Positions 1 through 59,210 of a DNA stretch of 59,210 bases are shown in pieces. The notes under the pieces were generated by a model that searched no databases, had not been told where the DNA came from, and saw only the letters and a list, made by a program, of their open reading frames with translations. Both the position numbers and the translations under genes were made by a program. The DNA lies in IMG/VR virus record IMGVR_UViG_3300035670_000236, positions 1-59,210 of that record; one strand, written 5' to 3'. The stretch comes from a virus. Taxonomy: Duplodnaviria; Caudoviricetes. The first letter of the stretch is position 1. The number at the start of each line of letters is the position of its first letter.

Positions 1-910
1 CAGGAGGAACATTGTCGCGAATCCAAGTCAGCAATTGTTTTTTAACTTCAATTTCTTTTTTTGCTGGTTTGCCTGGCTCTTTGAGTTGTAGATACTCAAA
101 GTCTTTGATGACTGGTCGATTCTTTGCATCACGATATTCTTTACCAGTTTTAGGATCAACAATGTAAATTGTATTCTCTGGATTATTTAGAATGACGTAA
201 ATGCCGCCATCTACTTCAGCAGGAATACCTTTGCTAACCAGACTGTAAACAGTCTGTGCTGCACCTCTATGTGTGGCTAATAGAATATCTTCTGGCACTA
301 CTCGACTGCGAGATTTGTTATTCTTGATTGCAATTTGATAATTTGTCAGAACCCAACTCAAATGAATGTTTCGTGTTTCATATCCTGCTTTGATAAGCAA
401 TGGAATTGTAGTGTTTAAATCATCCATGTCTTTGAATGTCACATCAAAGATGATGTTTGGTAATCTGCCGGCAGTAGCATCACCTAAAAGCAAATCAAGA
501 GTTTTATCTTTAGCGCCTGTTGCTTTAACTACCATGTGAAGAATATACACATGAGTTGGCGTTTTCAAATTTAAATCGCTAAGTTTTAGTTTTTTGTCGA
601 TTACTTCTTTTTGAATTAGCGCACGATCTCTTTCGTTTAATTTGTCTAATATGGTTGCAACGTTGAATTTGCCAAGCGCATCTAACTTTTGAAATGCCAT
701 CTTAAGTTCGTCAACATCGCGAATTTTAAAATTTTCGCCTTGCATAAAGTGCTTGATAGCAAATCCTTTACCTGAGCCTGCGCCGCCAGCAAGAAACACA
801 GCCTGTCCGTATTTCTTACCTTGATTGTAAAGGATTTGTTTTTCAACAAGTTCATGTGCGCGATAATCTTTCATCGCAGCATATTCTGTAAATGATAGTG
901 TTAGTGCCAT
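1..910 (-). CDS. P-loop kinase-like protein (AAA_33/zeta-toxin-like), runs off the window's left edge
   Basis: Not in ORF track. Hand translation from ATG at 910: MALTLSFTEY...AVFLAGGAGSGKGF (Walker A)...NIIFDVT...IAIKNNKSRSRVVPEDIL; no stop before position 1. Confidence 0.7.
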   Translation of the reverse strand, partial: MALTLSFTEYAAMKDYRAHELVEKQILYNQGKKYGQAVFLAGGAGSGKGFAIKHFMQGENFKIRDVDELKMAFQKLDALGKFNVATILDKLNERDRALIQKEVIDKKLKLSDLNLKTPTHVYILHMVVKATGAKDKTLDLLLGDATAGRLPNIIFDVTFKDMDDLNTTIPLLIKAGYETRNIHLSWVLTNYQIAIKNNKSRSRVVPEDILLATHRGAAQTVYSLVSKGIPAEVDGGIYVILNNPENTIYIVDPKTGKEYRDAKNRPVIKDFEYLQLKEPGKPAKKEIEVKKQLLTWIRDNVPP

Positions 911-916
911 GTTTGA

Positions 917-2398
917 TTACCTGGTAAAAAGATTTGCTAAATTTGGATATGTTGTTTTTAGTTTATCTATTAGAAGATTTTCAGACAAGAAATCTTTTCT
1001 ACTTGATCCTCTACTTAGTTCTAAAGTTTTCTGATATTTCTCTTGTGTAATTGCATGAGTTACGCCAGTTACATAATATCTACCTGAATAGATTTCATCA
1101 AGCGGAGGTGAGCCGGATGATGCATTCATCATTCGTTCAAAATAACTGATTACATTAAATTGAACAATATTTCCTACTGATATTGCATTTGTTCCACCCT
1201 GAACAATTACGCCAACCTTAAATAAATTTTTAGTAAGCATACCGAAGATATTATAAGGCAGCCAACCATCTTTGGTTTTATTTCCGAAAGAATTTAATGT
1301 CGTTACTTTTCTGTTTCCTATTTCTGTTGGATTTACATCTTGATCCATAAAGAATCTATTTTTTGTATCCAAAAAGGAAGTGCTGTATAAATCTTTACTT
1401 ACTTCAGTAAAGAAGTCTGGATCAGAATAAGATATTGCAGATGTTTCCGATGTTCTATTTGTTAAATTGAGATAGGTAAATTGGGTTCTATTCAAACCCA
1501 ATAAAGCAGATTCGAGTTGATTAAAGTTTGCTTCTTTTACAAATTTAGTCGCACGAATTGTATTACCGTCTTCCTGATTTGCGTTTGTTTTTGGACCAAA
1601 CACAATAGTTTTAATTCCACTTGTTCCAGCAGAATCAATCAAACTTTCAATCGATCCAAAGTAATGAGAACCTGCAAATGGTCTTCCGTTAATATATTGT
1701 CCCGTAACTGGAACAAATCTTTCGTAGAAAACAAAAAACTTTAATGGTCCTGATGCTCTTTGAGTTAAAAAGTCAATTGCTTTATGAGGATGAAGTCCTG
1801 TGCAAATATAAGCATCGTTTAATGTTACTTGAGGGTCTTCATACATTAAATCGTTTGAAGACATTTCTCCGTATAAACTTTTTACCGCATCAATCAGCGG
1901 CACGTTTTTATAAGATTTAAAAATTGTTTTCTTGATTGAACGAACGAAAGTATTTGAAGTAAACATGAGTTGATATTTTGCATTGCCTGTCATAGCATCA
2001 ACTTCATGCTTATTTACTTTATTGATGATAAAATCTTCTCTCCAAATCAGAATGTCTTCGGATTCAGGCTTATAGATTTTCATTCCTAGAGTTTCACCGC
2101 CGCGAATCTCAAACTTTTCTAATGCGCCCACGCTGTCATTCAATATGATAAATCCGTGAATCTTCATATTGAACATGCTCTCATTTACCACAACAGTTTC
2201 AAAGTAACCGCGCAGATCGATTTTAAGTCCACCATTGTTTAAAATTAGAGTTATTTCTCTAACGTCAACATCAGGACCAAATGTTGGTTCTGGTTGACCA
2301 TACGGATTATCATAAATGGGTACTTCAGGATTTTCTAACGTAAATCCTGTTGGTGTGTTTATACTTCCTGACGGAGGTGCAATTACTAGGCGCGTCAT
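917..2398 (-). CDS. Baseplate hub/tail protein (gp27-like fold)
   Basis: 493 aa; N-terminal VNESMF..IHGFIILNDS and C-terminal YSGRYYVTGVTHAI typical of hub proteins; follows gp53. Confidence 0.6.
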   Translation of the reverse strand: MTRLVIAPPSGSINTPTGFTLENPEVPIYDNPYGQPEPTFGPDVDVREITLILNNGGLKIDLRGYFETVVVNESMFNMKIHGFIILNDSVGALEKFEIRGGETLGMKIYKPESEDILIWREDFIINKVNKHEVDAMTGNAKYQLMFTSNTFVRSIKKTIFKSYKNVPLIDAVKSLYGEMSSNDLMYEDPQVTLNDAYICTGLHPHKAIDFLTQRASGPLKFFVFYERFVPVTGQYINGRPFAGSHYFGSIESLIDSAGTSGIKTIVFGPKTNANQEDGNTIRATKFVKEANFNQLESALLGLNRTQFTYLNLTNRTSETSAISYSDPDFFTEVSKDLYSTSFLDTKNRFFMDQDVNPTEIGNRKVTTLNSFGNKTKDGWLPYNIFGMLTKNLFKVGVIVQGGTNAISVGNIVQFNVISYFERMMNASSGSPPLDEIYSGRYYVTGVTHAITQEKYQKTLELSRGSSRKDFLSENLLIDKLKTTYPNLANLFTR

Positions 2399-2401
2399 AA
2401 C

Positions 2402-2938
2402 TTATACGATGGGTTTTCTGTTTAGATTTCTTAGTGAAGATGCCATTGTTCTTGCGACACCTGGAGTAAACACTCTAATTTTAGATTTGTTTGTGTTAAT
2501 ACGCAATTCATACTGATATTCTGTTTCAATTCTTTTACCCGTATTTGCTGCAAGTGCGCTATAATCAGTAGCATTGATTACGTTTCCGTTTCCATCGTAA
2601 TAATACTTTACTGTAGCCATAGCAGTTTCAAGACTACCAAATTTTTGAATGATATATTGCTTGAATGATTCTGTATCTTTAGGCCATTCGTCATAGATGC
2701 TATGAATGTTATTGGCTAACAACACAACCCAATCTAATGTTGGATCATCATAGACTTTATTTGCAACGTTATCTGGTCTTTCTCCGTCTTGAATCACATA
2801 CGGCTGATAAGAGATGCCGGCAAAATCACGAAGAAAATCTTTTGACTTAAAACCGGTGGTTAAATCAACCGCTTCAACAAAGTCGTAATCATCAACTTTG
2901 AAAATTGTCTTTTGTGCTTTTGAAAAGAATCCAGGCAT
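2402..2938 (-). CDS. gp53: Baseplate wedge subunit gp53-like
   Basis: YVIQDGERPDNVANKVYDDPTLDWVVLLANNI...EWP LysM-like gp53 motif. Confidence 0.85.
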   Translation of the reverse strand: MPGFFSKAQKTIFKVDDYDFVEAVDLTTGFKSKDFLRDFAGISYQPYVIQDGERPDNVANKVYDDPTLDWVVLLANNIHSIYDEWPKDTESFKQYIIQKFGSLETAMATVKYYYDGNGNVINATDYSALAANTGKRIETEYQYELRINTNKSKIRVFTPGVARTMASSLRNLNRKPIV

Positions 2939-2939
2939 T

Positions 2940-4010
2940 TTAGTATATTACCAAATCTTGATAGTAATCTTCCGCTGCTCTCTCTGCTGTTACAAGAACG
3001 CTCTCTTGTAGAGACAAAGTAAGAGTAACTTCAGTTGGATAGTATTTGTTTTGATCGGCTTCAAAGAATGCAAGTTTACTTTGAGAACCGTAGTTAATTG
3101 ATACGTTCTCAATCATGCACAGTTCAGAGTCGAATAAAAGATTTGTTTGACCACCTACAAGAAGATAGATTGAGTATTTAACCATGTCAGGATAGATGAA
3201 CGTCAATGGAGTACCATAATCTTTTTCATCAGTTCCTAAACCAATTAATGCAGCAGTTGCGGAGTCTACTTCCTGCGCCAGAGCAACTTGCTGTGCTTGT
3301 TCGGCAGTTTGATCTTTATTTTGTTCAGTCGATGCAGCACTTGCAATATTTTCTACTTCAGTATTTCCTAATGAAGACAATGCATCGGTATTAATATCTG
3401 TTTTTGGTGATGATGCTACTCTGAAAGATGCAATGATTTGATTCATCGCTTCAGCCTCATCAGGTGATGTTGGTCGCATTGTAAACGAAGGTTGAAATCT
3501 TCTAAACACAGGACCTGCATAAGCAAGTTGTTGAAAGTTATTGACCATTCTACGCATTAAGAATTCTGCTTGGGTTTTACCACCTGCACCCATACCAGCA
3601 GCAAATCCTGTAACGCCAACCATTGCGTTTAAAATTTGTCGTGTTAAACTTTCATATGCACTTTTTCCTACTGCTTCAAGCAGGTTCATGCCAAGACCAA
3701 ACTGATCTAAGAATGATTTTGCTGGATTGTCTACACCAGTCAATCCAGCATAAGATGCACCGAATGCTTGAACGGATTGCCAACCTTGAGATAGGTTAGA
3801 GTCGAATCCTGTTGTAAATCGAACATAAATAACAGGTGCAGATGGTTCTGGTTCGCCCCTATTGTTATAAAATTCAAATCGTGCAACTGGTATCGCATAT
3901 GGTGCGTGTGCAGAATCAATGCTACCATTTTCCCCAACGCCGAAATATAGATTATCCGTTGTTGGATAGTATCCGGCGCTAGGTTTTTCTGTGTATAAGA
4001 CGAATGCCAT
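2940..4010 (-). CDS. gp48: Baseplate tail-tube cap gp48-like
   Basis: FRRFQPSFTMRPTSPDEAEAMNQII..FR, YP, C..ENVSINY, PTEVTLTLSLQE motifs; synteny. Confidence 0.75.
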   Translation of the reverse strand: MAFVLYTEKPSAGYYPTTDNLYFGVGENGSIDSAHAPYAIPVARFEFYNNRGEPEPSAPVIYVRFTTGFDSNLSQGWQSVQAFGASYAGLTGVDNPAKSFLDQFGLGMNLLEAVGKSAYESLTRQILNAMVGVTGFAAGMGAGGKTQAEFLMRRMVNNFQQLAYAGPVFRRFQPSFTMRPTSPDEAEAMNQIIASFRVASSPKTDINTDALSSLGNTEVENIASAASTEQNKDQTAEQAQQVALAQEVDSATAALIGLGTDEKDYGTPLTFIYPDMVKYSIYLLVGGQTNLLFDSELCMIENVSINYGSQSKLAFFEADQNKYYPTEVTLTLSLQESVLVTAERAAEDYYQDLVIY

Positions 4011-4046
4011 TAATGTTCCCTTGTGAAACGAAAGTTTGATCTCATC

Positions 4047-4054
4047 TATTTATG
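4047..4054 (-). promoter_or_regulatory. T4-type late promoter variant (CATAAATA) for gp48/gp53
   Basis: One mismatch to TATAAATA, upstream of gp48, overlapping the gp4 ATG. Confidence 0.5.
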
Positions 4055-4495
4055 TCATACAAAGGTCGATTCAAGCCAAAAAACTATCAAAAATATAAAG
4101 GTGACTCAACAAATGTCATCTATCGCAGTCTACTTGAAAGAAAATTCATGGTATATTGCGATTTGAATCCAAATATTCTTGAATGGTCTTCTGAAGAGGT
4201 TGTTATACCGTATAAGTCTCCCATCGACAATCGATGGCATCGATATTTTGTGGATTTTTATATCAAGTATAAAGACAAAAAGGGCGAAATTAAGTCCGCG
4301 CTAATCGAAATCAAGCCGCATGTTCAAACACAACCCCCAAAACGTAAAGATACACCAACCGGTAGACCTACAAGACGGTTTTTAAATGAAGTCGCAACAT
4401 GGGGTGTCAATCAAGCAAAGTGGAAAGCAGCAACAGAGTTCTGCGAAGACAGATTATGGGAATTTAAGATCATTACAGACAAAGATTTGAGATAA
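4052..4495 (+). CDS. gp4: Head completion nuclease gp4-like
   Basis: YKGRFKPKNYQKYKGD...YRSLLERKFM...WSSEE...HRYFVDF...EIKP...NQAKWKAA. Confidence 0.93.
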   Translation: MSYKGRFKPKNYQKYKGDSTNVIYRSLLERKFMVYCDLNPNILEWSSEEVVIPYKSPIDNRWHRYFVDFYIKYKDKKGEIKSALIEIKPHVQTQPPKRKDTPTGRPTRRFLNEVATWGVNQAKWKAATEFCEDRLWEFKIITDKDLR

Positions 4496-4503
4496 ATAGA
4501 AGC

Positions 4504-5103
4504 ATGACAACAATATTCGATAACATTCTACAACAAGGCGTTCGCCAAGGAATCGTGCCTGCAAGAACAAAGGCTGCGAGGGATTGGTACAGGAATCAAG
4601 CAGGTAGAGTAAGTGGCAATATTACTTCAAGTCGTATTCTAGGACCCGCTGATGCAACAAGAAAAACGTCAGATATGGAATACGGACTCATGTATGCGTT
4701 TCGTTATGATCCTAAAATGAAGAAAGAATTGCCATACTATGATACGTTTCCTCTGATCTTTCCGGTTCGATTTGAACAAGATGGATTCTTAGGTATCAAC
4801 TTCCATTATTTACCTCCAATTCTTCGTGCAAAGTTGATGGATGCATTATATCCAAATGTCACGAATAAAAAGTATGACGCAACAACAAGAATGAAAGTGT
4901 CTTATTCAATTTTACAAAGTGCTTCAAAGTATCGATTCTTTAAGCCAACAATTAAAAAGTATTTGAGAAATCACGTTCGTTCTCAGTTTTTAGAAATACC
5001 TGCAACTGAATGGGATATTGCATTATTTCTACCCACAGAATCATTCAGAAAGTCCGATACAGGACGAATCTGGGAAGACTCACGAAAGAAAATAGGTCGA
5101 TAA
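4504..5103 (+). CDS. gp2: DNA end protector gp2-like
   Basis: YDPKMKKELPYYDTFPLIF, GFLGINFHYLPP, EWDIALFLPTESF. Confidence 0.93.
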   Translation: MTTIFDNILQQGVRQGIVPARTKAARDWYRNQAGRVSGNITSSRILGPADATRKTSDMEYGLMYAFRYDPKMKKELPYYDTFPLIFPVRFEQDGFLGINFHYLPPILRAKLMDALYPNVTNKKYDATTRMKVSYSILQSASKYRFFKPTIKKYLRNHVRSQFLEIPATEWDIALFLPTESFRKSDTGRIWEDSRKKIGR

Positions 5104-5706
5104 ATGTCTAACATCGGAACGCTATCAGAATTTAAATCGTCAATACAGAAGTTGGTCAGACCCAATCTTTTTATTGCAACATTAGATGGTACGGATAATC
5201 TTCCTCTGAATAATTATCAAACAATAAGTCAGATAAAAGATTCATTCTCATTTAGGTGTGAGACTGCTGAATTTCCAGGAAGAAGTTTAGCCACAGTTGA
5301 TGATGTTGGTGCAGGCGGTCCTACTTTAAAGTTGCCCTATGATGTAACCTACAACGATATGAATATTTCAGTCATATGTGCTGAAGATATGATCGAACGT
5401 TCATTTTTTGAATTGTGGCTAGATTACATTGTTTCAACACCTCAAACAAGACGATTAGGTTATGCAGGACTAGTCAGATATCATACTGACTATGCAAGAG
5501 ATGTTACTCTTACTATTCGACAATTAGATCCAAAAGGAAATACAATATTTTATTATACTCTTTGGAATGTATTTCCTGTAGCAATTACCCCTATGAATGC
5601 AACATGGGAAGAAACAAACACTTATCAAAGATTTGGTGTGACTCTTAATTATAGATACTATACATTTGGAAATACTGAATACTATACACAAAATAGCGAT
5701 GGCTGA
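5104..5706 (+). CDS. Tail tube-family protein (gp19/gp54-like)
   Basis: RPNLF, CETAEFPG, FFELWLDYI, LWNVFPVAI, FGVTLNYRYY. Confidence 0.75.
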   Translation: MSNIGTLSEFKSSIQKLVRPNLFIATLDGTDNLPLNNYQTISQIKDSFSFRCETAEFPGRSLATVDDVGAGGPTLKLPYDVTYNDMNISVICAEDMIERSFFELWLDYIVSTPQTRRLGYAGLVRYHTDYARDVTLTIRQLDPKGNTIFYYTLWNVFPVAITPMNATWEETNTYQRFGVTLNYRYYTFGNTEYYTQNSDG

Positions 5707-5734
5707 TTTTGATTTTTAACAATGGAGAAAAACT

Positions 5735-6478
5735 ATGGCACTACCTAAAATTGATGTACCTTTATTTGAGTTGATGTTACCGTCTACGGGTCAACCAGTA
5801 AAATACAGACCCTTTCTAGTTAAAGAACAGAAAATTCTTTTACTTGCACTTGAAGGACAAAACTTTAAAGAAACGGTGACTGCAATGCGTCAGATCGTTT
5901 CAAACTGCGTTTTGAGTGAAGAAGTTGATGTAGAAAAACTTCCAACATTTGATTTGGAATACATCTTCCTTAAACTTCGCGCAAAATCAATTGGTGAAGA
6001 AGTTGAATTAAATCTTCGTCATGCAACAGGATTAAACAGCAAAGAAGAAATTTGTGATGCAGTAACTATACACAAAGTTAATCTGATGGATGTTGAAGTA
6101 ATTAAATCTGTAGAGCATGAAGACAAGTTTATTCTAGATGAAAAGTCCGGACTTGGTATTAAGTTTAAGTATCCAACACCTGACTTAGATATGATGGATA
6201 ATGTTGAAGACAAGTCTCAACTTGAAATTGCCGCTGAGGCAATGATGAGTTCTATTGAATACATCTTTGACAACGAAAACGTATACAAAAAAGAAGATTA
6301 CACTAAGCAAGAATTGAATGATTTTATTGATTCAATGACACAAGATCAATTTGCTAAGTGCGGTAAATTCTTTGATACTATGCCAAAACTGAAGCATACT
6401 GTAAAGTGGAAATGCAAAGGTTGTGGATGTGAAGACGAAATTACATTGGAGGGTTTGACAAGTTTTTTCGTATTCTGA
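5735..6478 (+). CDS. gp26: Baseplate hub assembly protein gp26-like
   Basis: MALPKIDVP.FEL.LPSTG..VKYRPFLVKEQKILL...FDLEYIFLKLRAKSIGE...LEGLTSFF. Confidence 0.92.
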   Translation: MALPKIDVPLFELMLPSTGQPVKYRPFLVKEQKILLLALEGQNFKETVTAMRQIVSNCVLSEEVDVEKLPTFDLEYIFLKLRAKSIGEEVELNLRHATGLNSKEEICDAVTIHKVNLMDVEVIKSVEHEDKFILDEKSGLGIKFKYPTPDLDMMDNVEDKSQLEIAAEAMMSSIEYIFDNENVYKKEDYTKQELNDFIDSMTQDQFAKCGKFFDTMPKLKHTVKWKCKGCGCEDEITLEGLTSFFVF

Positions 6479-6681
6479 TCGGACAGGAGAGTCTAAAGAA
6501 CTTCTATCAGACAAACTTTGCTTTGGTACAACATCATAAATATAGTTTGTCTGACATAGAAAATATGATTCCATTTGAACGTGAAGTCTATCTAATGCTA
6601 CTTTCTCAACATGTGACTGAAGAGAATCAAAGAATACAAGATCAACAACAAATGCAAGCCGCACAAAGTAGGAGAAGATAG
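6469..6681 (+). CDS. gp51: gp51-like hub assembly catalyst, in the -1 frame relative to gp26; probably reached by frameshift
   Basis: Hand translation RILIGQESLKNFYQTNFALVQHHKYSLSDIENMIPFEREVYLMLL...RRR*; no ATG ahead of the conserved part. Confidence 0.8.
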   Translation, partial: RILIGQESLKNFYQTNFALVQHHKYSLSDIENMIPFEREVYLMLLSQHVTEENQRIQDQQQMQAAQSRRR

Positions 6682-6706
6682 AAATGAAACTGAAGGGTAA
6701 TGCGTA

Positions 6707-9700
6707 ATGGCTCAATTAGGAAGTTACGCTCAAGCACTTGGTCAAATGGCTTCCGATGCAGCAGTCGGTGGGCTAAAAGGACTCGCTCAAGGAGCAAAAT
6801 ATGCTGCCATGAGAGAGATGCCTGCGCTCACCGGTGCCATGGCATTTGCTAAAGATGTGCGCGGCAGAGCGGCTAAAATTCAAGACAGTAAAACTGCCGC
6901 AGCAGAAGAACGTCAAGCAAATGCAACAGAAAAACTTGTAGATCAACAAGCACGAAACAATGTAATTAGCCTTGACATGGCTAGACAACTGAGACAGATG
7001 AACCAAAGCATCAGGGCTCAGAGTAGTCTATTAGGGTATCAGGTTCAAGATCAGAAACGTCAGATGCAATTTGCAGAAGAGTCTGAGAGAGAATCTAGAA
7101 ACTATCAAGAACGTCTTCTAAAAGCATTAGAAAAACTAACAACAGGACAAGGCGCAGGCGCAGGTTCTCCTGGCGGAGGTTCTGGTGGTGGTAGCGAAGG
7201 AGGATTCTTTGACTCTATCTTAGATTGGCTTGGTACCGCAGCACTCGGCGCATTAGCAGGAAAAGCATTAGGTGGGCGCGGAGGTAGAGGTGGGCGCGGA
7301 GGAAAACTTGCAGGACTTGCTGGCGCAGCAGGTAGTGCTATTCTTGGTGCGAGAGGACTAAGAGGTTTATTTGGTGCAAGAGGCGCAGCAAGACCACCAT
7401 CAAATGTAATTCCTTTTCCTGGAGGCGGCAGAGGCGGTATGGGTGGTGCTGCAAATGATGCGGCATTCAAACGTCCTGGATTCTGGTCGCGTCTTGGAGG
7501 CAAAGTAGGAAGCAAAATTGGAATTGGCGCGCTAGGAAAACGCGCAATACCTTATCTAGGTTGGGGTCTTCTTGCTTATGACATTTATGATGTTGTAAGT
7601 TACATGATGGAAGATCAGCAGAGCGGAGGTATGGGTGGTGGTCCGGGTGGCGGTCAAGGATTTAATGCTTTTGGTCCTATTGGTGCGCTTTATGCTGCAA
7701 CGTTATACAAAAATAGAAATAGAACAGCACAAAGACCAAGATTAGAACAAAGACCAACTCCTTATGCGTCAGAAGGCTATACTTTAGCACCAAATGCAGG
7801 TCGCGCAAGACCAGGATCAACAACGGCTCCTAGAGGAAGCAGAACTCCTGGAGTAAGACAACAGCCAGGAAGCAGACCGGAGACTCCTGCCACAGGAAAT
7901 AATCCGGGAATGAATATTCCTAACGCTCCACGTAGGAATCAGCCTCTTTCTGTAAGAAATAATAATCCAGGAAATTTAAGATATAGTGCAAATCTAACTA
8001 GACCTGGTGGTGTGTTAGAAGGTGCAACTGAAGGTGAAGGTGGGTTTGCTAGATTTGCTACACCTGAAGCAGGCATGGCTGCAATGCGTAAACAAATTGT
8101 TTTGGATACGCAAAGAAGAGGAATGACACTCAGACAGTTCATTTCAAAGTATGCACCTAAGAGTGAAAATAATACTGATAAGTATATTAGTGATGTAAGT
8201 AGAATGACTGGAATTAAACCGGATGATCGAATTACTCCGGATCAAATTCCAGCACTTCAACGTGCAATGATCAGTATTGAAGGTGATAGTCGTGCAATGG
8301 CATACTATTATCCAACAACACAGCCTGTAGGAGCCGAAAAACCGGCAGGCTCAACAACAGAAGCAGTTTCAGCAGCAAGAGGACCCCAATCATCAACCTC
8401 TTATGCATCAAGAGGTTATGCTCTAGGTTCAAATGCTCGCCCTCCAGGGGCTCCAACAGAAACAGTTTCTCCTCCAACTGGACCCGTTGAATCTTTACCC
8501 ACAATCACAGTTACAGGAAGAAGAATTCCTTCAGTAGAAAGAGGATATAGACCTGGCATGGTAATTCCTTCTACAGGAAATCCTAGGGCTGATGCATATA
8601 GAAGACATAGACTTATTGAGGCTGGTGTCGTACCAGTCGCAGCAACCACACCAAGTGGAACCGCAGTAAGAGGTCCTGAAGAGCCAGTACCAGTTCATGA
8701 CGCAAAAGCAACAGAAACACTTGAAGACATTAAAAAATCTCAAGGTAAAGTAGAAAAAGAAACAAGAGGTCTTGGACAAAATACTCAACAAGCCGCTAGA
8801 CTTTATGCGAGAAGACTTAGAAGTACCCGTAGAGTATTAACGCCTGAGGAAGAAGCAGACGAATATCTGAAGAAAGCCCAACAAGGTTTCTTGAATGCAT
8901 TTGATAGAACACTCACGAAAGCATTCAAAGACTTTGGAAATAATTTCTTAAAATCTGTAGGATATGCGCCTGGCGGAAGACCAGTCACCGCACAAGAAGC
9001 ATCGCGCACTGGCTATGCTGGTATGCAATTGGGTAAAGCACTTGACTTAGATAAAAAAACTGCATCCGCACTCGAAAAAGTAATTGGTAAAGAATATAGT
9101 CGTATGCTTGCACCTGCGGTTTCGCAGTTAGGTAAAGCATATCTGAATAGTCTTGCAATTGGTATTGGTCAAGGACTGTTCTCAGGCACAGTAGGCGCAC
9201 AAGGCGCTAAAGCACTCACTGGTCAAATTATCGGCAACTTTGCTAAAGGTAATAAGCAAATTGCTATGGAACAATTGTTGTTTGGTTTAACAGGCATTGC
9301 GTCTGGACCAGAAACAATTGCACAGTCATATGGATTTAGATCAGCAGCAGAAGGCATCGGCTACATGGCTGAAGTCTTTGCAGCAAAATCTACAAATGCA
9401 ATTCAAGGTCTATTTGGTTGGGAAGATAGAACTCGAGCACAGCAAGTAAGAGACCCAACTACAGGAAGACTGTATACACCAGGAGAAGGATTTACTGGTG
9501 GTGTAGCAATGCCTGACATGGAGAGAGTTGGCTATGGAGGTATGAGATTACCTCAACAGCCAACAACAACTCTTGTAGGTAAACAAGATAACTTACTGTC
9601 AACTGGCGCAAGAACATTAAATGGTGTTCTACTTGTTTCCGTAACAAACGCTGGAGACTTTGCAAGCGAAGAAGATAAGTTAAAGCATACACTTGAACAA

Positions 9701-11620
9701 GGCTTTATGGGATTCACCACAAGAGGTATGGGTGAACTCATGGGTATGGGTAGAGGACAGGGAATGAGAACGCCTGACTTTAATCCAAACGCAAATCGAT
9801 ATCAAATAGCGCAAAGCACGGCAGACTTGTCGATGAACCAAGGCAACCGATATGGTCTTGTTGGTTCAGAAGTTGCATCGGATATTTCAGATACATCATA
9901 CATAACCAGACAAAGTTATGAATTGACTGCCCAAGGTCAACGCATGTCGCTGAATGCTATGAATGCAAGCACTCAGCAAAACGTTTCTGTCACTTCACAA
10001 GCAGACCAAAATAACTTAGCAGGTATGGATGCACAAACTAGTGCAATTGTAACTGCAATCAATTCTCAGCCTCGCGCAACTGGCGGAGGCTCTATGGGAG
10101 GAAGTTTTGGGGGAGATTTTGCGAGTTTCTTAGGAAACATGGCAGTCTCTTTTGTTGCGAATAAAATCACTTCTAAAATTAAGAACCCATATTTAAGAGC
10201 AGCAGCAAACTTTGGTATTCAAGCAGCAGCGCAGAAATACGTTCTTCCTACCATTTTAGGAACTGGAGGAGGTGCAGCAGCCGGCGGAGCAGCAGGAAGT
10301 GCTGGAGTAGCCGGTGCAGCAGGCGCAGGATTCTTAGGTTCTCTTGCAATGCTGCCTAGTGCATTCTCAGCAGCAGGCGGATTTGCAGGACTAGGCACAG
10401 CAGTAGGTCGTTCATTTGGATTCTTTGGTGGACCAGCAGCAGGCGCAACATTCTCTCAATACGCAGCAAGTGTTTTAGGTGGGTCTGGATTTGCAACAGG
10501 CGCCAATTTCTTCTCAGGTATGTCTGCTAATTCTTTTGGTGCTGCCGGTTCTGCATTTGGAACAGCAGGTCAGTTTGGTTATGCAGTAAACCAAGCACTA
10601 CCTTACACAGCAGCAATTATGCAATTGTTCCAAGGAGATATTAAGGGTGCAGCAACAACAGCAGCACTCACATACATTGGTACCGCAATTGGTGGTCCTA
10701 TTGGCGGATTCATCGGCTCTGTTATTGGTAGCGTGTTTGGTAAGAAAAAGAAAGCGCCACCACCAAAAATTATTGACAAAGTTCTTGTTCTTGCTGATAG
10801 AGACATTGCTAAGAAAGCGACCGTTCGTGAAGAAAATAATCCGAGTGATGGTCAGAAACAACTGATTGATGCATTCTTGAATACCGCATTCAATACTGCA
10901 ATGTCAATTTATCAAGTAAGTAAGATAAATCCTCCGTTCAATGCGATTTATATTTCTATTCGTAACGCCAATCTAAAAATGGCATTACCAAGCAACTATA
11001 GTGGAGGCACCATTACAGATGGTTGGGTGTATGAAGTAACTATGGAAGAGAAAAAATCTTCTCAGTTCTATATGCTTGAAATTATGCGTAAGATTCGTGA
11101 AGTTTATAAAGCACAATCTCAAGACCCCGAATATCTGAAGAAAATTGATGAAGGCTATGCTCTTGTTGCAAGTAAGAGTGCGAGTCAACTTGCAGGTGGA
11201 TTAATTGGTAATCTGAAATATGGAAAGTATGCTCTTGACCCATCCGCACAAGGAAGAATGGGAAGCGCAACTAGACAAGCGGTGCAGTCATATGTTTTAG
11301 GTACTCAATCAGGAAGAACAACAGTAGGAACAGGAACGTCAGGAGTTACAGTATCAACACAGACAACTGAAACTGATGCGGGTTCACTAACACCAACTAC
11401 AACATCAGGAACTTCAGTCAGAATTACCCCAACAACAAGCGGTGCTGCTGGCGCAGGCACCTCAGGAACTGGTAATCAGAATGTTAATGTTGTTACAGAT
11501 AATTCTAGAACAACAAATGAAGGCTCTACGATTAACACAACATATCTGAATACAACTTCAGGTGGCGATATTTACGGTCGTTCTGGAATGAATACTGGTA
11601 TGTCATTTGTTGCTGCGTAA
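6707..11620 (+). CDS. Tape measure-like protein with an embedded lysozyme-like domain
   Basis: 1637 aa, Gly/Ala-rich and helical, directly after gp26/gp51; RNNNPGNLR...FARFATPEAG...FISKYAPKSENNT..Y domain. Confidence 0.75.
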   Translation: MAQLGSYAQALGQMASDAAVGGLKGLAQGAKYAAMREMPALTGAMAFAKDVRGRAAKIQDSKTAAAEERQANATEKLVDQQARNNVISLDMARQLRQMNQSIRAQSSLLGYQVQDQKRQMQFAEESERESRNYQERLLKALEKLTTGQGAGAGSPGGGSGGGSEGGFFDSILDWLGTAALGALAGKALGGRGGRGGRGGKLAGLAGAAGSAILGARGLRGLFGARGAARPPSNVIPFPGGGRGGMGGAANDAAFKRPGFWSRLGGKVGSKIGIGALGKRAIPYLGWGLLAYDIYDVVSYMMEDQQSGGMGGGPGGGQGFNAFGPIGALYAATLYKNRNRTAQRPRLEQRPTPYASEGYTLAPNAGRARPGSTTAPRGSRTPGVRQQPGSRPETPATGNNPGMNIPNAPRRNQPLSVRNNNPGNLRYSANLTRPGGVLEGATEGEGGFARFATPEAGMAAMRKQIVLDTQRRGMTLRQFISKYAPKSENNTDKYISDVSRMTGIKPDDRITPDQIPALQRAMISIEGDSRAMAYYYPTTQPVGAEKPAGSTTEAVSAARGPQSSTSYASRGYALGSNARPPGAPTETVSPPTGPVESLPTITVTGRRIPSVERGYRPGMVIPSTGNPRADAYRRHRLIEAGVVPVAATTPSGTAVRGPEEPVPVHDAKATETLEDIKKSQGKVEKETRGLGQNTQQAARLYARRLRSTRRVLTPEEEADEYLKKAQQGFLNAFDRTLTKAFKDFGNNFLKSVGYAPGGRPVTAQEASRTGYAGMQLGKALDLDKKTASALEKVIGKEYSRMLAPAVSQLGKAYLNSLAIGIGQGLFSGTVGAQGAKALTGQIIGNFAKGNKQIAMEQLLFGLTGIASGPETIAQSYGFRSAAEGIGYMAEVFAAKSTNAIQGLFGWEDRTRAQQVRDPTTGRLYTPGEGFTGGVAMPDMERVGYGGMRLPQQPTTTLVGKQDNLLSTGARTLNGVLLVSVTNAGDFASEEDKLKHTLEQGFMGFTTRGMGELMGMGRGQGMRTPDFNPNANRYQIAQSTADLSMNQGNRYGLVGSEVASDISDTSYITRQSYELTAQGQRMSLNAMNASTQQNVSVTSQADQNNLAGMDAQTSAIVTAINSQPRATGGGSMGGSFGGDFASFLGNMAVSFVANKITSKIKNPYLRAAANFGIQAAAQKYVLPTILGTGGGAAAGGAAGSAGVAGAAGAGFLGSLAMLPSAFSAAGGFAGLGTAVGRSFGFFGGPAAGATFSQYAASVLGGSGFATGANFFSGMSANSFGAAGSAFGTAGQFGYAVNQALPYTAAIMQLFQGDIKGAATTAALTYIGTAIGGPIGGFIGSVIGSVFGKKKKAPPPKIIDKVLVLADRDIAKKATVREENNPSDGQKQLIDAFLNTAFNTAMSIYQVSKINPPFNAIYISIRNANLKMALPSNYSGGTITDGWVYEVTMEEKKSSQFYMLEIMRKIREVYKAQSQDPEYLKKIDEGYALVASKSASQLAGGLIGNLKYGKYALDPSAQGRMGSATRQAVQSYVLGTQSGRTTVGTGTSGVTVSTQTTETDAGSLTPTTTSGTSVRITPTTSGAAGAGTSGTGNQNVNVVTDNSRTTNEGSTINTTYLNTTSGGDIYGRSGMNTGMSFVAA

Positions 11621-11647
11621 AAAAAGGGGAAGCATTTCTGCTTCCCC
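11620..11647 (-). terminator. Rho-independent terminator after gp32
   Basis: GGGGAAGCA-GAAA-TGCTTCCCC followed by a T run on the minus strand. Confidence 0.85.
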
Positions 11648-11677
11648 AAACTTACTACAAAGGAGATGAAGACTATT

Positions 11678-12583
11678 TTAGTCTTCGGCTAACTTCTCAA
11701 AATAACTCACATCATCATCTTCATCGTCAGCCCAAGGCTTTGCTGATTCAACGTTTGCCTTTGGCTTAGATTCTGCTACTGCCTGTCGAGTAGCAACAGG
11801 CGGATTTGGCTTCAACTGAACAACGTTATCATTATCAAGACCAAGCACCTTGTTCAGGCGCGCCTTGAGTTCATCATAAGTCTTGAAGTTCTTTTCATCC
11901 AAGAATTCAGAGAGAGCATACTCGCTCTTCCAAATCTTCTCAAGATCATCATCGTCTTGAGAAAGAGGTGCTGAAGAATCAAACTCAGACTTGTCGTAGT
12001 TTGTATATCCTTCAACCTTACGAATCTTCAACTTGAAGTTTGCACCTTCCCACAGGTGAAAAGGATTCAGAGGAGTCTCATCTTCAAAATCTGGATTCAT
12101 TGCTTCATTGATCTTGTCAAAGATTTTCTTACCAAACTTGAAGAGGAACACCTTACCTTCGTTGTCAGGATTACCAGGGTCCTTAACAACATAGATGTTT
12201 GAAATGTATTGCAACTTGCGCTTTTGCTTACGCGCAACTTCCTTGTTTGCTTCAACACCAGAGTTCCAAAGAACTGTATTGTGTTCAGAAACAGGGTCTT
12301 TCTTATTGAGAGTAGTCAGAGAGTTTTCAATGTACCAGCCGCCTGGACCTTGAAATGAGTGGGAGAAAATTTGTACCCAAGGCACATCTTCTCCGCCTGG
12401 TGCGGGAAGAAAGCGAATGACTGCGGAGCCATTGCCTACCTTATCTACTGTGGGTTTCCAGAATCGAGTGTCCTCGTAGGATTTCTTACCTTCTGTCTTG
12501 TCAGACAACTTGGTAATTTCTGCTGTCAGGCGCTCCAGGTCTTTGTTACCAGAACGCTTCAAGTCTGCGAATGAATTTGCCAT
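11678..12583 (-). CDS. gp32: Single-stranded DNA-binding protein gp32
   Basis: DTRFWKP, GNGSAVIRFLPA, WYIENSLTT, EGKVFLFKFGKKIFDKI, acidic tail. Confidence 0.97.
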   Translation of the reverse strand: MANSFADLKRSGNKDLERLTAEITKLSDKTEGKKSYEDTRFWKPTVDKVGNGSAVIRFLPAPGGEDVPWVQIFSHSFQGPGGWYIENSLTTLNKKDPVSEHNTVLWNSGVEANKEVARKQKRKLQYISNIYVVKDPGNPDNEGKVFLFKFGKKIFDKINEAMNPDFEDETPLNPFHLWEGANFKLKIRKVEGYTNYDKSEFDSSAPLSQDDDDLEKIWKSEYALSEFLDEKNFKTYDELKARLNKVLGLDNDNVVQLKPNPPVATRQAVAESKPKANVESAKPWADDEDDDVSYFEKLAED

Positions 12584-12720
12584 GTGTATTTTCCTTGTAT
12601 AAAAACGTATGTTAATGTATGTTTACTTGTCCACTTTATCATAATCTACTATAGTATATAGTCGATCCTGATCCGGTTTTGACATAAGAAGCCAACAAAT
12701 TTTTTGAGGTTTCTTATGTC

Positions 12721-13326
12721 TCAATTCGTTATGAGTTCTCGCAGAAGTTTTTTTGCCTTCTGCTTTTCGAACTTTAAAAAGGGCTGGTACTTGTTGCATA
12801 GTTTACTTACCTCTTTGTAGACTGGATCGGTTACTTCAATGTCATATCGTTTGGTGAAATTCAGAATAGAATTTAGAATTGTCAGAGTCTCTAGGCTAAT
12901 CTCACCACGCAAGTATTTCTTGATGATGTTTGGGTGTTCGCCGCGAGTTACTCCAAACCAATTGTTCAATTCGTCTGCATCCCAACCTTCCATAAATGAC
13001 ATTTCATTCTTAAAAACATAAGTCAAAGATTCTTGCTTCTTTCTCCAACTATTGTATTTCGTTTCACATTCTTCCGATAGAAGTTCACCGACCCAAATCT
13101 TAGGGTCATGTAAAAAATTTGCAACCAGAAAATCCTCTAGGTACTTGTCCTTTTTATTTCCTAACTTTGCGAAAAAGATTTTGTCTTTACGCTTTAGAAA
13201 GGAATCATAACTTAGATTGATTTTCTTATTATACTTGAAGTAGTCGTAACTGTCAAGCACGAAATGGTTTTTGATTGCAGTATAAATCTTGTATGCATCA
13301 AATGCGTCCATTTTACTCATCGTCAA
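12721..13326 (-). CDS. gp59: Helicase loader gp59
   Basis: YKIYTAIKNHF..YDYFKY, FLKRKDKIFF, ISLETL; adjacent to gp32. Confidence 0.92.
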   Translation of the reverse strand: MTMSKMDAFDAYKIYTAIKNHFVLDSYDYFKYNKKINLSYDSFLKRKDKIFFAKLGNKKDKYLEDFLVANFLHDPKIWVGELLSEECETKYNSWRKKQESLTYVFKNEMSFMEGWDADELNNWFGVTRGEHPNIIKKYLRGEISLETLTILNSILNFTKRYDIEVTDPVYKEVSKLCNKYQPFLKFEKQKAKKLLRELITN

Positions 13327-13552
13327 TAGGTAGTCTTGCCTTCGCGTTAGTGATCATCTTCGCTTTGATTGCTTCACCTTCAATTACCGCTTTCATTTTA
13401 GGGGTAATCAATGATGCAGCAGTCTCAACTTCAAGTCCTTTTTGTTCGCAATAGAGAAGCACCGCATCAAGTGTGGTGATCGGTTGCTTCTCTTTCAGAA
13501 TCTTTTTAATTTCTGATTCGAATTCTTTTTGTGTAAGTATCTTTAAATTCAT
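13313..13552 (-). CDS. gp33: Late transcription coactivator gp33
   Basis: FESEI...LDAVLLYCE...LKAVIEGEA-like...ARLPI; synteny with gp59. Confidence 0.88.
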   Translation of the reverse strand: MNLKILTQKEFESEIKKILKEKQPITTLDAVLLYCEQKGLEVETAASLITPKMKAVIEGEAIKAKMITNAKARLPIDDE

Positions 13553-13737
13553 TCGTAATATCTTACCGCTAGAATTCGTCCAGATTTAAAACAACCATTG
13601 CGATCCTTTTTCATTGCCGGTTTAGCACTTCGCAAAGAAGGAATAGTCATGTCCTTCTTGGATGCGAAATAGCAACTTGGAAGTTTCTTCGCCTTATACA
13701 TTCTAATCGTAACCGCTTCAGATTTTTCTACCATCAT
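13549..13737 (-). CDS. Hypothetical basic protein
   Basis: ORF with GAGGA SD before ATG at 13737. Confidence 0.55.
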   Translation of the reverse strand: MMVEKSEAVTIRMYKAKKLPSCYFASKKDMTIPSLRSAKPAMKKDRNGCFKSGRILAVRYYE

Positions 13738-14317
13738 CGTTCCTCTCAAATCTATAAAAAATATGTTCACCAATTTGAACGATCTTGGTCTTAGTCTTTG
13801 CCCAAGGTGGTTTCACATATGTCGCATGATAGTGGGTTGCACCCTCTAACATTAACATAATATCATTATCCGCACCTTTTGTCAAGAGCATTTTTGCAAT
13901 TTGTAAACACTCTTGCCATGCTTCTTTGTTCGCTGGCGCTTTAACTACTCTATCGTTGTACCAAGAAAATTGATTTTTCTCAGTTACAACGTCTTTTACT
14001 GTTTTTGGATATCGAGGATCGTTCACTCTGTTTAGTGTAACGATACCTACTGCCATTTTACCAACTCTAGACTCGGATGCTGCTTCGTAATAGATATTCA
14101 AAGCAAGCCAGTATTCATCGATTTTCATCGATGCCGCAGCAGCGGTTGGTACAAATGAAATTGTTCTTTTGTTATTATCGATCACACTTGATATTGGATC
14201 GAATTGTCTAACTTGTGATGTTTGTGGTGTTGCGAAATTGATTTGCGATGCGATATAAAGTGTTACTCCGATTGTAAGTGCAAATACTGCAACCTTTACA
14301 TAATTCAAGGTTCTCAT
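13718..14317 (-). CDS. Cell wall hydrolase (SleB/Hydrolase_2)
   Basis: LALNIYYEA, VTLNRV..YP.TV..VV...QFSW, GATHYHATYVKPPWA, IGEHIFY; start trimmed to SD-preceded ATG. Confidence 0.9.
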   Translation of the reverse strand: MRTLNYVKVAVFALTIGVTLYIASQINFATPQTSQVRQFDPISSVIDNNKRTISFVPTAAAASMKIDEYWLALNIYYEAASESRVGKMAVGIVTLNRVNDPRYPKTVKDVVTEKNQFSWYNDRVVKAPANKEAWQECLQIAKMLLTKGADNDIMLMLEGATHYHATYVKPPWAKTKTKIVQIGEHIFYRFERNDDGRKI

Positions 14318-14378
14318 ATTTCTCCTTTCTTGATTATTTCGGGGTAGCATTGCGCTACCCCTATTCTAACAGAAGAGA

Positions 14379-14585
14379 TTAGGATTTGTCAACAAATGCC
14401 TTAAGTGTCTCTGCTTCAGTTAGAATTTGCTGCGTAGTCGGAAACGCAGGAACCTCCGTCAAAGGTTCATTCTTCAGTTGACTGTTAGACTGCTTAATGT
14501 TCAGATCGGTATAATACCTCTGAGTCAACTGGTCTTGTGCCATCTTCAATAGTTCTAGACGGATTTCATAGGGTGTTTTACTCAT
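14379..14585 (-). CDS. Conserved small phage protein (MSKTPYEIRLELLKMA)
   Basis: AGGAG SD; hairpins at 14341-14361 and 14619-14638 flank it. Confidence 0.7.
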   Translation of the reverse strand: MSKTPYEIRLELLKMAQDQLTQRYYTDLNIKQSNSQLKNEPLTEVPAFPTTQQILTEAETLKAFVDKS

Positions 14586-14645
14586 AGTTTTCTCCTGTGT
14601 GTGATGTGTAATGAGTATACCTGGCAAAATTACCAGGTCTTTTAT

Positions 14646-15254
14646 TTAGTATTTCAAAAAGTTTTCTCTGTGTCTTCGGTAATAAAGTAGCCCTTGATTC
14701 AAATATGATACTGTTGCGCCTTTTGAAATCATTTTATTCCACATATTCCAATCTTCTTGGGTGTGATTTCCACTACCTAAACGTTTGTATCCAACCTCTT
14801 GACCCAATTTAGTGCGATACAACATAGAACCGTGGTGACCTTTGCGCTGCCAATAGATATCGCCTTGATAATCTGCGATTTCGCTAGGGTGACGATTTCG
14901 AATCTCATTCTTCAATTCACCAGTCACTACGATATCATAAGTCATTATATCAGTTTTTGTAGCAGAAAGCAAGTCTATAGCATCAGAACGAAGCCAGTTG
15001 TCTGCACCAAGAAACATGACATACTCCGATTTTACTCTCATCAGCATGTCTTGAAAATTATCAACGGTGCCTAAGTTCTTTTCTCTTAGAATGTATTCTA
15101 CCTTTGGATATAATTTCGGTAGATGTGTGCAGTCGCCAGCACCATCATCTACAAATAAAATATGTTCTGGTGTTTTTGTCTGACTTAAAACTGATTCAAT
15201 ACAATGTGCTGCTAGGTGTCCGTATCTATAAGATGAAATAACAACGGTAATCAT
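14646..15254 (-). CDS. Glycosyltransferase family 2
   Basis: ITVVISSY, ESVLSQT, VDDG, FLGADNW, EDW, YYRRH. Confidence 0.9.
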   Translation of the reverse strand: MITVVISSYRYGHLAAHCIESVLSQTKTPEHILFVDDGAGDCTHLPKLYPKVEYILREKNLGTVDNFQDMLMRVKSEYVMFLGADNWLRSDAIDLLSATKTDIMTYDIVVTGELKNEIRNRHPSEIADYQGDIYWQRKGHHGSMLYRTKLGQEVGYKRLGSGNHTQEDWNMWNKMISKGATVSYLNQGLLYYRRHRENFLKY

Positions 15255-15973
15255 GGTATCATATTAGGATTCATTCGTTCAACAATTTTTCCATCGATCA
15301 AATAGTCTGGATATGCGAGTGCTGATTTAGAACGACAAAATCCATTCATGTATGTCATTCTATCTGCATTTGATGCGTTCGGTTCACTTCCATGAACAAT
15401 CGTAACTGTCCATATTAGCACAGAGCCTTTTGGTGCGGTATACTTTTTACCTCGAAATTCTCCTCGCGAGAAGATTCTAAGATTTCTAGGTGTAGGCCAA
15501 TATTCCCATTTGTGAGAGCCATCTATAAATTCTACTGCGCCGTTATCAACGGTGATATCATCAACAGCAATAATTGTCTGAAAGTAATCATCTACAACAT
15601 CATCTTTAAAGTTTTGGGGTTCTCGAAACATCGTATCACGATGCCAAGCGAATTGATCTTTACTGCCTGCTTCACGAAAATAAATTTGATTATTAATTTG
15701 CTTTACATCATTGCCGATAAATTCCTTAACCAGACTCACCATGCGCGAATCAGTTCTAATCTTATTGAGATAATCGTTAGCCAATGCGGGAAAGAAAATC
15801 AGTTCTTTTTTTCCATATGACATTTCACTAGGTGCATGACGATATCCAGCCTTTACAATATCTTTATCTTCAGTCAAATATGCTTGTCGTTTAATTTCAT
15901 CACATTCTTCTGAAGTAAACACATTAGGAATTACAATGATTCCATTCTCTTCATAGACGCTTTTTAAATCCAT
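15251..15973 (-). CDS. PhyH-type 2OG-Fe(II) dioxygenase
   Basis: WHRD, AVDDITVDNGAVEFIDGSH, HGSEPN...R. Confidence 0.88.
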   Translation of the reverse strand: MDLKSVYEENGIIVIPNVFTSEECDEIKRQAYLTEDKDIVKAGYRHAPSEMSYGKKELIFFPALANDYLNKIRTDSRMVSLVKEFIGNDVKQINNQIYFREAGSKDQFAWHRDTMFREPQNFKDDVVDDYFQTIIAVDDITVDNGAVEFIDGSHKWEYWPTPRNLRIFSRGEFRGKKYTAPKGSVLIWTVTIVHGSEPNASNADRMTYMNGFCRSKSALAYPDYLIDGKIVERMNPNMIP

Positions 15974-16485
15974 GCAACATAATTCCTATGAATTTTAAAT
16001 TGATAATCAGGCACTCTGAAGTCTAAAGTTCCTTGCGTGACGCTATACGCTTTTTCATATCCTGCTTCTTTGACAATTTGAACAACTCTATCATTGAACG
16101 TACCGTATGGGTATGCAAAATATTTGCAAGGAAAAGGTGCAGTCACTTCTTTACGAATTTCTTCATCAGATAGTTTACATAGATCACGATGCGACCAAGT
16201 ATGCCAACCTAGTTCAAAATCATATTTGGTGCATAACTCCTGGACTTCTTCAAGAGTGCAATACTGTTCGAGTGCTGGCACATGCGCTAGATCAAACTTA
16301 TTGTCTTTACCAAAAAAGTCTCCCATGACAAACATGATGCCAGACTTACCGATTAGACAATCTTGATTATCATACACGTTTTTATAGATGCCGTCAAATC
16401 CAATTGCATCATCACATGCAATGATTTGTTCTCTTGTGTGATAATTCGGATGCTTATGATATCCGATGTTATGTGCTAATTTCAT
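15964..16485 (-). CDS. Polysaccharide deacetylase (NodB/CE4)
   Basis: GFDG, ELGWHTWSH, FAYPYG. Confidence 0.85.
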   Translation of the reverse strand: MKLAHNIGYHKHPNYHTREQIIACDDAIGFDGIYKNVYDNQDCLIGKSGIMFVMGDFFGKDNKFDLAHVPALEQYCTLEEVQELCTKYDFELGWHTWSHRDLCKLSDEEIRKEVTAPFPCKYFAYPYGTFNDRVVQIVKEAGYEKAYSVTQGTLDFRVPDYQFKIHRNYVAWI

Positions 16486-16975
16486 AGATGACCAATCTTT
16501 GTGTATATTCTCTGTATGAAAATTCTTTTTCTAGAATGATTTTACCAAAGTCATAATGAATTAACCAATCTTTGATTCCTGCAATCAGAATGTGCTTAGA
16601 AGAGCAAGATTCAATCCACTCTTTGAATTGTCTGTGATCATATTGCTGATACAAGGTTCCTGTTGTCATCACAAGATCATATTTGTCTTGAGGCTCATGA
16701 ACTCGAATTACGTTTGACGAAAATCTTGAAGCAGCAAGATCAGAAATTTCAATGCCGTGAATAATCTTTGCAGGTATAGATTCAGTCACAAATCCTTCGC
16801 CGCATCCAATATCAATTGCTCTTTCATATTCTTGAAATTGATTAACCTGATGCAAAGCCATAATGATTTCTGCTTTGCGTTTCAAATCGGCTGGTGTTGT
16901 TTTATATACCCATGGATCAGGATTACGATACCATTCTTCTAATTCTGCTTTACTCTGCAAAATATTTCTCCTCAA
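16469..16975 (-). CDS. Class I SAM methyltransferase (NodS-like)
   Basis: NPDPW, AIDIGCGEG, YDLV...LY. Confidence 0.8.
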   Translation of the reverse strand: MRRNILQSKAELEEWYRNPDPWVYKTTPADLKRKAEIIMALHQVNQFQEYERAIDIGCGEGFVTESIPAKIIHGIEISDLAASRFSSNVIRVHEPQDKYDLVMTTGTLYQQYDHRQFKEWIESCSSKHILIAGIKDWLIHYDFGKIILEKEFSYREYTQRLVIYEIST

Positions 16976-17375
16976 GTCCCAAAAGAATACGCATTACATC
17001 ATCTTCTTTCATAGAGGTGTTTTCAACAATGTCTTCAAGAGGCTGCATTTCCCATCTATCTTCCGATACATCATACCATGCAAAAATACAAATCTCTTCC
17101 TTAGGTCTATGTATAAGTGCCCAAGGAGTCATATCGTGTTCGGGAAATTCAAAATCTTCTGTGAGTGCGTCTTTGTGAATAAAGATCGCATAAGATTCTA
17201 GATTGATATCGTCTTGTTCGTCAGTTTCTTCATTATATCCATAACCATCGAATATAATTTTCACTTCGCAAACGTCAGAAATATTTTCACCAATCTCTAG
17301 ATCATCAGGATCGCGCCACATAACATTGAGTAGGTGTTTGATGCAGCGTTCATAGGCTTCATAATCGTAGTCCAT
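16950..17375 (-). CDS. Hypothetical acidic protein
   Basis: 141-aa ORF with SD. Confidence 0.7.
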   Translation of the reverse strand: MDYDYEAYERCIKHLLNVMWRDPDDLEIGENISDVCEVKIIFDGYGYNEETDEQDDINLESYAIFIHKDALTEDFEFPEHDMTPWALIHRPKEEICIFAWYDVSEDRWEMQPLEDIVENTSMKEDDVMRILLGLEEKYFAE

Positions 17376-17419
17376 AATATATCCTAGTTGAAGTGGCGGG
17401 ATTTCTCCCGCCGTTATGT

Positions 17420-17491
17420 TTATCGATTTGCGATATACATGGTGACTTCAAAACCATATCGCATTTCTGTAGCATTTGGCTTAGTCCACAT
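17420..17491 (-). CDS. pqqA: PQQ precursor peptide PqqA
   Basis: Hand translation MWTKPNATEMRYGFEVTMYIANR*, with E-x-x-x-Y core and AGGAG SD. Confidence 0.93.
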   Translation of the reverse strand: MWTKPNATEMRYGFEVTMYIANR

Positions 17492-17574
17492 AATTTTCTC
17501 CTAGTCAATTGAGCGAGATTGCTCACTTTTATCTATAGAGTTTCAATCAGTTTTAAACTAAGTCAAATCATGAA

Positions 17575-17883
17575 TAAGTGCTAGTTGATTCTGTTGCCAA
17601 GTTCAACTAGCAAAACTCCGGTCAGCGTTTAGGCTGCCAGTGCAAATCTTTCATCGTTTGCATTTACTTCGTTTGCTTGATTTACGGTCATCGCCTACCG
17701 TGCTGTCCACTCTGTTACTCTTTGCCCTGTCGAAACCAGGTCCGGCCCATCATAAGCATACTCGGAAGATTTATTTACCGCTGACTATTACTCTTCCCCA
17801 GCGTCACTCTAGTATGCTTATGGTGGACCGGGCGGGAATCGAACCCGCGTCCAGAACACTTTTCTCTTTGCTTCATACAGCAA
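17575..17883 (-). ncRNA. ssrA: Two-piece (circularly permuted) tmRNA; outer ends approximate
   Basis: Acceptor piece with GGTTCGATTCC T-arm and CCGGTCCACCA end (17821); paired intervening segment; coding piece starting GGGCCGG (17748, G3:U70); tag ANDERFALAA* at 17661-17629. Confidence 0.92.
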
Positions 17884-17888
17884 TATTT

Positions 17889-18665
17889 TTATTTATATCG
17901 CTTAACCGTATCTATAATTGCATCCTGCACATTTCGCATCTTATAGACAGACTCCAGTTTCTTGGTACTCAATACACAATTACTTCTTGGTGCTTTTGTG
18001 ATTGCCCTAAACTCATCATCAGTCATCCATTCTTTGTTTAGTGCAAGTGCATCAGAAAGTTTTCTTGTGGTTGTGCTGCCAATATTTGTTACATTGTAAA
18101 TACCATACGCAGGTTTTTTAACAATGAAATGGGTAACACAATCTGCTAGGTCTTCTACTTGAGTTACACTATTTTCTTTGTCGATAAGTTTATCATAAGC
18201 CTCTAGTTTTGTCAAGAGATTTTTCTGAGTTCTATCTGGTCCGAATGGCATACGAATACGGAACAAATAAGACTTGTTCATGTATGGTTTGAGTAGCGTC
18301 TGTTCAAGTCCTTTACATGCACTATAGAATGATGCATTGTTGAAGGTAAAGTTTGGGGCATCTTCTTCCGTAAATTCTTTTTCGTATCCTGTATATACGC
18401 ATCCACTAGAGATATGGATGATTGGTCCGTTAAAATTTTTTTCCAGTTCAAGTGGATATAGAATATTACCTTGAACACATTCGTCTTTGTGTATTTCACA
18501 CGCATCAACGTTTGGTACTCCTGTGTATCCTGCGGCATTAATTATAAACTTAACGCCTCTTGGAATTACATCTTTGTGACTAAGCCAAAGATACTTAAAG
18601 TCATCACTTGACAACTTCTTCGCAATATACTGTCCAATATAACCGTGACCAATCAGTCCAATCAT
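17889..18665 (-). CDS. NAD-dependent sugar epimerase/reductase (RmlD-like)
   Basis: GHGYIG, INAAGYTG.PNVDACE, ISSGCVY, YSACK, PRSNCVL. Confidence 0.85.
   Translation of the reverse strand: MIGLIGHGYIGQYIAKKLSSDDFKYLWLSHKDVIPRGVKFIINAAGYTGVPNVDACEIHKDECVQGNILYPLELEKNFNGPIIHISSGCVYTGYEKEFTEEDAPNFTFNNASFYSACKGLEQTLLKPYMNKSYLFRIRMPFGPDRTQKNLLTKLEAYDKLIDKENSVTQVEDLADCVTHFIVKKPAYGIYNVTNIGSTTTRKLSDALALNKEWMTDDEFRAITKAPRSNCVLSTKKLESVYKMRNVQDAIIDTVKRYK
17890..17897 (-). promoter_or_regulatory. T4 late promoter TATAAATA upstream of tmRNA
   Basis: Exact consensus just upstream of the acceptor piece. Confidence 0.7.
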
Positions 18666-19018
18666 TTTGCAAATTTCTCCAGACTAGGGGGTTTCCAACC
18701 CTCAGGCTTCATTACCTTGCCAACTTCATTCTTGATAACCTTCATTGTCTTTCGATCAATCTTATCAAGATTGCTTCGTGCAACTTCATTCCAAGCACCG
18801 TTTACGTCAAATCCTCGCATATGACAATACCCTAGAATCACCCAAATCATGTCCATACACGCATCAAGTTCTTCTACCTTATCACCTTTCTTATAGCCGT
18901 CCATGAATTCCCAAAATTCTTCGACAATCAATTTCTGATATAAGTGTCGATTCGCTTCAGTCTTTGCTTGTTCACATGCTGCGATAAAAGTTGCAACGTC
19001 AATATACATGTTACTCAT
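18662..19018 (-). CDS. MazG-like NTP pyrophosphohydrolase
   Basis: LIVEEF.E...ELDACMD...EVARSNLDK...GKVMKPEGWKPP. Confidence 0.85.
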   Translation of the reverse strand: MSNMYIDVATFIAACEQAKTEANRHLYQKLIVEEFWEFMDGYKKGDKVEELDACMDMIWVILGYCHMRGFDVNGAWNEVARSNLDKIDRKTMKVIKNEVGKVMKPEGWKPPSLEKFAK

Positions 19019-19679
19019 CTTTCACCTCTTCGTAAATTTCACGATACTTGATAAAATCACCAATGTAATCATTGTGCTTCTTTACAAAGATTTGTGGCTG
19101 TTCGCCATCAACTGCAATGACAACTGCGATTCGAGGAACAGGTATGCCAGTCCTCTCTTCATACATGACTGCATAAGCAGAACATTGCATGAAGTAATTT
19201 AGAATCCATTTTTCTTCTTTTGGTTTGCTTGCTGTCTTAAAGTCAATAACAGAAAGTTTTCCGTCAAACTCGGCAATACAGTCTACGCGACCTGCAACTT
19301 TAAGATGATCTGAATATAGGGGAACTTCTAGCGCATGTATGTTGTCGATATACTGATCTAGAATTGGTTGAATCGCTTTGAACATAACAAGTGCGTCAGG
19401 CATTGTATCTCGCGCAAAGTCCTCTTCATTGTTCAAATAGTTTTCACACAACTTATGAACTCTGGTGCCGCGACCAGACGCTCTAGCGGAAACCCGATTC
19501 GCTTCGGCTTCACCAACTCGCTTTCGCCACTCAAGGATTTTATCCTTACCGTGCTGAGAGGTGATGGTAGTGACGGAGGGATATAGCAATCCCTCCGGTG
19601 TTTTATAGAAACGTTTTCCGTTTATTGTTTCTGTTGTCAAATCATAATCGATATCACAACCTACATGTTTAAAATTCAC
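19011..19679 (-). CDS. PD-(D/E)XK exonuclease
   Basis: YPSVTT, RGTRVH, AGRVDCI, IDFKT, Q..AY. Confidence 0.9.
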   Translation of the reverse strand: MNFKHVGCDIDYDLTTETINGKRFYKTPEGLLYPSVTTITSQHGKDKILEWRKRVGEAEANRVSARASGRGTRVHKLCENYLNNEEDFARDTMPDALVMFKAIQPILDQYIDNIHALEVPLYSDHLKVAGRVDCIAEFDGKLSVIDFKTASKPKEEKWILNYFMQCSAYAVMYEERTGIPVPRIAVVIAVDGEQPQIFVKKHNDYIGDFIKYREIYEEVKDE

Positions 19680-19709
19680 TTTGCATATTCCTATTGAGTT
19701 ACTGTATTT

Positions 19710-20507
19710 TTATTTAGCAGCCTCCATAATGTCTTCGTATTGAAGTTTGGCTAGAATGTAATCTTTTACCAATGAAGAACGCACAATGTCATCTACCGTA
19801 AACTCAATACGAGTAAATGCATTCATGTGCGCTGCGATATCGAAAAACTTGAGAATACCACTCATGTCGTTTTTCTTCTTGTTCAAGTCTGTCTGTCGAT
19901 AGTCACCGCACCAAATAATTTTGGAGCGATAACCAACTCGCGTCATGACGGTATCGATTTCTTCGTATGTTAGATTTTGCATTTCGTCAACGATGATGAT
20001 TGCATCATCGAAACTCATACCACGAATGAATGATGTAGAAATAAATTCGATGTGGTGCTGTTCTTCTAATCGTTGATATGCATCTGGTCGACCAAATAAC
20101 GTATGACAAATTTGTTGATAGGGTTGGCGATAGATTTCAGTCTTCTCATTTAGATCACCCGGTAAGTGACCAACTTCTCTTGATGGTACAGCAGAACGAA
20201 CAATAATAATTTTGCTGAAAGAATTTGCTTTGTCTAAAACTTCTTCAAGTGCCTTATACAAGGCGCAGAATGTTTTACCTGTTCCTGCAACACCGTGCAA
20301 TGCTATGAAGTAATCTCCTCTTTTGTATGCATCAAAAAATGTTTTTTGATTTGCAGTAAGCGGTTGAAACGTCTTTAAATCATCCAATCTAATCCTTAAA
20401 CTGTTGTTTATAGATTTTAATTTTGTAGGTCTTTCACTTGGTGCATCAAAAAATTCAGGATTTGCGTTTGCTTGTTCTTTTAGCAGAGCAGCAGATTTTC
20501 TAGCCAT
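19710..20507 (-). CDS. phoH: PhoH-like ATPase
   Basis: GVAGTGKT, GHLPG, FIRGMSF, VDEMQN, GDYRQTD, DIVRS. Confidence 0.95.
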   Translation of the reverse strand: MARKSAALLKEQANANPEFFDAPSERPTKLKSINNSLRIRLDDLKTFQPLTANQKTFFDAYKRGDYFIALHGVAGTGKTFCALYKALEEVLDKANSFSKIIIVRSAVPSREVGHLPGDLNEKTEIYRQPYQQICHTLFGRPDAYQRLEEQHHIEFISTSFIRGMSFDDAIIIVDEMQNLTYEEIDTVMTRVGYRSKIIWCGDYRQTDLNKKKNDMSGILKFFDIAAHMNAFTRIEFTVDDIVRSSLVKDYILAKLQYEDIMEAAK

Positions 20508-20543
20508 GTAAGTTTCCTTATATTGGTTTTACACAGCCCCATT

Positions 20544-20780
20544 TCAAAATGTATTAATATTCCCCCTTGGATGTGCTTCCTTAGCCTTAGCAAGGACCTC
20601 ACGAAAGCCCTGGTCGGGCTTCCTTAATCCTAGACGAATTGGATCACCAATTAATGGAGCGCCCGTAATCAAAGTCTCATATTGAGGGTTTTCTTTTAGA
20701 AACTCTTCCCTCCCACTAATGCTCATAAATTTTTCAAACGTTTCGCCAGTTTCTTTATTATGAAATGTATATGTCGGCAT
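20544..20780 (-). CDS. FmdB-like small protein
   Basis: MPTYTF..ETGETFE; common neighbour of phoH in T4-like phages. Confidence 0.65.
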   Translation of the reverse strand: MPTYTFHNKETGETFEKFMSISGREEFLKENPQYETLITGAPLIGDPIRLGLRKPDQGFREVLAKAKEAHPRGNINTF

Positions 20781-21363
20781 TTTCTATTCCTATTTCCGCA
20801 TCTAGTTCATTCGCCAATTGTGCTTTAGCAAACCATATTGGAGTTTCGCGTTTTGTCCACTTTGCAAAACTTGCTTTCTTATCTATGTAGTATTTATGGT
20901 ATGACGCAAGGGAATCGCCAGGTATTTTACATTCTTCTGGCATTGCTGGAGGCGGTTCTGTTTTATTATACTCAAGCGGAATATTCTTAGGAATGTTCTG
21001 AATAAATGTAGCATACTTTTCACATGCATGTCGCTTTCCATATCGATGCGTATATTCAAGACACAAAGCGCGCCATAGGTAATACAGCCACATGTAATTA
21101 TTGTTATTGGACCGAGTCCAGATGTTTGATGGATGATTAATGTGAGATGCTTTCATCAAACCTGTCTCACGTTCATCAGGCAAACGCCAACGCTTAATTC
21201 TACGACCATTTGCAGTCATATCAATATACTCTTCACCGTCAAGAATTCGGTGTGCAGTAGACATTAACTGTGCATACTCAATGATCATCTTGACAACATG
21301 CTTGTCGCAATGCATTTCGGCACACACTCTAGGGTCATTGTCAAGATAAAAAATGTTCATCAT
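20758..21363 (-). CDS. Pyrimidine-dimer DNA glycosylase-like protein
   Basis: MNIFYLD...HCDKHVVKMIIEYAQLMSTAH, HINHPS..W, EYTHRYGK.H. Confidence 0.75.
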   Translation of the reverse strand: MMNIFYLDNDPRVCAEMHCDKHVVKMIIEYAQLMSTAHRILDGEEYIDMTANGRRIKRWRLPDERETGLMKASHINHPSNIWTRSNNNNYMWLYYLWRALCLEYTHRYGKRHACEKYATFIQNIPKNIPLEYNKTEPPPAMPEECKIPGDSLASYHKYYIDKKASFAKWTKRETPIWFAKAQLANELDAEIGIENADIYIS

Positions 21364-21557
21364 TTAACTCCGAAATGTTCTTTCAACACATAATTCACTT
21401 GATATCCGCCCATTTCATTGTCATATAGAACATCACAACATTCCTGAACAATCAACTCGGCGAACTTTTCAAACTTATCTTCAATACCAAGTCGTTCTGC
21501 TTCGGGCTTATGGAAACCAGCCTCGTTAAAAAGTTTTTCAATTCGTTTGTTCATCAT
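21360..21557 (-). CDS. Hypothetical protein (paralog of next ORF)
   Basis: MN.RI..L...FAELIV.EC...HFGV. Confidence 0.75.
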   Translation of the reverse strand: MMNKRIEKLFNEAGFHKPEAERLGIEDKFEKFAELIVQECCDVLYDNEMGGYQVNYVLKEHFGVK

Positions 21558-21763
21558 TCAACTCCGAAATGTTGTTTAATGCTTCTCGCAATCTGCTCTT
21601 GGCTAGGCGGAACCATCCATCGTGTTTCTTCTACAATCTCTGCACATTCCCGAACAATCAACTCGGCGAACCTTTGAACCATATATTCGTTGGCATAGTC
21701 AAACCTGCCATCATCAGTTATCACAAAACACTCGTGAGCAAGTTCTTTGATTCGTTCGTTCAT
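21554..21763 (-). CDS. Hypothetical protein (MNERIKELA family)
   Basis: Shares FAELIV.EC and HFGV with the previous ORF. Confidence 0.75.
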   Translation of the reverse strand: MNERIKELAHECFVITDDGRFDYANEYMVQRFAELIVRECAEIVEETRWMVPPSQEQIARSIKQHFGVE

Positions 21764-21948
21764 TTCGATTCCTTATATCGTTTCCATACTTCGATAGCCT
21801 CTTCAAGTTCATCCATCTGAGACAATCGAATGTCATCCATAATATTCATGCCGATGAATTCACTTTGCATATTTCGCTTTGTCATTTCCCAAAGTTTATC
21901 TCGGTGCTTTTGTAGAACATCGATTACAACATCAAAGTCTTCTTGCAT
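21760..21948 (-). CDS. Hypothetical protein
   Basis: Tightly packed ORF. Confidence 0.65.
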   Translation of the reverse strand: MQEDFDVVIDVLQKHRDKLWEMTKRNMQSEFIGMNIMDDIRLSQMDELEEAIEVWKRYKESK

Positions 21949-22143
21949 TTATCCTCCAAAGTGTTTGATGATAAGATTCAACGCTTCAATTGCTTTGATA
22001 TTCGAATCAACATCATTTGGATGCAACCAACCGCCTTTCTTATACTCTTTAAGTTCTTTATTCAAATAAGAACGATACTCTTTTAGATTCAAGAGGGTGA
22101 TTTTATCGGCAGTCTCACCATCAATTTCGAGTTTTCTTGGCAT
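21949..22143 (-). CDS. Hypothetical protein
   Basis: Tightly packed ORF with SD. Confidence 0.65.
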   Translation of the reverse strand: MPRKLEIDGETADKITLLNLKEYRSYLNKELKEYKKGGWLHPNDVDSNIKAIEALNLIIKHFGG

Positions 22144-22343
22144 AATTCTTCCTTGATTTTAAATTCTTTACTGCTATAGTGTTGGAGCAAAGTCCGTTCA
22201 ATGTAGCCTAACGTGATACCATAGTGAGGTGCTTTGAATACAAACGGAAGAAAAGACCAATTACCTTTTCTCAGGTAATCATTGTATGCTTTTCTATGTT
22301 TACGATTCGATGCATCAAATACCACTTCAGGCTTTTTGTTCAC
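22089..22343 (-). CDS. Hypothetical protein
   Basis: ORF downstream of a sigma70-like promoter at ~22380-22408. Confidence 0.55.
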   Translation of the reverse strand: MNKKPEVVFDASNRKHRKAYNDYLRKGNWSFLPFVFKAPHYGITLGYIERTLLQHYSSKEFKIKEELCQENSKLMVRLPIKSPS

Positions 22344-22458
22344 TTCTTAGTTCTCCATTTTGAATGATGACCCTTATTCATTATAGCACCATGCCACAAT
22401 AAAGTCAAAGCCACTCGCATTTGGCGAATGGCTTCTTTAAAATAATATTTGCGGTATG

Positions 22459-22953
22459 TCATTCGAATATTAGTCCAAGTGCTAAGTTCAACTTGAATTT
22501 TGTTTCTTCAATGTCATGATGCAAAATACCAATACCACCAGCATCATTGAATGCATCAATAACATCTGGAGTATCATCAATCAAAATTGTATTCTTGTTT
22601 GCGTAACTCTTTTTGATACCGCGACCAGGAACAACATTAGCAAGGTATGTAATACCTTGATTCTGTAGCCAGATGCGTTTCTGTTCCGCAACAGCATCAT
22701 GATGCTTTTTACCGCCAGATGAGGTTAGCATTTCAACATTGATATCAGGAATGCTTCGAACAAACGAAAGCAATTCCTGACCCGTCACATGCCAATCAAG
22801 TTTTTCAAATTGTCGCGTGATAATAAAGTCATCCCAGTCACCTGAAAATTCTTTCTTATCTCGCGATTGACGAGGTGTTCTCCCGAACAAGCCGAGCCAT
22901 CGTGCATCAAAATCGCACAGAACACCATCCATGTCTAGATATAAAGTCTTCAT
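22459..22953 (-). CDS. HAD-family 5'(3')-nucleotidase-like protein
   Basis: LYLDMDGVLCDF, LTS, K..WL, ILIDD, GGIGILH; start trimmed. Confidence 0.85.
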   Translation of the reverse strand: MKTLYLDMDGVLCDFDARWLGLFGRTPRQSRDKKEFSGDWDDFIITRQFEKLDWHVTGQELLSFVRSIPDINVEMLTSSGGKKHHDAVAEQKRIWLQNQGITYLANVVPGRGIKKSYANKNTILIDDTPDVIDAFNDAGGIGILHHDIEETKFKLNLALGLIFE

Positions 22954-23036
22954 TATACTACCAGCACCAATCCAATCATCACCAGATAACAAATGCTCTC
23001 ACCAAACGGAGCAAGATTAATCAAAGTCATATTCAT
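22953..23036 (-). CDS. Small hydrophobic peptide
   Basis: Hand translation MNMTLINLAPFGESICYLVMIGLVLVV*; fills the gap exactly. Confidence 0.4.
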   Translation of the reverse strand: MNMTLINLAPFGESICYLVMIGLVLVV

Positions 23037-23040
23037 CTTA

Positions 23041-23217
23041 TCAGTCATCGGTCATCCTATTGATCAAGTTTTTAATAATCGGTTGAACATGAAAAGAAGG
23101 CTGGCGCGCCATAGCGCAAACATAACTAATTACATCATTACCAGCCAAACCCATGTCCCATGCCTCAAAGACGTACCGCTCAATTTCTTTAACTAGACCT
23201 TCATCTAGCACTTCCAT
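23041..23217 (-). CDS. Hypothetical protein
   Basis: GGAG SD before MEVLDEG. Confidence 0.6.
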   Translation of the reverse strand: MEVLDEGLVKEIERYVFEAWDMGLAGNDVISYVCAMARQPSFHVQPIIKNLINRMTDD

Positions 23218-23230
23218 GTCACTTCTCCGT

Positions 23231-23704
23231 TTATGCAACTCCCCGAATGAAAGCACTCGCATACTCGCGGTCTTCAAAATCGGTAATGTCAGTATCGATA
23301 GCATCAAGCACATCTACTGGACCTTTCTTGCTGAATGCCATTTCATCGGCATCAAAATCAGCAACAGGTGCAGCCTTTACAGCCTTAGCCTTCGCTACCT
23401 TGGGAGCAGCAGCCTTTGGAGCAGCAGCAGTCTTCACAACCTTAGCCTTAGCGACCTTCGGTGCGGTTGCCTTTGCAACTGGAGCAGTACCAGCGCCAGC
23501 GAGTTCATAACTCACAACGGTACGTCCATCGCGGACAGCCTTCACTTCAAAGCCGGTGTTTTTCTTAATCTCCCACAGATAAGTGGAAAGTCGAGTCGCA
23601 ACAATACCATCAAGGCTCTTGATAGCCGAGACAGAAACGGGACCCTTCGCAGCCTGGAGGGCTTCGAACACTTTAACATACTGAAGATTTTTTGCCATAG
23701 TCAA
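23231..23704 (-). CDS. Putative DNA-binding protein (wHTH-like N-terminus, Lys/Ala/Pro repeats, acidic tail)
   Basis: RLSTYLWEIKK...SYEL; APKVAKAK repeats. Confidence 0.6.
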   Translation of the reverse strand: MTMAKNLQYVKVFEALQAAKGPVSVSAIKSLDGIVATRLSTYLWEIKKNTGFEVKAVRDGRTVVSYELAGAGTAPVAKATAPKVAKAKVVKTAAAPKAAAPKVAKAKAVKAAPVADFDADEMAFSKKGPVDVLDAIDTDITDFEDREYASAFIRGVA

Positions 23705-23758
23705 TTTCTCCTTAGAGGTTTATCACAGATTTAATAGTAACACAACACCAACACAATG

Positions 23759-24139
23759 TCAAGCGGTAAGCACATAAGGCTTGTTCCACTTTCCAATGTT
23801 CACGGACACATAGTAAGCGGTGTCGAAATAATCGACCTGGGCATCACTATTGTCATAATAATCAGCACCATACAACGCGGCTAGTGCCTCTCCCAAGAAC
23901 CTCTTGGAATCACCAGTAAAATGCTCATGATACCAATAGGGGTTCACTTGAATACCAAACTTTCGTGCATCTTCACGATCACCGTAGTCTGCGAAAAAGT
24001 CAATCTTACCGGACTTCACGGTCAGACAAATCGTGGAATGATTGTTGACAGACAGAGAACCTTTCACGCCATACTTAGCGAGAACAGGTTTCAGCAGGGC
24101 AGCAATCTTTGCTTTCTTTTCTTGATTCATGTAAGCCAT
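23759..24139 (-). CDS. Conserved early phage protein (LPD29-like)
   Basis: YGVKGSLSV...YYDNSDAQVDYFDTAYYVSVNIG. Confidence 0.6.
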   Translation of the reverse strand: MAYMNQEKKAKIAALLKPVLAKYGVKGSLSVNNHSTICLTVKSGKIDFFADYGDREDARKFGIQVNPYWYHEHFTGDSKRFLGEALAALYGADYYDNSDAQVDYFDTAYYVSVNIGKWNKPYVLTA

Positions 24140-24179
24140 AGTAGGTTTCCTTTACTGTTTTCTCTCACTCAACACCTAT

Positions 24180-24208
24180 ATTATGACACTACCGAGACCG
24201 CTTGTCAA
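24180..24208 (-). promoter_or_regulatory. Sigma70-type early promoter
   Basis: TTGACA-17-CATAAT with TG extension and A/T-rich UP region. Confidence 0.8.
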
Positions 24209-24295
24209 GGGTTTTTTCAACTTTTTTTCAACTTTTTTTGCTGTGTTGCACAAAAGCAACACTTGTAAGTTATTGATTTTCAATGGTTTTTAAGA

Positions 24296-24430
24296 CCCTA
24301 AAATAGCGGTTTTGGGCGGTTTTCCGTAGGGGGTTGATATCTGAGTAGCACCCCACCCCCAAAGCCGCCCAAAAGCCCGGAAAACCGGTCGTTTTTGGGT
24401 TTCGGACAGTCCCCAAGTGTCGGATTCCGG
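24296..24430. repeat. GC-rich palindromic element A (related to 44081-44185)
   Basis: GCGGTTTTGGGCGGTTTT..GGGGG.TGATATC...CCGCCCAAAA. Confidence 0.6.
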
Positions 24431-24435
24431 CTAAA

Positions 24436-24654
24436 TCACTCATATGTTAGTAAGCACTCACTAACATATGCTTCACGTTCAGCATCCGCAATTTCCCGGA
24501 GTTCGGCGTTCACTTCCTCGATCCAGCCGCCTTCCTCATACCATTGACGGTACTCAAGTTCGGCTTGATAGGCTAGATAGCCAGGGTCCTCTTCAATGGA
24601 AATTTCATCAAAGGGATCGAAAGCACTCATCATTTTCTCCAATGTCGATTTCAT
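24436..24654 (-). CDS. Hypothetical acidic protein
   Basis: 72-aa ORF. Confidence 0.55.
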   Translation of the reverse strand: MKSTLEKMMSAFDPFDEISIEEDPGYLAYQAELEYRQWYEEGGWIEEVNAELREIADAEREAYVSECLLTYE

Positions 24655-24666
24655 GGTGAAAGTATA

Positions 24667-24867
24667 TCAGAGGAACGATTCTATGTCAACTTCAATTTCC
24701 CGAATGTTGCCATCAGGCAACACCTCAACAATCTTGCCGAGAATCATCCACTCATCCAACGGCATTTTTTGTTCGGTAAATTCATCCAGAAATTTCTTGC
24801 ATTCTTGCAAAGTCTCGAATTGTTTCGATCCAGTCAAGTTTCGGTCAAAAGGTTTAGCGAGGTACAT
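24667..24867 (-). CDS. Hypothetical protein
   Basis: Translationally coupled ORF. Confidence 0.65.
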   Translation of the reverse strand: MYLAKPFDRNLTGSKQFETLQECKKFLDEFTEQKMPLDEWMILGKIVEVLPDGNIREIEVDIESFL

Positions 24868-25241
24868 TATTCATCTCCATTACAAAATTCAACAAAGGCT
24901 TCATAGTCACCTTCAAAAATCACTTCGGTTGGATTCTTCACAACCACACGATTTTCGAAAACATGGTACTCATAATCCTGCCAGCAGTCGTTTGACGTAA
25001 CCGGGTAGATATAAAATCCACCAACAGACTGTTTAAAATTGGCGATCATTTGAGCCGCAAGGCAACCCATGCCGTTTGCAAGTTTAGGCTTCACTTCACC
25101 GTAACCATTCACAATTTCAAAGCCGCTTAGAAACTCTGCAAGTTCAGCACCATGTCCTGACGGATAACCATCAAACTGGCGATACATATTAATCAGAGGT
25201 GCATCACCATCATACACAAAAGTCAAAGACCTAGTTCCCAT
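24867..25241 (-). CDS. Conserved phage protein (MGTRSLT...YRQFDGYP)
   Basis: Strong SD, coupled ORF. Confidence 0.75.
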   Translation of the reverse strand: MGTRSLTFVYDGDAPLINMYRQFDGYPSGHGAELAEFLSGFEIVNGYGEVKPKLANGMGCLAAQMIANFKQSVGGFYIYPVTSNDCWQDYEYHVFENRVVVKNPTEVIFEGDYEAFVEFCNGDE

Positions 25242-25402
25242 TACGCCTCCTTAGAAAGTGCATTTGCACCAGAATACATGATAGCAAGACCAGCCATTGC
25301 CAACAATGTGCCTTGCAATAGAGTAGCCGATTCAGTCTCAATACCGCCAACAGCGCCAGCAGTAATCAGAATGCCTAGTAAAAATCGAATCGAACCTTTC
25401 AT
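25241..25402 (-). CDS. Small 2-TM membrane protein
   Basis: Hand translation MKGSIRFLLGILITAGAVGGIE...SKEA*. Confidence 0.65.
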   Translation of the reverse strand: MKGSIRFLLGILITAGAVGGIETESATLLQGTLLAMAGLAIMYSGANALSKEA

Positions 25403-25557
25403 TGACCTTCTCCTTTAGCAGTCACTTCGCGGTCTTGCAATTCAGCACCAACAGCAAAGTAAATTTGTTCAAGATATTCTTTCGGCATTTTATCAATACT
25501 CTGATAAAAGTCGGAAGCAACCATCATCAAAATTTCTTCTTCGTTATAGTCATACAT
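25399..25557 (-). CDS. Small hypothetical protein
   Basis: Hand translation MYDYNEEEILMMVASDFY...; coupled at both ends. Confidence 0.6.
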   Translation of the reverse strand: MYDYNEEEILMMVASDFYQSIDKMPKEYLEQIYFAVGAELQDREVTAKGEGQ

Positions 25558-25790
25558 TATACAGTCTCCATTTTACATTTAGCAAGTCGTTTCAAATGAC
25601 GGACAACTTCCTCAGTAGAATCGAATCGATCAGCCGCTAGGGAAGTCAACATTGCTTCCAAAACACCGGACATAGCCGCGTAGGGCGATCCGTATGCTGC
25701 CCGCGCAGCATCCTCATATTCACGCATTGCATTGCGGATCATACCAGCACGGAGAGACCGGGCTTCCATTTCACGCGCAAATTTACTCAT
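25557..25790 (-). CDS. Hypothetical protein
   Basis: GAGGAG SD; first gene after promoter. Confidence 0.7.
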   Translation of the reverse strand: MSKFAREMEARSLRAGMIRNAMREYEDAARAAYGSPYAAMSGVLEAMLTSLAADRFDSTEEVVRHLKRLAKCKMETV

Positions 25791-25817
25791 AACTTCTCCT
25801 CTCAATCAACAGACTAC

Positions 25818-25845
25818 AGTATACCATAGTTGGACAGAATGTCAA
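25818..25845 (-). promoter_or_regulatory. Sigma70-type early promoter
   Basis: TTGACA-16-TATACT. Confidence 0.7.
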
Positions 25846-26025
25846 GGGTTATTTTCGGCTTGTCGCGAAAAAACAACATATGTTAGTAAGCACTCACTAA
25901 CATAACTATAGTCGCGATAAATGAAATTTCCAGAATTCCCATAATGAGAACGGTTATCACATCCGCCGTTTCCATAGTGGAAGCGGCTAGTGTGATATCG
26001 TCCCAGGTATCGCGTAAAAATTCAA

Positions 26026-26253
26026 TCATCGCACGATATCAAAATGTTCGCCGAGATACAAGTCAAAGGTTTTGACAAGGTGTTCGTAGTCGCCTTTCTT
26101 CATTTCCTCAACAATCCGTTCACCCAATTCTGGCGCACCAGATTGTCGGAAAGTTTTCAGAACCACGCCAATCAAATAGAATGCATTGCCTTGTGGACCA
26201 CTCAAGTCAATTTGAGGTTTAAACTTTTTAGGCTTTTTGCGAATCATTACCAC
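26026..26253 (-). CDS. Conserved small phage protein (GPQGNAF)
   Basis: IDLSGPQGNAFYLIG...GDYEHL. Confidence 0.75.
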   Translation of the reverse strand: MVMIRKKPKKFKPQIDLSGPQGNAFYLIGVVLKTFRQSGAPELGERIVEEMKKGDYEHLVKTFDLYLGEHFDIVR

Positions 26254-26513
26254 TCCTTTTGTGCAAAAGGTGTTTCATTGTAGCCAGCCATGTAAGCAGC
26301 AATTTCTTCTTCACTCATGTCCACTTCTTCAATCTTAGTCGATTGATAGGTGTCGCCAGTAAAATAATGAGGTTCCGCAGCCCGACCATAGTATGCATCA
26401 GCACTACCACGGTCGTAAGCGCCACCATGGCGAGTAAACACTTCACGTTCAGAAAAATTCATTTCATCACTCCTAGATGCAGCCATGAGCCGCTTACTTT
26501 GAAAACCAGTCAT
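26247..26513 (-). CDS. Conserved phage protein (HGGAYDRGSADAYYGR)
   Basis: Coupled ORF. Confidence 0.7.
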   Translation of the reverse strand: MTGFQSKRLMAASRSDEMNFSEREVFTRHGGAYDRGSADAYYGRAAEPHYFTGDTYQSTKIEEVDMSEEEIAAYMAGYNETPFAQKEW

Positions 26514-27265
26514 TATGCAGCCTTCAACATGATAGTGGGAAACTTCACAAAACCGCTGGTGTCTTTCTTAGCCTTACCCTTTGCGTAAAGACCAACTACA
26601 ACACCCTTCGGATCAAGGAATCGCAGGTCGGAATCGTCACCGTTGAAAACAGGAACACCTTTGTAATCTTCAGGCATCGGTTCGGTTTTCTTGATACCGA
26701 ACACAACCGCAACATTCATACCAAACAGAGTCATAGCCTTGAAAACGTCAGAATCGTTTCCGTCAGCAGCCGAGAATGTCAGGTGATAATTCGGAATATC
26801 TTTCACTTTACGACCAAGCACCTTGGTGTAGTCATAGAATTGAACCTCAGGAAAAGCGGCGAACACATTACGGAACAATTGTCCGTTACGCACAACCTCA
26901 TACTTTTCAAACGAAAGGTCACTGGTGCCGTTCAGGCGGAACACAGGAATCAAATTTTTCTTGGCGCTTTGCTTGATAGCCAATTCGATATCTTTAACCA
27001 GCAGAGCCATAAACTCAACACGGTTTTCGAAAAACATGCGAGTCTTACGCTTCCTGGCTTCTTGAATCACGTTAGTGGATTCGCCACGCTTAAACATCCC
27101 GCCGCGACCAGCGGTGTTCAGACAGGCTGCGGTGCAACCGGCAGTCCGCTTGGGACAGGTTTCGTAACCGCTTACGTTAGCAGGCGCAAGGTGTAGAATG
27201 TAGGTGTTGTAACCTTGGGACATTCCTTTGAGAATCTTGGGATTACCGGTCGAAAGCAGTTTCAT
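26513..27265 (-). CDS. GP88-like Cys-motif phage protein
   Basis: TCP..TAGC.AACL..AGRG, RLNGTSD, FYDYTK, YHLTFS, GDDSDLRFLD. Confidence 0.7.
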   Translation of the reverse strand: MKLLSTGNPKILKGMSQGYNTYILHLAPANVSGYETCPKRTAGCTAACLNTAGRGGMFKRGESTNVIQEARKRKTRMFFENRVEFMALLVKDIELAIKQSAKKNLIPVFRLNGTSDLSFEKYEVVRNGQLFRNVFAAFPEVQFYDYTKVLGRKVKDIPNYHLTFSAADGNDSDVFKAMTLFGMNVAVVFGIKKTEPMPEDYKGVPVFNGDDSDLRFLDPKGVVVGLYAKGKAKKDTSGFVKFPTIMLKAA

Positions 27266-27295
27266 ATTCAGTCCTTTTCTCACTCAACAGATTCT

Positions 27296-27323
27296 ATTAT
27301 ACACCATTCCTACCGCTTGTCAA
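27296..27323 (-). promoter_or_regulatory. Sigma70-type early promoter
   Basis: TTGACA-16-TATAAT with UP-like A tracts. Confidence 0.8.
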
Positions 27324-27385
27324 CAACTTTTTTCAACTTTTTTTCGATTGTTGCATGAAAACAACACTAGTAAGTAAGCACTAAC

Positions 27386-27613
27386 TTAGCAGTAGAAATT
27401 GGTTTCAAATCCGCAAGCATCATAAACAACTTCACGGACCGCGGTGTCCGTAGCCTCGCCATACAATTGTGCATCCGAATACGCAAGGACGCAAAGTTCC
27501 GAGTAAGTCCTAGCCCAGTCCCAACCGTTTGCCTTAGCGGCTTCAACAATCTTAGCAACAGCGGCATTACCTTCAGCGGTGAACATTGCAAAATCAGTCA
27601 TTATTTTCTCCAA
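27386..27613 (-). CDS. Hypothetical protein
   Basis: FAMFTAEGNAAV...EATDTAVRE. Confidence 0.7.
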   Translation of the reverse strand: MEKIMTDFAMFTAEGNAAVAKIVEAAKANGWDWARTYSELCVLAYSDAQLYGEATDTAVREVVYDACGFETNFYC

Positions 27614-27859
27614 TCAAACCAAATCAACTTGAACCTGATAGCCGCGAACGTCACATGCAAGACCAATCGGCTGAATCTTTTCAACACGGCGCATCATAGC
27701 CAACTTCATCATTGCTTCCCACACGGCTACGCGCTGGTCGGTTTGACCAAACATGTCAAACGCCATTTCTTTCACCGTAGTGTAGAGAATGATGCCGTTA
27801 ATAATAACGCGAAATTTTTGAGAATTTTTGAAACCGTCAATGATCGTTTTGGTACGCAT
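27614..27859 (-). CDS. Hypothetical protein
   Basis: AGGAG SD before MRTKTIIDG. Confidence 0.7.
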   Translation of the reverse strand: MRTKTIIDGFKNSQKFRVIINGIILYTTVKEMAFDMFGQTDQRVAVWEAMMKLAMMRRVEKIQPIGLACDVRGYQVQVDLV

Positions 27860-28001
27860 TCTAGAATCTCCTAAATTAACCGAGGGTCTTAACAGAGCCA
27901 GCAACAGCGCCGCCAGCGAGAACCATCACAAGAAAAACACTCAAAACAACAATCAGAAACGTAGTCATCAAAATCTCCTTATCAATCACTCACTACAGAT
28001 A

Positions 28002-28031
28002 CTATTCTACAGGACTTTCGGCAAAAGTCAA
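28002..28031 (-). promoter_or_regulatory. Sigma70-type early promoter
   Basis: TTGACT...TAGAAT. Confidence 0.6.
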
Positions 28032-28106
28032 GGGTTTTCTACAAAAAAATAGGGATGTTGTCCGAAAACAACACCCCTAAGTCATTGATTTATAAGAAAG
28101 TATTAG

Positions 28107-28436
28107 TTAGTGTTCACTAACATGCTCATTTTGTTGCATTTTTTCAATGTCTGACACGATTCTACCCCATCGTTCTTGAGAATCATTCTCATCTTCTTCG
28201 GCAATTTCCGACCATGAGTCAGTTCGAACCTCATCCCAGAGGACCTGAAACTGATCATAAAGTTTAGAATCAATATCCTCAATCATGCCAAGCAAAGTAT
28301 ACATGACGGTTGTTACTTCATCAATGTCTGAACCAGTCTCAGCGATTCCCCTAGTCGTAACATCAAGCAACGTTTTAAATTCTCGCACACGATAGACTTG
28401 AGTTTCAAGTTCATTCAAAGTATTCCAATGTTTCAT
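28107..28436 (-). CDS. Hypothetical protein
   Basis: 109-aa ORF. Confidence 0.7.
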   Translation of the reverse strand: MKHWNTLNELETQVYRVREFKTLLDVTTRGIAETGSDIDEVTTVMYTLLGMIEDIDSKLYDQFQVLWDEVRTDSWSEIAEEDENDSQERWGRIVSDIEKMQQNEHVSEH

Positions 28437-28561
28437 TTCGAATTTTCCTTTAGTGAGGTTTTAAATTTTTCAACTTGTGCATCGGCTAATGTAGCCAGAC
28501 CAGAAAGACCAACAGTCGCAATGACGATACCGACAACTACTCCTGATAGAAATCGTATCAT
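28433..28561 (-). CDS. Small membrane peptide
   Basis: Hand translation MIRFLSGVVVGIVIATVGLSGLA...; ATGA overlaps at both ends. Confidence 0.6.
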   Translation of the reverse strand: MIRFLSGVVVGIVIATVGLSGLATLADAQVEKFKTSLKENSK

Positions 28562-28872
28562 GCTGTCTCCCAAATCATTTCATCACGAATCTTAACTGAT
28601 TCTGCACCATCATATTCGTGAATCTGAAATGCAGTTCCTTCAGGCAACCACGCAACATAGAGTCCATCTAGACCGCCAAGATATGCATCGGGATATTTTT
28701 CTTCACAATACTTTTCAATTTCATGCCAGTCTGGTTCTTCGCAGTCTACCATTCTTGCAACAACAGGATCGAAAAGCATTTCAGGATAGTCATAGTTCCA
28801 AGTAGACCAGCCAGCGCCAAATCCACCTGAAACTAGAACAGCAACTTTACCATCACGAATAAGTTTTTGCAC
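28558..28872 (-). CDS. Conserved phage protein (GFGAGWSTW...EYDG.E)
   Basis: Motif recognition. Confidence 0.75.
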   Translation of the reverse strand: MQKLIRDGKVAVLVSGGFGAGWSTWNYDYPEMLFDPVVARMVDCEEPDWHEIEKYCEEKYPDAYLGGLDGLYVAWLPEGTAFQIHEYDGAESVKIRDEMIWETA

Positions 28873-29799
28873 TTAAATCTCCACAGTTTTCAATTCAAAT
28901 ACATCTGCACGATGTTCATAATTAATGTAACCACGAGGATTGCACACAATGCGAGTGCTACCAATCATATAATCAAAGTCCTCATGAGTATGTCCATGAG
29001 TCCACAGTTTGATGTTTGGATTATCCAGCATCAGATTTTCAAGACTGCTACTGTATCCACCATTCATCAATTGTTCATCCTTATAGCGAGGATGAGTAGA
29101 TTGCCTGCTTGGTGCATGATGCCCAACCACAACAACCTTTTGAGTTCCAAATGTATTCAGAAACACGTTCAATTCAGTAAGATAAGCCTTGTGGTCTTCT
29201 ACTGCATCTTCTGGAGAGAATTTAGCATCGCGCTTGCGAAACTCCGCTTGATACAGTTGTCTACCATTTTCATCTAGTTTCTTGTCTCCGTTTTCATCTA
29301 GAAGAGCAACGTCTACCCTATAAGTAACTTGCTTGTTGCTATTCTTTACGATACGAAAGTCATTCATCATACCAGAAATACTATGCAAAGTCAAGGGGTC
29401 TTCTTTGTTCATATCAGTCCAAAGAGTACCACCAAAGAAAGGTACACCATCAAGCACTACGCTTTCTTTATCAAGCACATGCAGATTGACAAGATAACCC
29501 AATTGTTCTTTTAGATTACTCATTGTAGTCGCATAGTCGCCATGATAGTGTTCATGATTGCCTGCAACATAAACCACATGCTTAAATTCTTTGCAACAGT
29601 TTTGAAAGAAAGAATGGTATGCATCACTCTTTGCGAATGACGTACCCAATTCTTTTGCAGTCTCATCAAACTTATACAAGTCATTGGACACGCAGATATC
29701 ACCAGATAGCACTAGCACATCTGCGCCATCCGTATTCTTGAGTTCGATAGGACCAAACTCAAGATGGATATCACTACATACAGAAATCTTCATTTTCAA
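28873..29799 (-). CDS. Calcineurin-like metallophosphoesterase
   Basis: SDIHLE, GD, GNHEHY, HHAP, HGHTH. Confidence 0.93.
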   Translation of the reverse strand: MKMKISVCSDIHLEFGPIELKNTDGADVLVLSGDICVSNDLYKFDETAKELGTSFAKSDAYHSFFQNCCKEFKHVVYVAGNHEHYHGDYATTMSNLKEQLGYLVNLHVLDKESVVLDGVPFFGGTLWTDMNKEDPLTLHSISGMMNDFRIVKNSNKQVTYRVDVALLDENGDKKLDENGRQLYQAEFRKRDAKFSPEDAVEDHKAYLTELNVFLNTFGTQKVVVVGHHAPSRQSTHPRYKDEQLMNGGYSSSLENLMLDNPNIKLWTHGHTHEDFDYMIGSTRIVCNPRGYINYEHRADVFELKTVEI

Positions 29800-30338
29800 C
29801 CTTCTTTTTTGTTCATTTCATCAAATTCTTGTTGAAGTTCATTTAAACTTTGTTCATCGGAATCTTCTTCGTCTTCATCATCCCATGATTCGAAACTATC
29901 ATGTAGATTCCAATTTTCTACAAGATGTTCTGGAATGTCATCCAAATCTTCTGCGCTACTGTATTCATAGCATTCATCGATACCATCGATGTATTCACCG
30001 ACAAACCCCATACCTTCTTCGCAGTATTCAGATTCTACAACAAGTCCTGTTGCTTGAATTTTATCGAACAATTGAATTGGAGGAGACCATGCGGTATCGT
30101 AGACCATGAAGATTTTGTCATCATCTAGTCGTTCCCATTGGTGACAAGTCACGTTCCACTTTGTACCCCAATTCTGAACATTCCATTCATACCAGCCTTC
30201 ATTCTCAAGTTCTTTAGGTGTTGGTGCGAAATAATCAAACCAATTCTCACCATCACGCTCTGTTAGAAATGCTTCAAACTTATCAAGTTCTTCTTTACTA
30301 CCACGAATTGTTGTGGTATTATAGCACCAGTTAGGCAT
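29796..30338 (-). CDS. DUF1281/YubB-like protein
   Basis: MPNWC.N, WYEW...NWGTKW, DTAWSPP. Confidence 0.75.
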   Translation of the reverse strand: MPNWCYNTTTIRGSKEELDKFEAFLTERDGENWFDYFAPTPKELENEGWYEWNVQNWGTKWNVTCHQWERLDDDKIFMVYDTAWSPPIQLFDKIQATGLVVESEYCEEGMGFVGEYIDGIDECYEYSSAEDLDDIPEHLVENWNLHDSFESWDDEDEEDSDEQSLNELQQEFDEMNKKEG

Positions 30339-30340
30339 AA

Positions 30341-30952
30341 TTAGTTTCCTTGTAATGCTCGAATTTCTTCGATTTTTTGATTTTCAATCTTGTCAGTTTG
30401 CTGATCAAGTTCTCGGAAAGATTTCGATGCGCGGAATCGTGCATAGAGTGCTTGATTACGCTGAATTTCTGCAACGAGAATCTTGTTTGCTTCGTCAGTA
30501 GAATACTTCAATTGAACAAAGGATCGATATCCATCGCGTTCACGCACAACCTTAAAATTGTTTCGTTGAACACCTACCATGTTGACCTTTGCAACAACAA
30601 GTCGAGTGGTACGTTCAATGTCTGCACTTGCAACACCAACACCAAGAGTGCCAGATTCAACTGCAAAGTCTTTCATCATGGAACTAGTGTGTGAAGAAAA
30701 CTGTGACGCAAGTTCACGCTTTGCAGAAAGCATTGCTTTGTCAACTGAAAACTGAAAGTCTTTAGAGAATTCAGAACCAACTGCAAAGATTGCGCCCTTC
30801 TCACTAGGCTTATCAGTATACCAGCCAGGATAATCTACTTCATTGCTGAACGTCTTAGTTTCAGTTACACTAGAGCCGCGAAAATTTGTAGTTCCACAAG
30901 CACTCAATGCAAGCACAAGCGGCAATACCATCCAAGTTTTATTCATATTCAC
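30341..30952 (-). CDS. Lipoprotein (LPP20-like)
   Basis: LSAC lipobox; P.WY; A...AKRELA. Confidence 0.7.
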   Translation of the reverse strand: MNMNKTWMVLPLVLALSACGTTNFRGSSVTETKTFSNEVDYPGWYTDKPSEKGAIFAVGSEFSKDFQFSVDKAMLSAKRELASQFSSHTSSMMKDFAVESGTLGVGVASADIERTTRLVVAKVNMVGVQRNNFKVVRERDGYRSFVQLKYSTDEANKILVAEIQRNQALYARFRASKSFRELDQQTDKIENQKIEEIRALQGN

Positions 30953-31077
30953 CTTCCTACATTCTTAACATATTCACCAGCACGATTCAGATCATCGCCA
31001 GCACCTTTCATCGCGCCACCCACAGTACCACAACCAACTACACTCATTGCAATTAAAATCATAACAAAGTATTTCAT
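30949..31077 (-). CDS. Entericidin-like small lipoprotein
   Basis: Hand translation MKYFVMILIAMSVVGCGTVGGAMKGAGDDLNRAGEYVKNVGR*. Confidence 0.65.
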   Translation of the reverse strand: MKYFVMILIAMSVVGCGTVGGAMKGAGDDLNRAGEYVKNVGR

Positions 31078-31081
31078 CACA

Positions 31082-31819
31082 TCACCTCATGATTTGAATT
31101 TGTTGACTCACAACTTTCCTTCCCAGAAAAGGTAAATCCTTTACCATCTGATTAAATTCTATTTTACTATAGGATGGTCGGAATGTCAAGTTCTCTTCGG
31201 TAAATACGAATACAATCAGTTCGTTAGATTGACTCTTGCCGATTGGCAACTTTGCCTCAAGTTTATAATTGTTTGGGGGTAAACTAAATTCGATGTTCGG
31301 CTTGAATACTTTGCCTTGCCACACAAGTTTATATGTATCATCGATAAAGTTGTATGCCGCTATGCTTCCTGCGCGATTCGAAACACCTGCTACACGAAAA
31401 CGTTCACCGTGTTTGAATTCTTGTTTAGACTGAATAGATAGTTGAATAGAATTCGTAATCTTTTCTACATCAGCATCAAGGTGTACCATGCACACCGAAT
31501 GCTTTTGTTCTGGATAGACTAACGTTTCTAATTTGTTTATCTTTTTGATTTGACCGCTTGTTTCAGAATGAAATGCTCTGAGTGTAGAACATGTTTCATC
31601 TCTACACACTTGATTGGTAGTTGATTCAATGAATTCACCAACAAAGTTTTCAATTGCGTTTTGCTTTGCTCTTTCTTCTGCAATTGAACATGCTACATTC
31701 TGTGCAGTTTCAGGACCAAAGCGATACTCACCTTCGCCAATGACTGACGAATGTGCAATATTTGCACATACTAAGATTGCTGCCGCAATTGAAGTTTTTG
31801 CGATTCGCGTTCTAACCAT
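31082..31819 (-). CDS. Secreted hypothetical protein
   Basis: Signal-peptide-like N-terminus; next to lipoproteins. Confidence 0.6.
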   Translation of the reverse strand: MVRTRIAKTSIAAAILVCANIAHSSVIGEGEYRFGPETAQNVACSIAEERAKQNAIENFVGEFIESTTNQVCRDETCSTLRAFHSETSGQIKKINKLETLVYPEQKHSVCMVHLDADVEKITNSIQLSIQSKQEFKHGERFRVAGVSNRAGSIAAYNFIDDTYKLVWQGKVFKPNIEFSLPPNNYKLEAKLPIGKSQSNELIVFVFTEENLTFRPSYSKIEFNQMVKDLPFLGRKVVSQQIQIMR

Positions 31820-31930
31820 AATTTAGCATCCTCTTCATTATCAAAAAATGGACTGAGCATTACACCTTTTTCTGAATGAATATAGAAATAAGTGTAATGC
31901 TCCATGTCCGCATCACGATATTGGATTAAC

Positions 31931-32404
31931 TCAAGCAACTTTGAGTCCCAAACCTTTCAGTCTGTCCGCAGCATAAGATGCAGCGAATGCCTTAGGTTTA
32001 ACCATTGGGATAACATTGCAAGTGCCGCGAATGTATCCAATTGCTTCGTTAATAACACAGTTACTTCCATGCATTTCGTTTGGATTAATGTCCAAATGCA
32101 CTTCAACTTCTTTGTCTTCCAATACTTCATGTAACTTCAGATACAATTCTGAAAGTTTGTATGCTTCGTTCATTAGACGATAACGTGGACGATTAACCTT
32201 TTGATCATAGTCGCGTTCTCTTTGAACTTCACCAAAGAGTTTGCATCCGTGTTTACCATCGACATGAACAACAATGGCTAGAATGTAATCCGCATACCAA
32301 TCATTACCAATACGAAATCTTTCAGAGTCGCATCCGATATAGATTTTTGTTTCTGGCGATTGATTAGCGATAAATTCTTTCACTTGTTCGAGATTGATTT
32401 TCAT
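31931..32404 (-). CDS. RNase H-like YkuK/DUF458 protein
   Basis: IYIGCDS, RLMNEA, EVHLDIN, KP.AFAASYAAD. Confidence 0.85.
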   Translation of the reverse strand: MKINLEQVKEFIANQSPETKIYIGCDSERFRIGNDWYADYILAIVVHVDGKHGCKLFGEVQRERDYDQKVNRPRYRLMNEAYKLSELYLKLHEVLEDKEVEVHLDINPNEMHGSNCVINEAIGYIRGTCNVIPMVKPKAFAASYAADRLKGLGLKVA

Positions 32405-32467
32405 GGTTATCTTTCCAGGTTATAGTTAGTATTATCTCACAAAAAAATTTGCCTGTCAAGATATTTA

Positions 32468-32543
32468 TGGTGGGCTCGGTGGGACTCGAACCCACGATCA
32501 ACCGATTATGAGTCGGCTGCTTTAACCACTAAGCCACAAGCCC
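32468..32543 (-). tRNA. tRNA-Ile2 (CAT, lysidine type) or Met
   Basis: Cloverleaf, GCCGA-CTCATAA-TCGGT, CCA encoded. Confidence 0.85.
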
Positions 32544-33059
32544 TTAAGAGTTTAGAATCTTTGCTACAGAATTGATGATAGCAGCAATTCTGCCGATATC
32601 ACGCAACTGTTCAACTGTATAGCCTTCTTTCTTCAATGTATCGTAATGTGCCTTCACGCAGAAATGACACTTGCCAACAATAGATGCAGCCAATGAATAT
32701 GCTTCAAATCTATCCTTAGTGGTTCCGCCGTGGCTTGCAATAGCATTCATACGCAATTGAGCAGGCAGTCCCTTTAGATTAGGGTCTTCTGCCATTTCAA
32801 CATATGGATACCACACATTGTTTTGTGCCATGATAGCACCAGCAGTCAATGCAGAATTAAACTCTGCACCACTTTCAAACATTCCTGCTTGAATGAATGA
32901 AACCAACTTACCATTACCAGTAGACATTGCTGCGGCTAATGCACAACCCATAGCAACATCACCAGGTAATGTGCTACGAGACATAACAGCATCTAAGTTT
33001 AGTTTTGCATCTTTAGCGTATTCAGGTAACGCTTCTTTAATTTGATCTACCCAACTCAT
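32544..33059 (-). CDS. ahpD: Alkyl hydroperoxidase AhpD
   Basis: LPEYAKD.KLNL, MAQNNVWY, LRMN, CHFCV.AH. Confidence 0.93.
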   Translation of the reverse strand: MSWVDQIKEALPEYAKDAKLNLDAVMSRSTLPGDVAMGCALAAAMSTGNGKLVSFIQAGMFESGAEFNSALTAGAIMAQNNVWYPYVEMAEDPNLKGLPAQLRMNAIASHGGTTKDRFEAYSLAASIVGKCHFCVKAHYDTLKKEGYTVEQLRDIGRIAAIINSVAKILNS

Positions 33060-33451
33060 TTAGTTTTCTCCGCTAGTTCTTTGTAGCCTGCCCAACTTGG
33101 GTGAATGCCATCTTTTGAAAGACGAGTGATTGGAAGAATGATATCGTTATTTTCCTTTGCAACTTGAAAAACATCCGCTTGAATGTTTGTTTTGATTGCA
33201 GGCATGATCCAGAATACTCTATCTGCATCCACTTTGTTACGCATCTTTCGTAATTCAGAAATCGTTTTAACTCCAGCGTGATCATTCGAACCCAAACTGA
33301 TAATGACTGTTTTAGCAGTCAAATCTTTTTTCAAGTAGTCGCGATTCCATTGCCAAGTATTCCAACCACCTTTAGCATATGCGACACACTCCTGCCTTTG
33401 CTGGTGTGTGCCGACTGCAATGCTATCACCTAAAATTAGACATTCTAACAT
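33056..33451 (-). CDS. SGNH/GDSL hydrolase-like protein
   Basis: GDSIA, SLGSND, DGIHP. Confidence 0.85.
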   Translation of the reverse strand: MLECLILGDSIAVGTHQQRQECVAYAKGGWNTWQWNRDYLKKDLTAKTVIISLGSNDHAGVKTISELRKMRNKVDADRVFWIMPAIKTNIQADVFQVAKENNDIILPITRLSKDGIHPSWAGYKELAEKTK

Positions 33452-33987
33452 TAAAGGGTTTCGCCGCCGATTGTGCGATTACACGCACACAATTCACCAG
33501 TCTGAAGTGCGTCAAGAATACGCAAAGTTTCTTCAGGTGAACGACCAACGTTCAGGTTGTTTACAGTAACATGCTGAATGATATTGTCAGGATCAACAAT
33601 AAAAGTAGCGCGAAGAGCAGCCCCGGCAGGTGCATAGAACACTCCTAATTGTTCAATTAAAGAAACATCATAATCTCTACTAGTATCTGCGAACTGAATG
33701 TGCTTAATTTTCTTCAAGTCTTCATGTGCATTCTGCCATGCAAGTTTACAGAATTCGTTATCTGTAGAACCAGTCAACAGAACAGCATCGCGGTCTGCAA
33801 AGTCTTGGAAGAGTTTATCGTATGCTACAATTTCAGTAGGACACACGAATGTGAAATCTTTAGGGTAGTAGACGATAATTTTCCACTTACCCATGAATGA
33901 GTCTTCATTGATATTAAAAAATTGATCACTACCAGGATTTACTCCTGTCACTACAAATGAGGGTAACTTATCACCAACGGTTAACAT
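33451..33987 (-). CDS. ahpC: Peroxiredoxin AhpC
   Basis: YPKDFTFVCPTE, RATFIVDP, GELC. Confidence 0.96.
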   Translation of the reverse strand: MLTVGDKLPSFVVTGVNPGSDQFFNINEDSFMGKWKIIVYYPKDFTFVCPTEIVAYDKLFQDFADRDAVLLTGSTDNEFCKLAWQNAHEDLKKIKHIQFADTSRDYDVSLIEQLGVFYAPAGAALRATFIVDPDNIIQHVTVNNLNVGRSPEETLRILDALQTGELCACNRTIGGETL

Positions 33988-34110
33988 ATATTTCTCCTTA
34001 TGTTCAAATCAAAAAGCGACATGCTTTATAATACTTAGTCATAGACAACATCAATTACTACTGTTTTACTTATGTTATTTTTCAATGAGCGTCATCGACA
34101 AAACAAATGG

Positions 34111-34194
34111 TGGTACCGCCACCCGGACTCGAACCGGGACGCACAAGGCGGGAGATTTTAAGTCTCCTGTGTCTACCAATTCCACCATGGCGGC
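34111..34194 (-). tRNA. tRNA-Leu (TAA)
   Basis: Cloverleaf, CCA followed by a second CCA. Confidence 0.92.
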
Positions 34195-34204
34195 ATATTT
34201 ACGT

Positions 34205-34279
34205 TGGTGCTGGCAGTTGGATTCGAACCAACGACCCCCTCCTTACCATGGAGGAACTCTACCTCTGAGCCATACCAGC
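34205..34279 (-). tRNA. tRNA-Thr (GGT)
   Basis: Cloverleaf, CCA. Confidence 0.9.
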
Positions 34280-34285
34280 GAATCT

Positions 34286-34362
34286 TGGTGCCCTTAGTCA
34301 GATTCGAACCGACACTCTACTGCTTTTGAGACAGTTGCCTCTACCTATTGGGCTACAAGGGC
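34286..34362 (-). tRNA. tRNA-Leu (CAA), short variable loop
   Basis: Cloverleaf, CCA. Confidence 0.85.
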
Positions 34363-34364
34363 AT

Positions 34365-34455
34365 TGGTACCTCGGGCGAGAATCGAACTCACATCAGCCG
34401 CTTATCTGGCGCTACGGGGTATAAATCCGCTGTTTTACCATTAAACTACCGAGGC
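34365..34455 (-). tRNA. tRNA with TAT anticodon (Ile-UAU), long variable arm
   Basis: GCGGA-TTTATAC-CCCGT, extended V-arm, T-arm, CCA. Confidence 0.75.
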
Positions 34456-34461
34456 ATAACT

Positions 34462-34553
34462 TGGCGGAGATAGCAGGATTCGAACCTGCGCTACCCGTTT
34501 AGAGGTAGGACGGTTTAGCAAACCGCTGATTTAAGCCACTCATCCATATCTCC
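34462..34553 (-). tRNA. tRNA-Ser (GCT)
   Basis: Class II cloverleaf, GCCA. Confidence 0.92.
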
Positions 34554-34555
34554 GT

Positions 34556-34631
34556 TGGAGCGGGTAATCGGACTCGAACCGATGACATTTTCCTTGGCAA
34601 GGAAACATTCTACCAACTGAATTACACCCGC
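34556..34631 (-). tRNA. tRNA-Gly (GCC)
   Basis: Cloverleaf, TCCA. Confidence 0.92.
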
Positions 34632-34633
34632 AT

Positions 34634-34700
34634 CATTTTGAAACACACTATCTCTACTTAAAGTTTATCAGCAAGCCGACACACAGTATGCTTCAAAATG
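34634..34700 (-). other. Long processing-like stem (RNase III-type)
   Basis: CATTTTGAAGCATACT...AGTGTGTTTCAAAATG. Confidence 0.5.
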
Positions 34701-34729
34701 AGGACTCTTTCGAATCCTCACCGTTCTAT

Positions 34730-36151
34730 TTAAAGAACTTTGTAGCGTTCATCCATGATGGTTTTCATCATGACTGCTACAGGAGTGAAGTTATCGATAT
34801 CTCCCGATAGGATAGGCTTCACAATCGCTGGCGAGAAGCCAGACACTAGCGCAGTACCACTCTTATCGAACTTGACTGGCGCGTTGCCGTAAGATGCGTT
34901 CAGGTTCCAGAACACCACTTGTGGTACTTTGTAACCGGCTGCAACATACTTGCGTTCAATCATTTCGATTGCAGAATTGTCATGCTTTACGCATTGGTCA
35001 AACTGCATATCGGACAGAATCAATACCATTGCTGGCATTTCTTCTTGTGGTACGTTACCCTTAACCGCAACATCAAGAATCTTGTTGAATGCTGCGTGAA
35101 GGTTAGTGTTCATCTCCCACTTAGATTTAACCATTTGGTCAATCTTCTGGTTGATGTTACCCTTCATGTGTACCAACTCTGGCTTGTGCGAGAAAGTTAG
35201 GAACGTGTCCTTGAACTTTCCAGTGTTCTTGTCTGCAAGATACAGTCCCAGAGAGACTGCAACTTCAAGGCAAGAAAGTTTTGTGTTCTTTCCTGCTGGA
35301 CAAGTCATAGAGCCAGATACGTCAACAAGAGGAAGGATGTTTGCATCACCAACATAGTTAGGCAATGCTTCCCATTGCTTTTGAATCAAGTCCATTTCTG
35401 TCTTGTCAAAAGAAACGCCATAAGAGTTGATGCGACCTTTTAGCACATCGTATGGATATGCAACAGATGCATTTACTTTTACAGTCTTGTCTTCACCCTT
35501 TACAAGCGAAGCAACATACTCGGCATACTTTTGAGTATTACGGTTGAATGCTTTCTTGTAACGAGCCGATGCTACAGAAGGCACATGGCTGAAGTTGATG
35601 GAATCCCATTCTTTAGCGCACATGTCTTGTTCTACAACCTTAGTCAATTCGACTAGGGACTTACGATAGAACTTAGGCGACATTCCGAAGAATTCGCGAA
35701 TCTCAACAGCAAGTTTACCTTGACGAGGAGTCCACTTTGCAGCCAAGCCATTACGCTGGCGCAGAGCATCACCAAGCATGGTAAATGCTTCAGACTTTAG
35801 TTCCTTGTCATTGAAGACAAAGATATCGTCCCAACGTCCCAATTCAGGAACTTTACGAAGCAAAGCCTTTGCTGCTTCTTTATCGTTCTTTTCTAGATAT
35901 ACTAGAATGTCACGAAACAATTGGCGTTCACCAGCACCACCACGGGCATCACGAAGCCATGCCGCTACGCGCAAAGCAAGGTCGCGGTTCTCTGCCATTG
36001 CAGCAGAGAATGCTGGAACGATGTTCTTACCGCGGGACGCACCAGCGTTATAGAACAGGTCAACTACAGCGTTGGCAGTTGACTTACGAGCCTTCATACC
36101 ATTTGCGGTACGAGCCTCTTGATTTACTACTGCATTTACAAAAGTGTTCAT
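34730..36151 (-). CDS. DUF2828 protein (Ro60/TROVE-like helical domain + vWA)
   Basis: RDARGGAGER..FR, GRWDD, AAKWTPR, DVSGSM (MIDAS), LSDMQFD, VFWNL, SGFS. Confidence 0.85.
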   Translation of the reverse strand: MNTFVNAVVNQEARTANGMKARKSTANAVVDLFYNAGASRGKNIVPAFSAAMAENRDLALRVAAWLRDARGGAGERQLFRDILVYLEKNDKEAAKALLRKVPELGRWDDIFVFNDKELKSEAFTMLGDALRQRNGLAAKWTPRQGKLAVEIREFFGMSPKFYRKSLVELTKVVEQDMCAKEWDSINFSHVPSVASARYKKAFNRNTQKYAEYVASLVKGEDKTVKVNASVAYPYDVLKGRINSYGVSFDKTEMDLIQKQWEALPNYVGDANILPLVDVSGSMTCPAGKNTKLSCLEVAVSLGLYLADKNTGKFKDTFLTFSHKPELVHMKGNINQKIDQMVKSKWEMNTNLHAAFNKILDVAVKGNVPQEEMPAMVLILSDMQFDQCVKHDNSAIEMIERKYVAAGYKVPQVVFWNLNASYGNAPVKFDKSGTALVSGFSPAIVKPILSGDIDNFTPVAVMMKTIMDERYKVL

Positions 36152-36165
36152 AGTATTTCCTTTTC

Positions 36166-36229
36166 AACAGGTTAATTTTTGCGTTTACAATTACAAGTTG
36201 TATGCTTTAGATGTTGCTGAACTTAACCT
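36166..36229 (-). ncRNA. Y-RNA-like CAGCAA element 1 (displays Thr-TGT anticodon stem-loop)
   Basis: AGGTTAA-GTT-CAGCAA...TACAA-CTTGTAA-TTGTA...TTAACCT-GTT. Confidence 0.65.
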
Positions 36230-36236
36230 AAAAAAC

Positions 36237-36356
36237 AACAGAATAGTTTTCTTCTTTTTGTTTTATATGAGAACTCGAAACTCATATCGTCCGGCGAACC
36301 AGACCGTCTTGATACGGCAATGAAGCCGTTAAGTAAATTGTTGCTGAACCTATTCT
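36237..36356 (-). ncRNA. Y-RNA-like CAGCAA element 2
   Basis: AGAATAG-GTT-CAGCAA...three hairpins...CTATTCT-GTT. Confidence 0.65.
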
Positions 36357-36370
36357 TTCATCAAAAAAAT

Positions 36371-36594
36371 AACGGGATGATCGGGTTGGTGTTAAACTGG
36401 TTCTTAAACCTCGGTGCCCCTTTCGGCGTATCCCCACCGTAATCAAATGGATTACCATTATTTCGTAGAATTATCTACATCAGATTTAATTCAAGTTTAC
36501 TCTCTAGCCGTTTAAAAATTACCTCTTACGAGGGTCCTCCTGTATCACGGCACTCTATAGTCATGTGATTTTTAGAGTTTGCTGTAGTCATCCC
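36371..36594 (-). ncRNA. Y-RNA-like CAGCAA element 3 (large, multi-hairpin)
   Basis: GGGATGA-CTA-CAGCAA...TCATCCC-GTT. Confidence 0.65.
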
Positions 36595-36616
36595 TTTTTC
36601 ATCATCAATACTGTGT

Positions 36617-36645
36617 ATTGTAGCAGAATTTTCTGCTCTTGTCAA
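36617..36645 (-). promoter_or_regulatory. Sigma70 promoter for elements 3-2-1 and DUF2828
   Basis: TTGACA-17-TACAAT with TG extension. Confidence 0.8.
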
Positions 36646-36647
36646 GT

Positions 36648-36737
36648 TGGCGGAAGCGGTGAGATTCGAACTCACGGAACATTTCTGTTCGTCTGTTTTC
36701 AAGACAGGTGCAATAAACCGGGCTCTGCCACGCTTCC
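36648..36737 (-). tRNA. tRNA-Ser (TGA)
   Basis: Class II cloverleaf, GCCA. Confidence 0.92.
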
Positions 36738-36757
36738 TTATTGCTTTAAAAATTAAT

Positions 36758-36831
36758 TGGCATCCCGCGAGGGACTCGAACCCCCACCAACAGTTTTGGA
36801 GACTGGTATGCTGCCATTACACTAGCGAGAT
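36758..36831 (-). tRNA. tRNA-Trp (CCA)
   Basis: Cloverleaf, CCA. Confidence 0.9.
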
Positions 36832-36836
36832 ATATT

Positions 36837-36912
36837 TGGCGCGCCCGGAGGGACTCGAACCCCCATGAGACACTTTAGAAGAGTGTTGCCTTATCCTTTA
36901 GACTACGGGCGC
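36837..36912 (-). tRNA. tRNA-Arg (TCT)
   Basis: Cloverleaf, CCA. Confidence 0.9.
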
Positions 36913-36918
36913 ATAAAT

Positions 36919-36994
36919 TGGAGCGGATGGTGGGAGTCGAACCCATCTATTGAGGTTTGGAAGACCGCCGTGTAACCACAAACACTTCACCCGC
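36919..36994 (-). tRNA. tRNA-Gly (TCC)
   Basis: Cloverleaf, TCCA. Confidence 0.88.
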
Positions 36995-37001
36995 ATATTA
37001 G

Positions 37002-37190
37002 TTAATCGTTATTAATCTTTTCTTTATCTTCAGGTAACATATTGCCTTGAAGAACTTCTCCATCTTCGTTTGTTTTTTCTTTGTCTAAATCACGACCAAA
37101 GATTGCATCCCATCGTCTTTCATACTCATCTTGAGTAACGCTAAAAGGTCTAGGAGAACTTCCTTTACCACCATGCCATTTATTGCCCAT
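37002..37190 (-). CDS. Small conserved phage protein (GGKGSSPRP...WDAIF)
   Basis: ORF with SD. Confidence 0.7.
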   Translation of the reverse strand: MGNKWHGGKGSSPRPFSVTQDEYERRWDAIFGRDLDKEKTNEDGEVLQGNMLPEDKEKINND

Positions 37191-37743
37191 TCAGAACTCC
37201 TACACTATGTTGAGGATTATTGGGAGAATGGGGAAGATCGAAAACAAATGTTATTCTATCTTCTTTACCATTGCTAAATGCCCAATGAGGTTTTTTGTTG
37301 TCGAACCAGAAAAACATTCCTGGTTTAATTTGTTTTGTTTCTCCACCTACGTTATACAAGTATTCTCCCTGTAAACATAGATGGTATCTGTCTCTAGTCA
37401 AATAATATGAACCATCATCAATATGTTCACCAACACTATCACCAACGTAAAGTCTGAAAAACGCAGCCCTTGAAGTTTGTTCGATGTTATAACTTCTCAA
37501 AAATTTATGTATCTCTGTATACTTATCATGCAAAGGTGTATTTCTTTGCAACTCAGAATTCTTAGGACTCATTTCAGGACTTGGAACTACTGCCATGACA
37601 AGAGGCATGAAGCCATATGGATTTGTTTCTCCTGCAATGTTTGGATACTCTTTAATTGCATTCCAATCATTAGGATTGTCCAATACTTGTTGAAGTATAT
37701 TTTTCACTTCAACATTGTCGTTGATGACAATAAAATTACTCAT
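37180..37743 (-). CDS. Asp/Asn beta-hydroxylase-like 2OG-Fe(II) oxygenase
   Basis: HID.G.YY..RDRYH, WFDNK.PH, RI..VFD. Confidence 0.85.
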   Translation of the reverse strand: MSNFIVINDNVEVKNILQQVLDNPNDWNAIKEYPNIAGETNPYGFMPLVMAVVPSPEMSPKNSELQRNTPLHDKYTEIHKFLRSYNIEQTSRAAFFRLYVGDSVGEHIDDGSYYLTRDRYHLCLQGEYLYNVGGETKQIKPGMFFWFDNKKPHWAFSNGKEDRITFVFDLPHSPNNPQHSVGVLNGQ

Positions 37744-38402
37744 CGTGGATACTCCAATAATTCCATATCACTCATGTCTTGATAGTTATATCTATCATAG
37801 TAATCATGATTTGACATTCCAATTGGCATAGCATTCATAGCAACAACAATACGATAAGAGCAATGTGTTGGTGAAGTTGAATGAGTAGCCCAAGCAGGAA
37901 ACATCACTAATGTTCCAGGCTTGAATTTAAATTCTTCTTGTGTTTTCAATAAAGGTTCTGAATCAAAATCATGCGGTGGTTGAATAACATATTTTTCGAT
38001 ATCGCTGTTATGAAATACTGTACCACTTGCTCCACCATCAGCATCGAAAAGATGAAATGATCCACCTAAAAAACTATTATGATGAGAATGTTTGTGATGA
38101 AATCCACCTTTACGTTGTCTTGTTGCCCACATGCTAGTGATACAACAATCCTTTTGATATCCCATCAGTTGCATTACACTCTCTGTGCATGAATGAAAAA
38201 ACTCAGTCAATTTTGATACGTTCTTATCTTTATGTAGATTTGCTCTAGTAATTTGCAAACCATTCTTTTCTCTTTCAGAGAGATAAAGATGCTCCTGTGC
38301 AAAGTATCGAACAAGATATTCTTCATCTTGCTTGAAATCTGGATATTCAAATCTCCACACGGGAGTAAAAAACAATTTATGAAACTCTACAGGATTCAAC
38401 AT
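37740..38402 (-). CDS. Putative 2OG-Fe(II) oxygenase
   Basis: FFTPVW, HSHHNS, G.LVMFPAW..H, R..AMN; start trimmed because the track start lies in tRNA-Pro. Confidence 0.8.
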   Translation of the reverse strand: MLNPVEFHKLFFTPVWRFEYPDFKQDEEYLVRYFAQEHLYLSEREKNGLQITRANLHKDKNVSKLTEFFHSCTESVMQLMGYQKDCCITSMWATRQRKGGFHHKHSHHNSFLGGSFHLFDADGGASGTVFHNSDIEKYVIQPPHDFDSEPLLKTQEEFKFKPGTLVMFPAWATHSTSPTHCSYRIVVAMNAMPIGMSNHDYYDRYNYQDMSDMELLEYPR

Positions 38403-38421
38403 CACAAACTCCCTACGATAT

Positions 38422-38499
38422 TGGTCCGGGTGGAGAGATTCGAACTCCCGACCCTCTGCTCCCAAAGCAGATGCGCTAACCAGACTGCGCTACACCCGG
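38422..38499 (-). tRNA. tRNA-Pro (TGG)
   Basis: Cloverleaf, CCA. Confidence 0.92.
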
Positions 38500-38506
38500 A
38501 ATGTTT

Positions 38507-38581
38507 TGGTGCATCGTGAGAGGATTGAACTCCCGACATTCGCCTTGTAAGGGCGCTACTCTACCGCTGAGTTAACGATGC
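38507..38581 (-). tRNA. tRNA-Val (TAC)
   Basis: Cloverleaf, CCA. Confidence 0.9.
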
Positions 38582-38589
38582 GAATTAAA

Positions 38590-38663
38590 TGGTGCCCCCA
38601 CACAGAATCGAACTGCGGATTGATGCTTACAAGGCAACTGTTATACCATTTAACTATGAGGGC
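38590..38663 (-). tRNA. tRNA-Thr (TGT)
   Basis: Cloverleaf, CCA. Confidence 0.9.
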
Positions 38664-38674
38664 ATTATCTTACT

Positions 38675-38703
38675 ATTATATATTCTTTAAAACTGAATGT
38701 CAA
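38675..38703 (-). promoter_or_regulatory. Internal sigma70 promoter in the tRNA cluster
   Basis: TTGACA...TATAAT. Confidence 0.7.
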
Positions 38704-38712
38704 GTAATTTTT

Positions 38713-38790
38713 TGGAGGTGCGAGTGAGATTCGAACTCACGATACAAGAGTTTTGCAGGCTCCGCCGTTTGACCGCTCCGGCATCGCACC
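38713..38790 (-). tRNA. tRNA-Cys (GCA)
   Basis: Cloverleaf, TCCA. Confidence 0.88.
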
Positions 38791-38797
38791 ATGTAAT

Positions 38798-38871
38798 TGG
38801 CAGAGGGTAAAGGAATCGAACCTTTGACAACGGAATCAAAATCCGTGGTTATACCATTTAACTAACCCCCA
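38798..38871 (-). tRNA. tRNA-Gln (TTG)
   Basis: Cloverleaf, GCCA. Confidence 0.9.
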
Positions 38872-38878
38872 ACAAATT

Positions 38879-38953
38879 TGGCACCCAATGAGAGAATCAA
38901 ACTCCCAACTCTTCGTTCGTAGCAAAGTGTGATATTCATTTCACCAATCGGGT
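38879..38953 (-). tRNA. tRNA-Arg (ACG), variant T-loop
   Basis: Cloverleaf with TTTGATT T-loop, CCA. Confidence 0.8.
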
Positions 38954-38960
38954 ATTATAT

Positions 38961-39077
38961 AACAGGATACGTTTTTAGTGATCTACCATTGATCTATTTT
39001 TCCCTAGTGGAAAAAGTTGGAGTCGAACCAACAACCTCTCGCTTAGAAGGCGAAATATTTTTTGCTGAATGTATCCT
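38961..39077 (-). ncRNA. Y-RNA-like CAGCAA element 4 containing a circularly permuted tRNA-Arg(TCT)
   Basis: AGGATAC-ATT-CAGCAA, anticodon arm, T-arm, loop-closed acceptor stem, D-arm, GTATCCT-GTT. Confidence 0.8.
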
Positions 39078-39082
39078 AAAAC

Positions 39083-39159
39083 TGGTGCCCAAGGCGGGAC
39101 TCGAACCCGCAAGATTTAGTTTCTAAGACTAACATGTATACCAATTCCATCACCTGGGC
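39083..39159 (-). tRNA. tRNA-Leu (TAG), short variable loop
   Basis: Cloverleaf, CCA. Confidence 0.88.
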
Positions 39160-39239
39160 TTATAAATTTCTTTTAAATGTAATGTATAGAAGAATCATGA
39201 TAACAAAAACTACGATTGCCCCATTTGATTTCTCCTTAA

Positions 39240-39435
39240 ATTATTACGGCTACGTTTTCTAGGTCGCCCCGTAATGAGTTGACCTCCCTGTCACCACGTT
39301 TATATTTTCCTGAGCCGTTATGGTTCGGCACAGCGGTTCGGACTCCCTAGAATGGGCACTCTTCTTTACGGTTCACCGCCCCCGACTCTATAACGCCGAG
39401 TAGGCGACACAAATCACGTTTTGTGCTGACGAGAC
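39240..39435 (-). ncRNA. Putative structured ncRNA, unknown family
   Basis: GC-rich spacer with no long ORF between tRNAs, several stems. Confidence 0.4.
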
Positions 39436-39510
39436 TGGTACCGGATATTGGGTTCGAACCAATGACTTATCGCTTATCAAGCGATTACTCTACCGCTGAG
39501 TTAATCCGGT
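39436..39510 (-). tRNA. tRNA-Ile (GAT)
   Basis: Cloverleaf, CCA. Confidence 0.9.
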
Positions 39511-39554
39511 GAAAATTTACTTTGTTATTTGTCGAAAATTTACTTTGTTATTTG
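39511..39554. repeat. 21-bp direct repeat x2
   Basis: gaaaatttactttgttatttg at 39511 and 39534. Confidence 0.9.
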
Positions 39555-39628
39555 GTGCCGCCTGTCGGAATCGAACCAACTTCATCGGATTTTCAGTCCG
39601 CTGCAATGACCACACTTGCTCAAGCGAC
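39553..39628 (-). tRNA. tRNA-Phe (GAA)
   Basis: Cloverleaf, CCA. Confidence 0.85.
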
Positions 39629-39629
39629 A

Positions 39630-39705
39630 TGGGGTGTTCTATGAGGATCGAACTCATACTTTCTCGGTCACAGCGAGAAGTGCAGACCACTACACTAAGA
39701 ACACC
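39630..39705 (-). tRNA. tRNA-His (GTG)
   Basis: G-1:C73, CCA. Confidence 0.9.
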
Positions 39706-39710
39706 ATAGT

Positions 39711-39785
39711 TGGTGGTGATAAGTGGTATCGATCCACTCTCCTCGGCTTATGAAACCGGTACGCATCCGTCTACGTCATATCACC
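39711..39785 (-). tRNA. tRNA-Met (CAT), variant T-loop
   Basis: Cloverleaf, ATCGATA T-loop, CCA. Confidence 0.75.
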
Positions 39786-39825
39786 GATAACCTTACATAT
39801 ATTGAAACAATCAACATATGTAAGG

Positions 39826-40043
39826 TGTCTTGCTACTAATCCTCATTAGCCCAAGACTGAGTGGTTACCCTGTCCATCTAGATAGTGATATAGTCCAATC
39901 TAGCGAAAACTGTGAATCTCTCAAGTCGCTTCTGAAATGAAGCCTTGGGGTAAACGGGGCTACCGTCACTTTCATCACTACCCTGCTCTTGTGGTTTGGC
40001 AATTACCCACTTTCGGTTTACCGACAAAGTGTAAACGGAGGAT
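39826..40043 (-). ncRNA. Putative structured ncRNA, unknown family
   Basis: Multi-hairpin spacer between tRNA-Asn and tRNA-Met. Confidence 0.4.
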
Positions 40044-40118
40044 TGGCTCCGGTGGCTGGGATCGAACCAACGACCAATTGATTAACAGTCAACTGCACTA
40101 CCGCTGTGCTACACCGGA
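40044..40118 (-). tRNA. tRNA-Asn (GTT)
   Basis: Cloverleaf, GCCA. Confidence 0.92.
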
Positions 40119-40126
40119 ATAAAAAT

Positions 40127-40185
40127 AACAGGATACGCTTTTTGCTTTATTTCCAGTAAAGTTTTTTAATTGCTGAAAGTATCCT
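40127..40185 (-). ncRNA. Y-RNA-like CAGCAA element 5 (displays Ser-GGA anticodon stem-loop)
   Basis: AGGATAC-TTT-CAGCAA...CTTTA-CTGGAAA-TAAAG...GTATCCT-GTT. Confidence 0.7.
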
Positions 40186-40190
40186 AAAAC

Positions 40191-40267
40191 TGGTTGCAGA
40201 GGCAGGATTCGAACCTGCGATTCTCGGCTTATGAGACCAAGCGGATAGACCTCTTCCATACTCTGCG
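40191..40267 (-). tRNA. tRNA-fMet-like (CAT)
   Basis: C1:A72 mismatch, CAT anticodon, CCA. Confidence 0.8.
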
Positions 40268-40274
40268 TCAAACT

Positions 40275-40350
40275 TGGCGGTCTTAGGGGGTAACGATCCC
40301 CACTCTTTTGGCGTGACAAGCCAACGTGCGTCCATGAACACTTTAAGACC
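40275..40350 (-). tRNA. tRNA-Asp (GTC), variant T-loop
   Basis: Cloverleaf, ATCGTTA T-loop, GCCA. Confidence 0.85.
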
Positions 40351-40354
40351 AAAT

Positions 40355-40443
40355 TGGTGGGGACTGAAGGAATTGAACCTAATCGCCGACCACTCTACAT
40401 ATTAAGGCAACGGATTTACAGTCCGCCGTAGAGAACAGCCCCC
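40355..40443 (-). tRNA. Non-canonical tRNA-Tyr (GTA) lacking a D-arm hairpin
   Basis: GGGGGCTG/CAGTCCCC-ACCA acceptor, GCGGA-CTGTAAA-TCCGT anticodon arm, TTCAATT T-loop. Confidence 0.7.
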
Positions 40444-40448
40444 AAAAC

Positions 40449-40581
40449 TACCATATAGAAACACTCTGACCAGTGCTTGAATCTGCGGTGACCCTACTCT
40501 TCACGGCTGGTCCTTGCATTGGTCGACATTGGCAAGTATTTCAGTTGTTCCGCTGTAGTCACACAGAATGTTTTTATATGG
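40449..40581 (-). other. Long stem enclosing a ~95-nt insert (processing stem or small RNA)
   Basis: CCATATAAAAACATTCTG...CAGAGTGTTTCTATATGG. Confidence 0.5.
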
Positions 40582-40653
40582 TAGGGGCACAGAGAATCGA
40601 ACTCTGATTAATAGGTTAAAAGCCTACTACTTTAGCCGTTAAGTTATACCCCC
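40579..40653 (-). tRNA. tRNA-Lys (TTT)
   Basis: Cloverleaf, CCA. Confidence 0.88.
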
Positions 40654-40775
40654 AAAGGTTTCTGCTTTTCTGCCTTTCGCAAAGCCTTATTAGACTTACG
40701 ATGGGCTCCCGCTTTTTTAAATAACGCTAAGATAACGAACGGGTTACGTTTCTTAGCGATCTGTTTTCGCTTCAT
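40644..40775 (-). CDS. Small highly basic peptide
   Basis: Hand translation MKRKQIAKKRNPFVILALFKKAGAHRKSNKALRKAEKQKPLGV*; AAGGAG SD. Confidence 0.65.
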   Translation of the reverse strand: MKRKQIAKKRNPFVILALFKKAGAHRKSNKALRKAEKQKPLGV

Positions 40776-40797
40776 CGCTTTCTCCTTAAAAAATGTT

Positions 40798-40872
40798 TGG
40801 TGGAAGGTAGGGGAATCGAACCCCTAACTATGCCTTGCAAGGGCATCACGTTCCCAATTACGCCAACCCCCC
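40798..40872 (-). tRNA. tRNA-Ala (TGC)
   Basis: G3:U70, CCA. Confidence 0.9.
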
Positions 40873-40875
40873 AAT

Positions 40876-41002
40876 ACCATTTGAAATGTCTACTGCACTA
40901 TTTGCTATGCTCATGCGGGATAGTCTAGAATTACCGCAATTATATACATAGTTACTCAGGCATGATCAAGCCCATGGCTTACAGTAGACATATCAAATGG
41001 TA
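40876..41002 (-). other. Long stem enclosing an ~85-nt insert
   Basis: ACCATTTGATATGTCTACTG...CAGTAGACATTTCAAATGGT. Confidence 0.5.
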
Positions 41003-41072
41003 CACGGTACGGGAATCGAACCCGTCTTTCCGCCTTGAAAGGGCAGCGTCCTAACCGATAGACGAACCGTGC
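40998..41072 (-). tRNA. tRNA-Glu (TTC)
   Basis: Cloverleaf, CCA. Confidence 0.9.
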
Positions 41073-41086
41073 AAATTGACAGACAA

Positions 41087-41118
41087 ATTTTTAAAGAGCG
41101 GTGACTGATTTCTCAGTC
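41087..41118 (-). promoter_or_regulatory. rrn-type boxB-like hairpin + boxA antitermination signal
   Basis: GACTGA-GAAA-TCAGTC, then GCTCTTTAAAAA. Confidence 0.7.
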
Positions 41119-41127
41119 TAGATGCGT

Positions 41128-41156
41128 ATCTTAACACGCATCCTGGTTGGTGTCAA
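41128..41156 (-). promoter_or_regulatory. Sigma70 promoter of the tRNA operon
   Basis: TTGACA-17-TAAGAT with TG extension and UP-like A tracts. Confidence 0.75.
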
Positions 41157-41203
41157 CAACTTTTTGAACTTTTTTCACTTCGTTGTTTTCGTGCAACACA
41201 AAG

Positions 41204-41232
41204 AAAAACCCCCTAGTTTTTAGGCTAGGGGG
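41204..41232 (-). terminator. Rho-independent terminator (attenuator candidate)
   Basis: CCCCCTAG-loop-CTAGGGGG-TTTTT. Confidence 0.8.
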
Positions 41233-41265
41233 CTTGTCTTTGTATTCTTTTGGACTTCTTGGTCC

Positions 41266-41394
41266 TCAGGTACAAGCCCCCATTCCAGGTGTGTGGCTAC
41301 CATTAATCGCATCCTCAAAGCGAGAAACGGCTTGCCAATTGCATGATGCTGGCATTCCTTTTCTATATGAGAGTTGCGATAATAGTTTCTTCAT
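41266..41394 (-). CDS. Putative leader peptide (42 aa)
   Basis: Hand translation MKKLLSQLSYRKGMPASCNWQAVSRFEDAINGSHTPGMGACT*; ATGA-coupled to the upstream gene. Confidence 0.5.
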   Translation of the reverse strand: MKKLLSQLSYRKGMPASCNWQAVSRFEDAINGSHTPGMGACT

Positions 41395-41672
41395 TGAATT
41401 TGTTCTTCCTTAAAAATATCTGACCACTTTGTCAGACGATTACGTTTGTTCATTTCTTCTTTGTGAACTCCAAAGTCATCCACTACATTTGTTTCTTTGA
41501 GTAGCGAAATCATACATTGAAGATCACCTAATTCTGCTTGAAGCCTTTGACGGTTTGTTTGACCATCATACACTTCATCAATTCCAAATCGAAAAATTTT
41601 GCTGATTGCTTGAATTACCTCAGCGCATTCTTCTTGTGTAATTCGGAGAATTTCTTTTTGTTGTTCATTCAT
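41391..41672 (-). CDS. MazG-like pyrophosphohydrolase
   Basis: QEECAEVIQAISKI.RFG...ELGDL. Confidence 0.8.
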   Translation of the reverse strand: MNEQQKEILRITQEECAEVIQAISKIFRFGIDEVYDGQTNRQRLQAELGDLQCMISLLKETNVVDDFGVHKEEMNKRNRLTKWSDIFKEEQIQ

Positions 41673-41720
41673 TATATATCCTTCTTACATGCAAAATTAT
41701 AGCACATCCAAAATATTTTT

Positions 41721-42032
41721 TCAAGTTTCTTGTATGAATTTTTTGACAAGAAAACTTTTCACTTCACTTGCATACTTAAACGATTGATTGAATCGTTTGC
41801 CTTTCATCATATACTGCACTTCAAGATTCTTCGGTGCCTTTACCAGAACTGCACCATAACAATCTTTTGATAACCCAAATGGTATCACATATGCATCACC
41901 TTTGTCAAGTTTTTGCTTGCGGTAACCATTTGCGCCTTTGATACGATCCAGCGCACCGAATCGAACTGTGTCTAGAATCTCAACAGCCATTGACTGCCGA
42001 GGACCCATACCATCAAGAAAAGTAATCATCAA
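41721..42032 (-). CDS. Hypothetical protein
   Basis: Coupled ORF. Confidence 0.65.
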   Translation of the reverse strand: MMITFLDGMGPRQSMAVEILDTVRFGALDRIKGANGYRKQKLDKGDAYVIPFGLSKDCYGAVLVKAPKNLEVQYMMKGKRFNQSFKYASEVKSFLVKKFIQET

Positions 42033-42721
42033 AAATACGCCAAAATAATTTTGTTGTCATTCGGATCGGCACAATAGTGACATTGTAAAGTAATCCTATG
42101 CTCACCAGGAAGGGTGAAAAACCCACCAATCTTGTGCGGCATAGTAGACTTCCACATGTTGAATTGTCCATAGTGATAATGCTTAACTAATTTGTTTCCT
42201 GCATTGTCTAGGTAATCCAGCCATGCGCCATTCTTTGGTTTCTCAATTAATAACAATACAGAATACACCGTGTTCATATCTACCTTAGGTCGATACATCA
42301 ATATGCTTCGATCCTGATGATAGTATGAAGGTGAATATTGTATTGGTACTTGACTGATATGAAATCCTGGAACAGTTAGACCATTATACAACTTAACCTG
42401 CTTACCTGTCAACTCCTCAATCTTCTTAAAAATTCTATCGTAAATCCATTTGAATTCTTTCAACAGAATTTTTTGTGTGCCGCGATTGATATCTTCTTCT
42501 TTCTTGTCATTTGATTCCATTTCATAGAGAGAATCGCCTAACGTGTAGAAAAAAGTTTTCTTTGCCGTAGAGTATCCAATTGCATCCTGTCCCGTTACCA
42601 TTGTCCATTTGTTACGCAACATCAGGACCGAACGGCGCAGATTCAGTCTTTCATTCTCAGTAAAAAAATCTTTCTCAGAATGGATCATCCATACCGCCGC
42701 CATAGTCTTCATCGGTACCAA
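42029..42721 (-). CDS. Putative 2OG-Fe(II) oxygenase-like protein (start uncertain)
   Basis: PGFHI, HQD, PHKI, RITLQ.H. Confidence 0.6.
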   Translation of the reverse strand: MVPMKTMAAVWMIHSEKDFFTENERLNLRRSVLMLRNKWTMVTGQDAIGYSTAKKTFFYTLGDSLYEMESNDKKEEDINRGTQKILLKEFKWIYDRIFKKIEELTGKQVKLYNGLTVPGFHISQVPIQYSPSYYHQDRSILMYRPKVDMNTVYSVLLLIEKPKNGAWLDYLDNAGNKLVKHYHYGQFNMWKSTMPHKIGGFFTLPGEHRITLQCHYCADPNDNKIILAYF

Positions 42722-42911
42722 ATCCAGCAGAGGCTAGAGCCGATGCATCATCACCGTCCATTGAATCATTATACTCAGAATCATCGAACCTGTCAAGGTA
42801 TTCGGCAATCCACTTTACTGGCATACCAGTTACATTTGCAATTGCAGTTACAGAATGTCCCGCAAAGTATAATTCTTCAATTTCAATTAGCAGGTCGCCC
42901 ATCTTACTCAT
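42675..42911 (-). CDS. Conserved acidic phage protein
   Basis: DGDDASALASAGFGTDEDYG. Confidence 0.7.
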   Translation of the reverse strand: MSKMGDLLIEIEELYFAGHSVTAIANVTGMPVKWIAEYLDRFDDSEYNDSMDGDDASALASAGFGTDEDYGGGMDDPF

Positions 42912-43249
42912 GCTACCATCCTCTCTTCAATCAAATCGGAATACTCCATGGTGGGTTCTTTGCAAGTTATAGAACCATCATACTCAAGTTGGCTCTTTTC
43001 GAACCACGACAAGTAATCATCGGACTCTATGGACCAATCGATAACATGCTCACGGAAATAATCGTCATCCCGTTCTACATCGGCAAGGCTAACGATAGCC
43101 TCATAGTCGGTGTTCAACGGAACATTCAGAACCTTATACTCGGACCCACCCTTTGCTTTCCAATATGCATCAGGACCAGTGCCAATGGAACCGTCTTCGT
43201 TCCATGCATAGTTTTCGTAAACTTGAGTGCGGATAACAAGCATAACCAT
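42908..43249 (-). CDS. Conserved phage protein (TQ..ENY...YWKAKGG)
   Basis: Motif, SD. Confidence 0.75.
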   Translation of the reverse strand: MVMLVIRTQVYENYAWNEDGSIGTGPDAYWKAKGGSEYKVLNVPLNTDYEAIVSLADVERDDDYFREHVIDWSIESDDYLSWFEKSQLEYDGSITCKEPTMEYSDLIEERMVA

Positions 43250-43259
43250 TACAGTCTCC

Positions 43260-43508
43260 TTACGCAGCCTCGGTTTCGCGAGTAGCCTTCATTTGTTCGA
43301 ACAGAATAAACTTCGCAACGTTCAATTGTTTGCGAACATATTCAACGGACCTAGGTCCTGCACCCATTGCTAACATTTCTTGGCAATCGGACAGAATACC
43401 AGCAACAACCATTTCTTGACCAGACAATCGTGCAGTCAGAGAATTCATGTATTGCTCACGGACATCCTCAGCGGACATCCCCATAGAGTTACGTTCAAAT
43501 TCCGTCAT
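43260..43508 (-). CDS. Hypothetical protein
   Basis: First gene after promoter; start trimmed. Confidence 0.7.
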   Translation of the reverse strand: MTEFERNSMGMSAEDVREQYMNSLTARLSGQEMVVAGILSDCQEMLAMGAGPRSVEYVRKQLNVAKFILFEQMKATRETEAA

Positions 43509-43537
43509 TTCGTATCCTTTTCTCACTCAACAGACTA

Positions 43538-43566
43538 CAGTATATCACACTCGGAGGGAAAGTCAA
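43538..43566 (-). promoter_or_regulatory. Sigma70-type early promoter
   Basis: TTGACT...TGATATACT. Confidence 0.7.
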
Positions 43567-43600
43567 CAACTATTTTCATAGTGTTGCTTTCCCGCAACAA

Positions 43601-43933
43601 TCAGACAAGGTACATAGGACCAGTCCAGCGAATTTCGTAGCCACCGTCCAGAATGTTACCGCGAGCGGCGTTTCGTGCGGGAGCAGCCCAACCAGCAGCC
43701 TTGAGAATGTCGCCTTTGCGGAATTTCTTATCCTTGTCGGTGTTCACAATGAAACCCCAAACAGAGGAACCAGTAATCACCTTGATATACTTGCTACCTT
43801 CGGCAATTCGAATGCCGTTGATAAACTCATCAAGCATCCTTGCTTGAATCTCGGTGCGAGGTTTGCTTTGCCAACCTTCGTAGTCGGCAATAATGTCATT
43901 CTTAAGGGTTTCGAGTGCGGTTTCCATATTCAT
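43601..43933 (-). CDS. Conserved early phage protein (GDILKAAGWAAPA..ARGNI)
   Basis: Motif; start trimmed to after the promoter. Confidence 0.75.
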   Translation of the reverse strand: MNMETALETLKNDIIADYEGWQSKPRTEIQARMLDEFINGIRIAEGSKYIKVITGSSVWGFIVNTDKDKKFRKGDILKAAGWAAPARNAARGNILDGGYEIRWTGPMYLV

Positions 43934-43964
43934 ATCAAGACCTCTTTCGTTCATCACAGAGTCT

Positions 43965-43992
43965 AGTATAGCACAGTCGGTACCCATGTCAA
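43965..43992 (-). promoter_or_regulatory. Sigma70-type early promoter
   Basis: TTGACA...TGCTATACT. Confidence 0.75.
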
Positions 43993-44080
43993 GGGTTTTC
44001 CACAAAAAAGTGAAAAAATATGTTGTGTAAAAACAACAACTTAGGGATTTGTTGGGTTTTTGTTGCAAAAAAGCAACAAA

Positions 44081-44185
44081 ATTAGGGCGGTTTTGGGCGG
44101 TTTTTAGGGTGGGGGTGATATCAGACACTATCCAGACAGAGAAAACCGCCTAGAGGGCGGTTTTAGGCGTTGTCCGGTCGAGTCT
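44081..44185. repeat. GC-rich palindromic element B (related to 24296-24430)
   Basis: GGCGGTTTT x3, GGGGGTGATATC, AAAACCGCC. Confidence 0.6.
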
Positions 44186-44444
44186 TAGAAGTCGGAATGC
44201 CTATGTTGGCAAGCATTTCTCTTGCCTCATTGAGTTCCGATTGTTCCGCAGCAGAATCACAAAGTCTAAGGTGATACATTGCCATAAGTTCTAAAGCATA
44301 ATTCAAGTCATCTTGACTAACCACTTGCATCCATTGTTTGATAGTCGATTTAGATGAAGTCAACAAAAAATTCAAGTTATCCAAATCTCTCTGTGAGAGA
44401 CCATCGTAGTCTTTACCGCTATTGGTAATCTTCGAATTCATCAA
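44163..44444 (-). CDS. Hypothetical protein
   Basis: RDLDNLNFLL...DDLNYALEL. Confidence 0.65.
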   Translation of the reverse strand: MMNSKITNSGKDYDGLSQRDLDNLNFLLTSSKSTIKQWMQVVSQDDLNYALELMAMYHLRLCDSAAEQSELNEAREMLANIGIPTSKTRPDNA

Positions 44445-44604
44445 AGTCCTCTTCCCTCATATTTTTTGGATCAAGAAAACGAAATTTCTTTTTCATCTTG
44501 TCCTTGTTTTTTCGGGTGACCTCTGGAGCCTTGGGCTTTTTTCGAGGGCGTTCTTCATCCTCATAGAATTCACGAAAACTGTTATACTTTTTAGTTTTAG
44601 CCAT
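44419..44604 (-). CDS. Small charged protein
   Basis: 61-aa ORF. Confidence 0.6.
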   Translation of the reverse strand: MAKTKKYNSFREFYEDEERPRKKPKAPEVTRKNKDKMKKKFRFLDPKNMREEDFDEFEDYQ

Positions 44605-44609
44605 GACTT

Positions 44610-45056
44610 TTACGCTTCTTTTTCTCCTAGAAAAACTTCTGGTAGTGCTTCCTCTACCAACTTCCTTGTGATGCCTTTATACTTCAATTTCTTATCTTTA
44701 ACTTGAAGAACCAACTCCGCTTCTTCTGGAGTTACTGCTTCAAGAATTTCGATAAAGATTTTTTCTTTCTTGATCTTGTTCAAATTAGATGACGGAAGCA
44801 AATATTCTAGTTTACGAATTTCTGCGGGAAGTCGATTCATACCCATATTCTCTGGCACTTCCATTTTATTGAACGGAGGTGAACCAGCAGGCAAATCAAA
44901 CTTTGCGTCTTTTCTAAAGACATACCACATCAAGACCTTTACCTCTTTGCGTAAATTTCCAATCTGTTTCAGAGCATCGGTGCGTTTAGCAGTCGGCAAC
45001 TCAGAGACATGCTGAAAAATTTCAGGTAGTGTCATTTTACTAATATCAATAGCCAT
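44610..45056 (-). CDS. Conserved T4-like protein downstream of rnh
   Basis: LP.G.PPF, KEKIFIEILE...EAELV..KDK. Confidence 0.75.
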   Translation of the reverse strand: MAIDISKMTLPEIFQHVSELPTAKRTDALKQIGNLRKEVKVLMWYVFRKDAKFDLPAGSPPFNKMEVPENMGMNRLPAEIRKLEYLLPSSNLNKIKKEKIFIEILEAVTPEEAELVLQVKDKKLKYKGITRKLVEEALPEVFLGEKEA

Positions 45057-45058
45057 TG

Positions 45059-45925
45059 TTAAAATTCCTGTATGTGTTCCATCAGCATTTTCATACGATG
45101 TTTAATTAAATAGTCGAAAATCTTCTCTCTGCCATTTGTCTTGGCAGTCTTGTATGTATCCAGAATCTTTTGCTTGAATTCTTGAGGAATCTTACTCAAG
45201 TCAATCAGCATTTCATTCCTACGATAATTTCTAAGCATATTCTCATCGCAGAATGCTTCAGGTTCTTGATCCATCCAACTATTTAGTTTTTTCTCAGTTA
45301 CAGGTTTCTGCCGGCTTTCAGTAACAAAGCAATCATCACCGCTAAGAAAATTAGGAATCCCATCGCTTCTATCTCCCTTTATGATATGTTCTTTTAAGAA
45401 TTTATCAGGAGAATTGTTGCGAATAAACTTCTTTGCCATGGGGCTGTATTGATCAACATTGACAAACTTTTGCAATTGTTGAAAGTCTTTATCGCTTGAG
45501 AGAATCAGAATTTTCTCAGTATCAGCATTCTTCAGATAAACACCATACTCATGGCAAAGTGTGCCGATAACGTCATCGGCTTCAGTCTTCTCAACTTGAA
45601 TAACCTTGTAAGGAAAGTTCTCGCGAATTTCATCACGGACTTTATTCAGAGTTTCAAAAATTAGATTCCAGTCAAATGGGGATGCTTCGCGGTCCTTCTT
45701 ACGGGATGCTTTGTAATACGGAAAGATATCTCTGCGCCAATACTTTTTGTCGTCGGAACAGATAACCATTTCGCCATATTCATCCTTGAATTTGACGTTA
45801 TACATTCTCAGCGAATTGAGAACCATGTGACGAATCAGGTTTTCATCAATCTGATTTGCAGCATTGGAATTTACCTGCATCATCAGGTTTGCAATCATGA
45901 CCTGATTCAAGTCAACTAAAATCAT
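45059..45925 (-). CDS. rnh: T4-type RNase H (5'-3' exonuclease)
   Basis: LVDLNQ, YWRRDIFPYYK, EADDVI, SSDKDF.QL, GDRSDGIPN. Confidence 0.95.
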   Translation of the reverse strand: MILVDLNQVMIANLMMQVNSNAANQIDENLIRHMVLNSLRMYNVKFKDEYGEMVICSDDKKYWRRDIFPYYKASRKKDREASPFDWNLIFETLNKVRDEIRENFPYKVIQVEKTEADDVIGTLCHEYGVYLKNADTEKILILSSDKDFQQLQKFVNVDQYSPMAKKFIRNNSPDKFLKEHIIKGDRSDGIPNFLSGDDCFVTESRQKPVTEKKLNSWMDQEPEAFCDENMLRNYRRNEMLIDLSKIPQEFKQKILDTYKTAKTNGREKIFDYLIKHRMKMLMEHIQEF

Positions 45926-46470
45926 GTTTTTTCTTCCTCATCCGCCCATTCGGCAGTTTTGTTTCGATAGTGTGCTGCTTCTTCGCCATATCGTTCATCA
46001 GCATGTTTCTCGCAAAGAGTTTGATGCCAACCCATGGTATAAGTCATACCAGGCGCGCCGCATTCTTCGCACGTTCTATGGCTCAATGCTTCTGCAAAAC
46101 TAATATAATTATACTGTCTTTCGGTTGCCCTGTCAACGTAGAATCGAAGTCCACCAAACTTTTCTTTCACTTGCACAGCCACCGGACAAGGATTTTCATC
46201 AAGTTCTTTCTGCGCCTTGTCAATATCCTCTTGGGTTACAAACTTGCCTTTCCAAAGTTCTTTACCAAAATTGTTGCGATAATATTCTAGACGATCTTTG
46301 GCGCGTCTATGTTCAGCAGACAGCATCCACGATAGAGCGTCAATAAGTTGATACCAACCATCGCCACAAGAGAAACCCCAACACATAAGAGTTTCTTTCA
46401 TGTTGCCATGCCTATCGCGGTAAAGTTCTGGATAATTGGCTACCAGTTTAGCGTCAAGTTCTTCGTTCAT
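45922..46470 (-). CDS. Conserved phage protein (QVKEKFGGLRFY, CxxC)
   Basis: Motif recognition. Confidence 0.75.
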   Translation of the reverse strand: MNEELDAKLVANYPELYRDRHGNMKETLMCWGFSCGDGWYQLIDALSWMLSAEHRRAKDRLEYYRNNFGKELWKGKFVTQEDIDKAQKELDENPCPVAVQVKEKFGGLRFYVDRATERQYNYISFAEALSHRTCEECGAPGMTYTMGWHQTLCEKHADERYGEEAAHYRNKTAEWADEEEKT

Positions 46471-46512
46471 ACCAATCCTTAGTTAATCTATAGAGTAATT
46501 ATATCAACAAAA

Positions 46513-47001
46513 TTAATCGTTGTCAACATACTCTCGATATTCGGTGGTAGGTGTGTATGGAAAAGTTACTGACACTCTACTTTCTCTTCCGGTAAAATAC
46601 GACTTGTGTTTATCCCCGTTTTCATCTACATACCAGTCATAAAAAACAATACCATTGATATCATATGCACCTTCGTTATCTTTGAACACATGACCACATC
46701 GCTTGTTCTGCCAAAGCGGTCCGCCATTCTGTTCTGCAACATTGACCCATTCCCAATCTTCGCCAGTCAATGGCACGATAGGTTCGAAAGAAGCAAGTTT
46801 CTTAAAAAGATTAATTGCATAGGGCGCACTAGAGCCAGAGTGTCCTTCTCCATCAAACACTTCAAGCAACTTCAATACATGATCACAAATCATTTCTTGC
46901 ATTTCATCATTGAAGTTTCCATTTTCGTCAGTCCAACCGGCTGCACGAAATTCTTCTTTAGCGTGACGTTCATAGTTATTCATTGTATTCTCCTTTTTCA
47001 T
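46513..47001 (-). CDS. Conserved phage protein (GHSGSSA...PLTG..EW)
   Basis: Motif recognition. Confidence 0.75.
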   Translation of the reverse strand: MKKENTMNNYERHAKEEFRAAGWTDENGNFNDEMQEMICDHVLKLLEVFDGEGHSGSSAPYAINLFKKLASFEPIVPLTGEDWEWVNVAEQNGGPLWQNKRCGHVFKDNEGAYDINGIVFYDWYVDENGDKHKSYFTGRESRVSVTFPYTPTTEYREYVDND

Positions 47002-47344
47002 TCTTTAGTGCTGGCTTGCGGCGCAGCAGTCTAGAAATTTTCCATCCTAATTGTGAGTGTGCGTGACGAATTCCAAATGTAATGCGAAACCAAGGTAAAA
47101 CTGCACCAACATAGATTCCATCAAAACTGATTCCTGCATCTAAACCAAATGAAAAATGTTCCATTGTCCATACATGAAGAAACAACCAATGTAATGACCA
47201 AGCGTTTGCATTGTATTCATCACCCCTGCGATATTCAAATCTAGGAACTAATGGACATGCATCATTACACCAAAGTTTGTGTAGCGGATAATGTTCCCAC
47301 CAATATTTTTCACGATAAGCAACTTCACTCATGGCGCAACCCAT
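46976..47344 (-). CDS. Hypothetical Trp-rich protein
   Basis: Packed ORF. Confidence 0.6.
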   Translation of the reverse strand: MGCAMSEVAYREKYWWEHYPLHKLWCNDACPLVPRFEYRRGDEYNANAWSLHWLFLHVWTMEHFSFGLDAGISFDGIYVGAVLPWFRITFGIRHAHSQLGWKISRLLRRKPALKNEKGEYNE

Positions 47345-47913
47345 CCTCTTTCTTTATACTTCTCAACTCTGGCAAATTTAACATCACCTCTATAGTTAGG
47401 ATTCATAACAATTTTCTTTTCGCGAATAGATTCGAATTGTTTGCGTGAAATATAGAATTTCCTTTCACTCAACTTGTAGTAAGGCATACAATGAATGAAG
47501 TCAAAATGAGTTCTTGCGACTTCAGCAGTAGCCCTAGTAATCACTTGAATACCATTCTCAAAAGTAACAGCATTTTCAGTAATCACTTTACCACCAGTTG
47601 TTTCGAATTCACGGTAGTTAGGATTAGCATCAGCAATCACCCGTCTAACAGGACCGTCACTCTTAATCATTACATCAAACTCTTTAATTGCTTCTTCATT
47701 CTCAAGATACACATCCCAATCGTTAGGTTGCTTAGAATGAAAAATAGATGAAACGCATCCACCAGTAATAGTTCCAGCAGTAAGAATAAGATTCTGTAGA
47801 TTGCGCGGCATCATACCTAGCAGTCCACCAAAGTCACTATAAATCTTTTCCTTTACGGAAATGATGCTTGCAATTTCAAGTTCAGAGAAATTATCTCTAG
47901 CAAGGGTAGTCAT
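47329..47913 (-). CDS. Nucleotidyltransferase-like protein (CCA/polyA polymerase head-like)
   Basis: ITGGC...PNDWDVY, FDF.HC, R..KY..RGW. Confidence 0.6.
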   Translation of the reverse strand: MTTLARDNFSELEIASIISVKEKIYSDFGGLLGMMPRNLQNLILTAGTITGGCVSSIFHSKQPNDWDVYLENEEAIKEFDVMIKSDGPVRRVIADANPNYREFETTGGKVITENAVTFENGIQVITRATAEVARTHFDFIHCMPYYKLSERKFYISRKQFESIREKKIVMNPNYRGDVKFARVEKYKERGWVAP

Positions 47914-48134
47914 AGTTTATTTCCTAATTGATCAGTTTCACATGCCCAATGAACAACGCACCAATCTTCGATGCATCGTTCGCGTGTTGCAATATCACCT
48001 TTTCCTGCTTCAATCATTTTTGTGAACCAGTAGGTGTAATATGATTTGATGATTTGATCTTCAGACCATGTTTCTTGCACATGTTGATCAAACTCACCAG
48101 GAAAAACAATAGTCCAATACTTCACGAAAACCAC
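47910..48134 (-). CDS. Hypothetical protein
   Basis: CIEDWCVVHWA. Confidence 0.65.
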   Translation of the reverse strand: MVFVKYWTIVFPGEFDQHVQETWSEDQIIKSYYTYWFTKMIEAGKGDIATRERCIEDWCVVHWACETDQLGNKL

Positions 48135-48505
48135 CTAGAACAAAAAGCATAACCATCTTCATCATCCCAATCGTATTCGGGATTGAACCATGGTCGCTTA
48201 TCAATTTTTCCTTGTTCGTTGTGTTGAAGATTCTTGCGCCCATCTTCACGCACATAACCAGGCGCTTTGTGTGTTTCAATAAAATTGACAAACCAATCAT
48301 AGTCTATTCGTTCGCCATACTCATCCATGATGATTTGGTTTTTGAGAAATTCTTTCCATGCACGCCAAGACACCAATCGCTCTTCACGATAGCCTTGAAA
48401 TGAGAATGCCCAACCGTATGACGATTTTCCGATATGATATTCTTCATCATAGCGATTGCAACATTCACACAGATTCTTCGCAACATAATAATTGGTGCCC
48501 ATCAC
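48122..48505 (-). CDS. Conserved phage protein (MGTNYY...HIGKSS.GW.F)
   Basis: Motif recognition. Confidence 0.75.
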   Translation of the reverse strand: MMGTNYYVAKNLCECCNRYDEEYHIGKSSYGWAFSFQGYREERLVSWRAWKEFLKNQIIMDEYGERIDYDWFVNFIETHKAPGYVREDGRKNLQHNEQGKIDKRPWFNPEYDWDDEDGYAFCSRWFS

Positions 48506-49635
48506 AAGACCCTTACAATAACGGTATCTTCATTCAATCGACCGGTGGCGGCAGATTCTTTCGTAGTCAACTCTGTCATCAACTTACGCAGAACAACTTT
48601 ACCACCACTCAAAACATTCTTAATAGTCACTTCTGGTTTGCGTAGTCGCTTACTGATTGAAGTGGCTTCTTCAAAGTTTTGTAGTGTAGTGCCTTTAACA
48701 GTCAGACCCTTTGCATTGTTCGCATTGTAAACGGACAATGTGCGAGTCTTTGTATTGAATGTCCAGACTTGTAGCGCACCAATCATCTTTTCTGGATTGG
48801 TACTTACAATGCCAAGTTCGGCAAACTCTTTCATGTATTTTACTTTTGATACAAGCACACTTGCAGGCTTTTCTTTAACCTTGCGCTTCTTACGAATAGG
48901 CTTGTTTTCTACACTCAGTTTGTTTGCACCAAGAACGATTGAATCCAAGAAATCCTTGAATCTCTTAAGTTCAGGTTTTGTGAAATTCGAATACCCTTCG
49001 ACCAACTGTTCGTCAGCGCCAGCGATTGCATCGCGAATTTCTTCAGACACACTAACGTAGTAATCACACACTTTCTTTGCGACAACGGAAGACATACTGC
49101 GAGACTTTAGATAGTTCTCCATGTCAATATTTGTCTTACACTTATTCGTCACAAAGTCATCGACCATACCTTCAAGTTCAGCAATCTCTTCACTCGCCTT
49201 TTCGCGAATTCGATCTTGAATAGAAACAACAACCGTAGGTGTTGCCGCATTTTCTTTTTCTTTTTTCTCGGTGTAATTTTGCTTTGCTTTAGATAGCAAT
49301 GCTTTGAATTGTTCTACGAATCGATTGCGAACATTTTCATCAGGCGTATATCCTAGGCACATCATTCGTGCTAGTTTGCCTGTGGTTGCATTCATTTCAG
49401 AATCAGTCAGGGAGCGAATCAAAGCAATTTCATCTTTGCTTCGACCAACGCTTTGCATGTATTCTAAAAGAAATTGTTTTGCTTGTTTAGTGTCGGTGAA
49501 ATAACTGTACCAGTTTAATGCTGCGGATAGCGCACTACGCTTTTGTTCTTCCGACATAGAATCTTGGCTGGACCAAGAAGGCTCTTGACCCAACCACTTC
49601 TCTTCACCACCGGTCGAAATTTTCGACAGTTTCAT
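48502..49635 (-). CDS. Conserved T4-like hypothetical protein
   Basis: 377 aa; NWYSYF, EGY, FNTKTR.L, KGTTL, LRKP, GRLN. Confidence 0.75.
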   Translation of the reverse strand: MKLSKISTGGEEKWLGQEPSWSSQDSMSEEQKRSALSAALNWYSYFTDTKQAKQFLLEYMQSVGRSKDEIALIRSLTDSEMNATTGKLARMMCLGYTPDENVRNRFVEQFKALLSKAKQNYTEKKEKENAATPTVVVSIQDRIREKASEEIAELEGMVDDFVTNKCKTNIDMENYLKSRSMSSVVAKKVCDYYVSVSEEIRDAIAGADEQLVEGYSNFTKPELKRFKDFLDSIVLGANKLSVENKPIRKKRKVKEKPASVLVSKVKYMKEFAELGIVSTNPEKMIGALQVWTFNTKTRTLSVYNANNAKGLTVKGTTLQNFEEATSISKRLRKPEVTIKNVLSGGKVVLRKLMTELTTKESAATGRLNEDTVIVRVL

Positions 49636-49638
49636 TTT

Positions 49639-49974
49639 TTATCCTATAGTAAATTCGATCTTCCGAATAGAGTCATAGCGAAAGGAACGCCATTCATTCT
49701 TTTCCAAGTCAACTACAGAAAGTGTATCGTCATTAGATGCACGAACACGTTCAGTTTTCTTTTCATAAGAAGGCATGTGTTCTTCACGCAATGAACATTT
49801 CATAACACGCATTGTACCATCTTTCTTTTGGAAAGTCAATGTCGCGGTTTCGTTCTTTAGAACACCCCTCAGAAATTCTCGGAATTGCTTTTGCTCTTTG
49901 GCGCTAGCCTTTGCATAATAACAATCGTCTTTAGAAATCATTGTATTGATCATATCTTTATCCTCTTGGTTCAT
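49639..49974 (-). CDS. WYL_2/Sm-like beta-barrel protein
   Basis: FQKKDGTMR.M.C...DLEKNEWRSFR. Confidence 0.8.
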   Translation of the reverse strand: MNQEDKDMINTMISKDDCYYAKASAKEQKQFREFLRGVLKNETATLTFQKKDGTMRVMKCSLREEHMPSYEKKTERVRASNDDTLSVVDLEKNEWRSFRYDSIRKIEFTIG

Positions 49975-49975
49975 G

Positions 49976-50353
49976 TTAATTTTTCACCTTTATAAAATCT
50001 CCAGGATCATAATTCAGATTTTCAGAGAAAATCTTGCCCTTATATTCGTAAGTCACTTGGTAGCCGGTTACAACATTCATAATTTGTTCTTCATGAATGA
50101 ACCTGCATTGTACCATATTATTAGGAATAACCTTAATAATATTTTCGTGCCTATCTATATGTATTCGCTCAGTTACTTTTTCACACACTCGCCTTGTTGT
50201 AAGTCTAGGCATATGGTCAATGATCATTGTCTTCGACAAGACCTTTGCCATATACTCTTCGGAATCATTTGACGATCCATCCTTGACCAAAGTAACTTCA
50301 GCACATGCGGAAGTCGCTACAAAAAGTAGCGCATAACAAATTGTGGTTTTCAT
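49976..50353 (-). CDS. YcfJ-like secreted protein (no glycine zipper)
   Basis: Signal peptide; GYQVTYEYKG...DPG. Confidence 0.65.
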   Translation of the reverse strand: MKTTICYALLFVATSACAEVTLVKDGSSNDSEEYMAKVLSKTMIIDHMPRLTTRRVCEKVTERIHIDRHENIIKVIPNNMVQCRFIHEEQIMNVVTGYQVTYEYKGKIFSENLNYDPGDFIKVKN

Positions 50354-50814
50354 TCTAGGACATATACTCGCTTAACAACTTTAACGGATACTCTAGTTCC
50401 AGGATCACGCGCAAGGCGAACGGTACGCAACTCACCGTCATATTCAATCGTTACATTATAACCAGTAATTCGATTGTAATATTCTCTATCGTGATATGTA
50501 GTGCATTGTTCTCTAGGTTCAGTCACATGGTCACCAATCACAGCGCCAGCAATTGCACCTACAACAGTTCCGGCGTCCTTGTCTTTTGCCATACCGCGAC
50601 CAACTGCACCGCCGACAATTGCGCCGACTACAGGACCGCTGTTACTTTGTCTCTCTATCGTAGTGCATGTGGTTCGAGGAACCGTTCGATATGCTGAATT
50701 TGTAATAGGTTCAACACTTAGAACCCTAGCATAGCCATGCGTAACAATTTCTTGTGCCGATGCACTCATTGCAAAACTTGCAACAACTGCACCAATTAGC
50801 ATTTTCATTTTCAT
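50350..50814 (-). CDS. Glycine-zipper 2TM (YcfJ-like) protein
   Basis: GAIVGGAVG...GAIAGAVIG; GYNVT.EY.G...DPG. Confidence 0.85.
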   Translation of the reverse strand: MKMKMLIGAVVASFAMSASAQEIVTHGYARVLSVEPITNSAYRTVPRTTCTTIERQSNSGPVVGAIVGGAVGRGMAKDKDAGTVVGAIAGAVIGDHVTEPREQCTTYHDREYYNRITGYNVTIEYDGELRTVRLARDPGTRVSVKVVKRVYVLE

Positions 50815-51083
50815 GCCTCTTTCGCTTTACTCATAAAGGAACGAATCAAATAAATGAACCAAGCAACAGAAAGAATTTGAGTAAATCCAATCTCAACTAC
50901 TGGTCCGAACAGCACCGTTACCGCAGTCAATGTAATCCATGATGCAATCAAATACCATGCAATCATGAATACAGTAATCAGCCCAAGAAACCATATTGCA
51001 GCCGCTTGTGCATCCTGCGGGTTCATGCCTTTAACGGCATCTTTCAAAATTTTCTTTGCGTCAGTATCCATAACATTCTCCAT
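50811..51083 (-). CDS. Membrane protein
   Basis: Hydrophobic segments. Confidence 0.65.
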   Translation of the reverse strand: MENVMDTDAKKILKDAVKGMNPQDAQAAAIWFLGLITVFMIAWYLIASWITLTAVTVLFGPVVEIGFTQILSVAWFIYLIRSFMSKAKEA

Positions 51084-51125
51084 TCATACGTTACTATAGT
51101 AACATATTTAGAGAGCCGTGTCAAG

Positions 51126-51437
51126 TCAAAAAGTATTCAAGGAAGGTTCCCATGCCGCGATCAATTCACGCTCACGTTGGTGTGCAGGTTTTCTGCCGCG
51201 AACAACTTCAACAACTTCATACTGCCATTCACAATCGGCTAAGTCACGAATTGCTTGGCAAAATGACCAATCTTTAGTTTCGCGCATTGCACGGCTTACA
51301 TGCTTTTGCCAGCGAATCTTAACGGATTTGAGATACGCTTGACCGAGTGCAACAGTCAGTCCGATGTAAGTATCGCCTGTGTCTACGCAAGTCACTTGGT
51401 AGATCACATGGTTTCTGTCAGAACGTTTCTTTCTCAT
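51126..51437 (-). CDS. GIY-YIG-like small nuclease
   Basis: VIYQV...YIGLT...RW.KH...E..LN; start trimmed. Confidence 0.75.
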   Translation of the reverse strand: MRKKRSDRNHVIYQVTCVDTGDTYIGLTVALGQAYLKSVKIRWQKHVSRAMRETKDWSFCQAIRDLADCEWQYEVVEVVRGRKPAHQRERELIAAWEPSLNTF

Positions 51438-51445
51438 ATATGCAT

Positions 51446-51473
51446 AGTATACCACAACTGTAGGCTTTGTCAA
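51446..51473 (-). promoter_or_regulatory. Sigma70-type early promoter
   Basis: TTGACA...TGGTATACT. Confidence 0.75.
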
Positions 51474-51676
51474 GGGTTTTTTTCGGCTTGTTGCACAAAA
51501 ACAACGCCGTAAACCCTTGATTTTTCAATAAGTTAGCACTTACTTACTTTTTAGATTGCCGATTTTCCCTAAATAAGTAGAACCTAACCCCATTGGAGTA
51601 AAAATGAAACTATTTAATTACTGATTGATAATGATGATTACGGCAGAAAAACAAATAAACAAAAGAGAGGAAATAA

Positions 51677-52954
51677 ATGACAACATGCAGAAAGGTCGCA
51701 TTGGCGGCACTTTTTGTTATGATGACTGGAGGCGCGAACGCCCAAACTACATATGATTCTAAAACATTGGTTGATACAAACAATACTTCAACAAGTAACT
51801 CAACGGTAACGTCAAATAATACGAATACCAATACGTCTACTTCGACCTCAAATTCGACTGTAGATAGCACAAGTAATAATACAAACACAAACGTAAATAC
51901 TTCAACGTCTACTTCAACAAACACAAATACCAATATAAATCAAACAACGGTAAGTGGAGAGACAACAGTAAATAACGTCAACTCCGGAACAATGACATAC
52001 AATAACAATAATGTCAATTCCGGAACAATGACATACAATAACAATAATAACACCACATCAACAAATACAAACACAAACAATAATATTAATCAGAACATTA
52101 ATAGTGGAACTCAGACATTTAATAATAATAATGTCAGCAGCAGCACTTCAACTTCCACAAACGTGAATACAAATAATAATATTAATAGCGGCGACCAAAC
52201 AATTAGAAATGTTATGAGTGGTGGCACTAATAATACAAACGTAAATACAAACACAAACATCAATACGTCAACATCTACCAGCGATAATACTAATCGTAAT
52301 ATCAATACTGGTGACATGACAAATCGAAACATTAATACGTCTACAAGCACCAACGATAATACAAATCGTAATATTAATACTGGTGACATGACAAATCGAA
52401 ACATTAATACTTCAACTTCGACAAGCAATAATACAAATAACAATAACAATGTAAACACTAATACGTCTGACAATAGAAACGTTAATATTCAGCAGGGAGA
52501 AATGACAAACCGAAATATTAACGACACTACTATTAGACAGATTATGCCACCACCAACTGCGATTGCACCAGCAATGATGAGTGGAGGTAATAATGATTTG
52601 TGTACCACAGGAACATCTGGCTCAGTTCAGACACAGATTCTTGGTGTTTCTTCAGGCGGAACAGTTAGAGATTTGAATTGCGAAAGACTGAAGAATGCTA
52701 AGACACTTTATGACATGGGTATGAAAGTTGCAGCCGTTGCAACGCTATGTCAAGATAGAAGAGTGTTTGATGCAATGTGGCACGCCGGAACACCATGCCC
52801 ATATGAGGGAACAATTGGTGTTGCTGCGAGAATGGCATGGGAACAAAATCCAGATAAAATTCCAAAATCAGAGGAACCAAAGAGTGATGATTTCTATAAG
52901 AAGACTGGCTTCGGCGCTTTGCTTGGCGCTCTGCTTTTCGGTCTCGTTAAGTAA
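51677..52954 (+). CDS. Secreted Asn/Thr-rich repeat protein with Cys-containing C-terminal domain
   Basis: Signal peptide, N/T/S low complexity, PPPTAIAP...C...CERLK..K.LYDMGMKVAAVA.LCQD..VF.AM..AGTPCP, C-terminal hydrophobic tail. Confidence 0.8.
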   Translation: MTTCRKVALAALFVMMTGGANAQTTYDSKTLVDTNNTSTSNSTVTSNNTNTNTSTSTSNSTVDSTSNNTNTNVNTSTSTSTNTNTNINQTTVSGETTVNNVNSGTMTYNNNNVNSGTMTYNNNNNTTSTNTNTNNNINQNINSGTQTFNNNNVSSSTSTSTNVNTNNNINSGDQTIRNVMSGGTNNTNVNTNTNINTSTSTSDNTNRNINTGDMTNRNINTSTSTNDNTNRNINTGDMTNRNINTSTSTSNNTNNNNNVNTNTSDNRNVNIQQGEMTNRNINDTTIRQIMPPPTAIAPAMMSGGNNDLCTTGTSGSVQTQILGVSSGGTVRDLNCERLKNAKTLYDMGMKVAAVATLCQDRRVFDAMWHAGTPCPYEGTIGVAARMAWEQNPDKIPKSEEPKSDDFYKKTGFGALLGALLFGLVK

Positions 52955-54815
52955 GGCGCAAGACTTAGCAACGGGTCAATTAGACCCTACGCAAGTTTAT
53001 ACAACGCCAAACCTTGTTCAGCCTACGGTGTCTGGAACTAATCAGACACCATGGCAGAACGGTGTCTATCAAGATAACCTAACATGTTGGGCATGGGGTG
53101 ATCCTGGCTATTGCGGTCCAAATCCAATTGTGCGTCCTGGTGGCAACATAAACTTTTCTTTTGGACTAACAGACTTGTATCAAGCACAAGCGGTTGCGAG
53201 TGTTCTTCCTAATTCAGGAACAGGGCTTCGAGTGAATGGATATAACTTTGGGTTTACTGCAAAGAATGGTAACGGATGGGACAATGGACAAGTAGACTAT
53301 CTGAGTGCATACGTTAATTTCTATGACCCATCAGGTAGTTTACTTCGCGGCGACAACTACAATTTGAATTATAAGTTTGATTGGACAAACTTCAATTTCA
53401 GTCAGACTTTCAACACACCATATGCAACAAAAGATTTAGGTGATGTTCGTTATGGCTTTATCGGCGGCGACTCAAACTTTTGGGCAGGTCCATATGGACC
53501 CGAAATCTACAATGTTAATTTCAGTCTGAAGTTTTCTGTTGATCCATGCTTCGTGAATGTATTAAGTTCTCCTTCATGTCCTGGTTACTTAGAAGAATTG
53601 GCTAAACTCAATACTACACCTACTATCGCTGAAATAACAACAAACACAACTGGTACAGGAACTCAAATTGTAGAACCTGTAACACAAACTGTTTTGAGTT
53701 CACCAACTACTTCAACCACAACTATCACAGAGACTTCTTCACCCGCAACTGTTGTTTCACCAACAACAACTGTTGTCGCAACCACAACGTCTTCATCTGC
53801 TGCGCCAGCAACAACTGCAAGTCCTACTGTAAATAATCCACAACCTAAAGTTGGTGAAGTTAATGCATCAACTGCACCAAAATCTACAGTATCAACTTCT
53901 CAGATTCTAAGCATTATTTCTAAAGAACAAGACAGACTTGGTAGCGTAGAAAGAAGTGTAGTAGAACAAACTACACAGCAGGCGAATCAAGCGGCGACAA
54001 GCGCAACTCAACAAGCGGAAGCAGTAGCAGCACAAGCACAGTCACAAAGTATTGCGGCAAGTGTTCAAGCAGCAAAAGATGCACAAGCAACCGCGCAGGC
54101 GTCATCTAGATCGGCAGAAATGTCGATTGCAATAAATGCGCCTTCTGTAGTTCAGAATTCTGTTTTAATGAATTCACAAACAAATTTGGGAACAGGAATT
54201 AGATTGCCCGAATCTGCATCAGTCAATATAATCACAGATAATAATTTTAATACCGCATCGAACACTAGCACTTATAGACAATCTGTTCAACCTCAACAAA
54301 TTTTGCCACAGGTAATATCTATTGTGCCACAACAATCAATTCAATATCAGCAGTCGATAACATCTACACAAGAAAGCGGAACAATGACGTTTTCAGTAGC
54401 ACCACAATTATCCATAAGAAGTTTTTCAATTGATCAAAAAAATACAGAAACAAATATAACACAAGAAACTCAAATTGCAACCGTATCAACACTCGATAGA
54501 CAATTGCTTGATGATATACAAAAGCCAACAACTATACAAACAGAAACTAAAACAACAACACAAAAATCTTCCGTCAATCAAAAAGCAAAAGATAATGAAC
54601 TTGCTGCTGGAGTTAATCTAGCATCAATGACAACTCAACCCGTAGGATTTGAATTGTATATGAGTGCATTGCCTGATGGTCAATTCTACGCACCAAAGGA
54701 AATATATAAAGGACAAAAGAATGTTGATAATGCTAGATTGTTGAGAGGATTAACAGGGGGAAGTGATAGATTACATCAGCAGATGATCGACTCACAGTAT
54801 AATTTAGGTAACTAA
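52887..54815 (+). CDS. Secreted protein with Thr/Ser/Gln-rich linker
   Basis: Signal peptide from ATG 52887; aromatic-rich N-domain, DPC...SPSCPGY. Confidence 0.7.
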   Translation: MISIRRLASALCLALCFSVSLSKAQDLATGQLDPTQVYTTPNLVQPTVSGTNQTPWQNGVYQDNLTCWAWGDPGYCGPNPIVRPGGNINFSFGLTDLYQAQAVASVLPNSGTGLRVNGYNFGFTAKNGNGWDNGQVDYLSAYVNFYDPSGSLLRGDNYNLNYKFDWTNFNFSQTFNTPYATKDLGDVRYGFIGGDSNFWAGPYGPEIYNVNFSLKFSVDPCFVNVLSSPSCPGYLEELAKLNTTPTIAEITTNTTGTGTQIVEPVTQTVLSSPTTSTTTITETSSPATVVSPTTTVVATTTSSSAAPATTASPTVNNPQPKVGEVNASTAPKSTVSTSQILSIISKEQDRLGSVERSVVEQTTQQANQAATSATQQAEAVAAQAQSQSIAASVQAAKDAQATAQASSRSAEMSIAINAPSVVQNSVLMNSQTNLGTGIRLPESASVNIITDNNFNTASNTSTYRQSVQPQQILPQVISIVPQQSIQYQQSITSTQESGTMTFSVAPQLSIRSFSIDQKNTETNITQETQIATVSTLDRQLLDDIQKPTTIQTETKTTTQKSSVNQKAKDNELAAGVNLASMTTQPVGFELYMSALPDGQFYAPKEIYKGQKNVDNARLLRGLTGGSDRLHQQMIDSQYNLGN

Positions 54816-54816
54816 A

Positions 54817-55206
54817 ATGAAAAGAAGAAAGAGATATACCGATGAGGAATTTGAAATGAACGAACGTCAAATAATGTTAGAGAATGAAGACAAAAAACAA
54901 GATGCACAAAGGAACATGGCATGGTTTGCGCTTGCAGGTATGCTACTATATCCTTTTGCAGTAGTCATAGCAATTTGGTTAGGACTTGATAAAGCAGCAA
55001 CTATCTTAGGCGATATGGCAGCAACGTATTTCGTTTCTGTTGCAGCAATTGTTGCGGCATTTTATGGTAAAGAAGCATTTGTTTCTAGAAATGATCCACC
55101 CAAGCCAAGAAGAAGATACTATGAAGAGAATGATGAACCAGTTAGATATTCACCTAGATCATATAGAGGAACACCATTACCAAAACAAGAACAAGAGGAA
55201 CTATAA
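54817..55206 (+). CDS. 2-TM membrane protein (holin-like, uncertain)
   Basis: AQRNMAWFAL...YFVSVAAIVAAFYG. Confidence 0.6.
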   Translation: MKRRKRYTDEEFEMNERQIMLENEDKKQDAQRNMAWFALAGMLLYPFAVVIAIWLGLDKAATILGDMAATYFVSVAAIVAAFYGKEAFVSRNDPPKPRRRYYEENDEPVRYSPRSYRGTPLPKQEQEEL

Positions 55207-55754
55207 TGTCAGAAAAAAACTTAGACGATGCAGTAGACAAGTTGGAGTCTGCGGTTGATCCCAATACTGTTATTAGTATTGGAGGATATAATTTTACTCC
55301 AGCAAAACTTATGATTGCAGGTACAATTGTTACCTCAGTCTTAGGTGGTCTATATGGTGCGTTTGAGGTATATAAAGATTATATGGATATGAAAGAAAAA
55401 ATTCAGCAGTATGTTGCACCAGACTTAGCAGAGATTTATAAAAAGATTGAATTGTTACAAGTAAACACAGACAAGACTATGGAATACACCAACGAAATCA
55501 AAAATGATTTAAAGGGTGATATTCGCAGACTTGAGAGTGTGGTTGAAAGTGTAGAACGTTCTACTAAAACAGATCAAAGATTGACTGATTCTGCAATGAA
55601 AGAAGTTCGTAGATATTCTGATACAACGATTAAAGAAGTAAATGCAGAATTAACAAAACTACAAAAAGAAAACGCAGCGGAGATTCGTGCGCTGCGTAGA
55701 GAACTTGATGATAAGATTAAGAAGGCTTTAGATAACCCACTTGCAAATCAATGA
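55206..55754 (+). CDS. TM + coiled-coil protein
   Basis: GGLYGAFEVYKDY, ends KALDNPL. Confidence 0.7.
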   Translation: MSEKNLDDAVDKLESAVDPNTVISIGGYNFTPAKLMIAGTIVTSVLGGLYGAFEVYKDYMDMKEKIQQYVAPDLAEIYKKIELLQVNTDKTMEYTNEIKNDLKGDIRRLESVVESVERSTKTDQRLTDSAMKEVRRYSDTTIKEVNAELTKLQKENAAEIRALRRELDDKIKKALDNPLANQ

Positions 55755-55795
55755 TACTTTACGATCAATACATTCGTTTGATGATTGTGATATGG

Positions 55796-55830
55796 TTTTT
55801 GCCGTATACCCTTATCGGATATACGGCAAA
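55796..55830. terminator. Hairpin terminator between convergent genes
   Basis: TTTGCCGTATA...TATACGGCAAA. Confidence 0.65.
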
Positions 55831-55842
55831 TTCCTGTAAGCC

Positions 55843-56139
55843 TTAAGCCTTAGTTGCTTTTGGCTTTCTGTTTCTAACAGCAGTCTTTGCTTTAACGGCT
55901 GCTTTCTTGACCTGAGTCTTAGCCTTTTCCGCTACAACTTTTACATCAGCAGCGTCAACTTTGCCGTCTTTGTTTGCGTCAGCGGCAACCTTAACTTCTT
56001 CTACTGTTTTCTCAAGCATTGCGCCTGCGTCTTTAAGATCGACTTTGCCGTCCTTATTTGCATCAAATCCGGTGTCGCGATTTGCATACCAAATTGCACC
56101 AAGAACTACAATTGCGATTAAAGCGATGATAATTTCCAT
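55843..56139 (-). CDS. Membrane-anchored protein with two EF-hand-like DxNxDG loops
   Basis: DANKDGKVD x2; Lys/Ala tail. Confidence 0.75.
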   Translation of the reverse strand: MEIIIALIAIVVLGAIWYANRDTGFDANKDGKVDLKDAGAMLEKTVEEVKVAADANKDGKVDAADVKVVAEKAKTQVKKAAVKAKTAVRNRKPKATKA

Positions 56140-56173
56140 AGTTTTCTCCTGTGGGGTAGTTTATTAGAAATAG

Positions 56174-56181
56174 TATTTATA
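56174..56181 (-). promoter_or_regulatory. T4 late promoter TATAAATA
   Basis: Exact consensus upstream of the EF-hand gene. Confidence 0.7.
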
Positions 56182-56188
56182 AGCGAAA

Positions 56189-56968
56189 TTAGTCCCAAAG
56201 TCCGCGATAATATTTACCGAAAAGACGTAGACCATTGTCAATACGTTTAGAGTGTTCAGCATAACCTTCAGCATCAAACTTTGCAGTATGTTCAGGACCC
56301 TCTTTAAGTTGATAGAGTTTAGGAGTTCCGTCTTCTTTCCAGTCACTTACTTCGGTATAAAAGTCGTGTTTACCTGTATGAAATTGAGACTCCCAATCAC
56401 TAGACAATTGTTCAAAAGACCAAATCATTTGATCAAGAACCCATTCCCAACGCATGTGAGTGAGGTCCCATGCTGCTTCATCCGCAGCACCTTTGCTGTC
56501 AGGAAACAAATCTAGTTGGTCATAATCGTGTTCTTTATATGTAGTATGAAACTTTTCAGGCACATCTTCATCGTCAACAATTTGAGAACCGTGCTTGGTT
56601 GCTTTCAATTGCTTCAGCATAGGAAGAATAATAGGATTCAAAGTTGAATCCATGTTCCAAGTATCATAACGATCAATCTTCACATAGATAATGCGTTTTC
56701 TCTTAGATTCAATCCAAAGCAAAAACTTATAAAGAAGTGTCTCTTTACGATCTTCTCTATCTAAAAACTTTTTGGGATCATCACCTTTCTTAGGTTCAGG
56801 TTCTACACTACCATGTGCAAGCCATTCCCCAAAGTTGTGAACCCAATCTGGCGTTCTATCGAATCCATATTCATCCTTTTCTTTCTTTGCCCAAAAGCAA
56901 AGTTTCTCAGCAAGTTGGTATGGACCAAACCAATTTTTATATGGACCGATATAAACTTTCATTTCCAA
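56189..56968 (-). CDS. Conserved phage protein (IDRYDTWNMD.TL...GLRLFGKYY..LWD)
   Basis: Motif recognition. Confidence 0.8.
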   Translation of the reverse strand: MEMKVYIGPYKNWFGPYQLAEKLCFWAKKEKDEYGFDRTPDWVHNFGEWLAHGSVEPEPKKGDDPKKFLDREDRKETLLYKFLLWIESKRKRIIYVKIDRYDTWNMDSTLNPIILPMLKQLKATKHGSQIVDDEDVPEKFHTTYKEHDYDQLDLFPDSKGAADEAAWDLTHMRWEWVLDQMIWSFEQLSSDWESQFHTGKHDFYTEVSDWKEDGTPKLYQLKEGPEHTAKFDAEGYAEHSKRIDNGLRLFGKYYRGLWD

Positions 56969-57100
56969 TCATCCTTTGCTTTTTCTATCTCATCCATTCT
57001 TGAAAGAATTCGTTTTGCAATATCACGAACCTCTTGCGTTACTGCCCACCCAAATCCTTCAGGATGATTTAGTTCCTTAAGGAACCATTTAATCTCTTCG

Positions 57101-57379
57101 TCAAGCCGCATCTGGCGGTTCTGGTTTGGTAGTACCATTGCTCTTTACCTTATTGTCTACGATCAAATGTAATGATGAAAAAGGTTTTGTATCAAACCAC
57201 TCAGGAAGTCTTTCTGCTATCAATTCAAGATGATAGTTATCAGGATAGTGTCGCAATACCCAAAGTGCTTTTCTACGAACATCTTTAGGCACTCTAGGCG
57301 TTTTCTTCGGGTCAATCAATTCGTAAAGAAATTCTTTACCGCATTTGAGTGCGCGATATCTTTCGTCAGGCAGAGTCAT
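57101..57379 (-). CDS. Conserved protein (MTLPDERYR...LRHYP)
   Basis: Start trimmed. Confidence 0.7.
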   Translation of the reverse strand: MTLPDERYRALKCGKEFLYELIDPKKTPRVPKDVRRKALWVLRHYPDNYHLELIAERLPEWFDTKPFSSLHLIVDNKVKSNGTTKPEPPDAA

Positions 57380-57839
57380 CTTCTTGCTCCTTCCAAGTAG
57401 TGAAGAATGCTTCTTTCTTCTTTTCGTCAGACCATGCGCGACAATAATCATTGTCTTCATCACAAATGCGTAGTGCTTCGGCTTCAGTTACAACACGATG
57501 AGAAACAATTGTCTCACCGAGATGTTTCTGAGAAAACTCTTTTGCTTCTTCCATTGTTACAGTATCTAGCGCCCATTCTGATTTATCTTTTCCGTAACGG
57601 TCTGTACCAGTAGGCACTTCAACTAGATATCGTTGACGAAATGTAGAGATACATTCTACCATCACCAGTTGTGTTTCAACTTTCTTACGCATAGTCCAAG
57701 TTCCGTCTTTGTTGTCAATCCATTCAATTGTGTCGCCAGTTTTCCAACCTGCTTGCTCTAGTATATCATCACTTAACGGGAGAATCAAGTCTCCTGTTTC
57801 GGGGTCTTCTTCCAGACTGATAATCCATTGCTTACTCAT
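57366..57839 (-). CDS. AbrB/MazE-like N-terminal domain protein
   Basis: GDLILPLSDDIL..AGWKTGDTIEW. Confidence 0.65.
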   Translation of the reverse strand: MSKQWIISLEEDPETGDLILPLSDDILEQAGWKTGDTIEWIDNKDGTWTMRKKVETQLVMVECISTFRQRYLVEVPTGTDRYGKDKSEWALDTVTMEEAKEFSQKHLGETIVSHRVVTEAEALRICDEDNDYCRAWSDEKKKEAFFTTWKEQEDDSA

Positions 57840-58164
57840 AATGTAACTCCATAAACTTAGTTGACTCGGGCATTAGTTCCATCGATGCATCTTCACGCCC
57901 CTCAAACGTCTTTTCAAAATTTGCAAAGACACCTGAAGTGTATCCACTCATACCGTATGCATCTTTGTGACAACGATAAACACTACCACTAGACCCATGA
58001 AAAAGATAATAGTTTCCATCTTCTTCAATTCGTGTGCAACCACTATTCAGTTTCCATGAGTCGCTACCTAGATAGCCACCATACCAACTTGCGAGAATCT
58101 TATAGATTACTTCGCCATTGTGATTGAATTTTACCATTACCCATTTGTCAGGATTGTATTCCAT
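57832..58164 (-). CDS. Conserved T4-like protein (W.GGYL..DSWKLNSG)
   Basis: Motif recognition. Confidence 0.75.
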   Translation of the reverse strand: MEYNPDKWVMVKFNHNGEVIYKILASWYGGYLGSDSWKLNSGCTRIEEDGNYYLFHGSSGSVYRCHKDAYGMSGYTSGVFANFEKTFEGREDASMELMPESTKFMELHYE

Positions 58165-58345
58165 AATATTCTACCAATGATGAATTATACCGGCGATGAT
58201 AAAAAAGTTTGTAATGATGTATATCGCAACAATTACGGTACGAATTATTGCTACTTTATCTGCATCACTATTTGCCGGAAATGCTTTTTCGCCTAGAGCC
58301 TTTGCCCATAACTTCCACATATTATACAATATCCTATAGGGATTG

Positions 58346-58636
58346 TCAAATTGCCATTCTAATCAATCCAACGGTGTCAATCGTAGTTAGCAAGATGTAA
58401 TTAGCCAACATGCCAAATGATTTCCTAGTATAAGCAGCCCAAGCATAAATTGCACACCCAGCAATCCACAGAGGATAAAGAGCCAGTAGTGGGGGATTGG
58501 GCACAGTGAGCGCCATCGTAATGCTGCAACCAATACTGATAGCCCAAGCAAGCAACTCAGCAACAAACCTAAAAGGATGAGAGTTCCAGTCATCTTTAAT
58601 CCATTCTATAGTAGGTCGAAAAATTTCATTTAACAT
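58346..58636 (-). CDS. Small multi-TM membrane protein
   Basis: Three hydrophobic segments; start trimmed. Confidence 0.7.
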   Translation of the reverse strand: MLNEIFRPTIEWIKDDWNSHPFRFVAELLAWAISIGCSITMALTVPNPPLLALYPLWIAGCAIYAWAAYTRKSFGMLANYILLTTIDTVGLIRMAI

Positions 58637-58637
58637 A

Positions 58638-59210
58638 TTAGTCCAAGTTGAATAACTGTTGCTGAGTTTTAACAAAATGCATACGAATTGCATTCCATTG
58701 ATCAAATATTTCAGCAGAGTCGTGTTTAACAATATACGTTTTCATTTTATTGAGTGCATCCAAGACTTCAACAAAATCTCCAACTTCAGACTTATATACA
58801 GAATAGTCATAAGGTTTCGAATGAACCTTAAACTTATCGTGATTTAAAATCAAAAAGGTAGAAAACATACGCTCAATAATAAATGGGAACATATTTAATG
58901 ATGCATCCCTCGAATAGTTTGCGCTACTCTCATAAATATTTTTTACATCTTCAGGCAATTTCTCAAGTGCTTCTTTTATCTTAATCAAGAAATAAAGATA
59001 TTCATTCCAAAAAGATTTTCTAGCCACAAAGTAACTACAGTATCCAGTATTTGCTTCAGTCATGAATGCATGAAGTGGAGTGGTATCATACCCTGCAATT
59101 TCTAATGCGGTTCTTGCAACTAAACGAATGCCTTTATGAAAATATTCGCCTTGTTCCCAAACATTATACGTCAATGCATTTACTGTTCGTGCGTGATTAA
59201 AAACCCAAAC
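58638..59210 (-). CDS. Glycosyltransferase-associated hypothetical protein, runs off the right edge
   Basis: NVWEQGE..H, YCSYFVA...FW.EY, FIIER; frame open to window end. Confidence 0.5.
   Translation of the reverse strand, partial: VWVFNHARTVNALTYNVWEQGEYFHKGIRLVARTALEIAGYDTTPLHAFMTEANTGYCSYFVARKSFWNEYLYFLIKIKEALEKLPEDVKNIYESSANYSRDASLNMFPFIIERMFSTFLILNHDKFKVHSKPYDYSVYKSEVGDFVEVLDALNKMKTYIVKHDSAEIFDQWNAIRMHFVKTQQQLFNLD

What the first reader, a model, noticed from the sequence alone, without database searches (positions are those of the whole stretch)
34730..40185. Ro60-like DUF2828 protein with a family of five Y-RNA-like CAGCAA RNAs: candidate undescribed ribonucleoprotein system
Seen: five minus-strand elements (36166-36229, 36237-36356, 36371-36594, 38961-39077, 40127-40185) share one architecture: a 7-bp terminal stem, a 3-nt linker, an invariant CAGCAA, a variable cargo, then the 3' stem strand and GTT. 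The stems covary (AGGTTAA/TTAACCT, AGAATAG/CTATTCT, GGGATGA/TCATCCC, AGGATAC/GTATCCT twice). Three lie in tandem between a dedicated sigma70 promoter (36617-36645) and the DUF2828 start; two more sit among tRNAs. Known: Ro60/Rsr proteins (TROVE+vWA) bind the terminal stem of Y RNAs encoded next to them, and bacterial YrlA RNAs carry tRNA-like cargo. Inference: DUF2828 is a Ro60 analogue with its own Y-like RNAs, CAGCAA being the protein handle and the cargo modular.
Basis: partly seen in the sequence, partly recalled or inferred. Interest (0 to 1): 0.92.

Follow-up and report, generated by a model that had tools for sequence, protein, structure and literature searches.

The report
Phage Ro60-like protein with partner RNAs
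A large freshwater phage encodes a ring-shaped relative of the RNA-binding protein Ro60 together with five small RNAs that share one conserved "handle" and carry tRNA parts; the same pairing recurs in very different phages, appears undescribed, and its handle looks like that of the unexplained Class I RNAs of social amoebae.

Summary
Observation confirmed. All five minus-strand elements sit at the stated coordinates with one architecture: 7-bp stem, 3 nt, CAGCAA, cargo, 3' stem strand, GTT. I found 5 against 0.06 expected from shuffles. The promoter is there too.

Interpretation supported. The 473-aa DUF2828/DUF7788 protein is predicted to fold like Ro60; the four best PDB matches are all Ro60 or Rsr. 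The handle RNAs travel with this gene:
- 59 of 64 related loci carry them, 188 on the gene's strand and 8 opposite.
- All 9 other named phages that have the gene carry them, across hosts in four bacterial phyla.
- None of 4 phages lacking the gene has them, including Bxz1, which has a canonical TROVE Ro60.
- A search seeded on the RNA leads back to the gene.

Cargo is tRNA-derived: anticodon-arm mimics in E1 and E5, a circularly permuted tRNA body in E4.

No Rfam family is reached on the handle. There are only sub-threshold hits to YrlA and, over the full model length, to Dictyostelium Class I RNA. I found no paper describing these RNAs. A 2024 preprint guessed that such RNAs exist for a Felix O1-type homologue that counters the Ppl defence.

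Binding and function are inferred, not shown. This scan had already noted the same pairing on other DNA (280 notes).

The parts
36617..36645 (-). Sigma-70-type promoter of the RNA-RNA-RNA-protein operon (TTGACA, 17 nt, TACAAT, with TG before the -10)
   Evidence: 11 of 12 matches; sequence read. Not shown to be active.
36371..36594 (-). E3: handle RNA with a long cargo (224 nt). GGGATGA-CTA-CAGCAA ... TCATCCC-GTT. Cargo of unknown type.
   Evidence: MFE -56.7 kcal/mol, z -2.47. Homologues with the same stem class occur in 8 related loci, but the interior is poorly conserved. Missed by model R1 under default filters.
36237..36356 (-). E2: handle RNA (120 nt). AGAATAG-GTT-CAGCAA ... CTATTCT-GTT. 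The cargo has three hairpins, the third with a UUCGA T-loop-like loop.
   Evidence: R1 33.6 bits, E 6.6e-6. Fold z -3.07.
36166..36229 (-). E1: short handle RNA (64 nt). AGGTTAA-GTT-CAGCAA ... TTAACCT-GTT. The cargo is a 5-bp hairpin with the 7-nt loop CUUGUAA (anticodon-arm mimic, 'UGU'). It ends 14 nt before the protein's ATG.
   Evidence: R1 65.3 bits. Hairpin. Covariation of this hairpin across 51 sequences.
34730..36151 (-). Gene for the Ro60-fold protein (473 aa): DUF2828 N-terminal helical-repeat part plus a DUF7788 vWA domain with an intact MIDAS motif (D277, S279, S281, T349, D381)
   Evidence: Pfam. PHROG phrog_850 'RNA-binding protein', 1.7e-141. AF2 model. Foldseek. Invariant columns.
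34695..34719 (-). Terminator-like hairpin (8-bp stem, GAAA loop, then ATTTT) 11 nt after the stop codon
   Evidence: Read from the sequence. Not picked up by the consensus scan, which asks for five T.
38961..39077 (-). E4: handle RNA (117 nt). AGGATAC-ATT-CAGCAA ... GTATCCT-GTT. The cargo is a circularly permuted tRNA body: anticodon arm (loop CUUCUAA), T arm (loop UUCGACU), a closed acceptor-like hairpin, then the D arm (loop AAUGGUA).
   Evidence: Fold z -2.67. Rfam tRNA 30.5 bits (threshold 29) at 39008-39066. YrlA 30.7 bits, partial, threshold 69. R1 39.8 bits.
40127..40185 (-). E5: short handle RNA (59 nt). AGGATAC-TTT-CAGCAA ... GTATCCT-GTT. The cargo is a 5-bp hairpin with the loop CUGGAAA (anticodon-arm mimic).
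   Evidence: R1 69.4 bits. Hairpin. Full-length sub-threshold match to Rfam Dicty_Class_I_RNA, 32.3 bits against 41.5.

Best explanation
The locus encodes a ribonucleoprotein of the Ro60/Y-RNA type, built from a different protein family and a different RNA handle.

Shown:
- The DUF2828/DUF7788 protein is predicted to have the Ro60 architecture, a helical-repeat ring plus a vWA domain with MIDAS.
- A family of small RNAs with an invariant module accompanies this gene in phages of Proteobacteria, Firmicutes, Actinobacteria and Campylobacterota. The module is a 6-7-bp closing stem whose second pair is G:C, then N-U-W, then unpaired CAGCAA, then a 3' strand followed by G.
- The variable part of the RNAs is tRNA-derived: an anticodon-arm mimic, a T/acceptor/D body like YrlA, or a whole permuted tRNA.

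Inferred:
- The protein binds the handle (stem, CAGCAA and the 3' G-U overhang), as Ro60 binds the Y-RNA stem.
- The cargo then presents tRNA look-alikes that recruit or sequester proteins which recognise tRNA.
- During infection these are most likely host tRNA-directed defence or decay enzymes. This makes the particle a counter-defence or RNA-protection device.

In this window three RNAs are made from their own promoter on the same transcript as the protein. Two more are released from the tRNA polycistron by ordinary tRNA processing.

The handle copy next to the ribosome-binding site probably lets the protein limit its own translation. In KVP40-type phages a bare handle encloses the Shine-Dalgarno sequence and the AUG.
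For: Fold. AF2 pLDDT 90.5. Foldseek top four are Ro60/Rsr, then vWA domains. The profile's best four PDB sequence hits are Ro60/TROVE, E 0.012-0.023. The MIDAS residues are invariant in 48 sequences.

RNA family is real.
- 5 observed against 0.06 expected.
- In 64 related loci there are 188 hits on the gene strand and 8 opposite; 59 of 64 loci have at least one.
- 139 unique elements carry many stem variants.
- An internal hairpin that was not used for selection is 84% paired, with changes on both sides at 5 of 5 pairs.

Co-occurrence, protein to RNA: 10 of 10 genomes with the gene have handle RNAs.
- This window.
- KVP40, Milchi and vB_OspM_OC.
- A511, Wigglewiggle, CP30A and EFDG1.
- Felix O1.
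- Aeh1, which I had picked as a control.

In A511, CP30A, EFDG1, Wigglewiggle and Felix O1 the RNAs lie within about 1.3 kb of the gene, in genomes of 76-148 kb.

Negative controls: 0 of 4 genomes lacking the gene have an R1 hit at E <= 1. These are T4, T5, SPO1 and Bxz1, 579 kb in all. Bxz1 has a canonical TROVE protein with a sub-threshold YrlA-like hit beside it.

Co-occurrence, RNA to protein.
- 21 of 80 loci seeded by the RNA pattern hold the gene within the stretch held.
- 7 of 9 long contigs that lacked it in the held stretch have it elsewhere on the contig.
- All 4 records that are at least 90% complete have it.

Position. In relatives there are 161 elements upstream of the gene, 2 inside it and 0 downstream. 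In 48 of 61 loci an element ends within 150 nt of the start; in 25 of them it ends 13-23 nt before it.

Leader mimic. KVP40 and Vibrio phage 6E35.1a have GACATT-(T/A)TA-CAGCAA-loop containing GAGG-AATGTC, with the AUG in the 3' strand.

tRNA mimicry. 31 of 55 predicted cargo hairpin loops have 7 nt, and 26 have the Y-U-NNN-R pattern on 5-bp stems. E4 folds as a permuted tRNA. Mid-size elements score 33-45 bits against YrlA.

Function lead. In passages I read of the preprint PMC11482910, a Ro60-like gp130 of the Felixounavirus Bas63 lies directly upstream of the tRNA genes. It counters the Ppl defence system.
Against: No binding, no transcript ends and no phenotype were tested here; the protein-RNA contact is inferred from co-occurrence.

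In the Bas63 work, gp130 alone restored T7 plaques on a Ppl strain, whether expressed from a plasmid or inserted into T7. That activity therefore does not obviously need the phage RNAs. I also did not verify that gp130 is a DUF2828 protein.

The RNAs can lie far from the gene, about 50 kb in vB_OspM_OC and about 11 kb in Aeh1. In large phages they sit in tRNA islands, so part of the linkage could reflect shared residence in such islands.

Model R1 was trained on one clade. It scored Felix O1 and EFDG1 only weakly (E 0.03-0.4 and 0.08), so those cases rest on pattern reading.

The protein does not match Pfam TROVE even at E <= 10.

The stem of the leader mimic shows no compensatory change, because its 3' strand is coding. 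It is absent from Aeh1, phiAS5 and XbC2.

Metatranscriptome contigs cover parts of the region but cannot show discrete RNAs.
Confidence: 0.78

Rival explanations
1. The elements are processing or punctuation signals of phage tRNA operons, such as sites for RNase E, P or Z, or stabilising hairpins. On this view they meet DUF2828 only because both live in the tRNA islands of large phages; the protein does not bind them.
For: E4 and E5 lie between tRNAs, each directly after a tRNA 3' end plus GTTTT. Conserved T-rich flanks surround the elements. In Felix O1, KVP40, Milchi and Aeh1 the RNAs are in tRNA clusters.
Against: T4, T5, SPO1 and Bxz1 have tRNA arrays but no hit. In Wigglewiggle the three elements follow the gene with no tRNA annotated in the 6.4-kb stretch. 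In A511 three lie between a promoter-like TTGACA and the gene's start. The hosts span four phyla with different RNases, yet the handle is invariant. The cargo, not only the stem, is conserved and structured.
Confidence: 0.07
2. The RNAs are free-standing tRNA decoys or tRNA-fragment mimics against anticodon nucleases. The handle only protects their ends or is read by a host factor. DUF2828 acts separately, for example by binding host RNAs or proteins through its vWA domain.
For: Anticodon-loop signature in 26 of 55 cargo loops. gp130 of Bas63 works without its RNAs against Ppl (passages read).
Against: An invariant single-stranded hexamer next to a covarying stem is the signature of a specific reader. 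The only conserved partner found across phyla is DUF2828. The bare handle in the KVP40-type leader of the protein's own mRNA carries no decoy cargo.
Confidence: 0.1
3. The five elements are ordinary YrlA-type Y RNAs of a divergent Ro60 orthologue, so nothing is new beyond annotation.
For: The Ro60 fold. E4 and mid-size relatives give YrlA hits of 30-45 bits. Depositors already annotate homologues as 'Ro-like RNA binding protein'.
Against: All YrlA hits are below the gathering score of 69 and align only the tRNA-like body, not the terminal stems. The Rsr-binding motif GNCGAAN0-1G (Chen 2014, passages read) is absent from the handle. It occurs once, deep inside E3. Bxz1, with a true TROVE protein, has no handle RNA. 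Short elements have no tRNA-like body at all.
Confidence: 0.05

Closest known systems
Bacterial and phage Ro60 (Rsr, TROVE + vWA) with the Y RNAs YrlA/YrlB, Yrn1 and phiLo Yrl1/Yrl2 (Chen et al. 2014, PMC4201824; NAR 2025, PMC12135203; Rfam RF02553)
   Same: A ring-plus-vWA protein encoded beside one to several small RNAs on the same strand. The RNA ends pair in a closing stem next to a conserved unpaired motif. The rest of the RNA is modular and often mimics tRNA (T arm, D arm, acceptor-like hairpin). The same arrangement occurs in phages.
   Different: The protein is in Pfam DUF2828/DUF7788 and does not match the TROVE model. The handle is stem-NUW-CAGCAA with a 3' G, not the GNCGAA/CGAA bulged helix. 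Many RNAs are only 53-69 nt with an anticodon-arm mimic. Copies run up to five or more per genome and are often inside tRNA operons. The family is far larger in phages: 701 of 50,697 phage records and 6,191 cluster representatives.
Class I RNAs of dictyostelid social amoebae (Rfam RF01414; Kjellin et al. 2021, PMC7919456, passages read)
   Same: The length is about 60 nt. [quoted passage not shown] It is followed by an unpaired conserved motif ending in CAGCAA (Rfam consensus GaUcuC-CUUA-CAGCAA). Next come a variable A/U-rich interior and a 3' end of C-U-G-U. E5 aligns over the full model, 1-56 of 56, at 32.3 bits. Elements of KVP40 and of two relatives score 27-35 bits.
   Different: All scores are below the gathering score of 41.5, and only 2 of 11 short elements in five relatives hit at E <= 1. 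The linker is one base shorter. Class I RNAs are eukaryotic, probably Pol III products with an upstream DUSE element. Their one proven direct binder is an RRM protein (Rnp1A/CIBP). I could not test whether dictyostelids have a DUF2828 protein.
gp130 of Escherichia phage Bas63 (PhageMaP preprint, PMC11482910, passages read)
   Same: A Ro60-like phage protein directly upstream of the tRNA genes of a Felixounavirus. The authors propose that some 'tRNA genes' are Y RNAs. Felix O1 has the DUF2828 gene in that position with four handle RNAs in the tRNA spacers.
   Different: The preprint does not identify the RNAs. The reported activity, countering Ppl, was obtained with the protein alone. I infer that gp130 is a DUF2828 protein from the taxonomy and gene position; I did not check it.

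Membership tests
Ro60 / TROVE proteins (Pfam PF05731 with vWA_Ro60) | Significant match to the TROVE domain model | tested here: not met
   No PF05731 hit at E <= 10. vWA_Ro60 scores only 17.2 bits against a cut-off of 27.7.
Ro60 / TROVE proteins (Pfam PF05731 with vWA_Ro60) | Helical-repeat ring followed by a vWA domain (whole-chain fold) | tested here: met
   Foldseek top four are 1yvr, 9nfa, 2nvo and 9nen (E 5.5e-7 to 1e-5; TM 0.38-0.61) on a model of pLDDT 90.5. This is a predicted structure, not a solved one.
Ro60 / TROVE proteins (Pfam PF05731 with vWA_Ro60) | MIDAS motif (DxSxS ... T ... D) in the vWA domain | tested here: met
   D277, S279, S281, T349 and D381 are invariant in 48 sequences. 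They align to the Ro60 MIDAS region.
Ro60 / TROVE proteins (Pfam PF05731 with vWA_Ro60) | Binds a Y RNA stem on the ring's outer face and RNA 3' ends in the hole | not testable with these tools
   Needs a gel shift, RIP or a structure.
YrlA Y RNA (Rfam RF02553) | Score at or above the gathering threshold (69 bits) | tested here: not met
   Best in the window is 30.7 bits, model positions 24-84 of 114, on E4. Best anywhere is 44.9 bits in EFDG1.
YrlA Y RNA (Rfam RF02553) | tRNA-like domain (T arm, acceptor-like stem, D arm) | tested here: met
   Met by E4 only. E1 and E5 carry just an anticodon-arm-like hairpin.
YrlA Y RNA (Rfam RF02553) | GNCGAAN0-1G Rsr-binding motif near the 5' end (Chen 2014) | tested here: not met
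   Absent from E1, E2, E4 and E5. There is one occurrence at position 168 of the 224-nt E3, not in the handle.
Dictyostelium Class I RNA (Rfam RF01414) | Score at or above the gathering threshold (41.5 bits) | tested here: not met
   E5 scores 32.3 bits. Relatives score 27.4-34.7 bits.
Dictyostelium Class I RNA (Rfam RF01414) | Short terminal stem with a 5' G, adjacent conserved motif ending in CAGCAA, variable interior, 3' CUGU | tested here: met
   Alignment of E5 to the model. Features as described in PMC7919456. G2:C is invariant in 139 of 139 elements, and ...C-T-G-T occurs in 123 of 139.
Dictyostelium Class I RNA (Rfam RF01414) | Dictyostelid gene context (DUSE promoter about 60 nt upstream, T-run terminator) | tested here: not met
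   The context here is a phage operon with a sigma-70-type promoter or a tRNA polycistron. A T-run does follow most elements.
DUF2828 / DUF7788 (Pfam PF11443, PF25043; PHROG 850) | Matches above the curated cut-offs | tested here: met
   74.8 bits (cut-off 29) and 170.6 bits (cut-off 27.1). phrog_850 at 1.7e-141.

The most novel reading that the evidence does not exclude
The DUF2828 protein with its CAGCAA-handle RNA is an ancient particle shared by phages and eukaryotes. On this reading the abundant Class I RNAs of Dictyostelium, so far called unique to social amoebae and of unknown mechanism, are its eukaryotic handle RNAs. DUF2828 proteins of plants, fungi and algae would have undiscovered partner RNAs of the same kind. 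The uncharacterised protein DDB_G0281243, pulled down with Class I RNA DdR-21, is the obvious candidate for the amoebal DUF2828 homologue.

In phages the particle would be a programmable tRNA-mimic display that disarms tRNA-directed defences.
Probability: 0.25. Interest if true: 0.92.

Novelty: new variant of a known kind. Interest (0 to 1): 0.8.

Why it matters
DUF2828/DUF7788 is one of the larger uncharacterised phage protein families. It has 6,191 cluster representatives and occurs in 701 of 50,697 phage records, including model phages such as Felix O1, A511 and KVP40 and many mycobacteriophages. It also occurs in plants, fungi and algae.

Giving it a defined RNA ligand turns 'Ro-like protein, function unknown' into a testable particle. 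There is a handle to mutate and cargoes that point to tRNA biology.

It would explain many 'structured spacers' and odd pseudo-tRNAs in phage tRNA islands. It offers a mechanism to test for a published counter-defence phenotype (Ppl).

If the resemblance to Class I RNAs is homology, it gives the first mechanistic lead for a 20-year-old class of amoebal RNAs.

Tried and rejected
Known RNA families. The Rfam gathering scan of the whole window found only tRNAs and a tmRNA. E-value scans gave only sub-threshold YrlA and Dicty_Class_I hits on the elements. I saw no ribozyme or riboswitch family on them.

More elements in the window. Relaxed pattern scans and model R1 found no convincing sixth copy. 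The two R1 hits at E 0.5-0.9 were dropped as noise. The laid genome is only this 59-kb record, estimated 36% complete.

Three pattern hits inside the protein gene of relatives (GGATTCT-CAC-CAGCAA) were treated as coding coincidences and left out of alignment A1. A1 used 51 of the 54 remaining short elements.

Long cargo of E3. An alignment of 9 homologues gave only the terminal stem and one weak helix. Its nature is unresolved.

Expression. Eight metatranscriptome runs hold 5-8% of the sampled words. Four were laid. They are contigs, mostly over tRNAs and pieces of the gene from relatives. A few cover E4 plus tRNA-Leu (38960-39203) and parts of E1-E3 and E5. This shows neither transcription nor RNA ends, so I use it as no evidence.

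Dictyostelium protein. I could not establish whether dictyostelids encode a DUF2828 protein, or what DDB_G0281243 is.
- The three protein searches did not reach it. One search (longer proteins) gave 7 hits from plants, fungi and algae. One search listed only the 120 closest phage relatives. fell by my mistake into a length class of 1,865-5,000 residues and found nothing.
- The two Atlas calls did not help.
- Avesson et al. 2011 is not held.
- Paper supplements are closed, so tables of Chen 2014 and of the Class I papers that may bear on this were not seen.

Literature searches:
- 'DUF2828': 5 papers, none on this from their listed titles and abstract openings.
- Class I RNA.
- DDB_G0281243: 1 preprint.
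- Y RNA / bacteriophage / Ro60 / TROVE.
- 'Ro-like' phage RNA-binding protein: 5 papers, by title four genome announcements and one epitope-mapping study.
- CAGCAA with noncoding RNA and bacteriophage: 3 unrelated papers.
None describes the handle RNAs. Subscription journals are mostly not covered.

I considered pairing of CAGCAA with the 3' GUUGUUUU tail. I rejected it on geometry and because the U-run is absent in distant phages.

Full report
WHAT IS THERE

The window is a 59-kb fragment of a large phage: an IMG/VR virus record estimated 36% complete. On its minus strand it carries a tmRNA and about 29 tRNA genes.

Inside this tRNA island lies a 473-aa ORF at 34730-36151 (-). It matches Pfam DUF2828 (8e-21) and DUF7788 (4e-50), and PHROG 850 'RNA-binding protein'.

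Each has this order:
- a 7-bp Watson-Crick stem strand,
- three bases,
- CAGCAA,
- a cargo of 38 to 198 nt,
- the complementary strand,
- GTT.

Four different stem sequences are used. In 100 dinucleotide-preserving shuffles the full pattern occurred 0.06 times on average, against 5 observed.

A near-consensus promoter (36645-36617; TTGACA, 17 nt, TACAAT, with TG) precedes E3, E2 and E1. E1 ends 14 nt before the ATG. An 8-bp GAAA-loop hairpin with a T-run follows the stop codon.

E4 and E5 each sit five bases (GTTTT) after a tRNA 3' end and 7-8 bases before the next tRNA. Ordinary tRNA processing would therefore release them.

THE RNA FAMILY IS REAL AND CONSERVED

Sixty-four IMG/VR loci encode relatives of the protein at 56-91% identity. 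A pattern scan of them found 188 elements on the gene's strand and 8 on the other. Fifty-nine of the 64 loci had at least one.

After removing duplicates, 139 distinct elements remain. Their lengths fall into classes of about 53-69, 82-128 and 137-226 nt.

Conserved positions among the 139:
- the second stem pair is G:C in all 139;
- position 5 is T in 128;
- the linker is N-T-(T/A);
- the base after the stem is G by construction of the scan, and the next-but-one is T in 128.
The outer stem positions vary freely with compensation.

An internal 5-bp hairpin that played no part in the selection is paired in 84% of cells. All 5 of its pairs show changes on both sides, and sliding the register destroys the signal.

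With a Watson-Crick-only scan, 161 elements lie upstream of the gene, 2 inside it and none downstream. In 48 of 61 loci with enough upstream DNA an element ends within 150 nt of the start codon. In 25 of them it ends 13-23 nt before it.

THE LINK TO THE PROTEIN HOLDS FAR BEYOND THIS CLADE

I built covariance model R1 from 51 short elements. It recovers 4 of the 5 window elements and misses the 224-nt E3.

I then ran R1 over whole genomes of named phages whose protein, in the tblastn listing, is only 33-41% identical. Two of them, Milchi and vB_OspM_OC, appeared only as short DNA matches. Results by phage:
- KVP40: one strong hit (E 6e-9). By reading there is also a 250-nt element with a terminator.
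- Pseudomonas phage Milchi: four hits, with CAGCAC in place of CAGCAA.
- Ochrobactrum phage vB_OspM_OC: four hits at E <= 3.5e-5, about 50 kb from the gene.
- Listeria phage A511: three tandem elements between a promoter-like TTGACA and gp57.
- Mycobacteriophage Wigglewiggle: three elements directly after gene 55, closed by a terminator. The middle one has a tRNA-like cargo.
- Campylobacter phage CP30A: two elements directly upstream.
- Enterococcus phage EFDG1: three elements directly upstream. R1 scores them only at E 0.08, but they are plain on reading. Two carry bodies that score 43-45 bits against YrlA.
- Felix O1: four elements in the spacers of the tRNA island just downstream of ORF86. 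R1 scores them weakly, but they were found by pattern.

Of five phages I chose as negative controls, T4, T5, SPO1 and Bxz1 have neither the protein nor any R1 hit at E <= 1. The fifth, Aeh1, turned out to have both the protein and two strong RNA hits.

Bxz1 is informative. It encodes a canonical TROVE protein with a sub-threshold YrlA-like hit just upstream but has no handle RNA. The CAGCAA handle therefore goes with DUF2828 and not with Ro60 in general.

The tally is 10 of 10 genomes with the gene and 0 of 4 without it.

In the reverse direction, I scanned IMG/VR with a handle pattern and no reference to the protein.
- Twenty-one of the 80 hold the gene within the stretch held.
- Of nine long contigs that did not, seven have the gene elsewhere on the contig. 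The two exceptions are 40% and 71% complete.
- All four records that are at least 90% complete have it.

THE PROTEIN

An AlphaFold2 model built from a 48-sequence alignment is confident (pLDDT 90.5, pTM 0.89). Its four best PDB matches are, in order:
- Xenopus Ro60 (1yvr; E 5.5e-7; TM 0.61),
- human Ro60 in complex (9nfa),
- Deinococcus Rsr (2nvo),
- human Ro60 (9nen).
Isolated vWA domains follow at E around 0.02 and above.

A profile of the family has Ro60 and the Thermus phage TROVE protein as its top four PDB sequence hits. These are weak (E 0.012-0.023) and cover only the junction into the MIDAS motif. The MIDAS residues are invariant.

The Pfam TROVE model is not matched. The protein is therefore a Ro60-fold relative outside the family as currently defined. 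Some depositors already say as much ('Ro-like RNA binding protein', 'putative Ro sixty-related protein').

The family is very large: 6,191 representatives at E <= 0.001 in a 50%-identity library, and 701 of 50,697 phage records. It also has longer homologues in plants, fungi and algae.

THE CARGO

The short RNAs carry a 5-bp hairpin with a 7-nt loop. Of 55 predicted cargo hairpin loops in 54 short elements, 31 have 7 nt. Twenty-six of those read Y-U-NNN-R-N, most often CUUGUAA, and also CUUUUAA, CUGGAAA, CUGUUAA and CUGCAAA. These are the dimensions and signature of a tRNA anticodon arm. E1 (CUUGUAA) and E5 (CUGGAAA) are of this type.

E4 folds into four hairpins inside the handle, in this order:
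- an anticodon arm (loop CUUCUAA),
- a T arm (GUUGG-UUCGACU-CCAAC),
- a closed 7-bp acceptor-like hairpin,
- a D arm (GAUC-AAUGGUA-GAUC).
This is a tRNA circularly permuted at the D/anticodon junction. It passes Rfam's tRNA threshold (30.5 against 29 bits) and partly matches YrlA.

E2 has three hairpins, one with a T-loop-like UUCGA. The cargo of E3 is unexplained.

HOW IT PROBABLY WORKS

By analogy with Ro60 and Y RNA, I infer that the ring protein docks on the handle and the cargo is displayed. In Ro60 the protein binds the conserved helix at the paired RNA ends, and the other module tethers partners such as PNPase (Chen 2014; phiLo Ro60 paper; passages read).

Because the cargoes are tRNA parts, the likely clients are proteins that recognise tRNA. 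In an infected cell these include anticodon nucleases and other tRNA-directed defences, tRNA repair and modification enzymes, and exonucleases.

Passages of a preprint that I read report that the Ro60-like gp130 of the Felixounavirus Bas63 lies directly upstream of the tRNA genes and counters the Ppl defence. The authors guess that some 'tRNA genes' may be Y RNAs. The four Felix O1 handle RNAs are good candidates for those RNAs. I did not verify that gp130 is the DUF2828 homologue.

The same work shows gp130 acting alone in T7. The RNAs may therefore modulate or extend the protein's function rather than be required for it.

One further inference concerns feedback. In KVP40 and in Vibrio phage 6E35.1a the protein's own leader forms a cargo-less handle: GACATT, (T/A)TA, CAGCAA, a loop containing the Shine-Dalgarno sequence, then AATGTC containing the AUG. 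In this window's clade the last handle abuts the ribosome-binding site. Both arrangements would let the protein repress its own translation. The leader form is absent from Aeh1, phiAS5 and XbC2.

COMPARISON WITH WHAT IS KNOWN

The closest system is Ro60/Rsr with YrlA-type Y RNAs. The logic is the same, but the protein family and the handle differ; see the membership tests.

The unexpected resemblance is to the Class I RNAs of dictyostelids. Rfam's model of them aligns E5 end to end: G-started 6-bp stem, CAGCAA, 3' C-U-G, at 32.3 bits against a threshold of 41.5. It also hits elements of KVP40 and of two relatives at 27-35 bits.

The published description of Class I RNAs matches the phage handle feature by feature. 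It lists an invariant 5' G paired to the C of a 3' CUGU, an unpaired 11-nt motif next to the 5' stem strand, and a variable remainder of about 60 nt in all.

That paper states that Class I RNAs were found only in Dictyostelia. Its preprint version names four proteins pulled down with one such RNA. One of them, DDB_G0281243, has unknown function. Whether it or any dictyostelid protein is a DUF2828 member I could not determine.

The resemblance is real but sub-threshold, and it may be homology or convergence.

NOVELTY AND STANDING

I found the handle RNAs in no Rfam family and in no paper reached by eight searches. Coverage excludes most subscription journals and all supplements.

This scan itself has noted the same pairing before on other DNA: 280 notes in at least 210 genomes. 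Those notes include the Class I resemblance and the anticodon-loop mimics. I reached these points independently before reading the notes, and I tested them here.

- the blind control result for Aeh1;
- the Bxz1 specificity control;
- the RNA-to-protein reverse test;
- the position statistics at the ribosome-binding site and the KVP40-type leader handle;
- the reading of E4 as a complete permuted tRNA;
- the pointer to DDB_G0281243;
- the caveat that Bas63 gp130 works without its RNAs.

VERDICT

The locus is best filed as a new variant of the Ro60/Y-RNA kind. Binding and function remain to be shown.

Noticed in passing
window 17538-17913 (-): The phage carries a tmRNA gene with tag peptide ANDERFALAA. 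Rfam scores it both as a permuted tmRNA (140.9 bits) and as beta-proteobacterial tmRNA (131.2 bits).
   Followed up: no
window 39160-39435 and 39786-40043 (-): Two stretches of about 260-275 nt inside the tRNA array have no tRNA, no handle and no convincing ORF. An RNA-library contig of depth 82 covers 39871-40096. They may be further non-coding RNAs. The only Rfam hit is weak, freshwater-2 at 21 bits.
   Followed up: no
window 39714-39785 (-): A tRNA called by Rfam at 45.5 bits is missed by ARAGORN.
   Followed up: no
window 38675-38703 (-): A perfect 12-of-12 sigma-70 promoter (TTGACA, 17 nt, TATAAT) sits inside the tRNA array just before tRNA-Thr(UGU). The array therefore has internal promoters.
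   Followed up: no
window 37002-38465 (-): Three protein genes are embedded between tRNA blocks: a 2OG-Fe(II) oxygenase (PF13759, PHROG 81), an Asp/Asn beta-hydroxylase-like cupin, and a 62-aa ORF. A link to tRNA or RNA modification is possible but untested.
   Followed up: partly
L082 (Enterococcus phage EFDG1) 1850-2270: Each of the three handle RNAs is preceded by a conserved extra hairpin (GTTCC/GCTCT, about 16 nt, GGAAC/AGAGC, then ATAAAGAA). This may be a clade-specific processing or binding element.
   Followed up: no
G005 (IMG/VR record behind L132) 114278-116802: The DUF2828 gene is split into two open frames about 1.1 kb apart (profile positions 4-132 and 117-462). This suggests an inserted intron, intein or homing-endonuclease gene.
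   Followed up: no
L065 (KVP40) 9789-10038 (-): KVP40 has a 250-nt handle RNA with the same GACATT stem as the leader of its DUF2828 mRNA. It is followed by a strong terminator and lies about 3.1 kb upstream of the gene.
   Followed up: partly
window 36427-36420 (-), inside E3: A single GCCGAAAG, which fits the YrlA/Rsr motif GNCGAAN0-1G, lies at position 168 of E3, far from the handle. It may be chance.
   Followed up: no

What the first reader, a model, noticed from the sequence alone, without database searches (positions are those of the whole stretch)
36166..36229. Minimal element displaying a Thr(UGU) anticodon stem-loop
Seen: the cargo hairpin is TACAA-CTTGTAA-TTGTA, a 5-bp stem with a 7-nt loop of canonical C32-U33-NNN-A37-A38 form. 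Inference: an anticodon-loop decoy that could titrate host tRNA-cleaving defence nucleases or modification enzymes. It abuts the DUF2828 ribosome-binding site, so autoregulation is an alternative role.
Basis: partly seen in the sequence, partly recalled or inferred. Interest (0 to 1): 0.75.

Follow-up and report, generated by a model that had tools for sequence, protein, structure and literature searches.

The report
Phage Y-like RNA showing an anticodon arm
The hairpin is real and sits in a 61-base member of a phage family of small framed RNAs encoded beside a Ro60-like protein gene, probably that protein's Y-RNA-type partners, here carrying only a copy of a tRNA anticodon arm.

Summary
Observation confirmed. 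On the minus strand, 36229->36169 is a 61-nt element: a 7-bp closing stem (AGGUUAA/UUAACCU), the motif UUCAGCAA, the hairpin UACAA-CUUGUAA-UUGUA, then a 3' GUUG tail 3 nt before the ribosome-binding site.

It is one of five such "framed" elements in the window. A covariance model finds 127 more in 64 related phage loci, all on the gene strand. The closing stem and the hairpin stem both covary. Of 36 distinct minimal elements, 25 keep a 5-bp/7-nt hairpin with U33 and R37, with nine different triplets.

Other family members carry whole or circularly permuted tRNA-like bodies, and those score as sub-threshold YrlA (Y RNA-like). The adjacent DUF2828/DUF7788 protein folds as Ro60.

Best reading: a Y-RNA-like partner of this Ro-like protein, with tRNA mimicry reduced to the anticodon arm.

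The frame also resembles Dictyostelium Class I RNAs, which is a lead only. No binding or discrete transcript has been shown.

The parts
36169..36229 (-). E2, the finding: a 61-nt framed element (closing stem, motif, anticodon-arm-like hairpin).
   Evidence: Model R1 scores it 73.9 bits, E 1.3e-15.
36223..36229 (-). 5' strand of the 7-bp closing stem, AGGUUAA.
   Evidence: Covariation: 100% of cells paired, 5 of 7 pairs with changes on both sides.
36214..36221 (-). Conserved single-stranded motif UUCAGCAA, placed next to the 5' strand of the stem.
   Evidence: Columns 12 and 14-18 are invariant in alignment A1. The pattern occurs 4 times on the gene strand and 0 on the other strand of the record.
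36186..36202 (-). Anticodon-arm-like hairpin UACAA-CUUGUAA-UUGUA (triplet UGU at 36195-36193).
36169..36175 (-). 3' strand of the closing stem, UUAACCU.
36165..36168 (-). Conserved 3' tail GUUG. With the last two stem bases it reads CUGUU.
36240..36356 (-). E1, a 117-nt framed element (AGAAUAG/CUAUUCU). Its cargo is three hairpins, including the conserved GAGUUUCGAGUUCUC hairpin (class C).
   Evidence: z = -2.84; 28.6 bits.
36374..36594 (-). E0, a 221-nt framed element (GGGAUGA/UCAUCCC) with the motif variant CUACAGCAA.
   Evidence: Script. A related framed element is L017:2513-2730.
36617..36645 (-). Sigma-70-like promoter TTGACA-17-TACAAT with a TG extension, upstream of E0-E1-E2 and the Ro-like gene.
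   Evidence: 11 of 12 consensus positions. This is a consensus match only.
34730..36151 (-). Ro60-like protein gene (473 aa; DUF2828 + DUF7788; vWA domain with invariant D277, S279, S281, T349 and D381).
   Evidence: AF2 model with pLDDT 91.1. Foldseek finds Ro60 1yvr/2i91 at TM 0.61-0.64, E 2e-9.
38964..39077 (-). E3, a 114-nt framed element whose cargo is a circularly permuted tRNA. The order is anticodon arm (UCU), T arm, closed acceptor hairpin, D arm.
   Evidence: z = -3.14. Rfam YrlA 30.7 bits and tRNA 30.5 bits. R1 42.3 bits.
40130..40185 (-). E4, a 56-nt minimal framed element with the hairpin CUUUA-CUGGAAA-UAAAG (triplet GGA). It lies between tRNA-Met and tRNA-Asn.
   Evidence: R1 73.8 bits. 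Rfam Dicty_Class_I_RNA 32.3 bits, below the gathering score of 41.5.

Best explanation
E2 is one of a family of small structured RNAs that are the Y-RNA counterparts of the Ro60-like (DUF2828/DUF7788) protein encoded immediately downstream.

The constant frame is the handle. It consists of a 5' (U-rich)-AG, a 7-bp stem whose sequence is free but always paired, the single-stranded UUCAGCAA beside the 5' strand, and a 3' CUGUU.

What the frame encloses is a displayed module. Across the family this module is a whole tRNA-like body, a circularly permuted tRNA (as in YrlA), other hairpins, or, as in E2, only an anticodon arm.

In the window E0, E1, E2 and the Ro-like gene lie head to tail behind one sigma-70-like promoter. 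The RNAs would therefore be cut out of a common transcript.

Shown: the family, its covariation, its strand and position bias, the tRNA-like or YrlA-like cargo of the larger members, and the Ro60 fold of the protein.

Inferred: that the protein binds the frame, that discrete ~60-nt RNAs accumulate, and what the anticodon arm engages.
For: 1. The frame is a real family.
- The regex frame occurs 103 times on the gene strand, 0 times on the other strand and 2 times in reversed-sequence controls, in 462,634 nt.
- Model R1 finds 4 of the 5 window elements (it misses E0) and 127 matches at E<=0.01 in 64 loci, all on the gene strand.
- The closing stem is 100% paired, with 5 of 7 pairs covarying.

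2. The cargo is tRNA-derived.
- Permuted-tRNA members hit Rfam YrlA at 31-39 bits with E 3e-5 to 6e-3. E3 scores 30.7 bits.
- Normal-order members hit the tRNA model weakly.

3. The neighbouring protein has the Ro60 fold.
- The AF2 model has pLDDT 91.1.
- The best PDB matches are Ro60 from frog and human, Rsr, and Thermus phage phiLo Ro60, at E 2e-9 to 8e-7 over the full length.
- A profile search against PDB sequences puts TROVE/Ro60 on top, though weakly (E 0.03).
- A homologue in phage vB_OspM_OC was annotated as Ro sixty-related by its depositors.

4. The RNAs and the gene are linked.
- In 56 of 62 loci a frame ends 15-55 nt before the Ro-like start codon.
- In five complete or near-complete genomes reached through the Ro-like gene, every match lies within about 9.3 kb upstream of it.
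- In a scan anchored on the motif, 34 of 93 hits have the gene in the held locus. All 34 are on the same strand and 32 are upstream of the gene.
- 4 of 5 large motif-anchored contigs have the gene. The fifth has its frames at the contig end.

5. There is precedent. Y RNAs are encoded next to Ro60 and mimic tRNA (PMC4201824, passages read). Thermus phage phiLo Ro60 binds two Y-like RNAs encoded upstream of its gene (PMC12135203, passages read).
Against: - No binding data exist for this protein or RNA.
- E2 itself has no Rfam match at E<=10 apart from noise.
- The larger members stay far below the YrlA gathering score (at most 39 against 69). In the alignment to YrlA, that family's second helix, the presumed Rsr-binding one, is not formed.
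- The phiLo 'CGAA bulge' feature was not looked for and is not evident.
- Three cultured phages with DUF2828 genes (Milchi, CZ01, vB_OspM_OC) have no R1 match at E<=1 and no YrlA match at E<=0.1. The frame is therefore not a general attribute of DUF2828 proteins.
- One contig (G011) also has frames 32 kb from the gene and one downstream of it.
- 59 of 93 motif hits have no Ro-like gene in the held locus, and about 20 of those have more than 5 kb of downstream sequence. Four small fragments with frames have no such gene at all.
- The metatranscriptome contigs show presence in RNA libraries only. They do not show a discrete small RNA.
Confidence: 0.55

Rival explanations
1. Anticodon-arm decoy or tether. 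The hairpin imitates the anticodon stem-loop of a particular tRNA. It either soaks up, or brings to the Ro-like particle, proteins that read anticodon loops: defence anticodon nucleases, modification enzymes or synthetases. This may be the effector function of the ribonucleoprotein in the best explanation rather than a true alternative to it.
For: - 25 of 36 distinct minimal elements keep a 5-bp/7-nt arm with U33 and R37, and 23 have the exact form CU-NNN-A(A/G). Real tRNAs of the same loci mostly have C/U-U ... A-A at these positions.
- Within the TGT group the loop CTTGTAA is invariant in 15 of 15 distinct copies while the stems covary. The loop sequence is therefore under selection.
- Different elements show different triplets, and further ones appear in the motif-anchored set.
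- The window's own tRNA-Thr(UGU) has the same loop, CTTGTAA.
- The phage carries about 28 tRNAs, which fits a life style in which tRNA supply matters.
Against: - No nuclease, defence or counter-defence gene was tied to the elements.
- 11 of 36 minimal elements have no such hairpin. Some frames next to the start codon are nearly empty.
- The stems are A/U-rich and thermodynamically weak.
- My literature searches found no described phage anticodon-arm decoy (listing only). That makes it novel, but also without precedent.
Confidence: 0.15
2. Cis-acting leader. The frame next to the ribosome-binding site is an operator through which the Ro-like protein, or a processing nuclease, controls translation or stability of its own mRNA. 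The hairpin would be incidental cargo.
For: - In 56 of 62 loci a frame ends 15-55 nt (mostly 15-26 nt) before the start codon, whatever its cargo, and sometimes as an almost empty frame.
- E0-E1-E2 and the gene lie behind one promoter-like site with no strong terminator between them.
- The 5' strand of the last frame can often also pair with a site about 95-110 nt inside the gene. This is unexplained.
Against: - Frames also lie between tRNA genes kilobases away, for example E3 and E4.
- 9 of the 15 distinct TGT-type elements are not next to the start codon. The conserved loop therefore cannot be explained by a role at this site.
- No anti-Shine-Dalgarno pairing beyond 3 bp is evident by reading the sequence.
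Confidence: 0.15
3. Processing punctuation or decaying tRNA genes. The frames are cleavage signals in the polycistronic tRNA transcript, or the cargo is tRNA-gene debris, and nothing acts in trans.
For: - The elements sit in tRNA clusters, on the tRNA strand, separated by short U-rich spacers.
- The cargo is tRNA-like in many members.
- T4 has unexplained stable RNAs, species 1 and 2, in its tRNA cluster.
Against: - The hairpin stems and closing stems covary and the loops are conserved across phages whose Ro-like proteins are only 61-91% identical. That is not the pattern of decay.
- The A/U-rich stems differ from those of the real tRNAs, so these are not recent copies.
- T4 rnaC and rnaD lack the frame.
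Confidence: 0.1
4. A DNA-level mobile element: a miniature inverted-repeat element whose 7-nt ends are terminal inverted repeats.
For: - Copy number and cargo vary between relatives.
- One metatranscriptome contig lacks exactly the E2 unit, skipping 36164-36232 (one contig, depth 3).
Against: - The terminal repeats differ between copies but always stay complementary within a copy. That is the signature of RNA pairing, not of transposase recognition.
- Strand bias is strict: 127 matches on the gene strand and none on the other.
- No transposase was seen among the neighbours tested.
Confidence: 0.03

Closest known systems
Bacterial and phage Y RNAs of the YrlA type (Rfam RF02553) with Ro60/Rsr
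   Same: - They are encoded beside, and on the strand of, a Ro60-fold protein gene.
- The 5' and 3' ends pair to close the RNA.
- The enclosed module mimics tRNA, and in the larger relatives it has the same permuted order: T arm, closed acceptor hairpin, D arm.
- There are several RNAs per locus. In Thermus phage phiLo, two Y-like RNAs lie upstream of the Ro60 gene (PMC12135203, passages).
   Different: - The protein belongs to DUF2828/DUF7788, not to the Pfam TROVE family, by sequence.
- The frame is one 7-bp stem plus the single-stranded UUCAGCAA, not the two-helix bulged Ro-binding stem.
- All scores are below the Rfam gathering threshold.
- In E2 the tRNA mimic is cut down to the anticodon arm, which is the very part that YrlA lacks (PMC4201824, passages).
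Dictyostelium Class I RNAs (Rfam RF01414)
   Same: - Both start with (A)AG.
- Both have a short terminal stem whose sequence varies with compensatory changes.
- Both have a conserved single-stranded motif right after the 5' strand that ends in CAGCAA. The Rfam consensus is CUUACAGCAA; the phage versions are NUUCAGCAA and CUACAGCAA.
- Both have a variable interior.
- Both end in CUGU, with the C paired to the 5' G.
- Both are about 60 nt long with low G+C.
(PMC7919456 passages.)
- E4 aligns to the whole model at 32.3 bits, E 7e-4.
   Different: - Class I RNAs are eukaryotic, separately transcribed genes with a DUSE promoter, and are reported as unique to Dictyostelia (PMC7919456).
- The phage score is below gathering (41.5).
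- E2 has no match. No other minimal element matched at E<=1 in a 46-kb search of seven loci.
- The only direct binder known there is the RRM protein Rnp1A/CIBP.
- I could not determine whether Dictyostelium has a DUF2828 protein.
tRNA anticodon stem-loop
   Same: A 5-bp stem with a 7-nt loop carrying C32, U33, A37 and A38. The loop is identical to that of the window's own tRNA-Thr(UGU), CUUGUAA.
   Different: There is no D arm, T arm or CCA end. Neither ARAGORN nor the Rfam tRNA model calls it. The stem is A/U-rich, unlike the real tRNAs.
Phage T4 stable RNAs species 1 and 2 (rnaC, rnaD)
   Same: They are small RNAs of unknown function encoded in the tRNA cluster of a T4-like phage, on the tRNA strand.
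   Different: They have no UUCAGCAA/CUGUU frame when read directly. Model R1 finds nothing in the T4 locus at E<=1. T4 has no Ro-like gene in the stretch shown.

Membership tests
Y RNA / YrlA (RF02553) | Encoded close to a Ro60 orthologue. | tested here: met
   The protein has the Ro60 fold. E2 ends 17 nt before its start codon. 56 of 62 loci show the same arrangement.
Y RNA / YrlA (RF02553) | The 5' and 3' ends form a closing stem. | tested here: met
   A 7-bp stem, 100% paired in 35 of 35 sequences, with 5 of 7 pairs covarying.
Y RNA / YrlA (RF02553) | A conserved bulged Ro-binding helix, and a score at or above the Rfam gathering threshold. | tested here: not met
   E2 has no hit at E<=10. 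The best relatives score 39.3 bits against the threshold of 69, and the second helix of the model is unpaired in them.
Y RNA / YrlA (RF02553) | A tRNA-like module with T arm, D arm and closed acceptor stem. | tested here: not met
   Absent from E2, which has only an anticodon-type hairpin. Present in E3 and in 6 permuted relatives.
Y RNA / YrlA (RF02553) | Physically bound by Ro60. | not testable with these tools
   This needs EMSA, RIP or a structure.
Ro60 / TROVE proteins (for the neighbouring gene) | A ring of HEAT-like helices plus a vWA domain with a MIDAS motif. | tested here: met
   Full-length Foldseek matches to 1yvr, 2i91, 9l5y and 2nvo. D277, S279, S281, T349 and D381 are invariant in 43 sequences. 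My reading of these as MIDAS residues is recalled, not from a call. Pfam itself calls only DUF2828 and DUF7788.
tRNA | A cloverleaf with D and T arms and an acceptor end, recognised by ARAGORN or Rfam RF00005. | tested here: not met
   Nothing is called at 36165-36229.
tRNA | Anticodon-arm geometry: 5 bp, a 7-nt loop, U33 and a purine at 37. | tested here: met
   The geometry is kept in 25 of 36 distinct minimal relatives.
Dictyostelium Class I RNA (RF01414) | An (A)AG start, a short covarying terminal stem and a CUGU end. | tested here: met
   Alignment A1. Features as described in PMC7919456 (passages read).
Dictyostelium Class I RNA (RF01414) | The 11-nt motif next to the 5' strand, and a score at or above the Rfam gathering threshold. 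| tested here: not met
   The core CAGCAA and the preceding U(U/A) are shared. However, E2 has no hit, E4 scores 32.3 against 41.5, and seven other loci give none at E<=1.
Dictyostelium Class I RNA (RF01414) | DUSE promoter; dictyostelid origin. | tested here: not met
   This is a phage record, with T4-type genes around the element.
T4 species 1/2 stable RNAs | Sequence or structure likeness to rnaC or rnaD. | tested here: not met

The most novel reading that the evidence does not exclude
The frame (AG-stem, U(U/A)CAGCAA, stem-CUGU) is the same RNA handle as that of the Dictyostelium Class I RNAs, whose function and key partner have been unclear since their discovery. On this reading, DUF2828-type Ro-like proteins together with frame-bearing RNAs form one class of ribonucleoprotein that spans T4-like phages and eukaryotes. 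In phages the handle is used to display interchangeable tRNA parts, including single anticodon arms, to proteins that read tRNA, for instance defence anticodon nucleases.
Probability: 0.1. Interest if true: 0.88.

Novelty: new variant of a known kind. Interest (0 to 1): 0.7.

Why it matters
Ro60 and its Y RNAs are conserved from bacteria to humans, yet it is not understood why bacterial Y RNAs imitate tRNA.

This phage family offers a natural series of tRNA mimics on one constant handle: the whole tRNA body, the permuted body, or the anticodon arm alone. The handle sits beside a divergent Ro-like protein whose family is very large, with 6191 representative clusters at E<=0.001, and which Pfam still names only as a domain of unknown function.

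If the protein binds the frame, three things follow:
- DUF2828/DUF7788 proteins gain a function.
- Y RNAs gain a new, easily recognised class.
- The anticodon-arm-only members show which part of the mimic matters in those cases.

A cultured phage of a laboratory cyanobacterium carries the same arrangement: Synechococcus phage BUCT-ZZ01 on S. elongatus PCC 7942. The idea can therefore be tested directly.

The likeness to Dictyostelium Class I RNAs, if real, would give those RNAs a candidate partner.

Tried and rejected
- **Pseudoknot idea.** In E1 and E2, CAACA after the motif could pair with UGUUG after the 3' strand. I dropped this because the CAACA part is not conserved in relatives, which have CAAAC, CAAUC or CAAAU.
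- **Self-cleaving ribozyme or other known RNA.** Nothing in Rfam matches at E<=10 over 36050-36700 other than noise.
- **T4 species 1/2 RNAs as relatives.** No frame is present.
- **PDB by sequence with the single protein.** No hit at E<=1. The profile gave only weak TROVE/Ro60 hits.
- **Does Dictyostelium have a DUF2828 protein, and is the Class I pull-down protein DDB_G0281243 one?** This stays unresolved.
  - Paper searches gave nothing useful.
  - Protein searches returned phage and fungal homologues only.
  - Avesson et al. 2011 is not in the library.
- **RNA evidence.**
  - Metatranscriptome contigs of four runs from four studies, from relatives 90-99% alike, cover the 5' end of the gene plus E2. 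Being contigs, they cannot show ends, strand or level, and DNA carry-over is possible.
  - Parts of the stretch without cover say nothing.
- **Supplementary files of the papers.** These were not opened. The Class I sequence logos and the lists of phage YrlA RNAs in them could bear on the comparisons.
- **R1 on three cultured phages with DUF2828 genes (Milchi, CZ01, vB_OspM_OC).** No match at E<=1.
Full report
**What is in the sequence**

The window is a 59-kb fragment of a phage record, with an estimated completeness of 36%. It carries T4-type genes: a gp32-like single-strand binding protein, T4 RNase H, PhoH and baseplate/tail proteins. It also has 28 ARAGORN-called RNA genes, including a permuted tmRNA, all on the minus strand.

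The finding has to be read on that strand. From 36229 down to 36165 it runs:
- AGGUUAA
- G
- UUCAGCAA
- CAUCUAAAGCA
- UACAA-CUUGUAA-UUGUA
- AACGCAAAAA
- UUAACCU
- GUUG

AAAAGGAAAUACU and the AUG of a 473-aa gene at 36151 follow.

**One copy is not convincing; the family is**

On its own, E2 folds weakly. RNAfold gives -7.2 kcal/mol with z = -0.89. No tRNA or Rfam model calls it.

A script found the same frame four times on the minus strand of the window. The frame is a 7-nt arm, one base, UUCAGCAA, some cargo, the complementary 7-nt arm, then GUU. A relaxed search found a fifth copy. The five elements are:
- E0: 36594->36374
- E1: 36356->36240
- E2: 36229->36169
- E3: 39077->38964
- E4: 40185->40130

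The arms differ between copies but are always complementary: GGGAUGA, AGAAUAG, AGGUUAA, AGGAUAC.

I fetched 64 related loci through the neighbouring protein, at 56-91% identity. In 462,634 nt the frame occurs 103 times on the gene strand, never on the other strand, and twice in reversed-sequence controls.

A covariance model built from 35 minimal elements recovers E1-E4 in the window. It does not find E0, which has a large cargo and a variant motif. In the 64 loci it finds 127 matches at E<=0.01, all on the gene strand.

On the alignment the closing helix is paired in every sequence, with 5 of 7 pairs changing on both sides. The two pairs that never vary are G2:C and U5:A. None of 500 shuffles reaches the observed covariation.

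**The anticodon arm**

Among 36 distinct minimal elements (49-66 nt), 27 hold a 5-bp/7-nt hairpin. Of these, 25 also have U33 and a purine at 37. Shuffled cargo gives means of 1.95 and 0.23.

The triplets are TGT (15 distinct copies), GGA (3), and TTT, CAT, GTT, GCA, GCG, TGG and GTC (one each). Further ones (TAT, TGG, CAT, TTT) appear in an independent motif-anchored sample, where I read them by eye.

In the TGT group the loop CTTGTAA is invariant. The stem changes with compensation: TACAA/TTGTA, TTCAA/TTGAA, TCAAA/TTTGA, TTTGA/TCAAA. All five hairpin pairs covary.

The window's own tRNA-Thr(UGU) has the same loop but a G/C-richer and different stem. The hairpin is therefore not a fresh copy of that gene.

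Eleven of the 36 minimal elements have no such hairpin. Some frames beside the start codon are almost empty. The arm is thus a frequent cargo, not a defining part of the frame.

**What the other cargoes are**

After dropping 4 false hits that lie inside coding sequence, 81 distinct regex-defined elements remain:
- 25 are minimal with an anticodon-type arm.
- 11 are minimal without one.
- 18 carry a conserved three-hairpin cargo, like E1.
- 16 carry a T arm.
- 11 are other large forms.

The 16 with a T arm include 6 with the order T arm, closed acceptor hairpin, D arm. That is a circularly permuted tRNA. They also include 2 in normal tRNA order.

E3 is a complete permuted tRNA:
- anticodon arm UUCGC-CUUCUAA-GCGAG
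- T arm GUUGG-UUCGACU-CCAAC
- acceptor hairpin UUUUUCC-ACUAG-GGAAAAA
- D arm GAUC-AAUGGUA-GAUC

In Rfam's E-value mode the permuted members match YrlA, the bacterial 'Y RNA-like' family. The scores are 31.3-39.3 bits with E 3e-5 to 6e-3 in a 46-kb search. E3 scores 30.7 bits. All are below the gathering score of 69.

In the alignment, the terminal stem and the tRNA-like part fit YrlA. The second helix of YrlA has no counterpart.

**The neighbouring gene**

Pfam names only DUF2828 and DUF7788. An AlphaFold model built from a 43-sequence alignment is confident, with pLDDT 91.1 and pTM 0.89.

Its best PDB matches, over the full length, are all Ro60 proteins:
- frog Ro60 (1yvr, 2i91; TM 0.61-0.64; E 2e-9)
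- human Ro60
- Deinococcus Rsr (2nvo)
- Ro60 of Thermus phage phiLo (9l5y, 9kop)

Isolated vWA domains follow only at E>1e-3. The invariant D277, S279, S281, T349 and D381 fit a MIDAS site. That assignment is recalled, not tested.

Depositors of one phage homologue had already written 'Ro sixty-related'. Some fungal homologues are named TROVE by UniRef. The family is large, with 6191 representative clusters at E<=0.001.

**Linkage of the RNAs and the gene**

- In 56 of 62 loci with enough upstream sequence, a frame ends 15-55 nt before the Ro-like start codon.
- In five complete or near-complete genomes (four IMG/VR records 98-100% complete, plus the complete record of the cultured Synechococcus phage BUCT-ZZ01), all model matches lie within about 9.3 kb upstream of the gene and nowhere else.
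- A scan of the viral collection anchored on the RNA motif alone gave 93 hits in 80 loci, and 79 of them have a perfect partner arm. Of the 93 hits, 34 have the gene in the held locus. All 34 are on the same strand and 32 lie upstream of the gene.
- The other 59 hits have no Ro-like gene in the held DNA. Many of these have little downstream sequence, but about 20 have more than 5 kb. Four small fragments have no such gene at all.
- Of five large motif-anchored contigs, four have the gene. The fifth has its frames at the very end of the contig. One contig also has frames 32 kb away from the gene.

In the window a good sigma-70-like site (11 of 12 positions) lies just upstream of E0, and no strong terminator lies before the gene. 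The three RNAs and the mRNA are therefore probably one transcript.

Metatranscriptome contigs from relatives, in four studies, span the 5' end of the gene and E2. One of them lacks exactly the E2 unit. Contigs cannot show a discrete RNA.

**Interpretation**

Y RNAs are encoded next to Ro60, close themselves by pairing their ends, and in bacteria and phages mimic tRNA (PMC4201824, passages). Phage phiLo Ro60 binds two Y-like RNAs encoded upstream of its gene (PMC12135203, passages).

The simplest reading of the present data is that the frame is the handle for this divergent Ro-like protein and the cargo is a displayed module. E2 is then the limiting case in which only the anticodon arm is displayed. 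I put this at 0.55.

What the arm engages is open.

A cis role at the ribosome-binding site is plausible for the frame. It is unlikely for the hairpin, because 9 of the 15 distinct TGT elements lie elsewhere in the tRNA cluster (0.15).

Pure processing signals or tRNA debris (0.10) and a DNA mobile element (0.03) fit the covariation and strand bias poorly.

**An unexpected likeness**

E4 aligns end to end with Rfam's Dictyostelium Class I RNA model. It scores 32.3 bits against a gathering score of 41.5, with E 7e-4 in a 1.3-kb search.

The published description of Class I RNAs matches the phage frame point by point (PMC7919456, passages):
- a start of AAG
- a short stem with compensatory changes
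- a conserved motif next to the 5' strand
- a variable interior
- an end of CUGU with the C paired to the 5' G
- a length of about 60 nt
- G+C of 32-41%

Phage variants of the motif include UACAGCAA.

Against a real relationship:
- E2 itself has no match.
- No minimal element in seven other loci matched at E<=1.
- The paper found no Class I RNAs outside Dictyostelia.
- I could not find out whether Dictyostelium has a DUF2828 protein.

I keep this as a lead at about 0.1.

**Novelty**

My searches found no description of this frame or of RNA partners for DUF2828 proteins. I searched 'DUF2828' (5 unrelated papers), 'YrlA' with 'phage' (6 papers), and decoy/anticodon/phage terms (listing only).

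It is a new variant of a known kind: Ro60 with tRNA-mimicking Y RNAs. It is also testable in a cultured phage of S. elongatus PCC 7942.

Noticed in passing
window 17538-17928 (-): The phage carries a tmRNA gene that ARAGORN marks as permuted. Rfam matches it both as tmRNA_permuted (140.9 bits) and as beta_tmRNA (131.2 bits). The tag peptide is ANDERFALAA.
   Followed up: no
window 40875-41002 and 40448-40584: Two 21-nt inverted repeats (95% and 90% complementary) enclose 86-95 nt between tRNA genes. The upstream arm starts in the ...ACCA end of the preceding tRNA (Glu, Lys). These look like long trailer hairpins of unknown role.
   Followed up: no
window 36057-36063 (inside the Ro-like gene, codons for V-D-L-F), and the same place in many loci: The 5' arm of the frame next to the start codon can often also pair (6-7 of 7, G-U allowed) with UUGACCU-GUUC about 95-110 nt inside the gene. 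This is seen in the window and in about 14 loci in the list. It could be chance from a conserved codon run or an alternative pairing. It was not tested.
   Followed up: partly
window 39714-39785 (-): Rfam calls a tRNA here (45.5 bits, loop UUUCAUAAG, anticodon CAU) that ARAGORN did not list.
   Followed up: no
window 36398-36447 (inside E0): One metatranscriptome run has a 96-nt contig at depth 39 over this part of the E0 cargo (ACGGUGGGGAUACGCCGAAAGGGGCACC...). The same block is conserved inside a framed element of L017.
   Followed up: partly
window 36164-36232: One metatranscriptome contig (depth 3) joins 36163 to 36233. A relative therefore lacks exactly one frame unit. Other contigs show different frames at the same place, which suggests unit-wise gain and loss.
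   Followed up: partly
L039:1295-1477 and L032:1174-1374: In these permuted-tRNA framed elements the closed acceptor hairpin is prolonged by an 80-100-nt perfectly paired insertion.
   Followed up: no
L071 (Vibrio phage CZ01) 3677-4270: A GIY-YIG homing endonuclease gene lies directly upstream of, and opposite to, the DUF2828 gene. No frame is found there.
   Followed up: no
window 32544-33987 and 37180-38465 (-): The tRNA/Ro region is interleaved with redox and oxygenase genes: AhpC/TSA peroxiredoxin, a CMD-family protein, a GDSL-like protein, Asp/Arg hydroxylase-like cupin and 2OG-Fe(II) oxygenase.
   Followed up: no

What the first reader, a model, noticed from the sequence alone, without database searches (positions are those of the whole stretch)
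40355..40443. tRNA-Tyr with no D hairpin; a D-loop-like sequence sits in the variable arm as a pseudoknot
Seen: after an 8-bp acceptor (GGGGGCTG/CAGTCCCC) only TTCTCTACG precedes the anticodon arm. CTCTAC is complementary to GTAGAG in the enlarged variable loop, where it is followed by a D-loop-like TGGT. The anticodon arm (GTA), A73 and CCA are intact. Inference: a rewired tRNA topology that may evade tRNA-Tyr-targeting defence, or act as a mimic.
Basis: partly seen in the sequence, partly recalled or inferred. Interest (0 to 1): 0.72.

Follow-up and report, generated by a model that had tools for sequence, protein, structure and literature searches.

The report
Phage tyrosine tRNA with rewired core
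This is a real, widely conserved phage tyrosine tRNA that has no ordinary D hairpin: one strand of the D stem plus its GG loop sits inside the variable arm, giving a knotted fold that standard tRNA finders miss and that I could not find described in print.

Summary
ARAGORN and Rfam's tRNA model do not call the 89-nt gene. It belongs to a family: 93 copies in held loci (92 viral contigs including the window, 1 MAG contig) plus five cultured Pseudomonas phages, where it is unannotated. A covariance model separates members (67-112 bits) from all ordinary tRNAs (35.5 bits or less). Across 70 distinct sequences, the 6-bp helix joining the D position to the variable loop is 99.8% paired, with compensatory changes at 5 of 6 pairs. 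The retained 3-bp variable-arm stem, which makes the fold a pseudoknot, is 99.0% paired with compensatory changes at 2 of 3 pairs. GUA, A73 and G1-C72 are invariant, and CCA is encoded in 69 of 70. It is the only tRNA-Tyr in two near-complete phage genomes that carry tRNAs for the other 19 amino acids and no TyrRS. In Pseudomonas podoviruses it occupies the slot that a cloverleaf tRNA-Tyr holds in phage TL, behind near-consensus sigma-70 promoters. Most likely it is a working tRNA-Tyr with permuted core connectivity, charged by host TyrRS. Evasion of nucleases that cut tRNA-Tyr's variable arm (Septu/PtuAB type) is plausible but untested. A mimic role is disfavoured. Nine literature searches found no prior description.

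The parts
40355..40443 (-). Whole gene: 89-nt non-cloverleaf tRNA-Tyr(GUA) with encoded CCA
   Evidence: Read. Full-length covariance-model hit of 110.8 bits at exactly these coordinates. Not called by ARAGORN or Rfam tRNA.
40436..40443 (-). Acceptor stem, 5' strand (8 nt)
   Evidence: Pairs with 40359-40366. 98.9% of cells paired, and 7 of 8 pairs change on both sides in 70 sequences. G1-C72 in 70 of 70.
40434..40435 (-). Two-base linker UU between the acceptor stem and the long-range helix
   Evidence: Both positions are at least 90% conserved in 64 sequences.
40428..40433 (-). Long-range helix, 5' strand (CUCUAC). It stands where the D arm should be and runs straight into G26 and the anticodon stem, like the 3' strand of a normal D stem.
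   Evidence: Pairs with 40393-40398. 99.8% paired, and 5 of 6 pairs are compensatory. RNAalifold predicts it independently.
40427..40427 (-). Single G between the long-range helix and the anticodon stem (position-26 equivalent)
   Evidence: At least 90% conserved. RNAalifold pairs it with U at 40409 as G.U in 62 of 64 sequences.
40410..40426 (-). Anticodon arm: 5-bp stem and loop CUGUAAA; anticodon GUA at 40417-40419
   Evidence: Stem 99.4% paired with 4 of 5 pairs compensatory. Loop bases are invariant apart from position 38.
40406..40408 (-). Variable-arm stem, 5' strand (GCC)
   Evidence: Pairs with 40385-40387. 99.0% paired. GUC/GAC, GCU/AGC and GUG/CAC variants occur, and 2 of 3 pairs are compensatory. 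Cloverleaf phage tRNA-Tyr have the same GCC/GGC stem.
40399..40405 (-). Conserved A/U-rich linker (UUAAUAU) from the variable stem back to the long-range helix
   Evidence: Five of its seven positions are at least 90% conserved. Any role in tertiary contacts is inferred.
40393..40398 (-). Long-range helix, 3' strand (GUAGAG), lying inside the variable loop; equivalent to the 5' strand of a normal D stem
   Evidence: Co-varies with 40428-40433.
40388..40392 (-). D-loop-like UGGUC; its GG is the likely G18-G19 equivalent that would contact the T loop
   Evidence: GG is invariant in the 64-sequence alignment. It is missing in 2 of 70: L030, which also lacks the UUC of the T loop, and phage Rembedalsseter. 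The contact itself is inferred.
40385..40387 (-). Variable-arm stem, 3' strand (GGC); closes the pseudoknot
   Evidence: helix 4. This stem was not part of the model structure to which alignment A2 was fitted.
40367..40381 (-). T arm: 4-layer stem (U.U plus 3 bp) and loop UUCAAUU
   Evidence: The inner 3 pairs are near-invariant. The outer pair is a non-standard U.U in 62 of 64 but a standard pair in the Pseudomonas-phage members and L156.
40359..40366 (-). Acceptor stem, 3' strand (8 nt)
   Evidence: helix 1.
40355..40358 (-). Discriminator A73 and encoded CCA
   Evidence: A73 is invariant. CCA is encoded in 69 of 70 sequences and absent in L086.

Best explanation
It is a functional phage elongator tRNA-Tyr whose core has a permuted connectivity. 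SHOWN BY COMPARISON: the gene has an 8-bp acceptor stem, a normal anticodon arm and a T arm. A 6-bp helix forms between the six bases that stand where the D arm should be and six bases inside the variable loop. A 3-bp variable-arm stem encloses that second strand, so the fold is a pseudoknot. INFERRED: the long-range helix plays the part of the D stem. Its 5' strand runs through one G into the anticodon stem, as D-stem bases 22-25 do through position 26. Its 3' strand is followed by UGG, as bases 10-13 are followed by the D loop with G18-G19. The usual stacking on the anticodon stem and the GG/T-loop elbow contact could therefore be kept, with only the chain connections changed. In effect the 5' half of the D arm has moved into the variable loop. 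The acceptor/T branch has 8+4 layers rather than 7+5. INFERRED: host RNA polymerase transcribes the gene, and host TyrRS charges the tRNA, since no phage TyrRS was found. Recognition would use G1-C72, A73 and GUA, and the tRNA would read UAY codons on the ribosome. MORE SPECULATIVE (about 0.3): the rebuilt D and variable region makes it a poor substrate for nucleases that recognise or cut the variable arm of class II tRNA-Tyr (Septu/Retron-Eco7 PtuAB type), or for a phage-directed attack on host tRNA. That would keep tyrosine decoding alive during infection.
For: STRUCTURE. In a structure-blind MAFFT alignment of 64 distinct sequences, 95.9% of cells pair against 80.4% in shuffles (0 of 500 reach it). 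The long-range helix is 98.7% paired with 5 of 6 pairs changed on both sides. Sliding the partners by 1-3 columns drops pairing to 36-63%. RNAalifold finds the same acceptor, long-range helix and anticodon stem unaided. With 70 distinct sequences the long-range helix is 99.8% paired and the variable stem 99.0% paired, with 2 of 3 pairs compensatory.

FAMILY. There are 93 hits of 67.5-112 bits, one per locus. All other tRNAs, including cloverleaf tRNA-Tyr, score 35.5 bits or less.

IDENTITY. GUA, A73 and G1-C72 are invariant. These are the bacterial tyrosine determinants named in PMC9976931 (passages).

SOLE TYR. The window has tRNAs for 19 amino acids but no other Tyr. A conventional GTA tRNA is called in only 2 of 30 family loci. 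In two near-complete genomes (99% and 91% complete) all Rfam tRNA hits lie in one array. Those arrays hold 19 amino acids without Tyr plus one copy of this gene.

NO PHAGE TyrRS. 0 of 5 records, and 0 in the window.

EQUIVALENCE. In Pseudomonas podoviruses the gene lies just upstream of tRNA-Pro and the small terminase gene. Phage TL has a cloverleaf tRNA-Tyr there with a very similar T arm.

EXPRESSION SIGNALS. Sigma-70-type promoters of 12/12, 11/12 and 10/12 matches end 20, 22 and 36 nt upstream in SCYZ1, Rembedalsseter and Lyrsu03.

SPECIFIC NEED. It is the only tRNA-like gene in Rembedalsseter, and one of two in SCYZ1 and Lyrsu03.

EVASION IDEA. Septu is reported to cut tRNA-Tyr in the stem of the variable arm, and T5 tRNA-Tyr is said to resist because of its distinctive variable loop (PMC13096335, passages). 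Phage tRNA-Tyr behind a strong promoter rescues infection from Retron-Eco7 (PMC11555353, passages).
Against: There is no direct evidence of a mature RNA, of charging or of ribosome use. The RNA data are contigs from four RNA libraries. One X16 contig matches 40326-40429 exactly, and one X17 contig covers 40365-40444 with 5 differences. Contigs show no ends or strand, and DNA carry-over is not excluded.

The single sequence folds no better than shuffles (z = -1.01), and its MFE uses a different hairpin.

The variable stem has only 3 bp, and its compensatory changes rest on 5 and 3 sequences, which is at least three separate events. A fourth pair is ambiguous: U35 could pair with R66 or with G17.

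The T stem has only 3 standard pairs plus U.U in most members. The GG is absent in 2 of 70, so the elbow contact is not universal.

L044 and L060 also carry a cloverleaf GTA tRNA, so the odd gene is not always the only candidate. L131 has a broken acceptor stem, so some copies decay.

Against the evasion idea: the variable stem, where the reported cut lies, is retained; the hosts and their defences are unknown; and nothing was tested.
Confidence: 0.75

Rival explanations
1. It is a working tRNA-Tyr, but the odd topology is a neutral accident. A rearrangement happened to preserve the three-dimensional fold and was then inherited and spread among phages, with no role in defence evasion.
For: All the evidence for function applies equally. 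A cloverleaf form and a rewired form occupy the same slot in related podoviruses, which suggests they are interchangeable. The same phages also carry other reshaped tRNAs, namely class I-shaped tRNA-Leu and a class II-shaped tRNA-Ile(UAU), so structural drift of phage tRNAs may be common.
Against: The topology persists across very different phages: T4-like myoviruses, contigs of 316-344 kb and 45-47 kb podoviruses. The linker and GG are highly conserved. Small phages keep it as their only or nearly only tRNA behind near-consensus promoters, which looks like selection for a specific benefit.
Confidence: 0.35
2. It is a decoy or mimic that is not used in translation. It would soak up or inhibit a tRNA-Tyr-directed nuclease, or bind another tRNA-binding protein, without being charged or entering the ribosome.
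For: [quoted passage not shown] The T stem is weak, with U.U in 62 of 64. A Ro60/TROVE-like RNA-binding protein gene lies inside the window's tRNA array.
Against: A decoy would not need an invariant anticodon loop, G1-C72, A73 and an encoded CCA all together. It is the only tRNA-Tyr in otherwise complete sets. It also replaces a cloverleaf tRNA-Tyr positionally.
Confidence: 0.1
3. It is a tRNA of a different identity or use. Despite its GUA anticodon it would be charged with another amino acid, or it would serve as an orthogonal or regulatory tRNA, as proposed for some 8/4 allo-tRNAs.
For: The 8-bp acceptor with a 4-layer T stem and a long variable region recalls allo-tRNAs and tRNA-Sec (PMC5389517 passages). 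The best Rfam match is tRNA-Sec, at a sub-threshold 27.1 bits.
Against: A73, G1-C72 and GUA fit bacterial tyrosine identity. The phage sets lack any other tRNA-Tyr. Neither the UCA anticodon nor the gathering score of tRNA-Sec is met.
Confidence: 0.05
4. It is a pseudogene, an assembly error or a chance match.
For: Standard finders reject it. The single-sequence fold is not significant. One family member, L131, has a broken acceptor stem.
Against: There are 93 copies on separate contigs, and 5 in isolate genomes sequenced by different groups. All helices keep pairing through compensatory changes. DNA runs hold the stretch at 0.83-0.93 of sampled words.
Confidence: 0.01

Closest known systems
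Bacterial and phage class II tRNA-Tyr (cloverleaf with a long variable arm)
   Same: GUA anticodon, loop CUGUAAA, A73, G1-C72 and a T loop of UUCRAUU. The anticodon arm plus GCC/GGC variable stem is identical to that of cloverleaf phage tRNA-Tyr found with the same 22-nt pattern. The relocated strand plus UGG resembles the 5' half of their D arm.
   Different: There is no local D hairpin. The D-stem equivalent is formed over a long range with the variable loop, giving a pseudoknot. The acceptor and T stems have 8+4 layers instead of 7+5. Cloverleaf tRNA-Tyr score 35.5 bits or less on the family model.
(8/4) tRNAs and allo-tRNAs (Mukai et al., Nucleic Acids Res 2017, PMC5389517; abstract and passages read)
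   Same: A longer acceptor stem with a shorter T stem (12 layers) and a long variable region. They are reported in phage tRNA clusters, including alpha-proteobacterial phages.
   Different: Those tRNAs are still cloverleaves, with a long D stem and tetraloop, and have Ser, His or other identities. 'Tyrosine' and 'pseudoknot' have no hits in that text. Its supplementary figures of phage clusters could not be read, because supplements are closed.
tRNA-Sec (Rfam RF01852)
   Same: 8-bp acceptor, 6-bp D-type helix and a long variable region. It is the best Rfam match.
   Different: 27.1 bits against a gathering score of 47. The anticodon is GUA, not UCA. The D helix is not a hairpin.
D-armless mitochondrial tRNAs (for example nematode mt-tRNA-Ser; review PMC7609411, passages)
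   Same: No local D hairpin between the acceptor and anticodon stems.
   Different: In those tRNAs the arm is simply lost and replaced by a flexible connector. Here a full 6-bp helix and a GG are kept but rewired. The setting is a phage of bacteria, not an organelle.
Phage tRNA-Tyr as counter-defence (T5 against Retron-Eco7, T6 against Septu; PMC11555353 and PMC13096335, passages)
   Same: A phage-borne tRNA-Tyr with a variable region unlike the host's, placed behind strong sigma-70-type promoters. In small phages it is the only or nearly only tRNA.
   Different: The T5 and T6 tRNAs are cloverleaves. For this family, resistance and rescue have not been tested.
Permuted tRNA genes of Cyanidioschyzon and viral tRNA-like structures with pseudoknots (recalled from general knowledge; TLS passages read)
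   Same: tRNA function or mimicry achieved with a non-standard order of segments, or with a pseudoknot.
   Different: Permuted genes are re-joined into a normal cloverleaf, whereas here the 5' and 3' ends are already in normal order. In TLS elements the pseudoknot lies in the acceptor arm of a genomic RNA 3' end, not in a free tRNA's core.

Membership tests
Canonical tRNA (cloverleaf; Rfam RF00005) | Acceptor stem joining the 5' and 3' ends, with a discriminator base and CCA | tested here: met
   8 bp, 98.9% paired, 7 of 8 pairs compensatory. A73 is invariant and CCA is encoded in 69 of 70.
Canonical tRNA (cloverleaf; Rfam RF00005) | Anticodon arm with a 5-bp stem and a 7-nt loop carrying U33 | tested here: met
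Canonical tRNA (cloverleaf; Rfam RF00005) | T arm with a UUCRA-type loop | tested here: met
   The loop is UUCRAUU. The stem has 3 standard pairs plus U.U in most members, and 4 standard pairs in the Pseudomonas-phage members.
Canonical tRNA (cloverleaf; Rfam RF00005) | Local D stem-loop between the acceptor and anticodon stems | tested here: not met
   Only 9 bases lie there. They pair with the variable loop instead.
Canonical tRNA (cloverleaf; Rfam RF00005) | Reaches the family's gathering score or is called by a tRNA finder | tested here: not met
   No RF00005 hit in the window. 26.3 bits against 29 in Rembedalsseter. ARAGORN called it in none of the window, the 30 loci, or L191, L192, L195, L196 and L197.
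Bacterial tRNA-Tyr identity | Anticodon GUA | tested here: met
   Invariant. The search patterns fixed the loop, so this was partly imposed. The cultured-phage members were found by blastn and also have it.
Bacterial tRNA-Tyr identity | Discriminator A73 and first pair G1-C72 (PMC9976931, passages) | tested here: met
   A73 is invariant. G1-C72 in 70 of 70. Neither was fixed by the search patterns.
Bacterial tRNA-Tyr identity | Long variable arm with a stem (class II) | tested here: inconclusive
   A 3-bp co-varying stem is kept, but its loop is tied into the core. Whether TyrRS still reads it is unknown.
Bacterial tRNA-Tyr identity | Charged with tyrosine by TyrRS | not testable with these tools
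   This needs an aminoacylation assay.
(8/4) tRNAs and allo-tRNAs | 12-bp acceptor branch made of an 8-bp acceptor and a 4-bp T stem | tested here: inconclusive
   The 8-bp acceptor is met. The fourth T-stem layer is U.U in 62 of 64 but a standard pair in 7 of 70.
(8/4) tRNAs and allo-tRNAs | D hairpin with a long stem and a tetraloop | tested here: not met
   No hairpin.
tRNA-Sec (RF01852) | Gathering score and UCA anticodon | tested here: not met
   27.1 bits against 47. The anticodon is GUA.
Counter-defence phage tRNA-Tyr (T5/T6 type) | Phage-encoded tRNA-Tyr with a variable region unlike the usual one, behind a strong promoter | tested here: met
   The promoters are consensus matches only.
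Counter-defence phage tRNA-Tyr (T5/T6 type) | Resists cleavage by, or rescues infection from, a tRNA-Tyr nuclease | not testable with these tools
   This needs cleavage and plating assays.

The most novel reading that the evidence does not exclude
This would be the first natural tRNA whose L-shaped core is built from a topologically permuted chain. The 5' half of the D arm would have been transplanted into the variable loop, giving a pseudoknotted tRNA that is still charged by host TyrRS and used by the ribosome. Phages of very different kinds would have selected it because the rebuilt D and variable region escapes nucleases that recognise class II tRNA-Tyr, such as Septu/Retron-Eco7 PtuAB. 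That would make it a structural, rather than sequence-level, route of counter-defence, and a ready-made scaffold for orthogonal tRNAs.
Probability: 0.3. Interest if true: 0.92.

Novelty: new variant of a known kind. Interest (0 to 1): 0.82.

Why it matters
Outside organelles, the cloverleaf is treated as universal for tRNAs. Gene finders, Rfam and genome annotation all depend on that assumption. This family shows a conserved tRNA that keeps the helices but changes how the chain runs through them. Tolerance of such a change has not, as far as I could find, been reported for a natural tRNA.

It explains why phages with nearly complete tRNA sets seem to lack tRNA-Tyr, and it adds an overlooked gene to at least five cultured phage genomes. 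One published table lists the three Lyrsu phages with a single tRNA.

It gives structural biologists a natural test of which features TyrRS, EF-Tu, RNase P, the CCA-adding and modification enzymes and the ribosome really need. Because SCYZ1 and Rembedalsseter are cultured on non-pathogenic Pseudomonas hosts, both the function and the defence-evasion idea can be tested directly.

Tried and rejected
- Relatives of the window's genome could not be drawn, because it is a virus record (error). I used pattern scans instead.
- blastn of the 89-nt gene against GenBank phages at E <= 0.01 found nothing. Only the repeat at E <= 10 revealed the Pseudomonas-phage members.
- KVP40 'tRNA-Pseudo-2' and its relatives looked like members by blastn. 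They have a true D hairpin and score 36.8 bits, so I rejected them as members.
- 37 of 38 pattern hits in bacterial and archaeal genomes lack the architecture and are chance matches or other RNAs.
- Phages tf and phiIBB-PAA2 have no member in the syntenic region.
- The TyrRS search (PF00579) was negative in 5 records and in the window. Three of those records, and the window, are incomplete.
- No sigma-70-like promoter was found in the 135-nt spacer upstream of the gene in the window. A more sensitive Rfam scan of 40300-40620 found nothing else in that spacer.
- The single-sequence MFE fold was unhelpful.
- In the RNA-library contigs, stretches without cover and small shares of words are not evidence.
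- A fourth variable-stem pair (U35 with R66) was dropped from the final structure, because RNAalifold pairs U35 with G17 instead.
- My first extraction by regular expression required at least 6 of 8 acceptor pairs and a T-loop motif, so it left out L030, L131 and L156. The covariance model recovered them, and they are included in the 70-sequence count.
- In alignment A2 the L195 variable stem is shifted by one column and is counted as unpaired.
- I considered and rejected an intron or editing route back to a cloverleaf, because no excision restores the order of segments.
- I considered and rejected a prophage att-site remnant, because both halves of the acceptor stem are present and co-vary.
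Full report
WHAT IS THERE. The window is a 59-kb fragment of an uncultured virus, estimated 36% complete. It carries a minus-strand array of tRNA genes between about 32.4 and 41.1 kb. ARAGORN tRNAs and a permuted tmRNA there. Rfam adds two more tRNA hits. Together these cover 19 amino acids, and tyrosine is the one missing. It has an 8-bp acceptor stem, then UU, then CUCUAC and one G. A regular anticodon arm with loop CUGUAAA follows. Next comes a long variable region containing GCC, a 7-base A/U linker, GUAGAG, UGGUC and GGC. A T arm, A73 and CCA complete it. ARAGORN does not call it and Rfam's tRNA model does not reach threshold. The only Rfam match is tRNA-Sec at 27.1 bits against a gathering score of 47. 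On its own the sequence folds no better than shuffles (z = -1.01), and only the centroid structure contains the 6-bp helix.

IT IS A FAMILY. Three pattern scans of viral contigs were read out with scripts. They gave 64 distinct sequences of the same architecture. The third pattern left every helix except part of the T arm free. A covariance model built from these sequences then searched all 190 sources held, that is the window and 189 loci. It finds 93 full-length hits of 67.5-112 bits, one per locus. Of these, 92 are viral, including the window at 110.8 bits, and 1 is a contig binned into a Rhizobiaceae-group MAG. Every other tRNA scores 35.5 bits or less, including cloverleaf tRNA-Tyr genes with an identical anticodon arm. 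By a hand count of the names listed, the member contigs carry at least 74 different dataset prefixes. Only 1 of 38 pattern hits in one-genome-per-species bacterial and archaeal contigs is a member.

GenBank phages gave no blastn match at E <= 0.01. A permissive repeat and a follow-up showed unannotated members in five cultured phages. These are SCYZ1 (P. fluorescens, 74.1 bits), Rembedalsseter (P. trivialis, 83.7 bits) and Lyrsu01-03 (P. syringae; Lyrsu03 scored 74.1 bits, Lyrsu01 and Lyrsu02 were seen by blastn only). The published table for the Lyrsu phages lists one tRNA each (PMC11256456, passages). The shown passages on Rembedalsseter mention no tRNA in it (PMC11780129).

THE STRUCTURE IS SUPPORTED BY COVARIATION. 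I used a structure-blind MAFFT alignment of the 64 sequences. The proposed structure has 95.9% of cells paired against 80.4% in column shuffles, and 0 of 500 shuffles reach it. Sliding the 3' partners by 1-3 columns gives 36-63%. The long-range helix takes about 15 different complementary forms, such as CUCUAC/GUAGAG, CCCUAC/GUAGGG, CCCAAC/GUUGGG and CCAUUC/GAAUGG. It is 98.7% paired, and 5 of 6 pairs change on both sides. RNAalifold, given no structure, predicts the same 8-bp acceptor, the same long-range helix and the anticodon stem.

With the divergent and cultured members added there are 70 distinct sequences in a model-guided alignment. There the long-range helix is 99.8% paired. The 3-bp variable stem was not in the model's structure, so the alignment was not fitted to it. 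It is 99.0% paired, with GCC/GGC, GUC/GAC, GCU/AGC and GUG/CAC forms, and 2 of 3 pairs are compensatory. The GUG/CAC form in Lyrsu, against GUC/GAC in its relatives SCYZ1 and Rembedalsseter, is a clear separate event. Because this stem encloses one strand of the long-range helix, the fold is a pseudoknot.

OTHER CONSERVED FEATURES. These are UU after the acceptor stem, the single G before the anticodon stem, five of the seven linker positions, UGG after the long-range helix, the T loop, A73 and G1-C72. The exceptions are as follows:
- L030 lacks both the GG and the UUC of the T loop.
- Rembedalsseter lacks the GG.
- L131 has a broken acceptor stem.
- L086 has no encoded CCA.

HOW IT PROBABLY FOLDS (INFERENCE). 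In a normal tRNA, D-stem bases 22-25 run through position 26 into the anticodon stem. Bases 10-13 are followed by the D loop with G18-G19, which contacts the T loop. Here the 5' strand of the long-range helix has the first of these connections. The 3' strand, followed by UGG, has the second. The helix can therefore stand in for the D stem, stacked on the anticodon stem with its GG at the elbow.

What has changed is the path of the chain. The acceptor stem enters the 'top' of the helix through two bases. The strand carrying the GG arrives from the variable stem through the 7-base linker, and leaves through the variable stem's 3' strand to the T arm. In effect the 5' half of the D arm has been moved into the variable loop. 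Cloverleaf phage tRNA-Tyr found with the same pattern have the same GCC/GGC variable stem around a 4-base loop, and the 5' half of their D arm resembles the relocated segment. I could not model this in three dimensions.

EVIDENCE THAT IT WORKS AS THE PHAGE'S tRNA-Tyr.
- Identity. The determinants of bacterial tyrosine identity named in a 2023 review are A73, G1-C72 and the anticodon (PMC9976931, passages). All three are invariant, and the first two were not imposed by my searches.
- Sole Tyr. ARAGORN calls a conventional GTA tRNA in 2 of 30 family loci (L044 and L060). Two near-complete genomes (344 kb at 99% and 316 kb at 91%) have all their Rfam tRNA hits in one array each. Those arrays hold tRNAs for 19 amino acids and none for Tyr. 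Each also has one copy of this gene directly upstream of tRNA-Asp, the same order as in the window.
- No phage TyrRS. None is found in 5 records or in the window, so a host enzyme would have to charge the tRNA.
- Positional equivalence. In the Pseudomonas podoviruses the gene lies just upstream of tRNA-Pro and the small terminase gene. In Rembedalsseter it is the only tRNA-like gene in the genome. The related phage TL has in that slot a true cloverleaf tRNA-Tyr, with a GCC/GGC variable stem and a T arm very like the family's.
- Promoters. Sigma-70-type promoters of 12/12, 11/12 and 10/12 matches end 20-36 nt upstream in the three cultured lineages. These are consensus matches, not measurements.
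- RNA libraries. Contigs from RNA libraries include the gene. One X16 contig matches 40326-40429 exactly, and one X17 contig covers 40365-40444 with 5 differences. This does not prove transcription.

WHY SUCH A tRNA? Passages I read report three things. Septu and the PtuAB effector of Retron-Eco7 stop phages by cutting tRNA-Tyr in the stem of its variable arm. [quoted passage not shown] Phage tRNA-Tyr behind a strong promoter rescues infection (PMC13096335; PMC11555353). A tRNA-Tyr whose variable loop is locked into the core, carried as the only tRNA by small phages behind near-consensus promoters, fits that arms race. This is an inference only. The variable stem itself is retained, the hosts' defences are unknown, and a neutral origin remains a serious rival. 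The anticodon loop is unchanged, so escape from anticodon nucleases is not the point.

COMPARISON WITH WHAT IS KNOWN. The gene fails the defining D-hairpin feature of the cloverleaf and the Rfam threshold. It meets the tyrosine identity features. It shares the 8+4 acceptor branch with the (8/4) tRNAs reported in phage clusters (PMC5389517), but those keep a D hairpin and are not Tyr. It is not tRNA-Sec. Unlike D-armless mitochondrial tRNAs, it keeps a full helix and a GG (PMC7609411).

Nine full-text searches found no description of this topology. A 2020 review of non-canonical tRNAs has no occurrence of 'pseudoknot', 'phage' or 'permuted'. So 'not in print' holds only for what was searched.

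WHAT KIND OF PHAGES. The window's phage is a T4-like myovirus. It has baseplate, tail and exonuclease hits, and its gp32-type protein is about 57% identical to those of Synechococcus myoviruses and Pelagibacter phage HTVC008M. Other carriers are contigs of 316-344 kb and 45-47 kb LUZ24-like podoviruses. The family is therefore either old or horizontally mobile among phages.

VERDICT. The most likely reading is a functional tRNA-Tyr with a permuted, pseudoknotted core (confidence 0.75). Defence evasion is plausible (about 0.3). A mimic role is unlikely.

Noticed in passing
window 34365-34455 (-); also L013, L018, L021, L028, L052, L067, L151, L191, L192: A conserved tRNA of about 90 nt with anticodon UAU, which ARAGORN calls 'tRNA-Ile(tat)'. 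It has a normal D arm plus an extra co-varying variable-arm hairpin whose loop carries a conserved AGATAA. 18 of 22 predicted pairs show compensatory changes in 10 sequences. A class II-shaped tRNA-Ile is unusual.
   Followed up: partly
window 34286-34362 (-) and 39083-39159 (-): tRNA-Leu(CAA) and tRNA-Leu(UAG) are only 77 nt and fold with a short variable region, so they are class I-shaped. Bacterial-type tRNA-Leu normally has a long variable arm. Together with the Tyr and Ile(UAU) cases, this phage reshapes the variable arms of several tRNAs.
   Followed up: no
window 39008-39066 (-) and 39714-39785 (-): Two tRNA hits seen by Rfam but not by ARAGORN. The first is a 59-nt, 30.5-bit hit with loop CUUCUAA (anticodon UCU), an AT-rich acceptor and apparently no D arm. 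The second is a 45.5-bit tRNA with a CAU anticodon, the third CAU tRNA of the array.
   Followed up: no
window 17538-17913 (-); also L015, L020, L028, L052, L191, L192 (permuted) and L144 (standard): A phage-borne permuted (two-piece) tmRNA with tag ANDERFALAA. It matches both Rfam's permuted and its betaproteobacterial tmRNA models. Related contigs carry tmRNAs with similar tags.
   Followed up: no
window 34730-36151 (-): A 473-aa protein gene inside the tRNA array matches DUF2828 plus DUF7788 in Pfam, and PHROG 850 'RNA-binding protein' at E = 1.7e-141. From recall, this architecture resembles Ro60/TROVE plus vWA. It could handle misfolded or unusual RNAs.
   Followed up: no
window 37180-38465 (-), 32544-33987 (-): Genes for a cupin/Asp-Arg hydroxylase-like protein, a 2OG-Fe(II) oxygenase, an AhpC-type peroxiredoxin and a CMD-family protein are interleaved with the tRNA blocks.
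   Followed up: no
L044 4399-4486 (-) and L060 10753-10841 (+): Two related contigs carry, besides the rewired gene, a cloverleaf GTA tRNA with discriminator U. The two copies have the same body but quite different anticodon stem-loops.
   Followed up: partly
L191 60-134 (+) (near-complete 344-kb virus record): A tRNA with anticodon CUA, which ARAGORN labels 'tRNA-Pyl'. It is a possible amber suppressor in a jumbo-size phage genome.
   Followed up: no
L193 1476-1561 (Vibrio phage KVP40, record 177438-177519): The feature annotated 'tRNA-Pseudo-2' in KVP40 looks like an intact class II tRNA-Tyr with a 5-bp D stem and a 5-nt loop. The identical gene is annotated tRNA-Tyr in phages VH1_2019 and V05.
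   Followed up: partly
L200 622-870 (Pseudomonas phage TL): ARAGORN finds tRNA-Asn, tRNA-Tyr and tRNA-Pro upstream of the small terminase gene, but none is annotated in the RefSeq record. The tRNA-Tyr has five extra bases (a GUAGA repeat) between the acceptor and D stems, and two U.U mismatches in the acceptor stem.
   Followed up: partly
window 40444-40578: A 135-nt spacer lies between the rewired tRNA-Tyr and tRNA-Lys with no Rfam match and no promoter-like site. A contig in run X18 joins 40437 to 40579 with 14 other letters between, so a relative lacks the spacer.
   Followed up: partly
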